Assembly (NCBI RefSeq): GCF_001194135.2
Contig: NC_068998.1
Coordinates: 55,106,035 to 55,161,936 of the forward strand
DNA: 55,902 nt
DNA from: Octopus bimaculoides
Taxonomy: Eukaryota
Reading direction: 5' to 3'
Shown here: in pieces, positions 1-55,902 of the stretch
Position numbering within the stretch: position 1 is the first letter of the stretch
Layout: each line of letters opens with the position of its first letter
The notes under the pieces: model-generated
What the model was told of the DNA's origin: nothing
Database searches by the model: none
What the model saw: the letters and a program-made list of their open reading frames with translations, nothing else
Translations under genes and position numbers: made by a program

Positions 1-380
1 ATGTATATATGTGTATATATATATGTGTATATATATATGTATGTATATATATGTTTGTATATATATGTATGTATATATATGTGTATATATATATGTATGT
101 ATATATATGTATTTATATATGTACGTATATATATGTGTATGTATGTATATGTATGTATATATATGTATATATATGTATATATATGTGTATGTATGTATAT
201 ATGTATTTATATATATATATATGTATATGTATTTATATATATGTATATATGTATGTATATGTATGTAAATAGATATGTATATATATATATATATATATAT
301 GTATATGTATATATGTATAAGTATATATGTATGTATAAGTATGTGTACATATATGTATGTATATATATATGTATATATAT
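1..380. repeat. AT/GT-rich low-complexity compound microsatellite
   Basis: Degenerate (TA)n/(TATG)n/(TG)n. It explains the Y/I/M/V/C-only ORFs at the start of the track. Confidence 0.95.
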
Positions 381-830
381 CATCATCATCGTATAACATC
401 TGCTTTCCATGCTGGCATGGGTTGGACAATTTGACTGAGGACTAGCAAGTCAGAATGCTGCACCAGGCTCCAATCTGATCTGGCAGAGTTTCTACGGCTG
501 GATGCCCTTCCTAACGCCAACCACTCCGAGAGTGTAGTGGGTACTTTTACGTGCCACCTGCATGAGGGCCAGTCACACAGTACTGGCAACTGCCACGCTC
601 AACAATGTGTTTTTTACGTGCCACCTGCATGGGTGCCAGTCTAGCAATACTAGCAACGATCTCACTCAAATGACTTTCTAACGTGCCACCAGCACAAGTG
701 CTAGAAGGCAACGATTACGCTCTAATGGTGCTATTTACGGGCCACTGGCATGGATGCTAGACGGCTGCTTTGGCAATGAGCACGCTTGACAGTGCTGTTA
801 GTTCACCACTGGCGCGGTGACCAAAATGTT
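381..830 (+). mobile_element. Interspersed repeat, probably SINE/LINE 3'-end derived, with internal ~65-bp subrepeats
   Basis: Begins catcatcatc...tttccatgctggcatgggttggac...ggatgcccttcctaacgccaaccact. Homologous copies at ~12742-12960 (+), ~22444-22620 (+), ~28635-28863 (-) and ~47208-47350 (+). The internal acgtgccac motif recurs about every 65 bp. Confidence 0.7.
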
Positions 831-898
831 ACAGAGTACAAGATAGTAGGATAATTTTAAGGAGAGTTGCATAAGAGTGATGGGCATATACACATGTA

Positions 899-901
<3 letters not shown>

Positions 902-948
<47 letters not shown>
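902..948. repeat. (TG)n microsatellite
   Basis: Direct reading. Other (CA)/(TG) tracts at ~1216, 6003, 10429, 23525 and 38486. Confidence 0.95.
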
Positions 949-952
<4 letters not shown>

Positions 953-1212
953 TATATCACACACACATAAATAGTGGAGAAAGTGAGATAGAAGTGCATT
1001 GGATCATAGTATTAATAGAACTATAGTCAGTGACATATGTGAAGGTATAAAATGTAGACAGAAGACGTCTTGACATTTTTCTAGTATTTGGGCGTAATGA
1101 GTTCTGGTTTGGCAGACGTGGCGTTCAACTATTGCCTTTATAAACACTTGCATAAATTAAAGTTGTTACTGTGCTCAATCAGGCATTTTCATACCCACAC
1201 GCATATGGTTCC

Positions 1213-1246
<34 letters not shown>

Positions 1247-2504
1247 CTACTCACATCCACATATGCATGAGCATCTTTTCTTGACCTTACTTCTACATAC
1301 TACACACTTCATACACACACACATGTGCTCACCCATCTCTGTATGCATTTGGCATGCCTACATGTTAGCTCATTGTACACTGCAGGTGGTGAAAGATACT
1401 CCAAACATAACATTCAATGTGTGTCTGTGCATGGGAGAGTAATTTTACATGGCTCCAATATGATTAATCCAAGCAGTGAAGATTAACGATGTCCAAATTA
1501 ATCTGTGTCTAAAGGAATTAATGCTTGGGTGTCATAACGTCTGATAAGAGCATTGATAGTACTTGATATTTCACAGTATTGCCTTTGTTATAGCATGGCT
1601 CATGTATATACGATAGGATGACAGGGAAGTGATTAAGGGAGATTGCTTGTATCTGCTATATAGTATTACATTGGTGTATGCAAAGAGAGAGAGAGAGGAG
1701 AGCATGCATGCCTGTACTGTGCCCCTCTCATGCACAAACACACACACACATGATCATCTTCACCCTCCTCCCCTACCCACTACATAAGTCAGTACTTGCA
1801 TATAAACATGGACTACATTACACCTCGTATACATTTAAACCATCTCCTACATTCAAACAACTACATGTGTTTATGTGTGTATGTATATTCATAGCTGGAT
1901 GATACAAGAATGACTTACATCTTTTTTCTTCCTCATTTATTCTTTTCCTCCTGCCTAACCACCACTTTCCCCTATAAACTAGATTGTGTCTACTACTGAT
2001 TCTACTATCACACTCTCCAACTTCATTTTTATACCAAGCCTGTAATGTAAACATTATAAAATCAGTATCATTTTTATTTTTTGCCTCCCATTGCTTATTT
2101 TTTTACATTTCTTTGATAAAGAATATGAAAATGTTCAGTTTACTTCAATTCCTTTCATTGATGTATAAAATCCTGCATACTATGTCAATATATTTTCAGA
2201 TTGTTTATCTCTTTTATTACCACCTCCTTCTATTTTACTTTGTTTTGTGCATTGGTGTGGTGGTGGGATATATCCTGGTGTGTGCATGCATATCTGTATA
2301 TGTGCATGTATATGCATTTTTACATATGCACATATAGATGTGCACACTTGTGCCTATATGCATGCATGTCTATATGTATACTTGTATTTGTGTGAAATTT
2401 GGAATGGTAGTAGCAATAATATTTTGTCTCCATGAAAGAGACCTGTTAAAAATGGCTGGGCTTCATTCAGAATGTGAGGGATTTACATAGAATGAAATAT
2501 TAAA

Positions 2505-3812
2505 AGAATTGTTAGTACATCAGACAAAATGCTTAGCAGTATTTCTGACTCATTCCGTTCTGAGTCAAAATTCTACTGGCACCAACTTCACGTTTCATCC
2601 CTCTGCAGTCAATAAAATACATACCAGTCAAGGACCGGGCTGTGGGTGGGGGGTGGGGGGTCAATGTGATCAATTAACCACCACCTCCTAAAATCATTGA
2701 CCTTGTATCAAAATTTGAAACTAATATTATTATTATTATTATCATCCTTCTTCTTCTTCTTCTTCTTCTTCTTTATTAGGCAATGAATTAGCAAAGCCCT
2801 TCAAAGCCCTTATAAAAAATGCTTTGAAGTGTTTCAACTCTTTACATTGTGAGTTCAATCTCACCAAAGTTAACTTTATAATTTAATTCTTGGGGTGGCA
2901 GGCTGGCAAGACCATTACCATGCTGGATAAAATGCTTAGCAGCATTTCTTTTGACTCTATAGGTTTTGAGTTCAAATGCTGCTGGGGTTGACTTTGCTTT
3001 TAAAATAAGTACCAGTTGAACACTAAGATCAGTGTAATCAACTTAACCCCTCTCCCTAAATTTACTAGCCTTGTGCCAAAATTTGAAATCATCATCATCA
3101 TCATCATTATTATTATGATGATGATGATGATGATGAGGAATGATGGTGGTGAGCTGGTAGAATTGGTAGCGACTTGGACAAATATTTCTTTGGCCTTTAT
3201 GTTCTGAGTTTGAAAGTTGCCAAATCTGACTTTGCTTTTCATCCTTTCAGGATTGATAAAAAGCAATTCCAGTTGAGCACTGGAATTAATGTAACCAACA
3301 ATCGTCCCCTAAAATTTCTGGCTTCATGCCAAAATGTGAAACTATTATTATTATTATAATTATCAATTAAGGCAGTGAGCTTGTAGAATTGTTAACTAGA
3401 TAAACTACTTAGCAGCATTTCTTCTGCCTCTGTTCTGAGTTCAAAAGTTGTCGACTCTGCCTTTCGTCCTTTCATCTCGGCAAGTACCAGTTGAACACTG
3501 GGGTTGAGGTAATTAACTCACTCTCTACAAAATTTCAGGCTTTGTGTCTATAGGGAAAAGAATTATTATTATTAATTAATTAATTAATTAATTAATTAAA
3601 GTGGGAGAACTGTTAGCATGCCAGGCAAAATACTTAGTGTCATTTTTTCTGGCATTATGTTCTGAGTTCAAATTCTACCAAGGTCAAATTTGTCTTTCAT
3701 CCTTTGGGGTTTTGATAAAATAAGTACCAGTGAGCACTGGGGGGGACAATGTAATCAACTAACCTCCTCTCCCTCTATATTACTACTCTTGTGCCAAAAA
3801 TTAGAAAGAATA
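2505..3812 (+). mobile_element. Cluster of 5-6 diverged same-orientation SINE-like copies
   Basis: Recurring ~200-bp unit (aaaatgcttagc...gttctgagttcaaa...actttgc..ttcatcc...agtaccagttgagcactgg...gccaaaatttgaaa), each ending in an (ATT)n/(ATC)n tail. A further copy lies at ~5421-5610 and reverse copies at ~14050-14230 and ~25800-25900. Confidence 0.8.
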
Positions 3813-4041
3813 TTGTCGTCAATGCTATTAATAATGCCTAACCTATTTTTTACTGCTTTTGTTTTATGCTGTTATTGCTATGAGTTTTTTTCTTTTATTT
3901 TCATATTATAATTCAATTTTTGTTTTAATTTCGAGTGTTAATTTTATCATCATCATCATCATCATGGTTCATAATATTTTCTACATTAACCACTACTTAT
4001 TATTAAAGTTTGTTGTCTCAATAATTATAATAATAATAATA

Positions 4042-5003
4042 GCTTAAAATCAGAAACAGAAGGGTTTATCATAGCAGCCCAAGATCAATACTGACCTACA
4101 AGGAGCTACCAGGCCAATATATTTAAGAACGTGTATGGAAACAGCAAAATGAGACCATTGATCATGTTGTCTCCATGTGCTGTCTTCTTGCGCCTACAGA
4201 ATATCTCAACAGGCATGATAGAGCAGCACAATCTCTTCACTGGGTAATTTGCAAGAACTTGGACCTGTCCCATGATAAAAACTGGTGGTTACACAAACCA
4301 TCTCCGGTACTTGAAAATGACCACATCTCACTCCTCTGGAACTTCACCATTCAAACTGACAGAAAGATAGATGCGAATAGGCCAGACATTATGTTGAAGG
4401 ACTTCAGATGAAAATCATGTCTCCTCATTGATATGACTGTCCCAATCGATATAAACATATCTGTGAAGACCTACCAAAAACTTGGGCAAGTATAAAGATC
4501 TTGAAATAGAAATTGGCAAAATGTAGAACCTCAAGACTAAAACAATACCTGTTGTCATAGGTGCCCTAGGAATGACAGCAAAAGGGGCTGATTCCTACCT
4601 AGCTCAATTACCAGGAAACCTCAAAGTGGCAGAAATTCAAAAGATAGTGCTCATGGGAACTGCCCATATCCTATGTAAAATATTATGTAATCTCAAATTT
4701 TAAAACAAACACATGATCTTCTTATGGTTTCTTAAACATTCTCTAGAACAATACTTTGTGCAAAACCAAATATATGACACCCTAGGCATAGCACCAACAT
4801 GAACTTCTAACTTGTTGTCTCTTGAGGTCTCTGGGTGAGACTTGGAGCCAACTTGTACAAATACAAACATAAAAGTCATATTATTACACACACATTGCAT
4901 AAAGTAATGTCTGAGGTCCTTGACAAACAATACTCCCCCCCTGTCCCCCTAGACACAGTATCTTCAATCAACAACCTTACGATATTATATACTGTGCAAT
5001 GTC

Positions 5004-5037
<34 letters not shown>
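4042..5037 (+). mobile_element. 5'-truncated, decayed non-LTR retrotransposon with restriction-like endonuclease (R4/Dong-like)
   Basis: Encodes LKSETEGFIIAAQDQ, ETIDHVVSMC (remnant zinc knuckle), RHD, LLWNFTIQTDRKIDANRPDI (RLE motif) and IPVVIGALG, with stops and frameshifts. Flanked by (TAA)n at 4021-4041 and 5005-5037. Confidence 0.85.
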
Positions 5038-5038
<1 letters not shown>

Positions 5039-5999
5039 CATAGGGAAACAAACAGTTATAATAACAATAATAGAGAATGATGATGATGATGAGAGATGAT
5101 GAAATAAGACTGAAGATGAAACAAACATTGAAGGCCAGAACACAAGTTGGTGTATAGGACTGTGGTGGGTGACAAGAAGTTAAAGGTAATGAGATTCTAA
5201 GCTGAAGAGGGATGGTAGAGGTGACAGTGATAAAAATTGACGTGGGCCATTGTTGTTTGACTCTACTGGAGTCAAATTGGATTGACAAAGGAGAGGAAAA
5301 CACATCCGTGACTCTTGCTCAGTAAAAGGAATGACCTCTTTGTGACGATTTGCTACTATTTCAATGTCTTAACAATGCCTCTTCTCTGACTACTGTTTTA
5401 TTATTGTTTGCTGTTGTTCAGCTGGCGCATCAGACAAAATGCTAAGTGGTATTGCTTTCAGCTCTTTACCTTCTCAGTTCAAATACTCACTGAAGTTAAC
5501 TTTGCAACTTTTCAGGATCAGTAAAATAAAATATTTTAATGCAATCACCCAACCCGTCTCCCTCTTAAATTGTTGACACCTGCCAACAATCTGAAACGGT
5601 TATTTCTGCTGTTCTTATTTTTGTACTCTTGTCTTCTCTCTATATAAGAAATATCAAACACATTCTTGACACAATGCAAAGAGGCACAATTTAGTACTTG
5701 TCTGATGAAGTGCCATTCTGACATATTCAACCACACATGTTGTGTGACTTTTCACCTGCAATCATTTACATGGCATAATATGGTTAGAAACAGACTGGTT
5801 CAGAAACAACTGTTACAAATAATAAAGTTGTGCTTAAATTCATTCTTCTGCATCTTGGAAGTTGTGATTTTACCAGTGACACACCTGGAGTTCCGGCACC
5901 AATGGACTCCAAATTTTTTTTGAAAGGTCCAGAATGAGTAGATGTTCAGGAGTGCTGCATTAGGAATACATATTTTCAACCTTGCCAGGACCTACACCA

Positions 6000-6034
<35 letters not shown>

Positions 6035-6170
6035 TATACATAGTATATATACTGAGAGCATTGATTTTGCATGTGCCTTCAAGCTTTACCTCTAACAGTT
6101 TATTCAACCTGTGTATATGTGTGTATATATTATAGTTTATTGGGTTTAAGTGTATATGTTTCTAGGTATG

Positions 6171-7076
6171 TATGAGGGATTACCAAAAAAAGAAACTGGA
6201 ATTTTGCAATGCTATTTCATTCACTTAGTTTTATATGTTTACACTTTTATTGCCTTCAAAGTATTCTCCATTTGAAGCAAGGCATCAGTCCACAATGCAT
6301 TGGTTTTCCACTGTTGGAAGCAGTCCTGGAACTCTTGCAAAGTGATGCCTTTTAATGTCTCCGTCATTTTTTTTCCTTCTCTTTCACATCTGCAAATTCT
6401 TTTTGCACCAGCTTTTTGTCACCAGGGATGACCTTCAAAAAACAGGTCTGGATCAACATCCAACTGTTCTTTCAGTTCATGGCAAGCATTCACTTGTGAC
6501 TGCTTTTGATCTCCCGTGAGCAAGTGAGGAACAACATTTTGCTGCAATTCTTCGCTCACACTTCGTTGGAAGGATCTCCAAGACACGCCAATCAGATCAA
6601 CAAGTTCATCAATTGTTCAGTAATGGTCCGCCAAGACCAGTTCGTGAATTTTCATGATGTTTTCATTTGTTTGGGAGATTGACGGTTGCCCTGAACGAGG
6701 TTGGTCTTCAAGCGACAAGTGACCATTCCTAAAATGTGAAAACCACTCATAAACTTGTGTTTTGCTCATGGCAGCAGCATCCTTGTAAGCTGTTTTGAAT
6801 CACGACTATTGTTTCGGCTGCTGTTTACCCGGCAGCAAACAGAATTTCCTGGAAGCATGCTGTTCCTTCGCTTCAGTCAAAGCCAAAATCACTGAACAGG
6901 GCAGAAGAACTGCAAAACAAAGACGCACCACATGGAAGTATGACTGTACTCAATGCTGCCAGTCTGCAGACTGATTCCTGAGGGTTGCATAAAGTGGCTT
7001 TTTAGCGGCAGAAGCCTGAACTACAACAGGCTTGTCCCACAGAACGCTTCTGGGTACTTTTGAGTACCCCTTCATC
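6171..7076 (-). mobile_element. Internally deleted mariner/Tc1 DNA transposon relic
   Basis: Minus strand encodes EWFSHFRNGHLSLEDQPRSGQPS (mariner HTH region, ~6670-6750) and LKGITLQEFQDCFQQWK...SNGEYFEG (C-terminus, ~6250-6345). The left end TAtgaggg resembles a mariner TIR; the right end is degraded. Confidence 0.85.
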
Positions 7077-10000
7077 TATGCATGTGTGTAAGTGTGTGTA
7101 CATGTATAGATGAGTTATACAAATACTGAAAACAAAAATAAAGTCCAAAATGCCATGTATTTGTTCATTTATTTAGATCTGAGATGTTACATCGTTGACA
7201 CAACAGCTTCAAGTTTCTTACCAGTATACCTATATTAAGTGCCTTGACATGAAACTCTAGGCTACTGAGTCACTGATGTAGCTTCTCTGGTTTAGGTTAT
7301 ACAATTTTATAAACATATCATTACAAGCATGCCTGTATGGTTAAGAATTTTATTTCACAACTCCATGCTTTCAGTTTCAGAGCAACCAATGTCTCATGTG
7401 TGAATTTGGTAGATGGAAGTGCTCAGAGCTTGAAGATTCCTTGGAGATACAAGGCACATTGTAAAAGCCTGCCTATCCACATGTCTTCATAGCAAAAAAC
7501 TATTCGTAGTTCTTATCTTAATACATTAAAAGATATTTTTATCACTGGACAGAGTACTTTTTTTGTTGATTTTACCTTAATAGAACAATAAACTTTTATA
7601 TATTATATATCCTTCTATCCTCTCTTACTTGGAAGAAGTCACTCTTACATGCTGTCACTCAACCTGCTAACCATAGCAGCCAAACTGCTAATCACTATTG
7701 TCTGAAACGAGGAAAGACAAACATATTGGCCAATTCGGTCTTCTCTATACCTAATTTTGGCTGTTATTGTTATGATCATAAGTCTTCTTATCAAGACTTA
7801 CTTTAGGCTGAATACCAACAACCTGTCTTTGTTAAGTTGGAGCAAACAGTGAAGCCAGACTACTTTGTGCTCAATTTTGAAGTATTAAAGTTCAAATTAT
7901 AAAAGGACCAAATTCTAAGTTTAAAGGAAATTTATATTTTCTTTAAAAAAATGTAATAGACTAATGCAAAATCAATCACTAGCTTTCTTTTTTACTTGGC
8001 ATTTTTTATAAAATGATTTAATTCCTGGTGATTAGGAATAGCAGGGTGTCAGGAACCTCCTTCATAATTTTAACTATTCCTGAAACATTTTGCACTAATT
8101 TGCAAAAGATGCTTTTAATATTAGGTTTTTGTTGTTTTAATATTGAAAAGTTATTGTTCTTTGTAACTATTGTATTTCACTTTTACTTCTAAATCCCATG
8201 GGAGAAATGAAAGCATCCATCTTACAACATCCAAGTTTTCCTCCTCTTCTGTATGAGGGAGGCTTTGTTCTGAAACAAAAGAAATTTTGATATCGTTTTT
8301 CAATATTAAACCAATACAAACTGAACTTTGGGGATGTTTTAATTCTGAATGTTGAGAAATTGGTTCATTAGCTTATTTTGCTAGTTAACCTTAATTACAT
8401 TGATGTAATTGCAAGCAATTACATCAGTGAAAGTTTATTAATGATACCTGTTAATTACTCTAAATATTTAGTTTGTCCCCTTATATTCTGATGACTTTCC
8501 AAAAATACCACCCCACCCATCTACCCATTTCTGGTATCACAGAATTTTTTTTGTTTTTATTTCAAGAATATTTCATGAAATGAGAACTTCAGTCAGTCAT
8601 TTTTATTCTGAAATGATGGAGGGTGGGGGTCTACTGACTGACTGGCTATCGTTTTCTGAAACTTTTTCATTAAAACATTTTTTTTTTCTCTCACACACAC
8701 AATTAAAGCAGGTCATCTGTGGTGTTTTTACAAAATTGTTTTTTTATTAATGCAAAAATTGCCAATTGTAAGGGATTTGAAGATTTTGCTTAACTCTAGT
8801 TAAGAAATCTTGTATTACAATCATTTCAATGTAGAAATGTTTTTTTTTTTTACTGTTACTTAAAATATTCCAGCTGAAAGAAATTAGAATTGCATCACAT
8901 ACCAAAGTATTTTTAGTCTTTCATTAAAAACAGCAGCTACCATGGATATTTTATACATTTTTGAGGCTGGTATAGTTGCCACAAGCAGTACTAAACTGGA
9001 CTAAAATGCTTTACAGTTGCTTTTAGTTGGTATTTTACTATTGCAAAATCAATTCATGCAGGGCTCATCTTTATTTGTTATTATCGTTTATGAATCTCTT
9101 GAGTCTTCTTCAACATTCTAAGGCTTGCTCATTTGTTCTGTTTGAAATTGTTTCATTTTCAATTTAACTTTCTTGTGTTCCACTTGTTGATATCAAAAAA
9201 ATGTTTTTTTTTGACATTTAATATCTGCATCTTCTTAATTATGTCTTCCAATTTTCAGTACGGTTCTCCTATCAGTTCCAAACTAACTTAATTGTTTCTA
9301 CCAATTTTCACCTTTTAGTATTGTTCACATCAAGGTCCCCCTTGATCCCAACAACTAAGTCACTGTAGAGACATGATGTTGGGGTCAGCTTCCTGTTTAT
9401 TTATTTCTTCCACAAGATGTACTCATTTGGTTCAACGAGTGTTAACTAGCTGATACCATGGTAACAGATTTCCCTTAATTAGATTTGGTTGTTTCATTGC
9501 AATGGTAGCATATTTGAAGTATAGTAACTGCTGCAACTTGGCAAATGACAGCCGTTAGCTTACTCTTGCTACATTGAAACCGTTGGATTATTGATTGTAT
9601 GTCTGCTGCAACGATTGCTTTATATACTAACAACTATTAGAATCCCATTTGAGGCAGACTGATGACAACTCTAGCAACATCACTCTTCTCTTTTTCTCAA
9701 CTCAATAGTTACCTAGTATCCCCCCCCTCCAACTTTCTGTAATAAGCATTGAAGACTGACCAACATTCACTGCTTATTCTCTTTCTCTTTCTCTTCTTCT
9801 TGTCTGAAGTGTCCTCTATATTGAAGTAACTTTTTAACTATACATATTATTTCATAATTTCAACTTAGCTAATCACATGATACAATGTTTGTCTTTTAGT
9901 TACGACTCAATACTTGAGATTTAGATCAGTTTGTTGTTGTTGTTGATAGACTCATGGACTGTTTCAGTTTGTTTTATTTCTATTCAGTTATATTTCTTTA

Positions 10001-10453
10001 AAATATTTTCATATTGTGATGAATTACAAAAGTAATTAATTCACCAAGATTTCACTGGAGTAACAAAAATTTAGAAATGGTTACGTTGAATTTAGCCTTT
10101 TCAAAAGGAGTGTTTAAAATTGATAGTTAAAACTTCTGCTGCAAGTGTCCAATGTCTCTAGCCTTTGTACGTGATTGATATGTGTATATACAAGGAAAAT
10201 GGGAACAGTTATTTTAAAGTTTTGCAATAGTAGCCTCCTTGAGAATATAAAATACTTTGGTTTTCCAAGCCTTGAGGAATTTTGTGTGGACAAATGAGGC
10301 AGCAAAGTAGGTGTGGTAGTGTGATATTGTAGTTTTAAAGTATATGACTAAATATTTTTAGGGGTGATTAAATTGTTTGATGTTGGTATAAATTTTTCAT
10401 TGGTAGCAGGAAAAGATTTTTAACACTTTGTGTGTGTGTGTGTGTGTGTGTGT

Positions 10454-10578
10454 GCAGACATGTAAACATTTTGCTCCCAACCACATGGTCTCAGGTTCAG
10501 TCCCACAATGTGACACCGAGCAAGCCAAAACCCTGTGAGTGAGTTTGGTAGAAGGAAACTGAAAGAAACCCTTTGCAT
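10454..10578 (+). mobile_element. tRNA-head-like SINE family copy (partial)
   Basis: cccaaccacatgg...ggttcagtccca...gtgagtgagtttggtagaaggaaactgaaagaa, homologous to the copies at 20352-20512 and 52898-53060. Confidence 0.7.
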
Positions 10579-11499
10579 GCCTCAACAAATTCCATCTGAT
10601 GCATGTAAGTATGGAAAAGTGGATATTAACTCAATAATGATGGTGATACAGATGAAATTATTTTAAATGAAATTCCCAATCTGGCATTGGTTTTATGGGT
10701 TAACAAAATCTGAGTTTTTCTTCAGAGTTACTTCTCTTCTGAATCCATTGAAGGAACTCATATTGCTCATGCATTCTTGCATCTTTAGCTTGATTGTTTT
10801 TTGGGGGTTTTTTTTCTATAACTAACCACTTCACAGGGTGTATAGGGAACAATTTGTAGCAGCAGCACTTAAGAAGTTATCCTATTTTGAACTAAATTAC
10901 CCACTCCCACTCAATGTTAATTAGATTACTTTGTACCCCCTTTTATATGAAAGAGTTATCAGTAGTCTAACTTATCTTTACTTGGTNNNNNNNNNNGGGG
11001 GGGGGGGGCAGTCAGATAAATGAGTGTAAGAAAGTAGAATGATTGGGTGGTTATGGTGGTGGTGGGGGTGGAGAGAAAGAAAGAGATGGCTGGTAATGAA
11101 GGTGGGGAATGTCAAATAATAACTAACCCAAGGCAGTGAGAGAGAGAGAGAGAGAGTGTGTGAGGGATGACTGGTTGTACAGAATTGTGGATGCTATGAG
11201 TTTATAGTTATAAACAGTTCTATTGGAATCTCTTAAATATAGGTGTTGTGATGAGAGAGATGTGGGATGGACTGGAGAGTAGGTTCAATACAATCCCTCA
11301 TTAAATAGGCAAATAGGAGAGTAACTTACAGATTAGAAAGAGAGGTAAGATTTAAAGCATGGTACAGTGAGGTGGTGGGGGGGGCGATTGGCTGCTAATC
11401 TTGGATACATTTGAAGCTATATCACATTGAATAGAAAAGGTGAGGGAAGGGACAGATGTCAACTTGACGGGGTTGTGCTTGGTGAGAGACCCATGTATA

Positions 11500-11760
11500 G
11501 ATATCCTCCATTATTCCCATCATTTTCACATTTCTATTGCCATGCTTCTACAGATGAGTGGTGCATGTCATTAATCATTTCTCTTTTGTCATCTTCTCCA
11601 TGATTTTTAGCGTCTTGAGATCAGTTTCCACCTCTTCGTCCCATATCTTCCTAGGTTTCCATCTTCTACAAGTTCCATCCACTTTAAGCATCCCACACAG
11701 TTTGATGCAACTGTCACCTCCCATACTCATACATTGCAGTCTCCTGTCTTGCATCCTACA
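11500..11760 (-). mobile_element. Decayed LINE (RTE-like) 3' coding fragment
   Basis: Minus strand reads ...LKVDGTCRRWKPRKIWDEEVETDLKTLKIMEKMTK, resembling the GRPRKxW...DL C-terminal motif of RTE-clade ORFs. Confidence 0.55.
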
Positions 11761-11872
11761 TATATATCCTCACACAGCCTTTCGATGTATTATTTATATA
11801 TATTTTGATTTACTTTGAGTCTGTTTAAAATTCTTTGCAATAATGGATTATTTTTTCCCCCTCTTCTTTAAG

Positions 11873-12057
11873 GGACTGGTGAGTCTGGAAAGAGTACATT
11901 TATCAAGCAGATGAGAATTATCCATGGTGCTGGGTACTCTGAAGAAGACAGAAAAGGCTTTGAGAAAATTGTTTACCAAAATATATTTTCAGCCATACAG
12001 ACTCTTATAGCTGCAATGGAAACGTTGTCTTTAGAATATAAGACTTCTGGCAATAAT
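11873..12057 (+). CDS. GNAQ: Galpha-q exon 2 (185 nt): P-loop and start of helical domain
   Basis: Acceptor tttaag|GG ACT GGT GAG TCT GGA AAG; encodes [61 protein letters not shown]; donor AAT|gtaagt. Confidence 0.97.
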
Positions 12058-15000
12058 GTAAGTAAACCTCAAATGCATTCTTGAAACTCAGAACACAACT
12101 ATTTTGATGTTTAATAAACAATAATTAACTGTATTAGGATTTTCTTTTAATTCTCCTTTTGTACACTGCCCAAGAGATCCTATGTAGTTGCTCAACCTGC
12201 TAAAAATATCACCTAAATCTCCCTCATATTATATGCCATCTTTAAAAAGATGTTGGACAATGCAGTTCTAGATAAATGAAAATAGCACATTTAATTATAG
12301 GTCTGCTGAATTTGAATTCTTCATCTGGGGCTCAACTACTAAAAATTAATTTAGTTTAGCAAGAAATCCCAATTGCCATATGATTTATATCTGAACAACT
12401 ATAGTATGTATACTTTTATCTAGATATGTGTGTATAATGATGAAAAGTTTTTACAGATGAAACAATTTGAAATATTTCCATTTCAGTTGGTTTGATCTTT
12501 GATTAGTCTTGCGGTGTCTTTTTACTGTTCGGATGAGATTCAAACGAGCGACACAAGTTGTCATCAACACTTTTAACCAGCTGACACATTTGTTCTGTGT
12601 ACTGAATATATGGGGTGTACATAGCAAAGTCTACTCACTTTGATTAAGCATTGTGTTCAATGGTTCAACACTGGATAGCAGCATATAGGAATATATTGCC
12701 TTAAGTCTTTTATTACCAAATCTCTGCCAAATTAAATTGCCTTTCATCATCATTTAACATCTGTTTTCCATGCTGGCATCATTGGCTGAACAGTTTGACA
12801 GGTGCTGGTAAGGCCAAGAGCCATACAAGAAGGCTCCGGTCATCTGTTTTGGCATGGTTTCTATGGCTGGATACTCTTCCTGATGCTAACCACTTTACAG
12901 AGTGTACAAAGAGTGCTTTTGACATGGCACCAGCACTAGTAACAGGGTCATCAAGTAACATGCAAGACAAAATCCCTCAACTGGGAGTGGGGAGTAGTAT
13001 TGAAGGGGATGGGCTTTGTGCCAATTGATGAGAGACAACGTGTAGTGGGACAGGAATGGGTGCTTTGCTGTAGAGCAGGTCCATGGATACCCCGATTGGA
13101 AAAGAAGGGAGGGTAAGTTAGAGTGTACGATAAAGTGAGCAGGTGAGTCAGTAAAATAAAGAGAGAGAGAGACGGTGTCAAGACAGGTGACTGGAAAAGT
13201 CGAGTATGAAATATCGAGGTGGCTCAGGAGCAGGGGTTTGCAGTAGATTTGCAAGAGCATTGAGGGTGAGGTGTTAACAACACAGCAGGGATGAAGAATT
13301 TAGTAAAATTGGTCATCGTTAAGCTGGTGTTCAGAACATAAACTAACATGAAATTTTGATGGAAGGTTTTAATTTAGATTATTTCAAAAAACTAAAAGCT
13401 GATATCATGGAACCAGGAACCATGGTGGTCTTAGGTGAGTTGGTATCAAAAGGGTATATATATTTCATTTTAATTACACATGATCGATTAAATCTTTAAT
13501 ATAACTGTACATATAAGAGTCTGGGTGTAAATTGTAATATGGCACAAGATGGTTTTGGTCTTGTGATCAGTGTCTTTACCTTTTTCTTACATCCCTCAGG
13601 GCTTAGACAAAATCTAAGTATAGACACTCACTTTTTAACAAATGATGGATTTCTCTCTCTACTCTCTATTTTCTATTAAATTTAGGAAGTTATTTGCCTG
13701 GATTGAATCTATCACATTTATTTAATTTGGTTTCCTTTCTTTTAAGAAGTTATACTAGAATGTTGTTTTTTGTCTTCGCATTCTGGAAAAACAAAAATTC
13801 TGGCCTGTGAGACTAACTACATTGAAAGGTGAGGTCACATTGTTGCCTAAAATGTGGCCTAAAAGAAAGACAACCTTGAGCTTCTTCATTTAGTTTTGTT
13901 TGACTAAGTACAAGGCTAGATTTTATAGATGTGTATACTTGATTAATTTGATGAACTCAAGTCGGATGAAAAGCAGCTTTTTGCAGGTGGGATTTGAACT
14001 AGGAACTTGGAGAGTGATTTAATTTTCCAGTTCTTCAAACTCATTGCTATTAATAGTGGTGCAAGGCCATAGATTTGTTTAGTTGAATTGATCTCAGTAT
14101 ATTACTTGTTTATTTTACTGATAGGAGGAGGAATGAAAGGCAAGCCGGTCCTATTGGTATTTGATATTGAACTCGGAGATGAAACTTAATACTTAAGACA
14201 TTTAGTCTACCACATTTTTGTTAGTCCGTTGCCTACTCACATAACATCTACTTGCTACTTTATATTCTATTGGTTTCAGCTTAATCTATATGGTCAGGCT
14301 TGGAGGGAAAAGAAAACACATTTAAATATCTCAGTATATTAAACAATTCTTTTTCAAATGGTTTAATATGTCATGTTATATATATATAAAAAATCATATG
14401 GTATTATTACATGTTTCATTATTTATAGAAGTTTCTGATTAAGGAAGGAAAATCTGTTTACATTTAAGTTTTTAGCTCTTATTACTAACAAGCACAATTT
14501 GATGAAAGGATAATGGACTTTTGTTGGCAAGAGACAGAATTTTAGCTTTACTTAGCCAAGAGATTAGGCAGTTCATTTTCATGTGTGAGGAGAGTTAGGA
14601 ATTCTTTTAAAACACAAGAGGGTGCTTTCAGAGCAATCAGAATGTCGTTGGTGAAATTCATGTTCATGACAACACCATTTTCTCATAGTAGCAGTGAAAA
14701 GTGTGATGCATGAAGTGTCACTAAGATGTTGTTGAACAAGAAATATGAAGAGGATACTGAGTCTGTTTGTTGAACTAGGCAAAAGGATAACTGAAGAGGT
14801 TAATATAGGCAATTGAAATCTAAAATAAAGATTAAATGTGTGGCCCACTCAGGTATACTTGTTAAAATGCTAAAAGCACCTGGTTCTGTTGATATTAGTC
14901 GTTACTTTAGTTAATCAAGTTCTTGGTTAGCTCCAGGCCTGCCTTCATTGAACAGAGCTAAAATCAAAAGCTTTCCACCCATGATTATCTTGTCTCCAGA

Positions 15001-15195
15001 CAAAGTGTGGTTTGGGCTACTTTTTAAGATGTTAGAATAAATTTGGTTGCTATTTCTAGTGGGTTAGGTTACATTCAGATTCTCACATTGTATGCAAGGA
15101 TGTGTCATTATGAATTGCTTCCAGAGATCTCAAATAAATGGGTAGAATTACTAAACATAGCCAAATTGATGCAAATCAAAATGGGCAAAATGACA

Positions 15196-15318
15196 TTTAG
15201 GTCTGAAGCAGGAGATGGAACTATAGATACCATATTTATAATGAGAAGGCTTCAAAAGAAATTCTTAAGAACATATAACTTTACCTTTATTGACATGCAT
15301 AAAATTTTTGATACTCTT
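15196..15318 (+). mobile_element. Reverse transcriptase remnant (LINE)
   Basis: FRSEAGDGTIDTIFIMRRLQKKF...FTFIDMHKIFDTL resembles the GFRxxRGTxDxIF...FIDxxKAFD motif of non-LTR RT. Confidence 0.7.
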
Positions 15319-18300
15319 CTACAAAGAACAACTGTAGCTTTTCCAGATTCTATTTAGCTCCAGGTATTCTCTTGAGGAACCTGTGATGATCTTCCAGTCA
15401 TGACCACCCTGTCTTCTAGTCAAGCATATTGTATCTCAGGTTGACAAAAGATTGTTGTATGTCAAGGCAAATATTATAACAACGGTGATAGATGGAGAGA
15501 AAAATAGAAACTGAGTGAAAGATGCCACCATTCATCTAAATGAGCTTTCTTGTAATTAGGTTTTGATCTTTGCCTTAATTTCAATTACATTAGTAACGCT
15601 TTTGAATTCTAGTATTTAACATAAATATTAGAGTGTCTCCCAAAATACCAGCTCACAATAACTCAACAGCATTTCTCATTAGTTGCTCCTAATGAATTTT
15701 TAGTTATCTGAATGAATGGATGGAATTGTCTGGTGAAATCTGACTTTAAGTGGCCACCTTGTGGAATATCCACATCCACAAGGCATTCTCAACACTTTAA
15801 GAGAGCTGGTTTGTTGTTACATTCTCCAAACAGGAACAGTTGAAAATAGTTTTCATTTATGACTCAGTCGGTTGCTATTTTATTATAGATTAAATGTTCT
15901 ACACAAACTGTCAAACTCATATCTGGATGTCCATTAGACCGTCTACACTTTTTAGTCTTGACCATCTACACTGTTGGCCTATTCTACAGGCTGCCACTGA
16001 CCAAATTTCATTCATATGTCTTTGGTCAATTCAGGACCATAATAGAAAAAACTTGCCCAAGATTCCATGTAGTAGGGACTCTGTGGTTATGAAGTACAAA
16101 CAAAAAATTTACAGCTATGATGAGCAAAGAAACCGTCTTTGGTGGAATTTACTTAGAGAATTATTTGATGTGTTAGATGAAATGTTATTCTTAAATAATT
16201 AGTCTCTAACTGTAGAACAATAGTGGCAGTCAATTATTTCTTTAAATATGCAGAAAGAAATCTAATTGTTGACCATAGAATTAACCTCAACTACCCTTCT
16301 TTCTCCTCCTCCTCCTCCTCCATTGTTTCTCTGTTGTAACAACATTCATCTTAAAGCAACAGCTAACATTGTATTGTGGTAATGCCAAATATTTACAAAC
16401 TGTTCTAACTCCCACCTTTCTTTCCCTTCATATCCACTTTTGTATTTTTTTTTCTTCTTCTCTCCCTCCCTCTCTCTCTCTCATTAGACCTCCCTCTACC
16501 TCCCTCCCTCCCTGCCTCATTATATAGTGTAAATACATGCACACAGAACACATGCATGAGTGAGTTCAATATATATACTAGAATTATGTGCTTGTTTGCA
16601 CTCTAGCTGACAATAGTCCAACAGTATTTTCATTCTGCCATCACCACTAGAATTATTAATCAAACCAGAGCATCTCTCAATACAAAACTTATGAATGATA
16701 AAACGTTAATAAATTCCAATCCTTTTCTATGAATTTTTCTCTCTTTCTCTTTTGACCACTTTTATATGTGAAGGTGAAATTGTTTCATTTTAGAAATATT
16801 GAAATTTAATGAAGCGTTAACACTCTCCACTATAAAAAAAAAATGGATTGCTAAAGGGTTTTCTTTTTCCTCCAAAGGTTCTTTATTATATTTGTATACG
16901 TTATAAACCAGTTTCATTCTCTGTTCACTGGCAGGTTTTACTTACTCGATACAGCATCTAGTAATCATTGCTTTTAAACTAAATTCCCTATTTTTGCCTC
17001 ACAATATCTATTATTCGGGATATTAACAAACTTCAAGAAGCAATATAAATCGGCTGCTATTTAGACTATTGACTTCCTTTTTTTTAAGAACAAAAATCCT
17101 TGTCGAATCAATAAATCAGTGTTGTTACATAAGATCCGTGTTTCTCACAGGAAGTGGTGGGGGTAGAGCTGTGTGGATTTCAAAAAAGAAACAAAAAGGA
17201 TAAACAATTTGCCATATTTAATACAAATTAAAATTGTTTCAACTTAAATTTGTCCAACACCTTGACACACCAAAAATTAGATGAGCGTAAAGTTTAATTT
17301 ATTGTTAATAAAGAGGAGGGGGCCAGCGGGGGGATGTGAAGTAATTACTCTCAACCCTAAATGTGTTTCTGCAGTAAATTTTGGTTTCATTGTTACATCA
17401 GAAGAAATTATCATTGGTCACTCAATGGACAGTATTTTGTCTAAACAGGACTCTATTATACAAATATTTTGATTTTTGCAATAAATTTTACCTGTTATCT
17501 TGGTAAATGAGTTTTTTTACCTTCATTCAGCAAACCATTTTCTCATATCAGCAACAATTGGATGGGTTCTGAAAAGTAATTTTATTTCATAAATATCTTT
17601 TCAACTTATTAAATCATTTGTAATTGAGGGGTATTTTGTTATGTTTTGTATCTTTTTGTCACTGTATTTTTGTTGAAATTCATAGTATTTGTTTCATTTA
17701 ATTTTGAAAATAGATAAGGAATTTATTAAAATAACTTTGTCATTATTAAACTGATATTTGGAACACAAATTAGTATGAAATTCTTATGGCAATTTTAATC
17801 CCAGATAATTTTAAAACAGGGAGTTTGTATCATTCAAATCAGAGACAGTTTCAAGTAGTTTAGTATGAGTTAAAGGGTTAAAGCATCCTGTCCATTCCTA
17901 CTTGTGACTACTTTTAATTTTATACAAATTGTAAAACATTCCTTGCTGATTGTTAATCATCTAAACTGGCACTGACAGTAGTTTCAACATGAAATTTTGA
18001 ATTTCAAACAAATTCTGCTTTGAAAGTATTCACTAATGGCTTCAGATGTGATTTTGTTTGTTTCTAATGGCGGTGGTGATAGTTGATTGCATCAAATAGG
18101 AAAAGATGAAAGGCAAAGTTTAACTGAGAATATAAAGAGCCAGAATAAATGTCACAGGACACTTTTTTTTTTTTTTGTCCTTCTAGTTCTCTTCCAATTC
18201 TGACATTCTGCAATGAAACTGATTTATTTCCTTACAATATTTTTGAGGTTTTTTTGGTGCTTTTTAAAATCTGATATTCTCCAAGTTATCTGACATTGTT

Positions 18301-19168
18301 TTATTTACATTAACTATTACTATAATGTTGTTTAATTAAATATTCTGCATATTGACCTGAGTTTAAAAGAAATTTGTCCTTATTGGCATGATTGAACAGG
18401 TTTCTCGATGCTATATTCTCCTCTATATCCTTAAGAGCTGATATAAAATCTTGCTAACAGAAAGAAACTATCTATAGTTTGTGATCATTGAGCTATCAAA
18501 CAGTTTCATGATTGATGTCACATAAATCATTATATTTACTGATACAGTTGATACACTGCTGTTTCATAGTCATCGTTCTTTCAGCCTAGTAGTGTTTGGA
18601 CAAACTTTTCAAACCAGATATCTTTTCTTTTCTATCAAGATCGTATTTGTTTTATGCTATTCAAATATATTTATCACTGCCTGGGTTAAATCGATTCTTA
18701 TCTCTTGTCAAAATACCTACACTCCTTGCTCACGGATACTTTCACTTTCCCGTTTTCTGCAAATAATCTTTGGATATAAGATCATTTCAGGGTTACTTAC
18801 ATTACTCTACTAATTACTGTAAACACAATCACTGTAATTGTCAATCACTTTATTTCCTATACTAATTATGTAATTACTTAAAATAGGAAATGATTATAGA
18901 TGCAACACATATTAAACAATACTTTTATTACTCCAAGATTTTAAAAATTCATAGAAAGAAATTTTAGAATTTGGAAATTTCCTTTCCTTTACCCTAAATG
19001 TTTGGAACTCGGTTTTCCTAATTATACTTTCTAAAATAATTTTTCAACTTCATATTTAAAGACATTTCTTTTGGTATCATCAAAGACTTTTTTTTTTTGT
19101 TTTGTTTCATTGTTTCAGTTAGTATATTTTGCTTTCTTGGATTCTAAGATATTTCATTACTTTTGCAG

Positions 19169-19323
19169 GAAAATGCTGAATTCATAAATTCAATAGATGC
19201 CGATTCAGCTGATACTTTTGATCAGTCACATGTTGATGCAATAAAGTCTCTCTGGACAGATGAAGGAATGCAGGAGTGTTATGATAGACGAAGAGAATAC
19301 CAACTTACAGATTCAGCTAAATA
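19169..19323 (+). CDS. GNAQ: Galpha-q exon 3 (155 nt): helical domain
   Basis: Acceptor ttttgcag|GAA; encodes [51 protein letters not shown]; donor TA|gtaaga. Confidence 0.97.
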
Positions 19324-20351
19324 GTAAGAAATTTTTTTGTTTTTTGTTTTAGCATTTTATTATTTAAATGTATTCTAAGTATTTTGAAGTCATTTTAGTG
19401 TTTTATCCGACAAAACTTTGTTGTTTAATGAATTTTTAAAAACAAAAAATTTAAACTGGAAAATTTTGTTCTTGGTTTTGCATTTACTGTTTAGAGAATA
19501 TCTTCATTCTTTCTCAAGTGTGATTGAAATTACTCTAGGAACTGTTCATTTTTGTACTGGATTTCTGACTAGCAAATGTGGAACTGGAGTAAATGAATGT
19601 TAAATGATGATACCATTGAGGCAAAGTGTTCTGATGGAAGACTTCACTTTCTATGTCAAAATCCTTGTTAAAGTTAAGCCCTTCTCTTTCAAGTTGTAGC
19701 AACAATAGGAGTTGAACTAACAAAACAGTCATTGATTTTCTGGCAGTACTCCAATTTACAACAGTGAGTTGTTCGTACTGTACAGTAATTAGTTATAGTT
19801 AGTAGACTGTATAGTAATTAGATACAGCTCATAGATTTGACTGTTGGATAGTTAAGTGTTTTTTGTATTGGAGACAGAATTCAGATCTGATGATAGGGGA
19901 CAAACAACTGAACCTGTTAGCTGGTTGTCAAGTTTCTTATTGATTCAGTCAACTCTACTTTCATGGGAAGCATACCAATTATTCTAAGCATTTACACTGC
20001 TTCAGACAGAGCAGCATGGGGGGGGGGGGGATCTCTGAGTAAAAAAAAACTGAGTTCTACATATTTACAAGATTGGATATTTGAGAGAAGTCTTTTAATG
20101 TTCCTTTATTTTACTGCCAAGTAAATTGAGGAATTATCATCATTTGACATCCAGTTTTCCATGCTTGCATTACTTGGACAGAATTTGTTGAAGCAGATTT
20201 CTGTGATGAGATACTGCCCACGTTGCCAACCCTCAACTCTTTCCAAGCAAGACATGCTTTTTGTGGAAGACTGGAAACTAACAACACCACTTGTCTGGTG
20301 GTGAGGATCATTTACAATGATTACATGATGTCTAAATGAAGTACACACAAA

Positions 20352-20512
20352 CAGGCTTCCTTCAGTTTTCACCTACCACAGCCACTCACAAGGCTTTGGT
20401 TGGCCTGGGGCTATAGTAGTAGAAGATACTTCCCTTAGGTGCTGTACAGTGGAACTGAACCAGAAACCACATGGTTGGGAAGTAAGCTTCTTAACCATAC
20501 AGCCACACTTGC
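20352..20512 (-). mobile_element. tRNA-head-like SINE family copy
   Basis: Reverse complement gcaagtgtggctgtatggttaagaagcttacttcccaaccatgtggtttctggttcagttccact has A/B-box-like motifs; same family as 10454 and 52898. Confidence 0.75.
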
Positions 20513-21579
20513 ATCAACAGAATGAAAAATTTAAAGCATCTTGATTGGAGATGCAACATTCTTCCTTTGTGCTGTTCACTCGTATCAATATTACTATCTG
20601 GTGCATGACTGTTTCACCACCCTGTACATCTCCATTTGTCCATCCATGCATCCATCTTGAACAACTATTCTTGGGAGGGTTAGGGTTAGGGTTAGAGTCC
20701 TCAGGTACCTCCTTCATGAAGTCATTAGACTTTCCAGCTGGATTCCCAACTTGGACCAACTGAGACTATGCATATTATCCACCTATTTCGTTCTTGGTCT
20801 ACCCCAAGATCTCCTCTGACTGTTGGCCTGGCTTGAAGAATCCACCTTGCATTTCTTTCCTCTGACATTCTAATCATGCCTGTAATATTGGAGCTGTGGC
20901 CTCAATGCAGAGAAGTAAGGGTTCCACATAGTCTCCCTGATTTCTGAGCAGTTCACCCTGTCATGTAAGGTTACTCCAGAGGAACCCCATTTTTGTCGCT
21001 CATATTCTTTGTCATTTTCCCACATTCATCACCAAAAGTGAGGATAAGCACTTTGAAAGTTTCTAAGCCTACATCTATCTCATGCTAGTCTCTCGATTTT
21101 TCTTTGGATTAAACTCAGATTCCTGTATGAGATTAACCAATGTCCATTAATCACAAAGCTCAACTGAGAAAGTTATCATGGAAGAAAAGAAGTTTCTCAT
21201 GATTTACTTACTATGAAATTTTAAACTTATATTTTACCATATTCGAACAAAGAAATTTCATTTGACTGTTTCCCCCCCCCCCCNNNNNNNNNNNNCCCAC
21301 TCTCTTTGTTTCAGAACTCTTAAAAAAAAAAATCTAACCCCAAAACAATGCAAAATTTAAATTTATCTTAATCTACTGAGTTGGAAAATGATGATTACTT
21401 GACCTAATAATAATAATATTGGATCAAATGTTTTAATTTGCATACCCATTGGATATTAACCACATTTGAAAATGAAAAAAAAAGTGAGTTTATTCATTTT
21501 ATGTAAATTCGTGTGAAACTCGTCTTAAATTTTATTGAATTTTGTTTTCAAACCATTCCTAATGTTTCTTTCTTTCCAG

Positions 21580-21708
21580 TTACCTAGATGATATTGATCG
21601 TATCCATGAACCTGGGTATATCCCAACATTACAAGATATTCTTCGAGTGCGAGTACCGACAACTGGTATTATAGAATATCCTTTTGATTTGGATAGTATA
21701 ATTTTTAG
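21580..21708 (+). CDS. GNAQ: Galpha-q exon 4 (129 nt): Switch I with catalytic Arg
   Basis: Acceptor tttccag|T TAC; encodes [42 protein letters not shown]; donor AG|gtgagt. Confidence 0.97.
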
Positions 21709-23522
21709 GTGAGTTACTAATTAGTGACATTCATTTGGTTGCATTTCACTTCTTTTCTTTAGATCCTTGCTGGTTGGGGCTTCTTCATACAGTTGGAATT
21801 TATCTTTTTGTGATTAAATTAAAATTAAGAAAATTGGTCCCCATTTATTTATTTTTCTTAAATTTATTAACACTTAGAACAAAAATTGTATACAAAAGAC
21901 TGATACTTTGGCATAAAACTGTCTTCTATATTTAGTGTAAGGTGTCTCTCTTTTACGTGGATGTTAAAAGTTGGTGCCACAAATTTAAGATTATTTATTT
22001 GAGCTGGAGGAGCCTCTTTGTTGACACTGCAAGAAATTGCAGCCAAATCTCCCTAGAATTAAATCATCCACCTTAAAAAAAGAAGAATTGAATAATTCAG
22101 TTCAGATCAAGCCAAGAAAAAAAAAGAAAAAAATGGCAAAGCCATGACTGGAATACCTTTTAATCATATGTCTGGTCAGTCATTACTATCTTGTGACTAA
22201 ACAATAACAAGGTTTTATTGTTGCAATAATATAGGTATGACAGATTGTTTCTGATCATAAACAAAAGAATCTGAAACTTTGTGTCGTTTTTGCCGTATTG
22301 CTCTTCATCTCTAGCTCCAACTATATTCTAATAAATATAATCTGCTAAACTTGTCATATTTACTCAGCTGTTGATGATAAATGTAATGAACAAATTACAC
22401 AGCCTTTAATTTACTTGAGATGTGCCTATTGTAATTACACAATTCAAACCAGCATTTTATCCTCATTTAATGCCCACTTTCCATGCGGGCATTGGTTGGA
22501 TGGTCTGACATGGAACTGCATCAAGCTTCAGTGTCTCAGTTTTGGTATGGTTTCTATGGTTAGAGGCCAACCATTTTACAGAGTGCACTGGGTGCTTTTT
22601 TCTTGCCACCCGCACTAGTGAGGTTGTCATGTAACTTGCCAGACAAAATAAAAGGGGGGAAAAAAGCTTCCACTACTAAGAGGAAGGGAAAGATGGAGAC
22701 GGGGGTGGGTTTTTGCCAGGTGTTGGAATATGAAAGAGAGACAAGCATAGGTGTGTCTTGCTATAAGACTGAAGGGGATAAGAGGAAGGTGGTGATGGGG
22801 GTGTTTGAACAAACTCAATAAACAAGAAGGCAAGCATAAGAGAGGGAAGGGATGAAAATGGATGCTTTCATCAGAGTGTGAGGGATGAGTGAATAAAAAA
22901 GGGGACGGTAGAAGTTAATGTTGCTGGGGTGCAAATGCTTTAACAATTTAGTTTATCTGGTTGCAGACATTGCAGTCTCTTATATCATAGAATTTCTTAG
23001 TAAGAGGCCTTTGCACTGGTTTTCTATTATTTCTTTTCTAAAACTTTAAAACTGAGTTGCAGTTTTTGGCTCACTGGGAACCTGGGTTTTCTTCTCTTGT
23101 ACTAATAATAATAATAATAATAATACGGTTAGTGTCAAACTAGTGAGAGGGAGCTCAGCACTAAACTAATAGAACATTCTAAACATTCTCAAAATTTTGT
23201 TCTGCTTCCTCATTGCACCTATTTATAACCGTTTATTAAGTGAAGCACTTTAACATTTCAATCCTCTTGGTGTGGCCATCCTAACTCATTAAATGTATGT
23301 TATTAGACACCAAAGCTGCTAATTGCAGACTATGGCTTATATAGTTTAGTAGTTTATTTTAGTTGTCATTTAACCCCGAGTTAGTTCTGATTGAGCCAGC
23401 CTAATTAATGCAGCTGCTTGTTTTGTTCAAAAGTTAGTTTTTATCTAATATCTTTAATCAGTCTTCTTCTTAAGAAAAAGTTGACTGAGGATTTTCTGAT
23501 GACTTTTGGCTTATGCATCCAG

Positions 23523-23557
<35 letters not shown>

Positions 23558-23933
23558 AAAGTGTGTCACATAGGTTGACATTGTTTATTGAGGAGAAAGT
23601 TATCAACCCTCACTTTCTCACTCTACATCCACATATAGACATACAATAGAAACATACTGTTACATACACTGAGATACACAGACACTACTATAAATATATA
23701 GGGAGACGCACACACGTAAGGTTTTTCATTGATATGTCTCTCGGAAATCTTGAATTCCTGGAATAGTTGTCAGCTTTAATAACAGAGCGTGTGTGCGCAC
23801 ATGCATGCATGCATAGAAAAATACATACACTGATGCAGAGGCACTGGACAATGTTTCATGGGATACAGTAAGAGGGTTTATCAGACTTTTTTCTCTGAAT
23901 AAAGAGAAATAAGATAAGCTCTCTCTCTCTCTT

Positions 23934-23980
<47 letters not shown>

Positions 23981-25056
23981 NNNNNNNNNNNNNNNNNNNN
24001 NNNNNNNNNNNNNNNNNNNNNNNNNNNCTCTCTCTCTCTCTCTCTCTCTCTCTCCTTTTTTTTTTTCTTTTTTTTTTGTGTATTGATTGTTCTGGGAGAC
24101 AAGGCTTTGATCATGGCTTGAGCAGGCCCTCCAAGACTAGTGAAGTCAATATTCTTCTTGAAGAATTAAAAGTAAACAACTACAAGAAAGATCCATGCAG
24201 TGAGAGAATTGGCAGAGGGCTGACGACATTGTGAGGAAGGTGGATTGGACAAGAGAGGAAGGGTGTGGACACAGTATATACGACAGGAAGTGGTGGGGGG
24301 AGACAAGTGAGTCAGAAACACAGGCCACTGGTGGTGGTTGTAGAAAAGGCAAAGAGTAGAGTTTGGTATGTCTTGCAAGATAATTACTACAGTAAGGTAA
24401 TAATAGAATCAACAGATATAAGGTTATTGCACAAACTTCATATGAATGCAGTTTTTGTGGTGAGCACTGTAGAAATTAGCTTTCACCAACACAATTCAGT
24501 TTTTGAGTTTTAGTTGAAAGTATTTAACTTCACTTTTGCCATTTTATGGCCTTTAAAAATAAATGTCACAATTCTCTTCCTCTTCCCCATAAATTTGGAA
24601 CCATCGACAATAATATTTTATTCTGCTGTTAGACATGATTCACTAAAGATTCCCTAACTTTTTGGTGTCAGTGTTTGCATTTCAGAAAAATGACTGTTTT
24701 TCAGTGTAAATCCACCTGAAACTGCTTTTTTTTTTTGATACCAAATTTCTTACTTTTAAATTTGTCATTTATAAAATTAAAACCTTCCATTAATAAGAAG
24801 CTTTTGTTGAGTTCCTTCCAAACACCAACTTATTAATAAAATAGTTATCTTAATAATAAATCCCTCCAAATTTATTAGATCACACTTTTATATAAAGTAA
24901 AACCTCAATGAGGAAATATGATTTACAAATAAGAAATTGAATGTTTTGGTAAAATCATTCAGTTAATAACAATGTGGAATGGTCTACGTTGGAATACATT
25001 TTTTTGATGTGCTTAATTTCAAACCAAAAACAAACAAAAGTTGTACATGGCTTTAA

Positions 25057-25510
<454 letters not shown>

Positions 25511-26694
25511 GTCTGCACATATTCACACAGCTTGTATGATGCAGCTCTTGGCACAGACCCTGTGAATTGTTTGATGCTAACACAAAGAGAAAGGTATTTG
25601 ACTTGAAGAAATTGAGATAAGTTTCTAATTACAAATTTGGTTTCTCAACATAAGACTGCTTGATATCAACCATGTCCCATTAATGGTTTTAAATGTCCCT
25701 GTAGATGAAAGCAGACATGGACACCTGCTTGCCTTTCCATTGTTTGAACCTGCAGAACATTCAGGCTGTGATAGTTGGAGAGGGGGGGGGGCACCAACAT
25801 TAGGCTGATACTTTAACCATTGACCCTGAAAGGATGAAAGTCAAAGTTGGCCTTCATAGGATTTGAACTCTGTTGTGATATTGCAGTGTATTCTGGCAGT
25901 TGCCTTCTGATAAAATATATACAAAATTTAGTTTGGTACATTTTCATTTATTTTGTTAAGACTTTTGAGAAATGCTGCACAAATGTAATCATCCTCAGTT
26001 CCCCTTCAGTAAAACGTCATCATCGTTTGTTGATATTTAATTTTTGGTCTTTACATTTCAGTAGGCAATGAGGAGGTTGTCTGTAATCCATCACATTATT
26101 TGCTGAGCTCTTGGGGATCTTTAGCAGAATCCACTCTATAAAAAAAAAAGAATTCTAGCCTGAGGATAGTCTCCTCCTCCTCCTCCATTCTACCCACCAA
26201 TATAGGAGTTTCTAAGAATGATCATGGGTATTGCACTTCCTCCTCAGACCAAACCATAAAAGCAAATTTAAAAAAAAAAAAATGAGTTGGCCACTGTATT
26301 GTTTGTGGTACTTTTTTGCTTTGTATTTTAATCTGTCTAGGGTTGATAATATTGCTTTGTGTGCTTCATACATAAAAAAAATATAAGTTTACAGCCATAT
26401 GGGTTTGATTTGCAATGAATCACTTGGTTCAGAGTTCGGTCTTACTGCATGGCACTTTGAGCAAATTAAAACTTTGGGTGAGTGAAATTTGGTTAACAAA
26501 AACTAAACAGAAACCCTTCAGGTGTCTATAATTTGTAGTATTTGAACTCCTTTTTCAATTGATATGTTTTCTGTTTATCACCATTTTAAGGAGAAAATAG
26601 AAAATTTAATTTTTCTTAATTATCCATTAGATTTTGACACGTAACTATTGCTCCTTGTTTTGAAAACAAACAAAAAAAAATGAAGACTTTGTGA

Positions 26695-26950
<256 letters not shown>

Positions 26951-28634
26951 GTAGTCAATAGATAGTAATTTTTATTCTGTGTTAGTTTTGTAAATAAGGA
27001 TTAATATGAGTAGCAAAGTTTAAAAAACCCCAGTTTTCCTCTCTTCCCCATTCATTGTAGTTTAATGACAAATGTAAACAAGACTGTCACCATTGGAAAC
27101 TCTGATTTCTTATTAATAGATCTGTCATAATCAAGTTTGTTTTAACTTCTATAACTCAACTATTTCATTGACAATGTTTTTATTGAAAATATTTGATTTT
27201 TCCTAGTTTCATGTAAAATTATTGACCACACAAATTCAAACATGAAGACACAATTCCAATCCCCCTAAATGATACCAAAAAGGGTTCATTATATTCATTA
27301 TCTCCAGCTTTGTGCAAGTTAGCCAAACACCTGTGAAACCACCTGATGAAAATATTGACTAAATTTCTACAACAATCACCATTAAAGGCCTGACAATTAT
27401 TATATGGGTAAATGCCAAAATGAAACGAGTCATTTAGGTTGCTCCTATTTCCTCTGCAAAAACTGTCAGCTCTTTTACTCCCGAGTCACACGTGTGGCAT
27501 ATTTGGAGTATTTTACAAATACACCTATGACAGTTTTGCTCAAAGGACTGTAAAATATTTAGTAAATTACTAATTTGTTCAAATGAATTTCCAGTTCAGT
27601 TAAATTTGGAGTGAATATGTTATGTAAAGAGATTGTAAACTAAGGTAGCAAGATTGCATTGAATAGAATGCTTAAGACTGTATATTCCAGCTCTCAGCAT
27701 TTTGAGTTCAAACCTGCCAAAGTCAAATTTACTTTTTGCACTCCAGGCCAGTTTTGGGATCAATCTTTCTAATTTTCTAATTGACTTTGTTCAGACCTGT
27801 AGGGGAGATGATCTCTGCCAGGTTTTGAAATACCCAAACTATGTTGTGTGTGTGTGTACTATATATATATAAATTGTTTCTAGGATCCTCAAATTACTTG
27901 CAAATCACTTGACTATATATAAATATAGACTCAAACTTAAGAAACTAAAATTTCTTTAAAATTTTCTTAATTTGAGACTTGAAATATGGTTTCTTCTACT
28001 TCAGTACAAATTAAGAATTTGATTTTCCTCTCTCTACTATATTTGAATCTAGGGACATTTTAGTTACCTTTTGGGTTGACATTGAATTATCTTGTGTTTC
28101 GATTAGAATGGCTGATAGATTTTTTATATAAACTACTCCTGGCATTTTCAGTTCTAAAAATGTACAAATATATACATGTTATTGATGGATCTTTCTTTCT
28201 TTCTTTCTTTCTTTTAGCAGCTTTATTCCTTTTATTCTCCACATTGTCTAGTTCAATGTTGCTATCAATGACTGGGAGAGTTTAATATGTTTTAAATACT
28301 GCCTCTAACCCTCAAGATTCCAGATGGTAAAACTGATGGAATATTATTATAGACAATGGTTATTAATGTTCGTAAATATTCATAAAACATCCAGCTAAAT
28401 TATCAACACTGAGCTTTTATATCAATTCAGTTTTACATTCTGAAAATTTTATAATGAAAATTATTTTTGACCAAAAAAATTGCAAATTACTAAATTGCTT
28501 AATGAAGACTTTAAACTGTGAGAGACAGTTTGGTCTTAGCAGAGGGAGAGTTTAGAATCTAAAGTTTCCCATAAGGATATTCAATAATGTTTTTATCTCT
28601 AAAGTTATCCTTAGTTTTTGACATCTTGTAGTGT

Positions 28635-28863
28635 TTTCCTAGACTAGTATTGTACTGTTGTTCTTGGACTGGCTCCTGTGCAGGTGGCACGTAAAAAACA
28701 CCATTTTGAGTGTGACCATTGCCAGTACCGCCTGACTGGTCCTCGTGCCAGTGGCACGTAAAAGCACCCACTACACTCTCAGAGTGGTTGGCGTTAGGAA
28801 AGGCATCCAGCTGTAGAAATCTTACCAGCATGGAAAGCAGACGGTAAACGATGATGATGACGA
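28635..28863 (-). mobile_element. Reverse copy of the 381-830 repeat family with an internal deletion
   Basis: Reverse complement catcatcatcgtttaccgtctgctttccatgctgg|taagatttctacagctggatgcc lacks about 75 bp present in the copy at 381. Confidence 0.75.
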
Positions 28864-30364
28864 TGAGGTTAAATCTTATAGAGATGTAGAAACCCAGTTG
28901 TTCTTCATGTAGGAGATTCCTTGCTGATAATGTCAATGTAACCTAAAGGAAAGGCAAACACTGATAACATATCGGCACTGGTGATTATTATTGGAATTAC
29001 CAAAACTATTTTACATTGTTTTCGCAGTTCCTGGTACAAACCTGCTCTGGATTTGAGTAATCCAGAGTAATCCCAAGCTTATTCCTTTGCTGTATCTCAT
29101 AGCAAAAAATTCCATTCATTCATTTATAGCAAAGCTCCACACTCTGAAGTTAATAATTGTCTGAAATTTGGTCAAAGAGAGGAAGGGAATCAGTCCGAAA
29201 GAATCGGTTGATAGGTGTTGTGGCAGGCTAAACAGTGAAAAGTTAATCAGTTTTTAAATCGTATGAAGCCTATATAATAATCAGAAGAGCAAATGAGTTA
29301 CCCCTGGCTCATCTCTTGCCCCACCCCTCCTTCAGTATGCTCCCCCACCAACTGTGCAGTCCTTGGTTTCCTCATTCTAAATTATCATTCAGTGGTTAGA
29401 TGCTGCTGTAAGAAAATGGTTTAGATGAAACTTGATCTACAAAGAGAAAAATTATCTCCAAACAAATATCTAAATAATTTGCAGTCTGCAAAAATAGTAA
29501 GTTCTGAGCAGAAAAACTACTAAAGTAGGTGGTAGTTGTTACCATTATGGCAAAATTGAGGTTGAAACAGAACTCTGCTTGATACTCAATTCAATTAGAA
29601 CAGAACTGGATACCTAATAAAAAAATTATAGAGATACAACTTAATGACTATTGGCTTTCATTGAAAGCACTGCCAACTTTAAGGAGTATCATTTTCTGTA
29701 AAACCAGTGTAACCATATGGAATTTTAATGTAACAGCAATCTAAATATTTATGTAAGCTATGCTGGTAATATTCTTTAGATTATTTTGGTCAAATGAAAG
29801 GAACTTCTTGAGTAGATCTCTCTTCTTTAGAAGAGCAACTGAATCCATGTGCAGCTAAATATCAGTATTAGCAGTATTTAGTTTTAAGAATTCACATCTT
29901 TGCATCTGTTTCTGCTCTCATTATTATCATCCAAGAAACTTATTTCCCTTCTGAAGTATTGAAACATTTAGCCCAGGATCAAAAGATGAATATAAGATAT
30001 AAGGAAATCAAGAATGTAATTTCATTTTTATAAGGAAATTCATTGTTCTAAGCTAGTAAATTTGGACAACTCTTCAATTGAATCTGATTTACAGACAATT
30101 ACAATGATTGAAAGAAAAGATCTCACACCTGTACTGCCATAGAGAGAGAACTGGACACAAGGTTCCAAAAGAAATTCTAATAGAAGTTTGATTCAAAATG
30201 AAACCGAGAAGAATTAAAAGTTTGAAGAAACGTTTTGTATTGGTAGAATTTTTCCAATCTTAAGATATTTCCTTAATTTTTTTAGTGCCTTTCTAATACT
30301 TCAGTGTTTTTAACTGTTTTTTAAAAATTTTATTATCTAACTGCTTTCCAAACTTTGATTTCAG

Positions 30365-30472
30365 GTCCAAAGAAAGATGCACAAGCTGCCAGAGAATTCA
30401 TATTGCGAATGTTTGTTGATTTAAACCCAGATCCTGATAAAATTATATATAGTCATTTCACATGTGCAACAG
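30365..30472 (+). CDS. GNAQ: Galpha-q exon 7A (108 nt), canonical-type alpha4-beta6-TCAT exon
   Basis: Branch point-like CTAAC at 30337-30341; acceptor tgatttcag|GT CCA; encodes [36 protein letters not shown]; donor ACAG|gtatgt. Closely resembles the canonical metazoan Gq sequence ([15 protein letters not shown]..[11 protein letters not shown]). Confidence 0.96.
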
Positions 30473-30528
30473 GTATGTCTTGTTAAGATTCCTCATTTCA
30501 CGCTTCATCTGTACTCATCTGATTTCAG

Positions 30529-30636
30529 GGCCCAAGTGTGATTATAATGCTGCCCGAGAGTACATGATGAATTGTTACATGGACCTCAATGAAGATAAGG
30601 AAAAAATGCTTTATTACCATTATACTTGTGCAACAG
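30529..30636 (+). CDS. GNAQ: Galpha-q exon 7B (108 nt), divergent duplicate; alternative to 7A
   Basis: Acceptor tgatttcag|GG CCC; encodes GPKCDYNAAREYMMNCYMDLNEDKEKMLYYHYTCAT; donor ACAG|gtatgt. Same length and phase as 7A, no stops, TCAT intact. Confidence 0.94.
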
Positions 30637-31303
30637 GTATGTGAGACTAAGCACAAAAAAAAAAAAAAAAAAAACAAATAGGAGAATAGTAGCAGCCAGC
30701 ACAGTTGTCTCCCTTCGCTGTTCACCTCGCCAGCTCTGAAATAGTTTTCCTATGTCATAAGTGTGAAGAAATGCGGCTGACATTTCTATTCCTGGCTTTC
30801 AACTATAGATCCGGTTTCCAAAATACAACACATTTCCCTTAGTACAATACAATTATGGTATTTGAGTTAATGCTTTTAGATTTTAGTCTTTGTAACTTCA
30901 AAGATGCACAAACATTGCAAAATCCTATTGTTGAAATTTGTATACAATGTTCCTTTTTATGTTTAGATCTGATATTTTGTAGTAACCTCCAAATTTTGTG
31001 GCTCTTTCCCAGCTGGTTTTTTTAAAGAACCAAATACCCATTAATTAGAAATTAGCTTCCCTAAATATTGGTGCTAAAATTTATCCCATTTTGGTGCTTG
31101 CTTTTAATGTAATGTGAAAAAATTTGGTATCCTGCAAACTGTTCATGTTTAGAGAATTAGATGTAACTTGGATATAACAAGTTATTTTGAGCAAAATGTT
31201 TAAATACGTTGTGTCAGGTAAAATTAGCTTCATAAGACTGTTGGTACAAAAATATAACACACAGTGAAATAATACCATATATATATATTATAGTAATATT
31301 TAG

Positions 31304-31575
31304 GGGTTAGGGCATTGCACTCATGGTCACTCCATCATGGGTTCCACTCCCAGGTTGAATGATGTGTTGTGATCTTGAGCAAAACATTTAATTTCACATT
31401 GCCCCAGTCCACTCAGCTGCAAATGGATGAGAGCCCTGCAACAGACTGGCCTTCCAATCAGGAGTGTTAGCCCTGCTTGCCTCGACAGTAGGGTGGCATC
31501 GTTCAAAAGCTAAAACAATGCAAAGTGCATTGTGACCAGCAATGTATAACATCCAATAGTCTGGTCAATCACCTG
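31304..31575 (+). mobile_element. SINE-like repeat (different family)
   Basis: tRNA-like head followed by gatcttgagcaaaacatttaatttcacattgccccagtccactcagctg, a core typical of tRNA-derived SINEs; ends in (TATC)n. Confidence 0.5.
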
Positions 31576-32699
31576 ATATCTATCTATCTATCTATATATT
31601 ATAACTGTTTGGTTACTTTTGTAAACAGTAGCAAGGATGCTAAATGGTAAATTCGATGTAGAACTGACAGTACACTTTTTTTTTAAAACTAGGGTTGCTA
31701 TCGTAAATGATTAGCATAACATTTTATCTTCAAAAATATCAGAAATAAAGAAAAATAAATATTGAGAGATAAATGTTGAAATTAGTTAAAATATTAGCTA
31801 AACTCTTGAGTTTATGAAGACTAAATTTAATTTTTACTTAATTTTCAAATGGATTCCTAACTTAATCTGGGATTATTTTTATATAACAGAAACTAGCAAT
31901 ATGAAAGGATTCTGACCAGAATATCTTTAAAGAACTTATTTAAAAATAACAAATTAAGCAAACAAATATTAATAAGGATTTGTCATACTTTTTGCTTTGT
32001 TTGAAAATTAAATCCTATTAAAATGGTAATTTTAATGTTTAGTAATAGCAATTGTATTATCAGGTAGTTTGTGTGGGAAGAAATTCTTGTCTAAAGAATT
32101 TATTTTTGTGAATATTTTTTATGAAGGATAGAAAAATATTTTTGTTAAAGTTGAATATTTTTGTTGGATATTTTGACATTGAAGATTTTGATAGAAAGCT
32201 GTTGATATTTGTATTTTCATTTCAAAATTTACAAAAATAACTGTTCTTGTTCAGGTTCAACATCCTGTGGTCAGCTTTCACTACTCCTCCATCTGTTTTA
32301 CTCAGTCTTCTTTCATAGTTTCCTTCCATTTGGACCCCCAGATATTTCTTTACTCATCTCTCGTGATCCATACACATTACATGTCCCGACCAATGCATTC
32401 TTCTTCACTACTTCTGATTTTTTTTTTTTTGTATCTAGTTTTTCTCTTCGCTCACCTGTCCCTCATCATTCATCCATTCTAACATTAAACATCCAACATG
32501 TGTTCTTCATTTTCTTTCCAACTTTCACCCATCATCTCCATTCAGTAGCCATGTCTCACTACCATTCAACAACACACCTTGTACGCAAGCAGCATACAAC
32601 TCTGTCCTTCACTTTGTTGCTTGCATAGGTAATAGTTCCCTAAAAGATTTTGTTTCTATGTCTGGAATTCCTTCTCTAAATCATCCACAAAATCATCAG

Positions 32700-33570
32700 G
32701 ATACAGAATTTCCCATGGACAATGGGTCTTAAACTCCTCTGTTATGTTTAATAAAAAATAACTTATTTACCTAAATTTCAACATCATCTCCTTTGAAATT
32801 GTGACCTTGCACAGCAGCAATACACGGGTCCCAGTGTTCCTGCCACTTTTGGAATCCAACTTGGAAGTCATTTTCTGAAAGCAAGTCAAGGACCTTCTGC
32901 GATTCATTCTTGATCTTGACAATGGTGTTAAAACGACAACCTTTAAGCTGCATTAGCATCTTGGAGAAGTGATGGAAGTCCACGGGTGCTAAATCTAGCA
33001 AATAGGGTGGGTGCAGAACTGGTACCATGTTGTTTTTGGCAAGAAACTCATGGAGAGCTTGGTGACAGGGGGCATTGTCGCCATGAAGAAGAATCCAATT
33101 CTTCGCGCTCTACAGATCCAGTTGCTTTTACCGAATCTCCTCCCTCAAACACTTCAAAGCATTGTTGTCTTGTGATGATCCTCATGAATCTTCACCACAT
33201 TTCCAGGGGTGACATCCAGGGCAAGTCTTCCGGATCGCTCATCATCTTCCAGGGACGTTCTTCAGCTTTTCAGGTTCCCCTGCCACTCAAAACACTGCAT
33301 ACAACCCATTGCCTTGTCACCAGAAGCTTGCCAAAGCAGACTTCCCAAGTGTAACACAAAATTTCACATTAGTTCTTTGTTCCAATTTCCTCTCCATGAC
33401 AAAAATCACAGACTACTGCAGGCACATGATCACAAAAACACTTAGGAAGTAAGTGCAGGGATGTCACTCAGCACATTACCTCATCAAGGTTACTGCTAGC
33501 TCTTACCATGTGTTGCCATCTGTTGGCACACTACAAAACTAGTCTGAGAACTTTCTGATACCACCTCGTA
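32700..33570 (-). mobile_element. Mariner DNA transposon relic in intron 7
   Basis: ORF 32771..33028(-) contains HPPYLLDLAPVDF (mariner HPPYSPDLAPxDF motif) and FQKWQEHWDPCI. The terminus ...ctttctgataccacctcgTA at 33570 is a mariner-type TIR with TA. Confidence 0.9.
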
Positions 33571-34667
33571 AAATAATCTTTGCAGCTGACATATTTAGTT
33601 TTTAATGACCAAAAATGTTTGGGGTTTTTTTTTCTGTGTTTGTTGAATAATATATCTGCTTTGTCTGCCAGAGAGTCTGCATTGGACACAGAACTCTGTC
33701 CATTTTGTTTTTGGTCTCTCTGAAAGCCACACCTTATTTTGAAGATTGTTCCATGCTGCCAGGATTTGTTTGCAGTGAGTGACTTACACTGATGACCCTA
33801 ATCTCAACGGCACTTTTCACTGTTTACTCCTAATTTTGTGTTACAAGTGGTGCTTGTTAAACGATGGCAGACTTTTGTTGCTATTTGATGCTTCTGGAAG
33901 CCAGTCAGCGGCTTTAACATTCTCACAGGATTAAGAAACTACAATTGTTCCTGCAGTTAACTTTTGTCCACTTTTTATTGTACTGTGACGTTGATTTAGT
34001 AATTGGAGATTTTTATTAAGCATGTTATGATATTATCTCGACAGATGTGGGGCTATTAAACAGTCCTATCTGAAGTTTAGATCAGTGTCCTTCGGCTTCA
34101 GATTGTCACTCCTAAATATAACGGGGCAATCCTAAGATTAATCTTCACATAAGAACAATGCAAGAAAATACTTCTAAACAGCTGCAACCTTTTTTTAAAA
34201 AAAATTTAAAAAAAAAAAATTTTTTTTAAATCTAAAAATAGCCTTATACATACCAGCTTACTTGGTTTGAACTAACTCTCTCTCTCTCCTCCACTTATCT
34301 GTTAGATTTACTACAACTGCTAATCATTTTTCCCTCTTTTCATCTCACACTTTATCATCTTCACATAAATCCATTGAATCTCTCTTCCTCGTGATGCCAC
34401 CAATTTTTCTCTACTAAACAATGATGATGATGATGAGGAATATATCCTTTCATGTGTCATCCAGACTAAGCAGTAACATCCCTCATAACTGTCAGTGTTG
34501 GAGAGTTTATAAAAGCTATGGACAGATCCCTTTCTCAGGCCATCAAAAGTAAACCATACACATCTATCCTAATCATCATTCTTGCCAACATTTCTCCATG
34601 CTTACTTGATTGTGCTGATCTGCTGTACAGCAAACTTGCCATTCTTTTTACCGAAAATTTAGCTTCA

Positions 34668-34717
<50 letters not shown>

Positions 34718-36466
34718 TTGTTTTCTTGTCATTAGTGTCTTCCGTAGATCACCACTTTTCCAACCACCACCACTCACCTTTTCATTTTATATTTCCATAT
34801 CAGTTTTTTTCTCTCCTACATGCTTTTATTTCTGGTATTAAAAAATAGGTAAGATACAATTTCAGTTGGCATTCCAGTCTCTGGAATAAAGATCTCTTGT
34901 TTAATACGGGGAAATATCAGAGGATTATGTTAAAATGGCAGCAACACTGAAGAAGCAAGCCAAGAACAGCTTCGGTTTTTGAGATATGATAATTTAGAGC
35001 TGTTAATTATTGTGTGTATTGATGCTTTTTCTTGGAGATATTTCAATATTTTAGTAGCTAGGAAAAGATATTGGAACAATAGCAAAGCACATCTTGGTCT
35101 GAAGAAAGCTAAGTCAGCAAATCTTGTCTTTGTAATTCTGTGTTGAGAAACTCCTTCAGGTGTTCCAGTTTCATGTACTCCTGGAAAGCTGATATAGCTC
35201 ATATATAGTGGAAGTGCAGGCTTATGAGATCCCTTCTTTATTGCCAAGGGGTAATCAACCTGTCTGGTATTGAAGCCCTGAGAAAATGCCCCCAGTCTGC
35301 ACTGTTAAAGTGGTTTTGTGGTAGGAGGAAGGGCATCCATTCATGGATACCAAATCAGTTGCCTTGTATGGACATCTATTGATTCATTCCAACATGGGAA
35401 GCAGATGTAAAAATGGGCGAGGATGATATATTCCACACCAATTTCCATCGTCATCATTTAATGCGTTTTCCATGCTGCCTTGTGTTCCTCTGTATGACTT
35501 ACCATTGTTGTTACGTCTTAACTTACAGCAGAAATAATCTTTTTCTCTTCATACAAAAGACCAAGATTGTTGATATTTTAAGCAAATAACAAAGCTTTTC
35601 TTCTCAAAATGTTGATTGCTCATTTATTATTCCCCAAATATATTTGATTTTCTTTTCTCTTCTGCTCCTGTTGACACCATTTGTTTAAATCAGTTCATTT
35701 ACTCTTTGTATCCCTCTTATTTGGATCAAAGGAGTAAAAATATGACCTAATCCTTGTGTACATATATTTCCATGTGTAGCACCACCTCACCCAGAAAAAA
35801 AAAACCTCAAAAAGAATGAGAAATGATGGTGTTTGGTGGGGAACTTGAACTCCACTGCCAACTGATGTCAGATGTTCAAAGATCACTGAGAAAATAATTA
35901 TTCTCTGTTCTTGATTTTAGATTCATTCTATAATCACTCTTTTACCAAAAGTCAGGGAATTACATTGGTCAGCATGTCCTTTCATTTTTAAGATGGTAGA
36001 GTGTGATTTGAGGAAAATTTAGCTGCCATTTCCAGCAGATTGACCAACAATTTAGACACACCATTGCTGACTACAATAAGCTTGGTAAAGCAAATCCGAA
36101 GTTGTGGAATAGTTTAGATGTTGACAAATGGTTTGGTTACAGGTTCAATTTCTATTCTGCGTCTTTTTTTTTTTTTTTTTTGGAAAGAATCCTTTACCAA
36201 AACATCAGGTTAACAAATGTGTTGAGCAGAATTTAGCTGAGGAGAAACTCTGTGTGAACTAAACTCAAATCTAATAATTTGTGCCCAACGTCTTCTTGAC
36301 TAATTAATATCTCTTCAAATTAGAATTTGTTTTTAGCCATTTTCATGTCTAATTTTGCATCATTGAAACAGTTTCTTTTCCAGATGACGCTTGGTTCCTC
36401 CAAATGATGAGCGTAAGAATTATTTTATGAAATTTTTTTTTTGTTTTCACTTTATATTATATTTGA

Positions 36467-42130
<5,664 letters not shown>

Positions 42131-45100
42131 TATCAAAAAAGATAACTGGAAAAAGCCCACTTAATATTTTGTTGTTACATTCTACTACTGTTATTAAAAG
42201 TAGCTTCTGATCACATGTTTTTTACTGTTCCCTGCTGTACTCTAGTATTTTAGTTGCTACCTACTTTGGCTATTCATCAGTATATTTTAGTGAACTTTTG
42301 TTTATTTGTGTGTGTGTGTGTGTGTGTGATGCTTATTTTATTTTCAGATACATCAATACAGTTAGACTTATTTTAATGTTCCTATTTGACTTTTTCCTCT
42401 CATCACAAAACATTTTGTACATTTTTAAACATTAAACAATAATCACAGGGAAGCTTCCTGGTCATAAAGAAACCAGTCTTTTCTAATAGACATTAACACA
42501 ATCCTTCATTCTTTTGGCTGCCTGGGTTCTTGTTGTTGTTTGTGAGGGCAGTTACCAGAACAATTACCAAATATTCTATTAGCAGTTATGGTTTCTTACA
42601 TAGGCTCAAAGAGTGAAGTTAGAGGGTGACAGAATATGGACTTGTGAAATTGATGTTGTTCTCAAGAATATTTGTGATGGGATTTAAGGTGAAATAGTTC
42701 CAACAAAGCATTAACTCATTTGGCCAAGAAACTATTACCAATCAGTTGTACCAACATACACTGGAATAATACCAATAGTTATTCTTTTTCACAGGCTGTT
42801 TTATATATTCCACTTTGAGATGTCACTAATAATTTGACACTTTCTCTACAGATAACTGTCAGTTGTTAATTAATTACACCGTATGATAAGGTTAATAATA
42901 ATAACATGTGGTGGCACAAATTTCAAGTTCCACCTTCACTGATGAGAAAGAATCATTAGTTTAAAGAAAACAACCATTCATGTTATCATTTTATAGCTGC
43001 TATTTTCAGAGGTTATTTTTTTTAATGCTACCCTAACCTAACCTCAAATATGTTTGGGTGAAGTTCTTGAGACTTTTTGGTCATTTTCTCCATCAAACAA
43101 CTGAATCAAGTTTTCACAGACAGCCCTTAACTCTGCCACTCCTTGTAATTCTAGTTTTTTTTAACAATACTGAGATGGTTTTCTTACTCTTTCAATTCCT
43201 TATGATCTTTTATTTTTTTAAATACAAATTTAAATAACTTAAAGATATATTCACACATAAATTTTATTACACACTGAAGCTATTTACTATAACATACTAA
43301 AAGAATTTCTTTTTTTTTTTTTTGTCTCTTATTCCAAGGTAATGTTTCCTAAGCATTCATAAGTTATTTGCTAGTTTTAGTTTTCTCTGGGTTTCCATAT
43401 TGTCATTTTCTTCTTCCTTTGATCTGAGATGTTTGGGCTATCATACCAGTTCAATCCATACTTGAGATGCTTTGCTGAGGGACATTTTTACTACAATGCT
43501 TTTAGACAATAACAGATTAGGATTAGGGTTTTTCTTTTGATCCAGGTATTTCAGTTTTGCTTTGAGCAAAAGTTATTCCAGAACTTTTAACTCTATCAGT
43601 ATGGAATGGTATAATTTTTATTCCTCTTAATATTTGTGATGTTTCTTTGAAATACTATTCAATGAGAGAAATCTCTACGTCGTTGCCCAACCTGCAAGAA
43701 ACAGCAGTCAAATCTCCCTCTGAGAAAATGGAAGGGATACATGTGTGTATGTTAAACAAAAGCCTCAGTAGCATTGGTCTATTTGTGGTGATTTTTCAAG
43801 GATTCAAACTGTGTACATATATAGGTGTGTTACACACAACTATGTGTGTGTAGGATGGAAATGCTACTTCAAACCCAGTTTCTGAATTCCACCATTTGTG
43901 CTCCTATTGAATGCATTGAGTTCTTACTGATTCCTCTGTTTTGTTTTTTTTTCTTTTTCTTCTAAAATTGCTTTTGCTACAGAATAAAATTAAGGCAAGG
44001 CCATATAGAATTTCCTTGTATCAATTTAGTTTCAAAGCTGGTTAAACATTCTATGGTGAATCTTTATAAACTAGTTCCAGTTTCACCATCTATTCATGCT
44101 ACCTAATCCATTTCACCAGATGAATTACGTATATATGTCCGAGGAAAATAGCCTGAGTTTGGAAGTATATCTTAACATGGAATTTACCTACTGCCATGTC
44201 TTATGACAAAACCAAAACTTAAAAAGTACATTTTAAATAATTCAGTTTTGTAATTCTTTCCAATCTTAGCCATGGAAACATAAATCCTGCCTTTGTATTT
44301 CATGGTCGATGCTATTTAACATAGGTTATAGAAACTGTGATGATTAAATCTAACCTTATTATTGTTAAGATATTCCAGGGTTTGTTTTTTGTGTGTGTGT
44401 GTGTGTGTGTGGTTTTTTGTTTTGTTTTTTAAGAAAATCCAATAAAAATTCTTAACACTTGTTCTGCAAGATTTCTAAGTTAAGGCAATGGCATTGGTTC
44501 TCTTTGGTTCCCCTCCTACACTCACACATATTTGCCATTCTGCTTCTGATAGCAATGGGACAAGTTTTTCGGTTGGTTTAAAGTGCCAATTTATCAATAT
44601 ATCTGAAAGTGACTGGATAGTTAAGCATTCATTAAAATAACTGCCAATATGTTCGTTAAGGGCAGTAATTGCAAGTAAAAGCTTTTTATCTCAAGACTGG
44701 TTTCATGTCTTTTTCAGGACAATAGAAACATTTGAATTCTGCAAAACCATTCCATTGTTTAACATCCAAAACCTAGATGTAAATAAGTTTCAGGAGGAAC
44801 TACAATTAATCACTACAGCCATATGAAAACTGCTGAAGAAACGATGCATTGTTCAAAGTGCTGAGTTATCAAGTTGTGAAGGAAAGAAACATAAAAGACA
44901 CAACTTGAATATGTCTTCCATCAATATTGCGCAACAACTTGTATTTAAGTGTGTTTGATTTATGCTCCGTGCCTTTATAACAGTTATTATTCAGTTCTGT
45001 TTTAATTGTAGGAATTGATGCTTCACTAGTGAATAGGTGGGAATCTGTGTTGTAGCTTGACTTAGAAAAAGTAGACAATTCTTCCTCAGCACCCATTTAA

Positions 45101-48100
45101 AAAGGAGAAAAAAACCCAGATAATGTAGTTCCTGTACTTCTCAAAATGGATTACTCAGTGTGGGCTTAATCAGGATTACCTGGGGTTAAACAGTCTGCTA
45201 TGTATGGACTTGTGGCGAAATCAGCAGGGTTGCTTTCAATTTGTTTATTTGATTAAATCAATTTGATCTGCCTTAAAAGACTGGCATGAATTGATTTAAT
45301 GAAATCTCTTGTGCTTGCCTATGTTAACATGATTCTATGGCAATGTAGAACAGAAAGAGACTTCCTTAGTTTTGCTAGAGAAAGGATAAAATGCATCTCA
45401 TACTCTGTAAAGGGATTGGTTTTAAGGTCATCACGCCATACAAGATGTGATCCTCCAACTGCATCTAGTTGAGTAAAACTCTGAAGAAGGGGAATTGGCT
45501 GGGTTCATGCTAATCTAGCCACGTGACAGCATGGGAGAGTAGGCGTGTGATGATTATGGCTGTTCATTCAGTGTGGGGAAATTCTGTGCATTTCTCTTGT
45601 CACCCAATGATTACAAACTAAAGACAATTTCTTCTGTTAAAGGACGTGAATAAACGACCTAAAATGTCTTTGTCTTGTAGGAATCTTAAAGATCCTAGAA
45701 GAATCGGTTTTCTTGAGTCTCCTCTCTCGTTTACAATTCAGTAATGTAACAATAAAAACTCTACAATACAAACCATTCACTAATGAAGAGTTGTTAAGCC
45801 TGGTGCCAGCCGTCATTGAGCAGACCTATGATGATATACTTCCCAGCCAGGACCTACCCCAACTCGTAGTTGGCTAAGTGCATCTGGGACTACATTCTCA
45901 AATGCATCCTTTATTTCTAGGCAACTGGTTCATGATTAACTGAAATTTATTACAGCTTCAATGACTTAAACTGATTCACCCAGGTAACTATTTAAGCGAG
46001 ATGAACCGTCATTGAGGAGAGTTAAATTTGGAGTCTTGTACTAATTGAAGGTACAGATGTCCCCGTTTTTGTTGGTGCATCATTTTATTAACGATTAGAA
46101 TTGCTTTAGAAATGTGAAGGGTAAGATGCTAGATTTCACACTAACTTCGTTGCAAGAAGAATTAACGTTTTATGAACTTCACTGGTAAATTATTCCACAC
46201 AGTTTCATTAATTTATTTTTTAAACGGCTCTCTAGGAAACGGTATTAAGCAGCTCATTTCGTTATGATCCTTTTATCTAAGACTTTGGTTTTAAATACGA
46301 GTAAAAATTAAAAACCTGAACAAAACTACAATGTGACAAGTGATGATGTTGTATTTCAGTTAACTCGATGCTTTAAATACTGTTACGAAAGGAAAGGTTG
46401 ACCACACTTTAATAGTGGAATGGAATGTCAAACGATTCCGGTAGACATGGGTTTAAAATCTTTCGAGAAGCGTTAAATAGCAATACGCTGACTGTTTTAT
46501 TCAGTCGGCAAGTTTCGTGATAGTACAGCACGACAGCCCAGGGTCATGAGGTTAAAGGTAGCTGTTTAATAAATGGAAAGGTTGCGAGCAGGGGAGACAA
46601 TTATGGTGTGACTAAGATACTTGGGGTTTTTGTTGATGGCAAGTTAGGGTTAGCTCCCATGAAAGAACTGTTTTGTTGACATAAGGTTATATCAAGACTA
46701 GAAACTATATTTTAGAAAGACATTAAAAAATCTTTTTAGTATCCAGAAGCCTTTTAAAACATTGAAATTACCAAATTTGAATATAATGTTTGTGGAGTGA
46801 TTCATCCACTAAAATGAAAAATAAATTAATCATTGTGATATTAAATATTGTCAATCAATGAAATTTAAGATTGTTTTATGCAAGTTTTTAAAAATGAATA
46901 GCCAAACTTCCATGTTCCAAAACAGGTTGAGGTTGAAGCGTCTGTATACTTGCCATGCTTGAAGTCTGATAAAATGTTTTGTGCTGCTGGGAATATTATG
47001 TTTCAGGTGTTGAGTGACTGAAAGACACAATCACATGACACTGTCGGTTCTGGTCCAGTGGACATCATCAAAGCCATTCCAATTGCGATCATATCATTTT
47101 TGCATATCAAGAATTCCATGGCTGATTGGGTTAATCCTTTTGTAACATGGATTTGGCTGCTATTTCAGGTCAAGCAATCATAGTGAGGCAGCCTCTTTGG
47201 TTTGTCATCATTTAACATCCGTTTTCTATGCTGGCATGGGTTGGACAGTTTTATAGGGCCCAACGAACTACATCAGGCCCCAATGTCTGCTTTAACATGC
47301 TGTATAAGGTTGGATGACCTCCCTAATGGCACCAACTTTACAGTGTGTATTGGGTACTTTTTTCAAGACTGAACAATGAGATTGGCAAGTAACATTCAAA
47401 ACAAAGGCAAGAAAGGGAAAATCCCTCCCATCTAAGTGTGTCTGAGATAGGAGGAGGAGGTGGTGGATTTCATGTGAGGTGTTGAAGGTTAAAAAGTACG
47501 GCAGAAAGGATAACAAGCACAGATGTCTTTCTGTGAGGGAGATGCATAGCTTTCCTGCAATTATGGGAAAATGTGTGAGAGTAGCTAGCAGGGAGACCAT
47601 AAGTTAGTAAAGCATACACACAAGGTCCAAGAAGGGGAATCTAATGAATATAGACAGAGTTTCAGACAGGAAGGAAAAGGTGGGTCATTTCACTAGGATG
47701 TGGAAGGAGAATGACAAAGCAAGTTCACCTTCATCATTTGAAGCCAATTCATTTAACTTCTGGTGATCCCCGAGAGAAGCTGAACATCACACTTGCTAAC
47801 GTGTGAAAAGATGGTGCCTGCTGCCCCATAAACGAGTTGCATGAAAGAAATATGATTAATAAGGAAGGCTTTTGTCAGAAAATGTTTTACTGATGCAAAT
47901 AAACATGAAAATCAAATGAGTGAGTAAACAAATAAAAATTAATTAAGAAAATTTATATTCAGGAAAATAAATCAGATGTCAAGTATTGCAAGGTTAAACA
48001 TTGAATTGGGACAAATGTGACCAAAGATTTTCAAATTATCAGACAAAATAAATTAGTTGCTTATTATTTTGCAAAACTATGATGTTTAATGTATTTTGTT

Positions 48101-48677
48101 TAAATCAGAAAGACAAAGGAAGATAAACAGGAATTTTCTCTTTGTTATCAAAATATGGAAAAAAAAAAAAAAATTAATTTTTTTTATACAGTATGTAGGC
48201 AAATACTATTTTAAATACCTTTTAAAGTTCATTTCCCGTAAAACAGAAACAATGATCTCTCGTTTAGTGGGAGGTGTGTACAAAACTTTTATTACAAACA
48301 TTAAACGTAAAAGTTGGAGTGAAGGACAACAGTCAAGGTTTTATAAGGAAGAAATAAATCACAAAAAATGCAATTATAAAATTAAGAGCGGGTGGGGTGG
48401 GGGGTGGGGGGTGAAAGAGATATCAAACAAGTAAAGATGATTTATTTCAAAATTTGTGAACTTTTATAATTGTTCAATTGGATTATCTAAAGATGTCTAA
48501 CATGCATGGCTGATCCAGCAAAATTTCAAAAGCATTGTTATCAACCCTGCATAAAACAGATTTAAGGATTAGTTATGGCCGATTGAATGAACTTCTTGGA
48601 AGATGCAATACATACACATCTTCATTAAAACTGTGTCTTATTGTAAAGAATTTTGATTTAAATAACGACAGTGCAAC

Positions 48678-48858
48678 AAAGTATAGAGCAACCTGAGCTC
48701 AGTGTGGACGTCACGGGTCCCTCAAGTACAGAGTTACCTCAGCTCACTGTGAACGTCACTGGTCCTTAAAGTATAGAGCTACTTGAGCACACTAGGTACG
48801 TCACTGGTCCCTAAAGTATAGAGCTACCTTTAGTTCACTGTGTATGTCACTGGTCCCT
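48678..48858 (+). repeat. 45-bp minisatellite, four units
   Basis: Units start at 48678, 48723, 48768 and 48813; approximate consensus aaagtatagagctacctgagctcactgtgaacgtcactggtccct. Confidence 0.9.
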
Positions 48859-50561
48859 GGCTATTGTATTATGGACCCCTTAAATTGCTATTTTACTCGA
48901 ATATACCATCATAACCATTGCATGTTTAAATAATCCTATTTTTATAATTAATTTAAAAAGCATTTCGTGTATTTATTGCAAATAAATTTTAACAAAATCT
49001 TATGTGGGCCCCTGAGAGTCATGTACCCCCCAGTTGAGGACCATTGGTGTTCCTAAATATTTATTTATTTACCCATATAAATACACTGAAAGAAAGATAA
49101 GTACCCACATAACAACAAGCTTTAAGTATCAAGTCTTGAAATGACAGACTTTGGTAAGCAGAAAGCTAAAAATCAGCAACCTGTATGTTTTTACGCATTT
49201 TTCTCCGAATTGTTCAATTTTTAAAGAATCTTCGACCATCATCAAACGTGGAAGCATCTACAGAGTTGTCTCCCATGCTACTTAAGACCGAAGATGTTGA
49301 ATAACATTGTTTCATTTTTCTTCATTGCAAACTTAGTTACTCTTGTAAATATCAAAATGAAGCATTAGAATCCGATAAAATTCCCAGCCCAAATCGTTAA
49401 ACCTTTTATCTTGTTCTCATAAGCTTGAATCCACTTTTTGAAAAGTTTGTAATGAAGTAAATAGTTGAGGTAACCATAATACGGCGAATAATAATAATAA
49501 TAAAGTAGATTAAAGGAAAATAACTGAAGTGGACAGATGGCAGTGTTTTAGAAACTACGCGCGATTTTATTGGCATTACGATCCTCCAAAAATACAATTT
49601 TTTAAAGTATGTAAGAATCATTTAACACTACATAAAAGGAGTCAGGACAGTTGTTGAATAGTCATCACTAGGTCTGTTCCTTTACTCCTTTATGATTGTG
49701 GCAATGCTGGAGCACATACAATAAATTAGTTTAGGTCTGTGATTAATAAATTTAATGTAATGAACCTGAAAGACTTGAGACTAAACTGAAATGAATTAAG
49801 AGTGACTGATTGTTAAGAGGTTTTGAATGGCGAGGAATAGCTTCAATGTTCTGTTTCAATAATGATTGCAACAGTTTACATTTATAGAGATGATGATGAT
49901 GATAACTCTATAGATGGTCGACGTAAAGTGTGGTGTGACCATCTAATAACGACTCAGATCTGAAGGCTGGAATAATACACGTAGTGTGCCAGTGAGAAAA
50001 AGAAAGGGACACAACCGAGTAGAAGGGTTAGAGACAGATTTATTGATAAGTTAACATGTATGTGTCTGTGTGTGCGTCATGTATACACAATAATAGACAG
50101 GTCATCATAAGAACAAAGTGTGTGTGTGTATGGCATGGATGTACAAAATAACAACAATGAAGGAGAACAGTGAAAGCGCCTATAATGAGAAGTTAGACGA
50201 TGTAATAGAATGGAATTGTTCTCCGACCTACAACCAACTTTCCAACATGTATAAATACAGTACCCAAACTCAATTCGATCTCTTTCACCTCATTTGCTTG
50301 GCGCCTGCCCAGAGGAGCACTTCAGTAATGACTTGTCATCGTGGGACTATACAGCTTTCATCCTCTCTACTCAACACAGAGAGGTAAATTCTTTTATTCT
50401 TTCTCTCTCCTTCTAGAAGTCAACAAAATATGAGCTTAACTACCTACAAAATGAACTTGAGAACTAAAAATAATGTGTACAACAACTTGAAGAAATTGTA
50501 TCTTATATTATAACGACAAAGTAAAGGACATATCAGCTATTTTCTTCCTCTCATTTATCTG

Positions 50562-50602
<41 letters not shown>

Positions 50603-52280
50603 NNNNNNNNNNNNNNNNNNNNNNNNNNNNNNNNNNNNNNNNNNNNNNNNNNNNNNNNNNNNNTATACGTAACAAACCCATTGATTTCTGAGGTAGTCGT
50701 CTGCTACTGCCTGGGGTCTTGGTCAGACATGACTGGTTTAAACGACAACCACAGGTTTTACTCACCAATATGGACTGATAGTCCAAGTTAGTCAATTACA
50801 ATCAATGTTCGTTAATGGTATTGTTTCACCTAAATCAGCTCTGATCAAAAAACATTTCACTTGTGACTTTCTCGTCCTTTTGTTTTTTAAATGAGAAGCT
50901 ATATTTTTTTTACATAGTTGTTAAGAGAGTCTTAACAGTTTCAAGGGAGTTTTAACAGCTATTTCTAGCTGGTCAAGCAACCACATAACAGAGTCCCTCA
51001 TTCGTTCCATGTTTTATCACACAAATACATGAGTCAACAGAATGCATAATTGAATGTGTTAATTTTCTCCCTGAGTCCCAAGTTCAATTCCTAGAGATGA
51101 CTTTACTTGCCACGCATTCCACTAGATTTAGTTAGATACCAGTAATACAGGGAGTGTGTTGATAGGGAATTGACTAACAAGTCCATGGTATAGCTTCTCA
51201 CTGGTGCTGCCCTGTTTAGGACCAAGTCATTTAAGTATCAGTGGTCCACCCCACTAGCGTAGCTCGAGTGTGTGCGGCCCTTCCGTTTGCCGCCCCCCCC
51301 CAGACCCCACAAAAAACACATATTGCCTACGGCAATAGCCCGGAGCGGACATAAAATAAATGACATAAAATAAGTTTAAATAAAACTTAAGAAAGTCAGC
51401 CTGAGGTCCTGTTTTATTCGATGTCGATGCTGTCCAACAACAATAGTGAAATGTCACTGGGTACAGTGGAGACTAGAGAGGAAGGAAGATAATGGTGATA
51501 AACAATATTACGGACGAGAGAAAGCGGTGAAGGTAAGGGGGAAAGAGAGAAAAGATGAGAGGAGAAACATATTTACGAAGGTTAAAGGTGAAAGAGACGA
51601 AGGTAAAATAGAGTGACATTAGGATAGAGTGGGAAAAAGAAATGGAGAAAATTAACCGAAGAAAGAGAGAGCGGAAGAATAAAGAAACAAAAAGAAAAAG
51701 AACAGGAATGAATAATAAAAAGAAAGAGAAAGTAAAAGTATATTTAATGAGGTGTAAGAAGGAGGGGAAAGAGGAAAAGGAGGAGAAGTAAATGAACGAA
51801 GGGGAGGGGGAAATGACGTCATTGCTGATAAACATAATCCGCAACAGGAGGGAAAAATAAGATATTGATTCCAAATAAAAGCTGCTGCTGTCTATTTTTA
51901 TATTCATGTATTAAGTTTCTTTATTTTTGTTTGCGTTACTTTTGCTTTTTTCCTTCCTTTTTCAGTGAAAAGATTTTGTTATTGTAAGACATTTAATAAT
52001 ATTTGTCGCATGCAAAAATGCAAATGAGCTGCTGACTAATTTATTTTAACCTACGGAATCTAATTACATAGTATCAAACGAAATTTGATCGGGATTGATA
52101 AAATGTTATTACCAGGGAACCAGTCTAAAGACTTCGTCTTCGGTGACACAACCACTATATACATACATAATTTTGTGTTTGTTTGTGTGTGTGTGTGTGC
52201 GCACTATATTAATCACAAGACATTTATTTAACAGATCTATATGCAATCGACTGTCCCGACCAAGTATATTTATATGATAT

Positions 52281-52350
52281 GGTACTACTAAAGCAGCACG
52301 GACCCGAACGCGCAGTCGCGCGTCCGGGACCGTGCTGCTTTAGTAGTACC
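52281..52350. mobile_element. 70-bp palindromic MITE with 21-bp perfect TIRs and a 9-bp target-site duplication
   Basis: GGTACTACTAAAGCAGCACGG ... CCGTGCTGCTTTAGTAGTACC, flanked by ATATGATAT at both 52272-52280 and 52351-52359. Confidence 0.8.
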
Positions 52351-52897
52351 ATATGATATATTAATAAATATACTACTAGTAGTTACCGCGTCGATGCTAA
52401 GTGAATTAGCGCAGGATTTGAACTCACAATTATAACGTTCTAAACTAGCTACAGTTAAATATCATAATATCCGACCGTTTGTATAAAATCCCAACACACA
52501 CACACTCATGAATCCATTAGACTGTGAATAAATTACATTAAAACGATGTTGAAAGTCTCTTGTTGGTCTTGGAAAATTGAGTGGCGCAAAATGAAGGGAT
52601 TTTTCTTCCCCCCCCCCAAACCCCCAGATAAAATCACAAAGTCTGTACGAGTTTATCCGTGGAAAGATGCGTTCTTTTGCATAAGTTTAGAGACTTGGGT
52701 GCAAAATTGTGCTTTACACATTGGAAGATACATACACGCACACATATACATACATACATACATACAAACAAAAATAACCCTGTTGTTGATGTTGAAATTC
52801 AAAATAAGGAGCCTTGGATGTAGGCTAGAGACTGACTCTTTCTCTATTGGCAAGAAATCTTGAAATAAAACTGACTAATGACACGTGCGCGCGCGCG

Positions 52898-53060
52898 TAC
52901 GACGGGCTTCTTTCAGTTTCCGTCTGCCAAATCTATTGACAAACTTTTGGTTGACTCGAGGCTATAGTAGAAGACTCTTGACCAAGGTACCATGCAGTGG
53001 GACAGAACCCAAAACCATATGGCTGGGAAGCAAACATCTTATCGCGCAGTCACATATGCA
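52898..53060 (-). mobile_element. tRNA-head-like SINE family copy
   Basis: Contains tacgacgggcttctttcagtttccgtctgccaaatc and gaggctatagtagaagac; same family as 20352-20512. Confidence 0.75.
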
Positions 53061-54371
53061 TACATACAAGCATATATATATACATGCGTACATAAAAACA
53101 CATACAAACACACACACACATACATAGATTCACATTTATACATCCAGGTGACTACGTTCGTTTTTAGCTCTACCTTCGTTTCTTCTTCAAACTCAAGTGC
53201 GGGTGGGGGGAGGCATTTGGGGGGGGATGTGTTTCTCAGTAACAATAAACTTCATTTAAATGGCTCTGAGGAAGCTGTAAGATACCACGCAACCACTCAG
53301 CTCTGACCGCAAGGCTTCATTTAACAGAAACAGCTGTAAGCTAATGAAGTTGTTTACGTAATTGATGTTCTCTTGTCATTCTTTAATTGATATTATGCTC
53401 TGTACTCTCCTGACTCTTAGCTCTGAAGCAGAAGTATATTGAGCTCTGGTAAGTGGTTATTAAGAAAAGATCCAGTATCGCTATGTCTAAGCGAATTCGT
53501 CTGTGTGAGTGTGTATGGGGGGGGGGAATAGATAGATAGATAGATGGATGGATGGATGGATGGAATCACACGCGTGTACACGTACATCGATTTATTGTCG
53601 TGCTAAGGTCAATGTGTGTAGTAACAGAGCGTGGTTTTAACAACAATAAATATTTACACTCATTTTCTGTAGTAAGTAGTTCTCTTCTTAACTGTACTAC
53701 ATACATACATACATACATGTATATATGTATATACGCGCGCGCGCACAGAGATAAGGATATGAATAGGTGTGTGTATGTGTGTGTGTGCATGAATGTAGTC
53801 TGTGTAGTAGCATTAAAATTGATTTTGAAGCAACAAAACCATAGGCATAAAGTGGCATTGAATAATTAATATAGTTTATAAGAGAGAGGGAGAAGAAGAG
53901 ATGGAGATAGACAGACAGAGAAGGCGAAGAGGGCGAGAGAAAGCTGAAGGAAGAGGAAGAGAGAGAAGCGTAAAGCGGAGCGAGGAGAGATAGAAAAAAG
54001 GGGAAGGGTATGAGTTATAGTTTCACCATTGTTGAGTGTGAGTGTAAGTGTGAGGGTGTTGAAGAGAGTTGGACTACTGGAATGGTGGCTGTGTGTAGTC
54101 GACACAGCTGGCAGCTTCTATTGACAACACTCCTCACCTGTCATCAACGATTCTCAGGTAAAATGAGAGAGGATCTATCACCGTTCCAGAGTCGACGATA
54201 CGGTAAATGACCTCTCGTATATGTATATATGTGTGTGTATATATATTACATGTGATGTGTATATTTGATGGTACATGTGGGTTTGTGTGATGAAAGTATA
54301 TTGATGAACTTTACCATGGATGATGAAATACGCACAATAGGCAAATAACGCTGTGCTTATATATATCATAT

Positions 54372-54403
<32 letters not shown>

Positions 54404-55902
54404 NNNNNNNNNNNNNNNNNNNNNNNNNNNNNNNNNNNNNNNNNNNNNNNNNNNNNNNNNNNNNNNNNNNNNNNNNNNNNNNNNNNNNNNNNNNNNNNNN
54501 NNNNNNNNNNNNNNNNNNNNNNNNNNNNNNNNNNNNNNNNNNNNNNNNNNNNNNNNNNNNNNNNNNNNNNNNNNNNNNNNNNNNNNNNNNNNNNNNNNNN
54601 NNNNNNNNNNNNNNNNNNNTATATATATTATATATATATATATATATATGATATATGATATATTACTTAGATGACTATTTTCTAGATGTGTGTTTGTGTA
54701 TCCTTATCCATATCCTTATCTATTCATATGTATTATACATCTATATTGAGCCACATTGTGTGTGTGTGTGTGTGTGTGTGCAATATACTGTTTATGAGAG
54801 TTCAGTCATTTACGGGTGATGTATGTGTGTACTTGGCATTTTCAACTCCCAGTAAGTGTGTGTGTGTACACTTATACTTTACATTAGCAGTGGAAACAGC
54901 TAATTTAATTTTAAAATACAATAGGTAAACATGTCGGTAAATACACAGAGAAATACTGTATATGTGTGTGTATGTATGTATGTATGCATTTATGTATGTA
55001 TGTATATGGACACATCTATGTATATCTGTATGTGGGTGTGGATGCATGATGTATGCGTATGTGTGTGTGGTGATGAAGAATTTAATTTTGTGTTAGAAAA
55101 ATTACCCACAGAAAGGACGTCTGTGGACATATTAATTCCTGGGTATTTTGAAACTCTAGACACCCGTTTAAAAGATCGTAAGAAACTGAATTCTAGTTCT
55201 ATAGACCTTTATTGTCAATAGGAAATAGAGTTGGGAATTGTCATTGAAGAGATCGTCGTTCATGTAGTTTCAAATGCCGAATAATTGGGTCCCACCTTTC
55301 AGATAAATGAATTTGTCGAATCACATGGGATTAGTTTAAAGGTTTGATTTCCTTTATCTTTGTTTGGAGTGTTTTATAGTAGAATCAGAAAAACAGGGAA
55401 ACGGTCTAAGGAAAGCTGATACTTTAATAAAATAATTGCCTGAACTAATTGTGGAGCTGAAGGGCGTGGTTCGCTAGAATTGAGGTTGTCAGACTCTTAT
55501 TTCAAATACATCGTTGTGCCACATAAACTACGATTAAAAGCCTCTCCAAAAAGAATTCTTAGAAATCATTCTTTTTTCCAAAGGATTAGTCGTTGGTGAA
55601 AGTACTTTTTTTACCAAGTAAAATGCAATAAATGAAACTGAGCCATTGGGTTACCGAATGATCTTCGGTTTTGTAAGTATTTATATATTTATCTTTATAT
55701 TTTTTATCGTATAAAACGGGAAAATAGAAGAAGGGAGCATTAATATGGAACGATGGAGGCCACAATAATGTTTATTCGATTGGAATAAGATCTGTGATGA
55801 TTGGTTTCTGTATTATTAATATTCGTCTTTACAACTAGAATTCACAAATTTGACAAAAGCATTTTAAAAAACTGATTCTCAAACGTTGGGCCGCAGCTTT
55901 AT

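What the first reader, a model, noticed from the sequence alone, without database searches (positions are those of the whole stretch)
30365..30636. Tandemly duplicated, apparently mutually exclusive exon gives two Galpha-q proteins from one gene
Seen: two 108-nt exons of identical phase, 164 nt apart, sharing the acceptor TGATTTCAG and the 16-nt junction TGTGCAACAG|GTATGT. 7A encodes [36 protein letters not shown] and 7B encodes GPKCDYNAAREYMMNCYMDLNEDKEKMLYYHYTCAT (19/36 identical). Both are stop-free with the G5 TCAT motif intact, so neither looks like a pseudo-exon. Known: 7A is the canonical metazoan Gq sequence, and Drosophila makes visual and non-visual Gq isoforms by alternative splicing in the C-terminal region. 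From memory (needs checking), 7B resembles Gq cDNAs cloned from squid/octopus retina. Inference: one locus encodes a general Gq and a photoreceptor-tuned Gq by exon switching, possibly evolved independently of the fly system. I cannot confirm whether this has been described for cephalopods.
Basis: partly seen in the sequence, partly recalled or inferred. Interest (0 to 1): 0.88.

Follow-up and report, generated by a model that had tools for sequence, protein, structure and literature searches.

The report
Octopus Gq gene's two alternative exons
The octopus Gq signalling gene carries two tandem copies of one 108-base exon and uses one or the other, giving a standard Gq and the "visual" Gq long known from squid retina; this is real, but public gene annotation already lists both forms.

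Summary
Two 108-nt, same-phase exons lie at 30365-30472 (7A) and 30529-30636 (7B), with matching splice sites and 19/36 identical residues. They sit in an eight-exon G-alpha-q gene; exons 2-8 are in the window.

The window is Octopus bimaculoides. Its exon chains match RefSeq isoform X1 (7A, XP_052830406.1) and X2 (7B, XP_052830407.1) exactly.

Exon 7B is the type found in squid retina cDNAs: Loligo forbesii P38412 and Doryteuthis pealeii "visual iGq-alpha". Exon 7A is the canonical Gq sequence.

RNA contigs from one squid or cuttlefish species are nucleotide-identical outside this 108-nt block, so the two forms come from one gene. Both exons are under purifying selection: 7A has dN = 0 and 7B has dN/dS of about 0.1.

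The pair is present in Argonauta and in a decapodiform. It is absent from oyster and Lingula, which have a single exon 7.

Arthropods duplicated the same exon in a different layout, which favours an independent origin.

The intron between the copies is only 46-61 nt. This probably blocks 7A-7B splicing sterically; that step is inferred, not tested.

Tissue specificity was not measured here. Novelty is low because the isoforms are already annotated. I found no paper that describes them as mutually exclusive exons.

The parts
11873..12057 (+). G-alpha-q exon 2 (P-loop GTGESGKS onward). Exon 1 lies upstream of the window.
   Evidence: tblastn with a Gq probe; ag/gtaagt boundaries and in-frame assembly; exact match to P0243/P0249.
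19169..19323 (+). G-alpha-q exon 3 (helical domain).
21580..21708 (+). G-alpha-q exon 4 (129 nt, switch I). This is the exon duplicated in arthropods and some fishes; it is single here.
25074..25203 (+). G-alpha-q exon 5 (DVGGQ, switch II).
26737..26890 (+). G-alpha-q exon 6 (NKKD box). Its donor is used with either 7A or 7B.
30365..30472 (+). Exon 7A, the canonical copy. It encodes [36 protein letters not shown] and is used in isoform X1.
   Evidence: It is 100% identical at protein level across all cephalopods seen. dN = 0 against Argonauta and a decapodiform.
30473..30528 (+). 56-nt intron between 7A and 7B. It is the proposed steric block to 7A-7B splicing. Read-through of it gives the stop ...TCAT-GMSC*.
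   Evidence: Length. The equivalent intron is 61 nt in Argonauta and 46 nt in a decapodiform. O. vulgaris CAI9735770.1 (P0247) ends in GMSC.
30529..30636 (+). Exon 7B, the divergent 'visual-type' copy. It encodes GPKCDYNAAREYMMNCYMDLNEDKEKMLYYHYTCAT and is used in isoform X2.
   Evidence: It matches XP_052830407.1 exactly and is 32/36 identical to the Loligo forbesii retinal Gq P38412. dN/dS is 0.08-0.13.
36513..36595 (+). Exon 8 coding part ([27 protein letters not shown] plus the stop codon). It is a single copy shared by both isoforms.

Best explanation
The window holds exons 2-8 of the Octopus bimaculoides G-alpha-q gene. One 108-nt exon has been tandemly duplicated.

**What the splicing does.** The spliceosome joins exon 6 to either 7A or 7B and then to the single exon 8. 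This gives two 353-residue proteins that differ only in 36 residues.

**What the exon encodes.** By homology to solved G-alpha structures, these residues form the alpha4 helix, the alpha4-beta6 loop, strand beta6 and the TCAT (G5) guanine-contact motif. Established knowledge links this surface to receptor contact and nucleotide exchange.

**The two forms.** 7A gives the canonical, pan-metazoan Gq. 7B gives the form that was cloned from squid retina.

**How exclusivity is probably enforced (inferred).** Joining 7A to 7B is most likely prevented because the intron between them is only 56 nt. That leaves about 27-34 nt between the 5' splice site and the candidate branch points, below the roughly 40-50 nt that well-studied spliceosomes need. 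Exclusivity cannot come from frameshift and mRNA decay, because 108 is a multiple of 3.

**What is shown:** the exon pair, its use in separate transcripts, selection on both copies, and its distribution within coleoids.

**What is inferred:** the steric mechanism, retina enrichment of 7B, and a receptor-coupling or kinetic difference between the isoforms.
For: **Anatomy and gene model.**

**Identity of the locus.** The window's exon chains are exact substrings of XP_052830406.1 (X1) and XP_052830407.1 (X2).

**Retina-derived and 'visual' cDNAs carry 7B.** P38412, AAM77353.2 and ACB05682.1 do so. D. pealeii has both forms deposited: AKI33347.1 (7B) and AKI33348.1 (7A).

**Transcripts.** RNA contigs L005/L006 (7B) and L007-L012 (7A) have identical UTRs. 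All 41 coding differences fall at CDS positions 882-978, inside the exon-7 block (875-982).

**Conservation of the pair and the short intron.**
- Argonauta has a 61-nt intron and a decapodiform has a 46-nt intron.
- Every other intron of the gene in the window is 1.5-7 kb.

**Selection.** 7A has dN = 0 with dS up to 0.76. 7B has dN/dS of 0.08-0.13.

**By-product expected from an unspliceable mini-intron.** The annotated O. vulgaris product ends TCAT-GMSC*. This is exactly what the window encodes if the 7A donor is read through.

**Protein family.** The best solved-structure matches are G-alpha-q, at E = 3e-192.
Against: - No read-level junction counts were available, so low-level co-inclusion or skipping of both exons cannot be excluded.
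- Argonauta hians GAB1607557.1 (389 aa) contains both exons. It is an unnamed 'hypothetical protein' in a genome record; I take it for an automatic gene prediction, but no transcript was checked.
- The minimum spliceable intron length in cephalopods is not known to me. The copepod Tigriopus has a 51-nt gap between its exon-4 pair in a genome where short introns may be normal.
- Retina specificity of 7B rests only on the source names of cDNAs. The one octopus cDNA found, O. vulgaris BAA93638.1, carries 7A.
- The AlphaFold model of isoform X2 was too poor (mean pLDDT 52.8) to map the substitutions.
Confidence: 0.85

Rival explanations
1. 7B is a decaying pseudo-exon left by a duplication and is not used.
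For: It is much more diverged than 7A from the metazoan consensus. It appeared in almost no fragment-level protein hits.
Against: - Full-length transcripts and cDNAs from at least five coleoid species carry it.
- It is stop-free, with intact splice sites, in three lineages.
- dN/dS is about 0.1.
Confidence: 0.01
2. The two protein forms come from two paralogous Gq genes, not from one gene.
For: Databases hold two D. pealeii Gq proteins as separate entries.
Against: - Both exons lie 56 nt apart between a single exon 6 and a single exon 8 in the window, in Argonauta and in a decapodiform.
- The two transcript types are nucleotide-identical, UTRs included, outside the 108-nt block.
Confidence: 0.01
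3. The cephalopod 7A/7B pair and the arthropod visual/non-visual exon-7 pair descend from one ancient protostome duplication that was lost in bivalves, brachiopods and other groups.
For: - The same exon, with the same boundaries, is duplicated in both groups.
- Both divergent copies share F17Y and mostly I27M.
- In both groups the divergent copy is the one linked to vision: by cDNA source names in cephalopods, and in Drosophila by the literature listed in PMC4553527.
Against: - The order is reversed: the divergent copy is downstream in cephalopods and upstream in arthropods.
- Arthropods also pair it with a duplicated exon 8 and exon 4, which the octopus lacks.
- Oyster and Lingula have one copy.
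- 7B is closer to canonical exon 7 (18.4/36) than to arthropod 7v (16.7/36).
- A scan of 1.84 billion representative proteins found 7B-like sequence only in cephalopods.
Confidence: 0.1
4. Mutual exclusivity is set by competing RNA secondary structures (docking and selector sites) or by a hairpin that masks one donor, not by intron length.
For: RNAalifold draws a small hairpin over the 7B donor in the two octopods.
Against: - The 321-nt region folds no better than shuffles (z = -0.23).
- The covariation term is unfavourable, at +1.57.
- The donor hairpin is not significant (z about -1.3). In the decapodiform it is stronger on 7A than on 7B.
Confidence: 0.1

Closest known systems
RefSeq isoforms X1 and X2 of 'guanine nucleotide-binding protein G(q) subunit alpha' in Octopus bimaculoides (XP_052830406.1 / XP_052830407.1), with equivalents in O. 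sinensis and O. vulgaris
   Same: They are the same locus and the same two products. The window's exon 2-6 + 7A + 8 chain and its 2-6 + 7B + 8 chain are exact substrings of these proteins.
   Different: Nothing differs at sequence level. The annotation gives no mechanism, tissue pattern or evolutionary context.
Squid 'visual' Gq-alpha cDNAs (Loligo forbesii P38412; Doryteuthis pealeii AAM77353.2 and AKI33347.1; Euprymna scolopes ACB05682.1)
   Same: All carry a 7B-type segment, 32/36 identical to the window's 7B in L. forbesii, flanked by the same exon-6 and exon-8 sequence.
   Different: They come from decapodiform species. Some also carry one extra Glu at the exon 5/6 junction. They were deposited as single cDNAs without gene structure.
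Arthropod G-alpha-q alternative exons (Drosophila dgq visual versus general isoforms; Anopheles gambiae exon pairs D/D*, G/G*, H/H*, as summarised in PMC4553527)
   Same: The same 36-residue exon, with the same boundaries, is tandemly duplicated. One copy stays canonical and the other diverges. Parallel F17Y and I27M replacements occur.
   Different: - The divergent copy is upstream of the canonical one.
- The intron between copies is about 355 nt in Tigriopus, against 56 nt here.
- Exon 8 and exon 4 are also duplicated (7v-7c-8v-8c and 4a-4b). The octopus has a single exon 8 and a single exon 4.
Mutually exclusive exons in deuterostome G-alpha genes (Lokits et al. 2018, PMC5896119)
   Same: The principle is the same: a local single-exon duplication in a G-alpha gene gives mutually exclusive variants at protein-interaction surfaces. 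GNAO's exon 7-8 pair likewise covers the receptor-coupling C-terminal region.
   Different: Different exons and lineages are involved: GNAQ/GNA11 exon 4 in fishes, amphioxus preGNAQ exon 5, vertebrate GNAO exons 7-8. That study did not cover protostomes.
Steric-hindrance mutually exclusive exons such as alpha-tropomyosin exons 2/3 (from general knowledge, not checked here)
   Same: Two alternative exons are separated by an intron too short for the 5' splice site and branch point to be used together.
   Different: The mechanism is only inferred here, from intron lengths of 46-61 nt in three lineages. No branch point was mapped.

Membership tests
G-alpha-q/11 class of heterotrimeric G-protein alpha subunits | G-alpha fold with the nucleotide-binding boxes GxGESGKS, DVGGQ, NKKD and TCAT | tested here: met
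   All four boxes are present in the assembled model. PF00503 is precomputed on the matching proteins. The best solved-structure hits are G-alpha-q, at E = 3e-192.
G-alpha-q/11 class of heterotrimeric G-protein alpha subunits | Gq-class C-terminus ...[11 protein letters not shown] and N-terminal MACCLSEE (dual Cys) motif | tested here: met
   The C-terminus is encoded at 36513-36595. The N-terminus is not in the window because exon 1 lies upstream, but it is present in the exactly matching RefSeq proteins P0243 and P0249.
Mutually exclusive exons derived from tandem exon duplication | Adjacent exons of equal length and phase with homologous sequence and their own splice sites | tested here: met
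   Both exons are 108 nt, in phase 1/1, with ag...gtatgt sites. They share 19/36 residues and 64/108 nucleotides. tblastn gave E = 3e-9 for 7B.
Mutually exclusive exons derived from tandem exon duplication | Mature transcripts contain one copy or the other | tested here: met
   Decapodiform RNA contigs differ only in the 108-nt block. cDNAs and RefSeq isoforms with 7A or 7B exist in six species.
Mutually exclusive exons derived from tandem exon duplication | Transcripts with both copies or with neither are absent or rare | tested here: inconclusive
   Neither type is among the assembled contigs or curated isoforms seen. No read-level junction counts could be made.
Mutually exclusive exons derived from tandem exon duplication | Both copies are maintained by purifying selection | tested here: met
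   By the Nei-Gojobori method, 7A has dN = 0 and 7B has dN/dS of 0.08-0.13 across Octopus, Argonauta and a decapodiform.
Steric-hindrance type of mutually exclusive splicing | The intron between the two exons is too short to be spliced | not testable with these tools
   Intron lengths of 56, 61 and 46 nt were measured. Candidate branch points sit 16-29 nt upstream of the acceptor, read from the sequence. A read-through product is annotated in O. vulgaris. Whether the intron can be spliced needs an experiment.
Arthropod G-alpha-q visual/non-visual exon system | Duplication of the homologous 36-residue exon | tested here: met
   Tigriopus has 7v at L017:3640-3747 and 7c at L017:4103-4210. Termite, ant, wasp and fly proteins or ORFs contain both copies.
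Arthropod G-alpha-q visual/non-visual exon system | Divergent copy upstream of the canonical copy, coupled to a duplicated exon 8 and a duplicated exon 4 | tested here: not met
   In the octopus the canonical copy is upstream. tblastn with arthropod 8v, 4a and 4b found only the single exons 8 and 4.
Arthropod G-alpha-q visual/non-visual exon system | Common descent of the duplication | tested here: inconclusive
   A single exon 7 in oyster and Lingula, and 7B being nearer to the canonical copy than to 7v, argue against common descent. Nautilus, gastropods and annelid genomes were not examined, and 36 residues give little phylogenetic power.

The most novel reading that the evidence does not exclude
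Cephalopods and arthropods independently duplicated the very same 36-residue alpha4-beta6 exon of Gq, and each turned one copy into a photoreceptor form. The parallel replacements (Phe17 to Tyr in every member of both groups, Ile27 to Met in all cephalopods and most arthropods) would then be convergent. That would point to these residues as the adaptation of Gq to rhabdomeric rhodopsin. For cephalopods, a natural candidate contact is the long cytoplasmic TM5-TM6 extension of squid rhodopsin; this last point comes from my own knowledge and was not checked. No paper in the searched library states this.
Probability: 0.45. Interest if true: 0.5.

Novelty: already known. Interest (0 to 1): 0.27.

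Why it matters
As a discovery it adds little. The two isoforms are already in RefSeq for three Octopus species, and the 7B form has been in the databases as the squid retinal Gq (P38412).

Its value is as a clean case for two questions.
- **Gq and rhodopsin.** How is a G-alpha subunit tuned to a very abundant, fast photoreceptor GPCR? Only 17 residues differ between the isoforms, all in alpha4, the alpha4-beta6 loop and beta6.
- **Convergence.** Did animal lineages with advanced rhabdomeric eyes reach the same exon-level solution independently?

It also flags annotation errors. Argonauta hians GAB1607557.1, and many arthropod and fish Gq entries of 389-432 residues, contain both copies of alternative exons.

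Tried and rejected
1. **Protein search with a 70-residue query (exon 6 end + 7B + exon 8).** It returned only short canonical fragments.
2. **Protein search with a 41-residue 7B query.** It found one genomic ORF only. The likely reason is that full-length 7B isoforms are about 95% identical to 7A isoforms and so can fall within their 90% clusters. The full-length search plus cluster listing solved this.
3. **AlphaFold2 of isoform X2 with a 31-sequence alignment.** Mean pLDDT was 52.8, and below 50 over most of the GTPase domain, so the model was unusable and no fold search was run. The structural assignment of exon 7 rests on homology to solved G-alpha-q structures and on textbook G-alpha anatomy.
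4. **RNA structure as the exclusivity mechanism.**
   - The region folds no better than shuffles.
   - There was no covariation.
   - The donor hairpin was neither significant nor consistent across lineages.
5. **A possible alternative exon 8 at 45435-45479.** The hit had E = 4.1 and contained a stop. It was not recovered with arthropod 8v probes, so I treat it as chance.
6. **P0297 / L018.** This 7B-like-looking fragment ('HHYTCAT') is a single divergent exon 7 followed by exon 8 in an AT-rich metagenome eukaryote. It is not a 7B orthologue.
7. **Genomic look-ups of termite P0129 and wasp P0205.** Both failed because the proteins were not on record.
8. **Horseshoe crab locus.** It has a single 7v-type exon 7, with no second copy, and did not help on the question of common descent.
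9. **Literature searches.** None found a paper describing the cephalopod exon pair. Two look-ups by DOI and PubMed id, for the 2015 cephalopod skin-phototransduction paper that I recall as the source of AKI33347/8, found nothing held.
10. **Pfam scan of the ten longest ORFs in the window.** It found nothing credible.

Full report
**1. The observation**

- Exon 7A is at 30365-30472 and exon 7B at 30529-30636. Both are 108 nt.
- Both are preceded by TGATTTCAG and followed by GTATGT, and both end in TGTGCAACAG.
- With one G carried over from the previous exon, they translate to [36 protein letters not shown] (7A) and GPKCDYNAAREYMMNCYMDLNEDKEKMLYYHYTCAT (7B).
- They share 19/36 residues and 64/108 nucleotides. 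The other two frames of each exon contain stops.
- The "164 nt apart" is the start-to-start distance. The intron between them is only 56 nt (30473-30528).
- A tblastn of a Gq probe against the whole 55.9-kb window found 7A at E = 4e-17 and 7B at E = 3e-9. No other exon has a second copy.

**2. The gene**

The window carries exons 2-8 of a G-alpha-q gene on the + strand:

| Exon | Coordinates |
|---|---|
| 2 | 11873-12057 |
| 3 | 19169-19323 |
| 4 | 21580-21708 |
| 5 | 25074-25203 |
| 6 | 26737-26890 |
| 7A | 30365-30472 |
| 7B | 30529-30636 |
| 8 (to the stop codon) | 36513-36595 |

- All exons have ag/gt boundaries.
- Exon 1 (residues 1-40) is not in the window. In Argonauta the first intron is about 41 kb.
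- Because 108 is a multiple of 3, including both copies or neither keeps the reading frame. Exclusivity therefore cannot be enforced by frameshift and mRNA decay.

**3. Identity of the locus and what is already on record**

The exon chain with 7A is an exact substring of P0243. This is XP_052830406.1, isoform X1 of O. bimaculoides; the same sequence is also on record as O. sinensis XP_029645859.1 (isoform X1) and O. vulgaris CAI9735767.1. The chain with 7B is an exact substring of P0249, which is XP_052830407.1, isoform X2 of O. bimaculoides. The window is therefore O. bimaculoides, and both products are already annotated. An older O. bimaculoides protein set, carrying XP_014784547 and XP_014784548, also has both.

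Other species on record:
- O. sinensis X2 and O. vulgaris CAI9735768.1 carry slightly different 7B exons.
- Squid sequences whose names or source tie them to vision carry 7B: Loligo forbesii P38412, D. pealeii "visual iGq-alpha" AAM77353.2 and Euprymna scolopes ACB05682.1.
- D. pealeii has two consecutive GenBank entries that are identical outside exon 7: AKI33347.1 (7B) and AKI33348.1 (7A).
- The one octopus cDNA, O. vulgaris BAA93638.1, carries 7A.

**4. One gene, one exon swapped**

For one decapodiform species, full-length RNA contigs from public RNA-seq runs encode the 7B form (L005, L006) or the 7A form (L007-L012). L005 and L007 have identical 5' and 3' UTRs. All 41 coding differences lie at CDS positions 882-978, inside the 108-nt exon-7 block at 875-982. 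This rules out paralogues and shows a clean swap of one exon.

**5. Conservation and selection**

- Argonauta hians has 7A and 7B separated by 61 nt (L013:65630-65737 and 65799-65906).
- A decapodiform genomic contig has them separated by 46 nt (L001:157-264 and 311-418).
- The 7A peptide is identical in every cephalopod seen, and in some bivalves. dN = 0 while dS reaches 0.76.
- 7B changes at a few positions, with dN/dS of 0.08-0.13. Both copies are therefore functional.
- Divergence between 7A and 7B is saturated at synonymous sites (dS about 2), so the duplication is old. It predates the split between octopodiforms and decapodiforms.

**6. Distribution and relation to the arthropod system**

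*Outgroups.* Crassostrea angulata and Lingula anatina have the same 108-nt exon 7 and a separate exon 8, but only one copy. A full HMMER scan of 1.84 billion representative proteins with the 7B peptide found 7B-like sequence only in cephalopod ORFs.

*Arthropods.* They have duplicated the same exon. Over-long gene predictions from termite, ant and wasp, and genomic ORFs of fly type, contain a divergent copy followed by the canonical one.

The copepod Tigriopus locus shows the full layout:
- exons 4a and 4b, separated by a 51-nt gap
- then 7v, 7c, 8v, 8c in that order

PMC4553527 summarises three homologous, alternatively spliced exon pairs in Anopheles, and five Gq splice variants in Lygus, one of them head-specific.

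*How the octopus differs.*
- The canonical copy is upstream.
- Exon 8 and exon 4 are single.
- 7B is closer to canonical exon 7 (18.4/36) than to arthropod 7v (16.7/36).

An independent origin is the better reading. The two divergent copies nevertheless share Phe17 to Tyr (all members of both groups), Ile27 to Met (all cephalopods, most arthropods) and a Val18 change. The overlap of changed positions, 6 against about 4 expected, is not by itself significant.

Lokits et al. 2018 (PMC5896119) describe mutually exclusive exons in deuterostome G-alpha genes, but in other exons, and they did not treat protostomes.

**7. Mechanism**

*Shown:* the two exons are used alternatively.

*Inferred: how joining 7A to 7B is avoided.*
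- The intervening intron is 56, 61 or 46 nt in three lineages, while all other introns of the gene in the window are 1.5-7 kb.
- Candidate branch points (TTCAC, TTCAT, CCCAC) lie 16-29 nt upstream of the 7B acceptor. That leaves about 27-34 nt to the 7A donor.
- This is below the roughly 40-50 nt needed in well-studied systems (general knowledge; the classic case is alpha-tropomyosin exons 2/3).
- O. vulgaris annotation contains a 330-residue product ending TCAT-GMSC*. This is exactly the read-through of the 7A donor that the window predicts (GGT ATG TCT TGT TAA). Such a by-product is expected if the mini-intron cannot be removed.

*RNA-structure alternatives found no support*.

*Inferred: what the swap changes.* By alignment to solved G-alpha-q structures and textbook G-alpha anatomy, the exon encodes alpha4, the alpha4-beta6 loop, beta6 and the TCAT motif. 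This surface is implicated in receptor contact and selectivity and in nucleotide release. A difference in rhodopsin coupling or in activation kinetics is the natural hypothesis. It was not tested, and my structure model was too poor to help.

**8. Tissue pattern**

This was not measured. There are two indirect hints.
- The "visual" names and retinal source of the 7B cDNAs.
- Among the members of one 90%-identity cluster, full-length 7A forms were recorded on many more contigs (23, 15, 8 and 4) than 7B forms (2 and 1). This fits broad 7A and restricted 7B expression, but it is weak evidence.

**9. Verdict**

The feature is already annotated, and its visual form is long known. I found no paper in the available library that describes it as a mutually exclusive exon pair or compares it with the arthropod system. 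That comparative point, possible convergence on the same exon, is the only part with some freshness.

Noticed in passing
Decapodiform proteins P0252, P0253, P0256, P0258 versus P0122, P0254, P0255; corresponds to the window's exon 5/6 junction (25203 | 26737): Squid and cuttlefish Gq transcripts come with or without one extra Glu at the exon 5/6 junction (DNE-E-NRMEE versus DNE-NRMEE), and this occurs with both 7A and 7B. It looks like a 3-nt alternative splice-site choice. Octopus proteins lack the extra codon, and the window shows no obvious alternative site.
   Followed up: no
window 26895-26953: A perfect 28-nt tandem duplication (GTAAAAAGCCCCGATGCCAGTGCATTTT, 2.1 copies, 100% match) starts 5 nt after the exon 6 donor. 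Each unit begins with a donor-like GTAAAA.
   Followed up: no
window 30461-30478 and 30625-30642; L013 7A and 7B 3' ends: The last 10 exon bases plus the donor are identical between 7A and 7B within O. bimaculoides (TGTGCAACAG|GTATGT) and within Argonauta (TGTGCTACAG|GTATGT). The same synonymous A-to-T difference separates the two species in both exons. This may be local gene conversion between the copies, or coincidence at one site.
   Followed up: partly
window 30419-30472 (7A 3' half) and 30583-30636 (7B 3' half): Between octopus and a decapodiform, the proportion of synonymous sites that differ is lower in the 3' halves of both exons (0.20 and 0.35) than in exons 2-6 pooled (0.56). About 45-60 nt runs are invariant in three lineages. 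This is a weak hint, on small numbers, of nucleotide-level constraint such as splicing enhancers.
   Followed up: partly
window 8847-8957 and 30843-30922: Two non-coding blocks are conserved with Argonauta at syntenic positions. One is in intron 1 (84% over 116 nt) and one is about 200 nt downstream of 7B (75% over 85 nt). They may be regulatory elements, and they are not conserved in the decapodiform contig.
   Followed up: no
window 356-537; also 10524-10577, 20350-20443, 52897-52996: These are interspersed repeat families. The about 150-nt element at 356-537 has more than 30 copies in both orientations within the 78-kb Argonauta Gq locus, and a second family recurs three times in the window.
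   Followed up: no
P0244 (Argonauta hians GAB1607557.1); P0126-P0160 and others: Many database Gq proteins of 389, 396, 402 or 432 residues contain both members of alternative exon pairs in series: exon 7 in Argonauta, exons 4 and/or 7 in arthropods, and exon 4 in sharks and teleosts. These are probably gene-prediction artefacts rather than real proteins.
   Followed up: partly
P0124 (Octopus vulgaris BAA93638.1 / Q9NL92): This cDNA-derived protein differs from the genome-derived O. vulgaris Gq at otherwise invariant positions (for example YPPDLDSTILRMADVGG versus [17 protein letters not shown]). This suggests sequencing errors in the old clone.
   Followed up: no
L017:2190-2318 and 2370-2498 (Tigriopus californicus): The copepod's alternative exon-4 pair is separated by only 51 nt. 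This is the same 'very short intron between duplicates' design as the cephalopod exon-7 pair, whereas its exon-7 pair is 355 nt apart.
   Followed up: no
window 1-380, 37217-37340, 40204-40290, 34672-34724, 30656-30676: These are simple repeats: (TATATATG)-like arrays, (CT)43, a 53-nt poly-T run, and a poly-A run about 20 nt long starting 20 nt after the 7B donor.
   Followed up: no
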